Origin: Promethearchaeota archaeon | GTDB taxonomy: Archaea > Asgardarchaeota > Lokiarchaeia > Sigyniarchaeales > SOKP01 | Length of the DNA: 12,854 bases | NCBI GenBank assembly: GCA_011364975.1 | Contig: RDOE01000089.1 | Location: 1 to 12,854, forward strand | Reading direction: 5' to 3' | In this document: piece by piece, positions 1-12,854 of the stretch | Layout of the letters: every line of letters starts with the position of its first letter | Numbering within the stretch: the first letter of the stretch is position 1 | Notes under the pieces: generated by a model | Told to the model about the DNA's origin: nothing | What the model saw: only the letters and a program-made list of their open reading frames with translations | Database searches by the model: none | Translations under genes and position numbers: made by a program

Positions 1-2
1 CG

Positions 3-167
3 CTTCAAGTAGGGAGTGCTTTAGACTTGAAAAATATTCTCTTAGCTATTGATATGCGTGATGATCAAGCGAAAAAAATTATCAATAAGATTATAGAAGA
101 TGGTGGACCAATCGAATACGATAACTCTACTGGTACAATTACCCTTAAGGAGGAGGTTGATTTCTAA
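3..167 (+). CDS. 5'-truncated CDS; C-terminal winged helix-turn-helix, probable paralog of the downstream gene
   Basis: Not in the ORF track. Manual translation of frame 3 gives LQVGSALDLKNILLAIDMRDDQAKKIINKIIEDGGPIEYDNSTGTITLKEEVDF*. The stop TAA (165-167) overlaps the next ATG (TAATG). The helix-helix-beta-hairpin pattern aligns by eye with the C-terminus of 167..904. Confidence 0.8.
   Translation, partial: LQVGSALDLKNILLAIDMRDDQAKKIINKIIEDGGPIEYDNSTGTITLKEEVDF
148..160 (+). promoter_or_regulatory. Shine-Dalgarno site for 167..904
   Basis: AGGAGGAGGTTGA ends 6 nt before ATG 167. Confidence 0.7.
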
Positions 168-904
168 TGAGCTCAAATTTAAAGGAAATTCTCGGTTTAA
201 TTGAAAAACTTGAAACTACTTTTGATGAATATCTACAATCCCTCCAAAAAGATAAAGAAGGTGTGTTACAGAATTTAAGTCAAACTTGGAAAAAAATGAA
301 AGAAGAACAACTTGAAATTGAAAAGTTTGAACAAACAGTTAATACTCAAAATTCTGAATTAACGGAATTAACTATGAAGTTACAAGAATTAGAAAAACAA
401 TTATCTGATTTAAGTTCAATCAAGCAAGATAATCTTTCAAAAATTAATGAATTAAATAATAATTTTGAAAAAGCCTCTGTTGAATTAAAAGCTCCTTCTA
501 GTGAATTAGAAAACCTCCAATTAAAATTGAAAACATTAAACGAAAGATTATCAATCAAAGAGTCCGAAAAGATCGCCCTTGACCAGAGGAAGATCGATAA
601 CGAAAATAGAGAAAGACAATTAAAGATTTTATATACTGAAGATAAAATGGAAGAGCTTAATAGAAAATTAGCATTACTTAAAAAAGATAATTACTTTACA
701 TCGTTTTTAATTGAAAATTCTAAAGAAGATTTTCCTGAAGTGGATATTATCTCCACAATTATGAATCAAGGAAGCTGTAATCTGGAAGAACTGAAAAAGT
801 TGCTCGATGTCCCTCCAATAATGGCTCTCAGGACGATCAAGCAACTTGCAGTCAAAGGTATCATAAATCTTGATGATAATACCAATATTATTAGCTTACC
901 ATAA
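167..904 (+). CDS. Long coiled-coil protein with C-terminal winged-helix domain, function unknown
   Basis: About 175 residues rich in E/K/L/Q/N with heptad leucines, then DIISTIMNQGSCNLEELKKLLDVPPIMALRTIKQLAVKGIINLDDNTNIISL (wHTH pattern). No ATPase motifs. Confidence 0.8.
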   Translation: MSSNLKEILGLIEKLETTFDEYLQSLQKDKEGVLQNLSQTWKKMKEEQLEIEKFEQTVNTQNSELTELTMKLQELEKQLSDLSSIKQDNLSKINELNNNFEKASVELKAPSSELENLQLKLKTLNERLSIKESEKIALDQRKIDNENRERQLKILYTEDKMEELNRKLALLKKDNYFTSFLIENSKEDFPEVDIISTIMNQGSCNLEELKKLLDVPPIMALRTIKQLAVKGIINLDDNTNIISLP

Positions 905-911
905 TAATACA

Positions 912-925
912 TCTTTTTTGATTTT
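912..925 (+). terminator. Putative archaeal oligo-T terminator
   Basis: TCTTTTTTGATTTT a few nt after the stop of 167..904. Weak evidence in AT-rich DNA. Confidence 0.4.
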
Positions 926-933
926 ATACTTTA

Positions 934-1016
934 AGAGATCTAAGCGACTCCTTATAGGTTTCTAAATTTGTCTATAAAGTTAATAGAAGTACTATATACC
1001 TACTGGAGTGATTTTT
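934..1016. other. Candidate multi-stem hairpin in the intergenic region
   Basis: Nested complementary segments: ACTCC 947-951/GGAGT 1005-1009, TAGGT 955-959/ACCTA 998-1002, TTCTA 960-964/TAGAA 984-988, plus weaker G-U-containing stems 934-940/1010-1016 and 965-969/977-981. Confidence 0.35.
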
Positions 1017-1185
1017 ACAATCTTTTAAACTTTTAATTAAAATTCTTTGAAAATAACATTAAAAAGATTTAGATTTTTTAAAAACTAGGTTTCAAGTTTT
1101 TTCTTTGATCATTTATGTAAACCTAAATTTTTTTAAATGAGTTTTCGTTATTACTTTCCAAACATATCGAAGAAAACTTTTAAAA

Positions 1186-2397
1186 ATGGAGAACAAAGAT
1201 ATTATACTTGGTATTTTATTAATTGCTGTAGTTGGGTTAGGTGGAGGACTAGGTTATGTCATTATTGCAGGTCCAAGCTTATTTGGTCCAAATCCTACTG
1301 AGGAACCGCCAACTGACCTATTTGGACTTCCTGATGATTGGTCAAATGCTCCAAATGCCTCATATTTCACACTTTATAATCAAACAGGTGATTCATTTTC
1401 AGTTACTTTAAAAGATATCTTGGATGGAATAACCTTAGCCTTAGAAGAACAAGCCGCGGGAGGCCCTGAAATAAATGAATATAAAAAAATCATATATCCT
1501 TATACATTTCTTGAATCTAGCACTGGACTTTACGTTACTGGCGTCGATCTGTTAGATATATTAGAAGCATTTGATATAAATTTTGGTTGGGATCTTAAGT
1601 TAACATCTGCTTACGGACACACATTAGAAATAACGACAGGGGATATCATTGCTAAAATGTATGAAGGCAATGAAGAGAGTATTATTGTGGCAATTGCAGC
1701 AAATAAACAATGGCTAGCACAATCTCCAGTAGGTCCATACTGGGGAAATTTTAGTTTTGTCGGAGAATTAATGTCCTCAGCAATATATAATTTAGAGTCT
1801 GTAGATGTTTCAAGTGACTGGACTGTTGAAATAATAGTAAACGGAACGGTTGAATATATTATAGATCCATCAAATATGACATATAATGAGTATGATGATG
1901 TCTATCATTATGATAGAGATGATTGGTGGAACTTTAATAGACATTACTGGGGAAGAAATATTTCCGAAATTATCTCTCACACATCAGCAGCAGGCTTAAA
2001 TTACACTATGAGAACTTGGTCAGTGGATGGTTATGCCACACCCCGGCCTTTTGGTACTAAGAAAGAATTAAGATATAATAACACTCACATCGAAGAGGGG
2101 ATAATACCACCTTATCCTAACAATATTGGTGGAACAAATGATTTAGTTAATGCCTCACAGGTACCACTCCCTCAAACTAATCTTTTAATGGCGTTAGTTT
2201 ATGCAGACCAAGAATTCGGGGAAACAGGACAAGGAATTACCGATCCAGTTTGGCCATATAGAATGATGTGTGGTTATCATCGTGGACCATTTTATCTAAT
2301 TGTACCCAATCGACCAAGAGATTCATACCTTTCATATGTTACTCAAATAGAAATAACTAAATATCTAGGACCAATTCCATCAGGATTTATTTTGTAA
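1186..2397 (+). CDS. Membrane-anchored extracellular protein with two degenerate sulfite-oxidase-fold (Oxidored_molyb-like) domains; putative cofactor-binding protein
   Basis: N-terminal TM helix and Pro-rich linker, then two repeats of the fold signature: TGVDLLDILE..LTSAYGH..IIVAIAANKQWL..GNFSFV..IYNLESVDV and WGRNISEIIS..TWSVDGY..LLMALVY..GPFYLIVP..LSYVTQIEI. Nine N-x-S/T sequons. The only Cys is not at the Mo-ligand position. Confidence 0.7.
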   Translation: MENKDIILGILLIAVVGLGGGLGYVIIAGPSLFGPNPTEEPPTDLFGLPDDWSNAPNASYFTLYNQTGDSFSVTLKDILDGITLALEEQAAGGPEINEYKKIIYPYTFLESSTGLYVTGVDLLDILEAFDINFGWDLKLTSAYGHTLEITTGDIIAKMYEGNEESIIVAIAANKQWLAQSPVGPYWGNFSFVGELMSSAIYNLESVDVSSDWTVEIIVNGTVEYIIDPSNMTYNEYDDVYHYDRDDWWNFNRHYWGRNISEIISHTSAAGLNYTMRTWSVDGYATPRPFGTKKELRYNNTHIEEGIIPPYPNNIGGTNDLVNASQVPLPQTNLLMALVYADQEFGETGQGITDPVWPYRMMCGYHRGPFYLIVPNRPRDSYLSYVTQIEITKYLGPIPSGFIL

Positions 2398-2408
2398 ATA
2401 CCTAAAAA

Positions 2409-2448
2409 TTTATTTTTTTTTATATTCATTCAACTAAAATAAAAATAA
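2409..2448 (+). terminator. Putative intra-operon oligo-T terminator with downstream A-rich complement
   Basis: T9 run at 2413-2421 just after the stop at 2397, followed by TAAAATAAAAATAA at 2435-2448. Confidence 0.4.
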
Positions 2449-2459
2449 GAGACATAATT

Positions 2460-3356
2460 ATGAAAATTGTAAAAAATTATTATTTATTAAGTATATTGAG
2501 TATCTCGTTATGCTTTTTAATATCAATACCCTCTACTCTTGGTTTTTGGGGCTATGGAGATTGCACTAATTATCACGGTCTTACCTATATTAAACCTTAT
2601 TTAGAGGATAATGCTGTGATAAATTTGGATGGCGTTCCAAGCGAATCTTTCTGGACAGAACATTCAGATTCTACAAAAAATGGTTCCCTTATTATACCTT
2701 TAGCATCAAAAATTACAGAAACAGAATTTTTTATTGTATACCTTGATATAGTATTTGTTCTTTCAGAAGAGTATCTTTACATTTTATGTAGCTGGGAAGA
2801 TAACACAACCAGACCCGATTTAGGAGGCAATTATTATGATGGGCTCTATTTTTGTTGGAATATAAATGTTCCTAATTTTTCTGCTTATTTTTTAGGAGGG
2901 ATGGATACTAATGAGATGGGTGGGGGTGATGTCGATTGTTGGGATTGGAGAATTATGTCATCTTCACCCCCAAATGGGACTTCTAATTACTGTGATGATC
3001 TATGTTTTGGAACCTATGGATGGTATGATCCTTTTTTAGAAAGTGAAAATGTTAAAGTAGCTTATACATATAAAGCGAATTCATCTTATACCCTTGAAAT
3101 TGAAAGAAAATTAGTTACTGGTGAGGATTATGATGTTCAGATTAATAAAAGTCAGCTCTATCTCTTTAATATCGGAATAATGCAAGATGGAACTCATGAA
3201 GATCATGCCATATCTTGGACTTATGCTTTAGATCTAAGAAATGAAGAGCAAACAGCTATTATTTTTGGGCCAAATCCTATAATTTTTACATTAATTATGA
3301 TTTTGTCAATTGTTACCATTATAAAATGCATTAGGGGAAAAAAAAAAGTCATCTAA
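2460..3356 (+). CDS. Secreted, C-terminally anchored DOMON-like (ethylbenzene dehydrogenase gamma subunit/EB_dh-like) putative heme b protein
   Basis: Signal peptide; motifs INLDGVPSESFW, YLYILCSWED.T, DGLYFCW, GGM..DVDCWDWR, YTLEIERKLVTGEDYDVQI, LFNIGI..H..H; C-terminal TM helix plus RGKKK tail; six sequons. Confidence 0.7.
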   Translation: MKIVKNYYLLSILSISLCFLISIPSTLGFWGYGDCTNYHGLTYIKPYLEDNAVINLDGVPSESFWTEHSDSTKNGSLIIPLASKITETEFFIVYLDIVFVLSEEYLYILCSWEDNTTRPDLGGNYYDGLYFCWNINVPNFSAYFLGGMDTNEMGGGDVDCWDWRIMSSSPPNGTSNYCDDLCFGTYGWYDPFLESENVKVAYTYKANSSYTLEIERKLVTGEDYDVQINKSQLYLFNIGIMQDGTHEDHAISWTYALDLRNEEQTAIIFGPNPIIFTLIMILSIVTIIKCIRGKKKVI

Positions 3357-3363
3357 GAACAAT

Positions 3364-3927
3364 ATGGAAAAAAGAAATTTTTATATCCTTATAGCATCAA
3401 TTTTGATTGGAATGTCAGTATTTTGGATTTCAGTCTATAGTTTTATCATATTAGATATTGATCCATTTCAAAATATTAAAAATCTTTTTCCAGAAGAAAA
3501 TACAATTGTGATTACAATCAAAGGGAATGTAGTCGAGGAATTTGAACTAACCCTAAGTGAATTAAAATCAGATCGGTATTTGCAAATTGAAGATAAACAA
3601 TTTCATTTTCTGAATGCAATTGGAAGAGAATATGACTTAATATTTTCAGGAGTATCACTCTGGAGTATTTTAAGTGTAGAAAACCTCTTAAAACCAGGTG
3701 CTATGACTTTTCTCTTCATTGGAGGAGATGGTTATTATGCAGAGACTCCTCTTTCCCTTTCATTAGCTGAGCAAAATCCAGAACAAGTGATTTTAGCTTA
3801 TGAACAAGATGGTGAACCATTATTTTATGATGGTCCTTTAAGATCAGTGGTTGATCATGAAGTTATACCGGATAAAGCAAACACTCATTATGCTGTTAAA
3901 TACTTAAAAACCATACTTATTGAATAA
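3364..3927 (+). CDS. Membrane-anchored single Oxidored_molyb-like (SUOX/MsrP fold) protein with no cysteine
   Basis: N-terminal TM helix; ITIKGNV..ELTLSELKS, FSGVSLWSIL, FIGGDGY, VILAYEQDGEPL..GPLRSVV, VKYLKTILI are typical of the fold. No Cys anywhere in the protein. Confidence 0.85.
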   Translation: MEKRNFYILIASILIGMSVFWISVYSFIILDIDPFQNIKNLFPEENTIVITIKGNVVEEFELTLSELKSDRYLQIEDKQFHFLNAIGREYDLIFSGVSLWSILSVENLLKPGAMTFLFIGGDGYYAETPLSLSLAEQNPEQVILAYEQDGEPLFYDGPLRSVVDHEVIPDKANTHYAVKYLKTILIE

Positions 3928-3940
3928 TGAGGGATATTAT

Positions 3941-4546
3941 TTGAAGTCCGATAATAAAGTTGAAGAATTCAAGAAGACAGGATATTTATTACAAAAATCT
4001 AATAAAATCACTAACTTAGACTTAATATATTCTGTAATAATAGGAATTTTAGGTGGTATTATATCGAGTCTTATTCCCTTTAGTATTTTAATAAAAGTTT
4101 GGTATCCATTAACAGGGGGCACTCAATTAGTAAGTGGACATCATGTTATTTGGGCATCAATTATCTATGGACTGACCAAAAAAAAAACTAATATTTTAAT
4201 TACGATGCTAGCAAAAGGACTACTTGAATTTCTTTTTGGTGATCCATGGGGTTTGTTAATTATATTTGTTAATGTGATGGAGGCATTATGCTTAGCTGGC
4301 GGATTTTGGCTAATGGAAAAGATAGGGGAAGGTGAAACCAAACTAGGATGGGGGATTGCTGGAGGGTTAGGAAACTTTATCCAAGCTCCATTTTTTTGGA
4401 TAATTAACCAGAGGTGGTATCTTCATTGGACCTTATGGGTGTTAGCTTTTATGTTTGCCTTTATCTCGGGTATAATAATTGTTGGTTTATTAGGAAGAGC
4501 TATAAAAAATAGCCTGATCAAAGCAGGCGTCCCAACTACGTTTTAA
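3941..4546 (+). CDS. ECF transporter substrate-binding S component (YkoE-like family), substrate unknown
   Basis: About 200 aa with ~6 TM helices and GLLEFLFGDPWG; adjacent to the ECF ATPase and T genes. Start moved from TTG 3920 to the in-frame TTG 3941, which follows GAGGGA. Confidence 0.8.
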   Translation: MKSDNKVEEFKKTGYLLQKSNKITNLDLIYSVIIGILGGIISSLIPFSILIKVWYPLTGGTQLVSGHHVIWASIIYGLTKKKTNILITMLAKGLLEFLFGDPWGLLIIFVNVMEALCLAGGFWLMEKIGEGETKLGWGIAGGLGNFIQAPFFWIINQRWYLHWTLWVLAFMFAFISGIIIVGLLGRAIKNSLIKAGVPTTF

Positions 4547-4547
4547 C

Positions 4548-4555
4548 GGAGAGTG
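4548..4555 (+). promoter_or_regulatory. SD-like site for the ECF ATPase
   Basis: GGAGAGTG ends 6 nt before ATT 4562. Confidence 0.5.
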
Positions 4556-4561
4556 CTTTAA

Positions 4562-6370
4562 ATTCCTTCTAATAATAATTTAGCTCTTTCTTTTAATGAT
4601 TTCTCTTTTATTTATGATGATAATGAGAATGTAAGTCCTGCAGTTTCTAATATTAATTTTGAGTTAAAAGAGGGAGAAACTTTAATTTTAGCAGGACCAA
4701 GTGGTAGTGGGAAATCTACCCTTTCATATGCTATGAATGGAATTATTCCATGGCGATTAAAAGGATTGATGAAAGGTTTTGTAAAAGTCTTAGGAATAGA
4801 TATCTGGGATTATGAGTATTCAGAATTAAGCAAAATAGTTGGTTTAGTAAAACAGAATCCACTAGATCAGCTAACAACCTTCACCGTACGGGATGAAATA
4901 GCTTTTGGTCTTGAGAATATGAGATATCCTAAAGATGAAATATTAAAAAAAGTGGATGAAATCGCTAAATTTATGAAAATTACTCCTCTTTTAGATAGAG
5001 ATATTAATCAACTAAGTGGGGGTCAAAAACAACTTACTGTATTAAGTTCATTTCTAGCAATGGACCCAAAAATATTGATTTTAGATGAACCAATCGCATT
5101 TTTAGATCAAAATTCCGAAAGTTTATTGTTAAACCAATTAAAAAGATTGAAAAAATCTAATAGATATCGCTTTACGCTAGTTATCATAGAACATAGGTTA
5201 TCTAGAGTGATAGATATTGCAGATAAACTAGTAGTGTTAAATGAAAATGGAGAAATGCATCTAGCTGGTGATATAGCGAAAATTTTAAGAAATAAATATA
5301 ATTCTTTGAAGTCATGTAATCTTAGAGTTCCTTGGTCTATTGATATTATAAATCAATTTAAAAAGTTAAATTTAAATCACCTTGAAATGATCAATCCAAT
5401 AAATTTTAATGAAATAATGCAGCTTATTCAAAATCTTCCAAAAGAGTATCTTAAGGTCTTAAAAAATATAATTATTGAAACTGAAATTAATCCAAAAGCT
5501 TTGCAAGAGTATGAGAGTTATGAACAAATAATCAATTTCCCAGATTTATACATCGAATCATTAAAAGACAAAAAAGAAGATGAGACTAAATATTTAGCTG
5601 ACAAAGTTAAAGATAAGACCGCTGAAGTCATCTTAGAAACCCAACATTTGAATTTTATATATCCAAACAGTGGAATAAAAGCTATTGATGATCTTTCAAT
5701 AAAAATTGAAAAAGGAGATTTTATTGGTCTGGTTGGACCGAACGGTTCCGGAAAAACTACTTTACTTTACTTATTAGCAAATTTATACCAACCAATTAAG
5801 GGAAATATCTTATTTAACGGAATTAATATAAACAAGATCGATCCCCTCGAATATGCCAGAAAAATAGGCTTTATATTTCAAAACCCTGAAAATATGATCT
5901 TTAAATCAACCATAAAAGAAGAGATATTATATGCTCCCTTAAATTTTGGAATTTTAAATGAGATCTCTAATGAATATCTGAGTAAATTAATTAAACTAAT
6001 TGGAGTTAAGGATCATAATCGAAACCCATTTAAACTAAGTTGGGGACAAAAAAGAAGATTGAATTTAAGCTCGATCTTCATCTACAATCCTGAAATAATT
6101 CTGTTGGATGAACCATTTATCGGTCAAGATCAAAAAACAATTGATTCATTAATTGAAACACTATACTTAGAAAATAAAAGGGGTAAAACGATAATAATCT
6201 CCTCTCATGATTATCATCTATTATTAAAATATACTAAGCGTATTTTAGAATTAAATAAGGATGGTAGCTTGATAGATTACGATACTAAAGAGAATTATTT
6301 CACGAAACATAAAAGTTTGGGTCCAATAATATTATTGAATGAAATTAATAAGTTAATAGAAGAGATATGA
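4562..6370 (+). CDS. ecfA: ECF transporter fused double ABC ATPase (EcfA-A', YkoD-like), ~602 aa, probable ATT start
   Basis: NBD1: GPSGSGKST (4694-4720, upstream of the track's ATG 4733), QNP, LSGGQKQ, ILILDEP, EHR. NBD2: GPNGSGKTT, FQNP, LSWGQKRR, ILLDEP, SHD. The frame is open from 4562, after in-frame TAA 4559-4561. Confidence 0.93.
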   Translation: MPSNNNLALSFNDFSFIYDDNENVSPAVSNINFELKEGETLILAGPSGSGKSTLSYAMNGIIPWRLKGLMKGFVKVLGIDIWDYEYSELSKIVGLVKQNPLDQLTTFTVRDEIAFGLENMRYPKDEILKKVDEIAKFMKITPLLDRDINQLSGGQKQLTVLSSFLAMDPKILILDEPIAFLDQNSESLLLNQLKRLKKSNRYRFTLVIIEHRLSRVIDIADKLVVLNENGEMHLAGDIAKILRNKYNSLKSCNLRVPWSIDIINQFKKLNLNHLEMINPINFNEIMQLIQNLPKEYLKVLKNIIIETEINPKALQEYESYEQIINFPDLYIESLKDKKEDETKYLADKVKDKTAEVILETQHLNFIYPNSGIKAIDDLSIKIEKGDFIGLVGPNGSGKTTLLYLLANLYQPIKGNILFNGININKIDPLEYARKIGFIFQNPENMIFKSTIKEEILYAPLNFGILNEISNEYLSKLIKLIGVKDHNRNPFKLSWGQKRRLNLSSIFIYNPEIILLDEPFIGQDQKTIDSLIETLYLENKRGKTIIISSHDYHLLLKYTKRILELNKDGSLIDYDTKENYFTKHKSLGPIILLNEINKLIEEI

Positions 6371-6376
6371 AATAAA

Positions 6377-7246
6377 ATGCCGTCTAGAAATAAGTTATTA
6401 GATAATAGGCAATACCTATTTGCTTATATTTCGAACAACTCCTTTATGCATAAATTAAATCCAATTTCTAAGTTAATCTTTCTTTTATTTCTTACGATTG
6501 AAACATTTATAATTGGGAGTATTATTTTACAATCAGCTTTATTCTTGCTTGTTATTATTTTACTATTATTAAGTAAAATAAAGCCAAAATTTATTTTTAA
6601 AAAACTTCGATTTATGGTTATAATTTTGTTGATTAGTGTAGTTTTAAATATATTTTTTAATGCCCTTCCAAATGAAGACGAGATTGTGTTATTTTATTTA
6701 TTTAATGTCCCATTTTTACCAATTAGAAGATTAGCAGTTTATTTTGCTTTAAGAGCCTTTTTTATATTATTAACACTCTATACTTCAGCAATACTGTTTA
6801 CAAATACAACATCCCCTAAAGATTTTGTATATTCTATGATGAGAATGCGAATCCCATATAAGTTTTGCTTTGCATTTATGGTAGGACTTAGGTTTATTCC
6901 ATCTATTGAAGAAGAAGCTAAAACAATTGCTTTAGCACAACAAGCTCGTGGCTTTAATATAGAGAAAGTTAAAACGCTTCGTAAAGCATATGCGTTTATC
7001 TCTGAAAGAATGATTGGTACGTTAGTTTCAATTTTAAGAAAAGGTCAAACAGTTTCTCTTTCTATGGAAAATCGTTGTTTTGGAGTCTTCAAGAATAGAA
7101 CAAATTTAATAAAAGTTAAGTTTAAATTTTCTGATCTCGTATTTATGGTTCTTATTATTTTAGGTTTCATTTTTATTATTCTTTATATTTTTAATTTCCT
7201 GCCAATTCCTCGAATACCGTCATTATATAGCATATTTTTTACATAA
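6377..7246 (+). CDS. ecfT: ECF transporter transmembrane T component (EcfT/CbiQ family)
   Basis: SFMHKLNPISKL N-terminus, several TM helices, LRFIP, and coupling-helix X-R-X motifs QARG and ENRCF. Confidence 0.93.
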   Translation: MPSRNKLLDNRQYLFAYISNNSFMHKLNPISKLIFLLFLTIETFIIGSIILQSALFLLVIILLLLSKIKPKFIFKKLRFMVIILLISVVLNIFFNALPNEDEIVLFYLFNVPFLPIRRLAVYFALRAFFILLTLYTSAILFTNTTSPKDFVYSMMRMRIPYKFCFAFMVGLRFIPSIEEEAKTIALAQQARGFNIEKVKTLRKAYAFISERMIGTLVSILRKGQTVSLSMENRCFGVFKNRTNLIKVKFKFSDLVFMVLIILGFIFIILYIFNFLPIPRIPSLYSIFFT

Positions 7247-7272
7247 ACTTGCCTTTTAGAGATACTATTTAC

Positions 7273-8109
7273 TTACGTACTAAATTTTGATATTAACTTC
7301 TTATAACTCGAGTAATTTTTTCTTTCAATTGTATACTTTTTTACAGAATCACTCCATCTAATACTTTGATGTATTGCTTGAGCTAATAAATCAGACTTAC
7401 TCACATAGGTTCCACCAATTACATCAATTCCTCGCCTAAATAAAGGATCTGGCAAAAAACTAGTTGTCGGGCCTATAACTGATTTTTTTTCGGCACTAGT
7501 ACAATAATCCAATACCTCATCTAAAGTATCATTTAAAACAGTTGTACCTGTAATCAAAATTTTATTGCAATCCTTTAATTTAGAAGGATTTAAAGTTACT
7601 AACCAATCTTTTGACTTCTGTACTAATTCTTCCTTTTTTTCTATTACAATTAACTTAGATCCAATCTTTTCTATTAATTTTACCAAAGGAGGAAAAAAAC
7701 CCACCATGCCAATGATATCAGAACTCTTAATATCCAATAGCCCTAAGGAATCAGAGGTAAAATCAAACAAGAAATTTGTTTTTTTAAAAATAAATTGACT
7801 CACGGCATTAATAACACCTAAAGATAATGATCTTTCAAATAAATCCTTCGAATTGAAAAACTTTATTATAGATAATGGTTCCGAACCTTTGAGATAAGTA
7901 AACTCCTCATTCTTGAATTTATTTTTAATTTTAGAACTCAAATTAATATAAATTAAACCAACTGAATTATCTTCTAATATTATCGCAGAAAAATTTGATT
8001 TTTTGGCGTTTTCTCTATTTTGAGGTGTGACGATTTCCTTTATTAAAGGCAAATCAACTACATTTGATATGTCTTCAATAATATTTATAAATTCTAAAGA
8101 AATTGGCAT
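7273..8109 (-). CDS. DUF364 family protein (enolase N-terminal-like plus Rossmann-like domains; putative metal/cofactor chelation)
   Basis: AIILEDNSVGL, ERSLSLGVINAVSQ, IGMVGFFPPL, ILITGTTVLNDTLDEVL, VIGPTTSFLPDPLFRRGIDVIGG. Confidence 0.88.
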   Translation of the reverse strand: MPISLEFINIIEDISNVVDLPLIKEIVTPQNRENAKKSNFSAIILEDNSVGLIYINLSSKIKNKFKNEEFTYLKGSEPLSIIKFFNSKDLFERSLSLGVINAVSQFIFKKTNFLFDFTSDSLGLLDIKSSDIIGMVGFFPPLVKLIEKIGSKLIVIEKKEELVQKSKDWLVTLNPSKLKDCNKILITGTTVLNDTLDEVLDYCTSAEKKSVIGPTTSFLPDPLFRRGIDVIGGTYVSKSDLLAQAIHQSIRWSDSVKKYTIERKNYSSYKKLISKFST

Positions 8110-8115
8110 TATTTA

Positions 8116-10167
8116 CTAAATTAGTTTGATCTTAAAGATTTTTCTTTTTAGCGTTGTTAAAATTTTTTTAATATTTTGAACTCGTTTATTCTTTTTTACT
8201 CCTAACTTTAAATATAAATTTGATTCCCATTTCCCTATTATAATAATTAAGAAAGCTGAAATTAACATAAAAAATGGTCCCATTCCCGGAAAAGTAATCC
8301 CGAAATTTGAAATTAATGTTTCAGGATTAGTAGCCTCTGAAAAGAACGGCATTAAACTTATTAAAATTAATAATAACGTAGGATAGATTAATTTGAAGAA
8401 TCCAGTAATTACTGGTTTTATAAAGGCTAAAATCGAAAAAGTAAACATAATCACTAAAAATAATGAAGTTAAAACAGACGCTATTTCTCCAATAAATAAT
8501 TTCCAAGTAAATAGGTTATTAAAAAAATATATATGAGTAAAGGTGACTCCACCTTTTTCATATATTACCCATGGTAGGATTAAACTTATGTAAGCAAGGA
8601 TTTCACTTAGGCTAATTATAATTAGCATAATAATAACTTTCTTTTTGACCACCTTATTTACATCTTTTTCAAGTCTAGATAATATCATAAACTTATTATT
8701 AATCGCTAAGACAATCGGAATACATATTAATATTGATAATAATATAATAAAAACCGAAAAATAATTACTATGAATGATACCACCTGAGAAAATGTTCGAT
8801 GAAAACCAGATTCTTTCTATATCATTTACATTTACAACTACATAGAAATCTATATTAGAGTCAAATAAACCGGGAGTAAGGGTTACTTTCCATGTTTGAT
8901 TATCAACATTATTAAAATACACTTTTTGCCAACAACTACCCATAATATCAATCCTATTGTATATTACCATAACTGAAGAGATCTGTGAAGATGAATTAAC
9001 CTTTATAGAAAGATTTAAAGAATCTCCAATCATTCCGCTTACTTTAGTCGTTTGCGTAATATTTACTAAAGGGGGTGCTGTTCCATTATTTAAAATATAA
9101 TCAATAAAAAATTTAGTAGAATTTTCAAAGAATGGAAAGCCATGATGTTCATTTGGAAAAATTTGTAGAAATTTGTTTTCGTGTTGAACTGCATCAAAAG
9201 TACCCTTTATACAACTATAGTGGAAAAAATCATCATTTGTTCCTATCTGCCAAAGAATTGGTGGTAGTTTTGGCGATTTTAGGTAATATTTTGGGTCAAA
9301 GCGTAAAAGTTGATTATAAAGATAGGAATCTTGTATCTCAGTAGCACTTTTACCCAAAATCCAAAAGATTAGTTTTGAGGGGTACTTTATATTCTTTGAA
9401 ATATCTCCGATAGCGATATATGAAATTAAACCAGAAATGCGATCTCCACATATCGCAGATAACCACATCGCATTTAAACCTCCATATGACTCTCCCGTAA
9501 CCATAATTTGAGTATTATCTACTAAAGTAGAGTTCTCTAAAACTCTTAATCCTTGTATTGCCGCACACAAAGTAAGGTAAAAATGTGCCGATTCGTTATA
9601 TTCACCTTCATAATACAAATTTTCAGGTCTTGGTTTTGCTCCTTCAGATTTACCATGACCGGGATGAGCGTGAGCCAATACAATAAATCCCTTTTCTAAA
9701 TAGGGAATTGTTAACTCAAATACATCCTTAATATCTGCATTTAAACCATGCATAATCAGACAACCAGGATTTATAGCCTTAATTTCATTTGGATATAAAA
9801 TATAACCATGTATTCTAATAGTTTCTGGACTACTATTCACCCAATTAGGTGAATCAAAATAAATATTTTGAGCATTTAATATATATTCTTTATTTATGAA
9901 CGGATTAGTATATCGGATACTCTGATTTTCACCATAATGTAAAGCTAATGGAGTGTTGTTAACTCGTTCAATTTCACGTTCCCAAAAATCTAAAATATCA
10001 AAATTTTCGGATTGATGAGTTCTTAAGCTATCACCTAAAGGAATAATTTCTTGTTGCGATAGTATTATGTTAAAAAAAATAGAATTTATTGAGAAAAAGA
10101 ATAGGATTGAAACCAAGATAATTAACAGAAATGAATTCTTCCCTAATGATTTATGATTTGATTTCAT
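8116..10167 (-). CDS. Extracellular-facing alpha/beta hydrolase (esterase/peptidase-like) with beta-rich domain and C-terminal multi-TM region
   Basis: N-terminal signal/TM; LIMHG, PGHGKSEG, nucleophile elbow GESYG (9481-9495), GTNDDFF (Asp), PNEHHGF (His); beta-sandwich-like segment; about 5-6 C-terminal TM helices; many sequons. Confidence 0.85.
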   Translation of the reverse strand: MKSNHKSLGKNSFLLIILVSILFFFSINSIFFNIILSQQEIIPLGDSLRTHQSENFDILDFWEREIERVNNTPLALHYGENQSIRYTNPFINKEYILNAQNIYFDSPNWVNSSPETIRIHGYILYPNEIKAINPGCLIMHGLNADIKDVFELTIPYLEKGFIVLAHAHPGHGKSEGAKPRPENLYYEGEYNESAHFYLTLCAAIQGLRVLENSTLVDNTQIMVTGESYGGLNAMWLSAICGDRISGLISYIAIGDISKNIKYPSKLIFWILGKSATEIQDSYLYNQLLRFDPKYYLKSPKLPPILWQIGTNDDFFHYSCIKGTFDAVQHENKFLQIFPNEHHGFPFFENSTKFFIDYILNNGTAPPLVNITQTTKVSGMIGDSLNLSIKVNSSSQISSVMVIYNRIDIMGSCWQKVYFNNVDNQTWKVTLTPGLFDSNIDFYVVVNVNDIERIWFSSNIFSGGIIHSNYFSVFIILLSILICIPIVLAINNKFMILSRLEKDVNKVVKKKVIIMLIIISLSEILAYISLILPWVIYEKGGVTFTHIYFFNNLFTWKLFIGEIASVLTSLFLVIMFTFSILAFIKPVITGFFKLIYPTLLLILISLMPFFSEATNPETLISNFGITFPGMGPFFMLISAFLIIIIGKWESNLYLKLGVKKNKRVQNIKKILTTLKRKIFKIKLI

Positions 10168-10275
10168 AAATAACCAGCATGCTTTTCTCCTTTAATTAAT
10201 AAATTATTCTAGTTTTTAATAAATCCTATTAATTTGAAGGATTTACTTTTTTAGATATGTTATATTAAATAGCTT

Positions 10276-11148
10276 ATGGTAAATGTCTCTGAGATAGTGA
10301 AAGAGATACAAGAAAATTATAAAATCATCGGACGAAATGATGAATTAAAAAAGATTGTATTAGCACGTTCAGTAGGAAAAAACATTTTAATCGAAGGAGA
10401 AGTAGGAGTTGGTAAAACCACCATTGCTAAAGCAATTTCTTCATATTTTGATACTGAATTTACCCGCATAGACTGTTCTGAAGAAACACTTGCTCATAAT
10501 TTAGTCGGTTATTGGGAACCTCCATTAGTTATATCAAAAGGCTATATTGAAGATTCTTATACTTATGGTCCTTTAGCAACATCAATGTTAAAAGGAGGGT
10601 GTCTATTTATTAATGAAATAAATAGAATGCCTGAAAGTACACAAAACTCATTATTAACGGCATTAGATGAAGGGATTTTAGAAATTCCAAAATTAAAAAC
10701 TATCACTGCCAATAAAAATTTTTTTGTTATCGCTACTCAAAATCCTTCTGCACATGTTGGAGTCACTGTGTTAGGAGAAGCACTTAAAGACAGATTTATA
10801 TGGATAAGATTAGAATATCAACCACCAGAAGAAGAAGTTTTAATAATTAAACAGGAAACAAAATTAAATGGAAAAGACGGTGATAATATAGCTCAATTAT
10901 GTCAAATGATCATTCAAACCTCTCGAGATAGCACATCTATTCGACGAGGTAGCTCTATTAGGGGTGCTATCGATCTAGCGCAACTAATCTCGAATTCGGG
11001 TAATGAACATAGTTCCCAAAACTGGATTGATGCAGCAGTAATGGCACTCTATAATAAAATTGAGTTAGAAGATGGAGTGACCCGGTCTAAATCTGAAATT
11101 ATTACAGAGATAGTTCTTTCAATTTTAAATAAAGCGGATTTTCAATAA
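10276..11148 (+). CDS. MoxR-family AAA+ ATPase
   Basis: Walker A GEVGVGKT, variant Walker B LFINE(INR), QNSLLTALDEG, FFVIATQNP, ALKDRF arginine finger, sensor 2 SIRG; followed by a VWA gene. Confidence 0.92.
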   Translation: MVNVSEIVKEIQENYKIIGRNDELKKIVLARSVGKNILIEGEVGVGKTTIAKAISSYFDTEFTRIDCSEETLAHNLVGYWEPPLVISKGYIEDSYTYGPLATSMLKGGCLFINEINRMPESTQNSLLTALDEGILEIPKLKTITANKNFFVIATQNPSAHVGVTVLGEALKDRFIWIRLEYQPPEEEVLIIKQETKLNGKDGDNIAQLCQMIIQTSRDSTSIRRGSSIRGAIDLAQLISNSGNEHSSQNWIDAAVMALYNKIELEDGVTRSKSEIITEIVLSILNKADFQ

Positions 11149-12260
11149 TCGATGATTTTTCTTCACAAGAATTTGAAGAAATTGAGAAGGATAGGCTTCA
11201 TGTAAGGTTAACAGAAAGGATTCCTGATAATGAAATTTTAAGGTACGAAATCATTCGAAAGAAAAAAAGAAAACCGGATTACTTTCATCACCTAGCAAAT
11301 ACGTTAGATTATAAACAAATCAGAGAACTTTCATATTTAGCAATAAAGTATAAGAATTTAGAAGCTATAATCGGATTGCTAAAATCAAATGTCTACGCTG
11401 CTTCGGATGCATTAGATTGTGACGAGGGTGTAAGATTCTTTGCTGAGAAAGCTAAAGAATCATCTGCTTCAATGGCAGAAGTGTATTTTTTCATAAGACG
11501 TCCAATATCAGAGAAATATAAATCCATTTTTAGGCGCTTAGCACGACAAAGTATTTTGAAAACATCCCTTAAGATTACAAGTAAGGGAATACGAGGTAAT
11601 TTCAAAAAGTCAGTACCTTATTATGAAATTGGTATGCCAGAATTTGATTTGGATGAAACTATTCAACATAATCCTTTAAAAATCTATGATAAGTCCATTA
11701 CATACCGTGATATTTTTGGGATTAAAAGGCAACGTCAGAAAAGAAAGATTGTCCTAATTTTAGATACAAGTGGAAGCATGTATGGGAGATTATTATTGAA
11801 TGCAGCCTTAACAACATCCGTATTAGCATATAATATGGAAAAGGAGGATTATGCAATTATTTTATTTAATTCCACTGCAATGACACTTAAAAAAATAGAT
11901 CAGCGAAAATCTGTGATTTCTATAATTGATGAAATTTTAGATTCAGAAGCTGTAGGATTTACTAATATTCAAATAGGTCTAGAAAGGGGCTTAAAAGAAT
12001 TATCTAAAGTGAAAGAAAAGACCCGAAATAAATTTGGAATATTGATTACAGATGGGAATTATAATCGGGGGGATAATCCCTTAGAATTTGCAAAACGATT
12101 CCCAAAACTTCATGTAATAGGGATGCCGGCTGAAAATGATGCTGAAGGAGGTATAGACACTTGTAGGGAAATCGCCAAAGTAGGAAAAGGTAAATTTTAT
12201 GCTGTAAATAACTATAATGAAATTCCAAGAGCTTTAATTGATTTACTATCTCAAACTTAA
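11145..12260 (+). CDS. VWA domain protein, MoxR partner; start uncertain (ATA 11145 or ATC 11148; track gives TTG 11376)
   Basis: MIDAS LDTSGSM, GFTNI and LITDG, plus EFDLDETI. The frame is open from 11133, 81 codons upstream of the first TTG. Confidence 0.88.
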   Translation: MIDDFSSQEFEEIEKDRLHVRLTERIPDNEILRYEIIRKKKRKPDYFHHLANTLDYKQIRELSYLAIKYKNLEAIIGLLKSNVYAASDALDCDEGVRFFAEKAKESSASMAEVYFFIRRPISEKYKSIFRRLARQSILKTSLKITSKGIRGNFKKSVPYYEIGMPEFDLDETIQHNPLKIYDKSITYRDIFGIKRQRQKRKIVLILDTSGSMYGRLLLNAALTTSVLAYNMEKEDYAIILFNSTAMTLKKIDQRKSVISIIDEILDSEAVGFTNIQIGLERGLKELSKVKEKTRNKFGILITDGNYNRGDNPLEFAKRFPKLHVIGMPAENDAEGGIDTCREIAKVGKGKFYAVNNYNEIPRALIDLLSQT

Positions 12261-12261
12261 T

Positions 12262-12270
12262 AGGAGTTGA
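12262..12270 (+). promoter_or_regulatory. SD site for the GNAT gene
   Basis: AGGAGTTGA, close to the GGAGGTGA consensus, ends 6 nt before in-frame ATA 12277. Confidence 0.55.
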
Positions 12271-12276
12271 ATTTAT

Positions 12277-12750
12277 ATAAAGGAAAAAGAATTTATTATA
12301 AAATATGTGAATGAAGATGATGAACCTTTTTTAAGAGATATGTATTTAAGAGATATCGAAGAGAATCAGGAAAAAGCATCGCGTTTTGCTTATGAATTAT
12401 CACATAAAGTTAAGACCATAGGATGTATACATGAAAAAAAAATTATTGGGACCATTTCATGGGATACAAGAGGTGGATTAGAAGATGGTGTTATTGAATT
12501 AATAGCATTAGGAATAAGCCCGCTCTATCAACGACAAGGTATTGCACGAGAATTAGTGTTATCCTTGATTGAGGAAACAAAAAAATTTTTCTCTCAATTT
12601 GGATATAAATTACGAGTAATCTATCTATTTATGGAAAATGGTAATATAATAGGCAGAAAATTTTATAAAAGAATGGGTTTTAGGGAGTTTTTTACAATAC
12701 CTGCTTTTCTTCCCCATGATGATACTGTTTTTTGGATTAAATATTTTTAA
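12277..12750 (+). CDS. GNAT-family N-acetyltransferase, probable ATA start (track gives GTG 12307)
   Basis: Acetyl-CoA motif ISPLYQRQGIARELV and N..GRKFYKRMGF. The first strand FIIKYVNEDD begins upstream of the GTG. Confidence 0.88.
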   Translation: MKEKEFIIKYVNEDDEPFLRDMYLRDIEENQEKASRFAYELSHKVKTIGCIHEKKIIGTISWDTRGGLEDGVIELIALGISPLYQRQGIARELVLSLIEETKKFFSQFGYKLRVIYLFMENGNIIGRKFYKRMGFREFFTIPAFLPHDDTVFWIKYF

Positions 12751-12854
12751 ATTAAATCTTAATTTCAAAATAAAAAAACAAAAAGAAATATGAATTCAGT
12801 AAATAAATCTTATAAAAATTATGTGAGTTGGCTTTTTCACCACCTTTTAAAACA

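Follow-up and report, generated by a model that had tools for sequence, protein, structure and literature searches.

An ECF transporter with cysteine-less sulfite oxidase-fold surface proteins as a candidate importer of the Mo/W pyranopterin cofactor in Sigyniarchaeales

Moco is generally seen as a cofactor that every cell makes for itself, and no prokaryotic Moco importer was found in the literature searched. Free Moco is reputedly very labile, and its import would need both a source and a carrier form. Accessory extracytoplasmic components (CbiN, NikN, and NikK/NikL) are known for metal ECF transporters, and the fused A-A′ architecture of YkoD, from the Bacillus subtilis group I ECF transporter for thiamine/HMP (YkoEDC), is matched in the locus described here. 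Several hundred prokaryotes contain molybdoenzymes without a complete Moco pathway, and most of them have no known Mo transporter; in the excerpted text of that study the pattern is left unexplained, with unknown biosynthetic components or Mo-independent enzymes being suggested (Peng et al. 2018, PMC6147048). Caenorhabditis elegans takes up dietary Moco, and the bioavailable form is protein-bound Moco (excerpt of PMC7849362). The partner dependence of Asgard archaea described so far, going by the excerpted source, concerns B12, biotin, lipoate, and TPP (PMC7015854). PruR (structures 7kom, 7kp2, 7kos, and 7rkb) is a soluble protein that regulates DcpA, a c-di-GMP enzyme; its truncated cleft, which has a Pro-Trp motif, accommodates small pterins and is described in the excerpted report as too short to take Moco (PMC11194511). 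Here, we describe an archaeal gene cluster that, judging from sequence comparisons and structural models, probably encodes a group I ECF importer salvaging preformed, probably metal-loaded, Mo/W pyranopterin cofactor (Moco/W-co).

The cluster is located in a 12,854-nt stretch of DNA, analyzed as a whole and hereafter called the window, from a Promethearchaeota archaeon (Sigyniarchaeales; SOKP01; GCA_011364975.1, contig RDOE01000089.1). A sequence-only reading had described six co-oriented, closely spaced genes at 1186-7246, encoding three Oxidored_molyb-like domains without the Mo-ligating Cys, one EbdC-like DOMON protein, and ECF S, A-A′, and T components. The six ORFs were found at these positions, all on the plus strand and separated by gaps of at most 62 bases or overlapping (Table 1). 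The domain assignments held up as well, the ECF components through matches to PF09819, two ABC_tran domains, and PF02361, and the surface proteins through the comparisons given below; the inclusion of DUF364 in the system was unsupported. The order SUOX2-(DOMON)-SUOX187-S-AA′-T recurs across 20 loci of relatives, fetched from 63 places listed, where SUOX2 and SUOX187 are present in 20/20, S and AA′ in 19/20, and DOMON298 in 15/20. This recurrence indicates that the arrangement of the cluster is not due to chance.

Table 1 Features of the cluster and of the borders of the conserved site
Feature	Position	Strand	Description
Coiled-coil protein, left border of conserved site	167..904	+	Weak C-terminal MarR-like wHTH match
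SUOX2	1186..2397	+	403 aa; membrane-anchored ectoprotein, two tandem Cys-less SUOX-fold domains, 9 N-x-S/T sequons
DOMON298	2460..3356	+	298 aa; EbdC/NxrC-fold DOMON ectoprotein, N-terminal signal/anchor, C-terminal TM helix
SUOX187	3364..3927	+	187 aa; type-II anchored ectoprotein, one Cys-less Oxidored_molyb domain
ECF S component	3920..4546	+	208 aa, TTG start; PF09819/YkoE-like family
Fused A-A′ ECF ATPase	4562..6370	+	About 602 aa; two ABC_tran domains
ECF T component	6377..7246	+	289 aa; CbiQ family
MoxR-type AAA+ ATPase + VWA protein, right border of conserved site	10276..12260	+	Pfam matches

SUOX2 has no match in Pfam or NCBIfam, and its homologues that bear names are all Asgard. Its AlphaFold2 model (pLDDT 87.7) consists of an N-terminal helix and two SUOX-fold domains, which were compared with known structures using Z scores and Foldseek. 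Domain 1 (about 43-213) matched PruR (7kom; Z 14.4, rmsd 2.0, 118 residues aligned) and chicken sulfite oxidase (3hbg; Z 13.6), and domain 2 (about 152-403) matched plant sulfite oxidase (1ogp; Z 12.4) and YedY (1xdq; Z 9.2). The likeness of the small Cys-less SUOX fold to PruR falls at Z 13.6 to 14.4 with rmsd 2.0 to 2.5, in agreement with the resemblance to PruR and to SUOX/MsrP folds expected beforehand. SUOX187 matches PF00174 (E 7.7e-8, 32.5 bits against a cut-off of 24) and is the sole PF00174 match in the window's genome. N-terminal TM helices are present in the ectoprotein models. The small size and PruR-like character of the ectodomains speak against Moco as the ligand, given the short cleft of PruR.

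The conserved Mo-ligating Cys of SUOX-family molybdoenzymes is absent from both SUOX2 and SUOX187, in the sequences and in the alignments of their homologues. SUOX187 contains no cysteine, and the columns of its family alignment hold Cys in at most 6/28 rows. The only Cys of SUOX2, C362, lies late in domain 2, at a position that is Cys in only 18/31 aligned homologues. As for the Pro-Trp motif that PruR has instead of the Cys, and its Asn/Tyr/Trp pterin sandwich, N84 of the loop region and D122 are invariant in the SUOX187 family and Y124 is nearly so, giving a D122-G-Y124 motif. SUOX2 and SUOX187 are thus predicted, from their sequences and models, to be binding proteins rather than enzymes, and because none of the three SUOX-fold domains has the Cys to which the metal is bound in the enzymes, they could hold the cofactor reversibly.

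The third ectoprotein, DOMON298, gave a Pfam EB_dh match below the cut-off (23 versus 33.3 bits). Its AlphaFold2 model (pLDDT 78.1) resembles EbdC (2ivf_C; Z 18.9, rmsd 2.8, 192 residues aligned) and NxrC (7b04_C; Z 18.3), followed by CBM9 (Z about 12.5), and a profile match to NxrC (E 2.1e-5) has an alignment that stops short of the heme-ligand positions. Residues C35, H39, C132, M148, and H249 are invariant, and among them M148, H249, and H39 were considered as axial heme ligands. The protein may bind heme b, with a possible redox role.

The S component belongs to PF09819 (29.6 bits against a cut-off of 25.2) and is found in 65/154 genomes of the order. The reading frame of the A-A′ protein is open from an ATT at 4562; the first ATG (4733) comes only after the first Walker A, and no ATG, GTG, or TTG precedes this Walker A in the frame. 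Against NCBIfam, A-A′ scored 308.7 bits with TIGR04521 and 285.9 bits with TIGR04520, both just under the equivalog cut-offs (ECF_ATPase_1/2), and the T component matches CbiQ (PF02361, E 7.5e-26; TIGR02454, E 2.3e-20, under the cut-off). An S component, two ATPase domains, and a T component in adjacent genes define a group I ECF transporter, and this arrangement is seen in 19/20 loci.

Given this composition, the cluster might be a YkoEDC-like importer of thiamine/HMP, or of another pterin or vitamin (folate, methanopterin, monapterin), with the SUOX-like proteins acting as PruR-type small-pterin binders. The membership of S in PF09819, the position of YkoE (5edl) as its nearest solved relative, and the rank of PruR as best structural match to domain 1 of SUOX2 point in this direction, as does the label "thiamin/HMP transport permease" (JGI) carried by relatives of S, others being labeled "ECF transporter S component." We nevertheless regard this as quite unlikely. 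The match to YkoE, which covers residues 79-204, is weak (E 0.0035), and no Rfam family, riboswitches included, was found within the window. ThiC, used as a control, has two matches in the window's genome and is equally common in cluster carriers (56/65) and noncarriers (77/89), which argues against thiamine/HMP. Moreover, the cluster alternates with, and adjoins, the Moco operon specifically.

The relationship between SUOX187 and the S component was explored using complex models. The pair reached a median ipSAE of 0.61 (runs of 0.00, 0.63, and 0.61), with 0.00 for the best of three controls; in calibration, that mark was reached by 58/80 solved complexes and by 2/110 mismatched pairs. The partners had pLDDT values of 77 or more, and at least 38% of the contacts were common to the runs. 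The modeled interface sets SUOX187 residues 84-86 and 122-125 against S residues 53-64, with the cleft motifs of SUOX187 placed over the outer loop of the S component. This supports SUOX187 as the predicted docking partner of S. It also bears on the proposal of an MsrPQ-like or PruR-like redox or signaling module at the cell surface, made up of the ectoproteins and linked to the ECF transporter only genetically, being otherwise unrelated to it. The pairing of SUOX-fold and heme proteins does recall MsrP/MsrQ, and the DOMON fold matches heme-b subunits, but such a module is highly improbable here: the Mo-ligating Cys is missing, the carriers cannot supply Moco themselves, and DOMON298 is missing from 5/20 loci, whereas the end of SUOX187 overlaps the TTG start of S by 8 bases and the pair is kept in 19/20 loci. 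No DcpA-type GGDEF-EAL or sensor partner was met beside the ectoproteins, whose neighbors are ECF components in 19/20 loci.

The window's genome, which is 99.25% complete, contains 12 AFOR_N (AOR-type) and 4 PF00384 (bis-MGD-type) matches. Searches in it returned no MoaC, MoaA C-domain, MoaE, or MoeA_N, no TupA homologue, and no PF13531 (ModA/WtpA-type) match, absences here and in the relatives being called on draft genomes by Pfam models and a single TupA query. A single PF00994 match was considered as MoaB and rejected, as it is a CinA-type protein. Two MobA-like genes, under the TIGR02665 cut-off, were counted against cofactor salvage, with regard to the supply of the bis-MGD enzymes.

Of the 154 genomes of the order in which this combination was followed, 153 have AFOR_N; the cluster was scored by the 403-aa protein or a strong S match and the pathway by MoaC or MoeA. 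Both were found in 11 genomes, the cluster only in 54, the pathway only in 69, and neither in 20, counts that come from nonindependent samples within one order and give an association uncorrected for phylogeny. Among genomes at least 90% complete (n = 94) the corresponding numbers were 6, 39, 47, and 2, the last being G229 and G233 (92% complete), and among those at least 95% complete (n = 63) they were 2, 26, 35, and 0. Cluster and pathway are therefore not strictly exclusive, given the 11 genomes with both. Six genera (g1, g5, g6, g11, g12, and g18) contain genomes of both states, and three single-contig genomes with the cluster (G135, G138, and G143) have no MoaC, MoeA, or TupA. MoeA is lost along with MoaC across the order, and TupA is found in 0/54 cluster-only genomes versus 59/69 pathway-only genomes. 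The expectation that carriers would have Mo/W enzymes while lacking moaA, moaC, and moaE was thus borne out.

The same either/or pattern with MoaC would be explained equally well by import of a metal-free intermediate, cyclic pyranopterin monophosphate (cPMP) or molybdopterin, instead of the finished cofactor. cPMP is the most stable intermediate of the Moco pathway, and with either ligand the pterin moiety would be what a Cys-less SUOX fold binds. However, the window's genome also lacks MoaE, MoeA, and MoaB, so that neither conversion of cPMP nor metal insertion would be possible. The order-wide loss of MoeA together with MoaC, the absence of TupA from the cluster-only genomes, and the lack of a ModA/WtpA-type protein in the window's genome likewise make this alternative unlikely, although it is the strongest of those considered.

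Cluster and pathway also share a chromosomal site. Between the coiled-coil gene and the MoxR-VWA pair, relatives have the ECF cluster, tupABC with the Moco operon, or the cluster and the Moco operon in tandem. The left gene (MarR E 4.6e-4, under the cut-off) adjoins either the cluster or the Moco operon, and the right border (AAA_5 E 5.5e-22, VWA E 1.3e-9) is conserved beside either of them; the MoxR-type ATPase and VWA protein are possible maturation chaperones. All five pathway-only loci fetched have tupABC and moaC-moaA-moaD-moaE-moeA-moaB-moeA at this site. The four loci fetched from genomes with both have cluster and Moco operon in tandem, with tupABC between them only in G273; in G275, G276, and G175 the cluster adjoins the moa operon with no intervening tupABC. 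These three loci, and the absence of TupA wherever the cluster stands alone, would fit a tungstate/molybdate uptake system in place of TupABC. This is very unlikely, since the 54 cluster-only genomes have no pathway to use the metal and a PF13531-type binding protein is present elsewhere in 4/5 of the genomes with both that were tested. Furthermore, the SUOX fold binds the pterin cofactor and not oxyanions.

Taken together, numerous Mo/W enzymes, no genes for the pterin cofactor, and an importer at the site of the relatives' pathway suggest that the finished cofactor probably comes from outside. The earlier proposal, which named Moco/W-co first among the candidates, that a pterin-type cofactor is captured and passed to a dedicated ECF transporter is supported, with the substrate narrowed to the Mo/W pyranopterin cofactor; the heme or redox role proposed with it stays conjectural. 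In the mechanism that we infer, the three membrane-anchored ectoproteins would sit on the cell surface, where the two domains of SUOX2 and the one of SUOX187 would hold the cofactor reversibly, with DOMON298 as an accessory, possibly heme-binding protein that some relatives lack. SUOX187 would dock by its TM helix on the S component and present its cleft to the outer pocket of S, and the hand-over of a presumably metal-loaded ligand would be followed by uptake, powered as usual for ECF transporters by the T component and the fused A-A′ ATPase. Within the cell, the 12 AOR-type and 4 bis-MGD-type enzymes would be served by the imported cofactor. On balance we lean toward a scenario in which roughly one-third to one-half of the order, 54/154 genomes (26/63 of the near-complete ones), gave up Mo/W-cofactor synthesis and live on metal-loaded cofactor obtained from partners or necromass via this ECF system.

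If true, this would make the cluster the first described transporter, in any organism, that is dedicated to Moco/W-co, and it would explain the "orphan molybdoenzyme" prokaryotes, offering a testable answer to the puzzle of Peng et al. 2018. For ECF transporters, both the class of substrate and the architecture of the capture proteins would be new, and the widespread thiamin/HMP database label would have to be corrected. The cofactor would become tradable in syntrophic sediment communities, Asgard archaea among them, and the archaeal relatives of eukaryotes would have one more concrete metabolic dependency. Close relatives that differ in carrying the cluster or the pathway offer natural contrasts for experiments.

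Among known systems, C. elegans resembles the proposed way of life in depending on Moco made by others; it is a eukaryote, and the excerpted report names no transporter for its Moco uptake (PMC7849362). Like YkoEDC, the cluster is a dedicated operon that combines a PF09819 S component with two ATPases fused into one protein and a T component of the CbiQ type, but the sequence similarity is weak, there is no link to thiamine genes, and three SUOX-fold/DOMON extracytoplasmic proteins are added, together with a genomic and phyletic link to the Moco pathway. CbiN, NikN, and NikK/NikL are likewise additional proteins, in the membrane or periplasm, that assist an S-type ECF component in acquiring its substrate, although their folds are unrelated and their substrates are Ni and Co. 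DOMON298 has the fold of EbdC and NxrC, heme-b gamma subunits of the type II DMSO-reductase family (PF09459), but it has no alpha or beta partners, is membrane-anchored at both ends, and has only a putative heme site. SUOX2 and SUOX187 have the fold of the Moco-binding domain of sulfite oxidase, SorA, and YedY/MsrP (Z 9 to 13.6, and PF00174 for SUOX187), in contrast to which they lack the ligating Cys and the dimerization or heme domains, in carriers that cannot make Moco. PruR shares with them a minimal SUOX fold without the Mo-ligating Cys in a noncatalytic protein outside the cytoplasm, whereas SUOX2 and SUOX187 are membrane-anchored, coupled to an ECF transporter, and linked to Moco supply, with an Asn at the loop position of SUOX187.

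The genome that holds the window, a draft of 3.74 Mb in 200 contigs (completeness 99.25%, contamination 6.09%), encodes 12 AOR-type genes and four PF00384 genes but gave zero matches to MoaC, the MoaA C-terminal domain, MoaE, and MoeA; Mo/W enzymes in the absence of moaA, moaC, or moaE were what the sequence-only reading had suggested looking for in carriers of the gene cluster. Its lone PF00994 match is a CinA-type protein related to NMN deamidase, two MobA-like genes, relevant to how bis-MGD enzymes would be served, score under the family cut-off, and neither a TupA homologue nor a PF13531 (ModA/WtpA-type) protein was found in it. The central result is that this genome is unable to make the cofactor that its own enzymes need.

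The window (contig C194; GC content, about 30%) carries at 1186-7246 six genes on the plus strand, overlapping or separated by short gaps, which confirms the arrangement described in the sequence-only reading. All named homologues of the window's genes belong to Asgard archaea, labelled Promethearchaeota or Lokiarchaeia. No Rfam family, riboswitch or other RNA control, reached its gathering score within the window.

Features of the window, with position, strand, product length, and annotation
Feature	Position	Strand	Length	Annotation
Coiled-coil protein	167-904			left border; weak C-terminal MarR-like wHTH match
SUOX2	1186-2397	+	403 aa	no Pfam match
DOMON298	2460-3356	+	298 aa	EB_dh below Pfam cut-off
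SUOX187	3364-3927	+	187 aa	PF00174 (Pfam)
ECF S component	3920-4546	+	208 aa	PF09819; TTG start overlaps SUOX187 stop
Fused A-A' ATPase	4562-6370	+		frame open from 4562; two ABC_tran domains
ECF T component, CbiQ-type	6377-7246	+		PF02361
DUF364/DUF4213 protein	7273-8109	-
683-aa protein	8116-10167	-	683 aa	alpha/beta-hydrolase (S9/S33-like) ectodomain; multi-helix C-terminal membrane part
MoxR-type AAA+ ATPase and VWA protein	10276-12260			also in loci L052-L060; flank the island whichever module it holds (ECF cluster, Moco operon, or the two together)

In the A-A' ATPase gene the first ATG, at 4733, comes after the first Walker A motif (GPSGSGKST), which no ATG, GTG, or TTG precedes (4547-4733); translation must therefore begin at a non-canonical codon. 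The frame begins with ATT at 4562, right behind a TAA and with GGAGAG 9 bases upstream, and this ATT is probably the start codon. A canonical start is likewise missing in 3 of 19 relatives (L035, L045, and L047), the other 16 having GTG, TTG, or ATG. In two loci of family f3, L049 (G143) and L051 (G135), the A-A' and T components appear to form one fused ORF of ∼860 to 890 aa.

The deficit was followed across the 154 genomes of the window's order, where AOR genes occur in 153 (1 to 17 matches each), MoaC in 73, and MoeA in 79. A strong S-component match added 8 cluster carriers to the 57 with SUOX2. For the most part, a genome has either the cluster or the synthesis pathway.

Numbers of genomes of the order with the cluster (SUOX2 or a strong S-component match) and the Moco synthesis pathway (MoaC or MoeA)
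Genomes	n	Both	Cluster only	Pathway only	Neither
All	154	11	54	69	20
At least 90% complete	94	6	39	47	2
At least 95% complete	63	2	26	35	0

Because the genomes are mutually related, a Fisher test overstates this association; both states are nevertheless found inside each of six genera, which indicates that the switch occurred repeatedly. Assembly gaps cannot account for the absences in G135, G138, and G143, since each of these is a single contig that carries the cluster but has no MoaC, MoeA, or TupA. TupA itself occurs in 62 of the 154 genomes: 0/54 with the cluster only, 59/69 with the pathway only, 2/11 with both, and 1/20 with neither; a PF13531 protein is present in four of the five genomes tested that have both. 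Import of the oxyanion alone would be useless to the cluster-only genomes because the pathway that would use it is absent. ThiC served as a check on overall genome reduction and on the thiamin/HMP label given by databases; it was found in 133/154 genomes and shows no association with the cluster (56/65 carriers versus 77/89 non-carriers, one non-match being inferred from a genus tally), leaving a thiamine/HMP substrate unsupported.

The position of the cluster was compared in ten further annotated loci. In relatives with both borders inside the stretch, one of three layouts stands between the coiled-coil gene and the MoxR-VWA pair: only the ECF cluster, which is the state of the window; tupABC with moaC-moaA-moaD-moaE-moeA-moaB-moeA (G234, G247, G189, G158, and G174, each with at least one border gene); and the cluster in tandem with the moa operon (G273, G275, G276, and G175, with tupABC between them only in G273). 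The tenth locus, from the pathway-only genome G137 of family f3, has neither border gene within its stretch. The cluster and the moa module thus share one cofactor-supply island, which either may occupy alone or both together. The coiled-coil border, which could be a regulator, is common to many relatives, pathway-only genomes included (L058 and L059), and the MoxR-VWA pair may act as maturation chaperones for Mo/W enzymes. The 683-aa protein also stands between the island and MoxR in L032, L035, L038, L056, and L057. Elsewhere, at 2435-3250 (minus strand) of L062 (G000:C76), an ORF matches SelD only over model positions 78-345, consistent with truncation of the called ORF by an in-frame selenocysteine codon.

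Of 400 genomes from the phylum, 60 have SUOX2: 57 in the window's order and 3 elsewhere with weak matches (E about 1e-4). In a sample of 20 of the 63 listed places (E 6e-215 to 8e-5), the order of the cluster genes is identical, with SUOX2 in 20/20, SUOX187 in 20/20 (one weak), S and A-A' in 19/20, and DOMON in 15/20; T has its own gene in 17 and is part of an A-A' fusion in 2. Of the neighborhood of SUOX-like, ECF, and DUF364 genes that the sequence-only reading had suggested searching for, the SUOX/ECF order recurs in relatives, but the DUF364/DUF4213 gene adjoins the cluster in only five genomes (G000, G240, G271, G169, and G168). This gene was rejected as part of the system, its strong orthologues occurring in cluster carriers and pathway-only genomes alike, mostly on other contigs. 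A second S copy occurs in G156, G273, and L043 (G153:C182), the last with two S components in one cluster, each behind its own SUOX187-like gene; these duplicates might differ in specificity, such as for Mo versus W forms.

Named homologues of SUOX2, SUOX187, and the S component are all Asgard, as are the MAGs behind all 35 loci of a contig scan with the SUOX187 alignment. A profile search of 1.84 billion representatives returned only 294 matches at E<=1e-3. Among these are bacterial S-layer-homology (SLH) surface proteins (P0176, P0249, and P0208) in which relatives of the SUOX187 domain are repeated up to seven times; one example, from Clostridium formicaceticum, is 2250 aa long and matches SLH, Reg_prop, and PF00174.

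The structure of SUOX2, modeled on a 31-sequence alignment (pLDDT 87.7, pTM 0.82), comprises an N-terminal helix and two domains. Foldseek places PruR (7kom; E 3.6e-5) first, with sulfite dehydrogenases and YedY next. With VIA-align, residues 43-213 match PruR (Z 14.4, rmsd 2.0, 118 aligned) and chicken sulfite oxidase (Z 13.6), and residues 152-403 match plant sulfite oxidase (Z 12.4) and YedY (Z 9.2). SUOX187, the sole PF00174 match in the window's genome, has no cysteine, and the one cysteine of SUOX2, C362, is kept in just 18 of 31 homologues, so that the three SUOX-type domains are without a conserved Mo-ligating Cys; a sequence-profile alignment to the Mo-Cys loop ended short of the key residues. 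PruR is likewise a Cys-less pterin binder of the SUOX fold, with a truncated cleft, as described in PMC11194511. SUOX2, DOMON298, and SUOX187 have hydrophobic terminal helices, and the N-x-S/T sequons of SUOX2 (nine) and DOMON298 (six) match the expectation for archaeal surface proteins. In some relatives, additional ORFs of ∼360 to 380 aa that resemble SUOX187 more weakly border the core cluster on the outside (L033 2039-3178, L034 7686-8768, L040 7674-8753, and L037 9755-10891).

Modeling of the S and SUOX187 families as a complex gave a median score of 0.61 (runs of 0.00, 0.63, and 0.61), a mark attained by 58/80 solved complexes and 2/110 mismatched pairs; none of the three controls scored above 0.00. 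Neither partner fell below a pLDDT of 77, and the runs had 38% or more of their contacts in common. The model supports a predicted contact in which the SUOX187 transmembrane helix faces S residues 162-182, and SUOX187 residues 84-86 and 122-125 (D-G-Y) face S residues 53-64. N84 is invariant and falls within the loop region that holds the Cys in SUOX enzymes; the pterin-stacking Tyr of PruR is in the motif equivalent to D-G-Y, according to PMC11194511.

The DOMON298 model (pLDDT 78.1) resembles EbdC (Z 18.9) and NxrC (Z 18.3), with weaker matches to CBM9 modules (∼12.5) and the cytochrome domain of cellobiose dehydrogenase (8.3). C35, C132, H39, M148, and H249 are invariant across the family and would be compatible with a disulfide and heme ligation by Met/His, the sequence-profile alignment stopping short of the ligand positions. 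The heme ligands of EbdC are Met and Lys.

In the main texts of openly accessible articles, we found neither a published prokaryotic Moco importer nor a report that Lokiarchaeia-type archaea are auxotrophic for Moco. A group that lacks an explanation, the "orphan molybdoprotein-containing organisms," was described by Peng et al. (2018; PMC6147048). For a cultured Asgard archaeon, Imachi et al. (2020; PMC7015854) predicted exchange of B12, biotin, lipoate, and TPP and noted a molybdopterin-dependent FdhA; Moco supply is unmentioned in the portion of that article covered, and its Extended Data Fig. 5 or supplementary tables may list Moco synthesis.

Members of this Asgard order keep about ten W or Mo pterin enzymes per genome, and roughly a third to half of them have lost pterin synthesis, metal insertion, and oxyanion uptake together. 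Where these functions are lost, the same locus holds a vitamin-type importer joined to non-catalytic copies of the Moco-binding fold. Salvage of the finished, metal-loaded Mo/W cofactor is the simplest account of these computational observations and, in our judgment, a fairly probable one. The observations support the leading idea of the sequence-only reading, import of a pterin-type cofactor with Moco/W-co first, and sharpen it to the Mo/W cofactor. With the processing enzymes gone, import of cPMP or MPT instead is less likely. The salvaged Mo/W cofactor would come from partner cells or from protein-bound cofactor in necromass; free Moco is labile. Among known systems, YkoE binds thiamine, and accessory components such as NikK and CbiN exist; the system proposed here would represent a new kind of ECF transporter, in which both the substrate class and the capture proteins are new.
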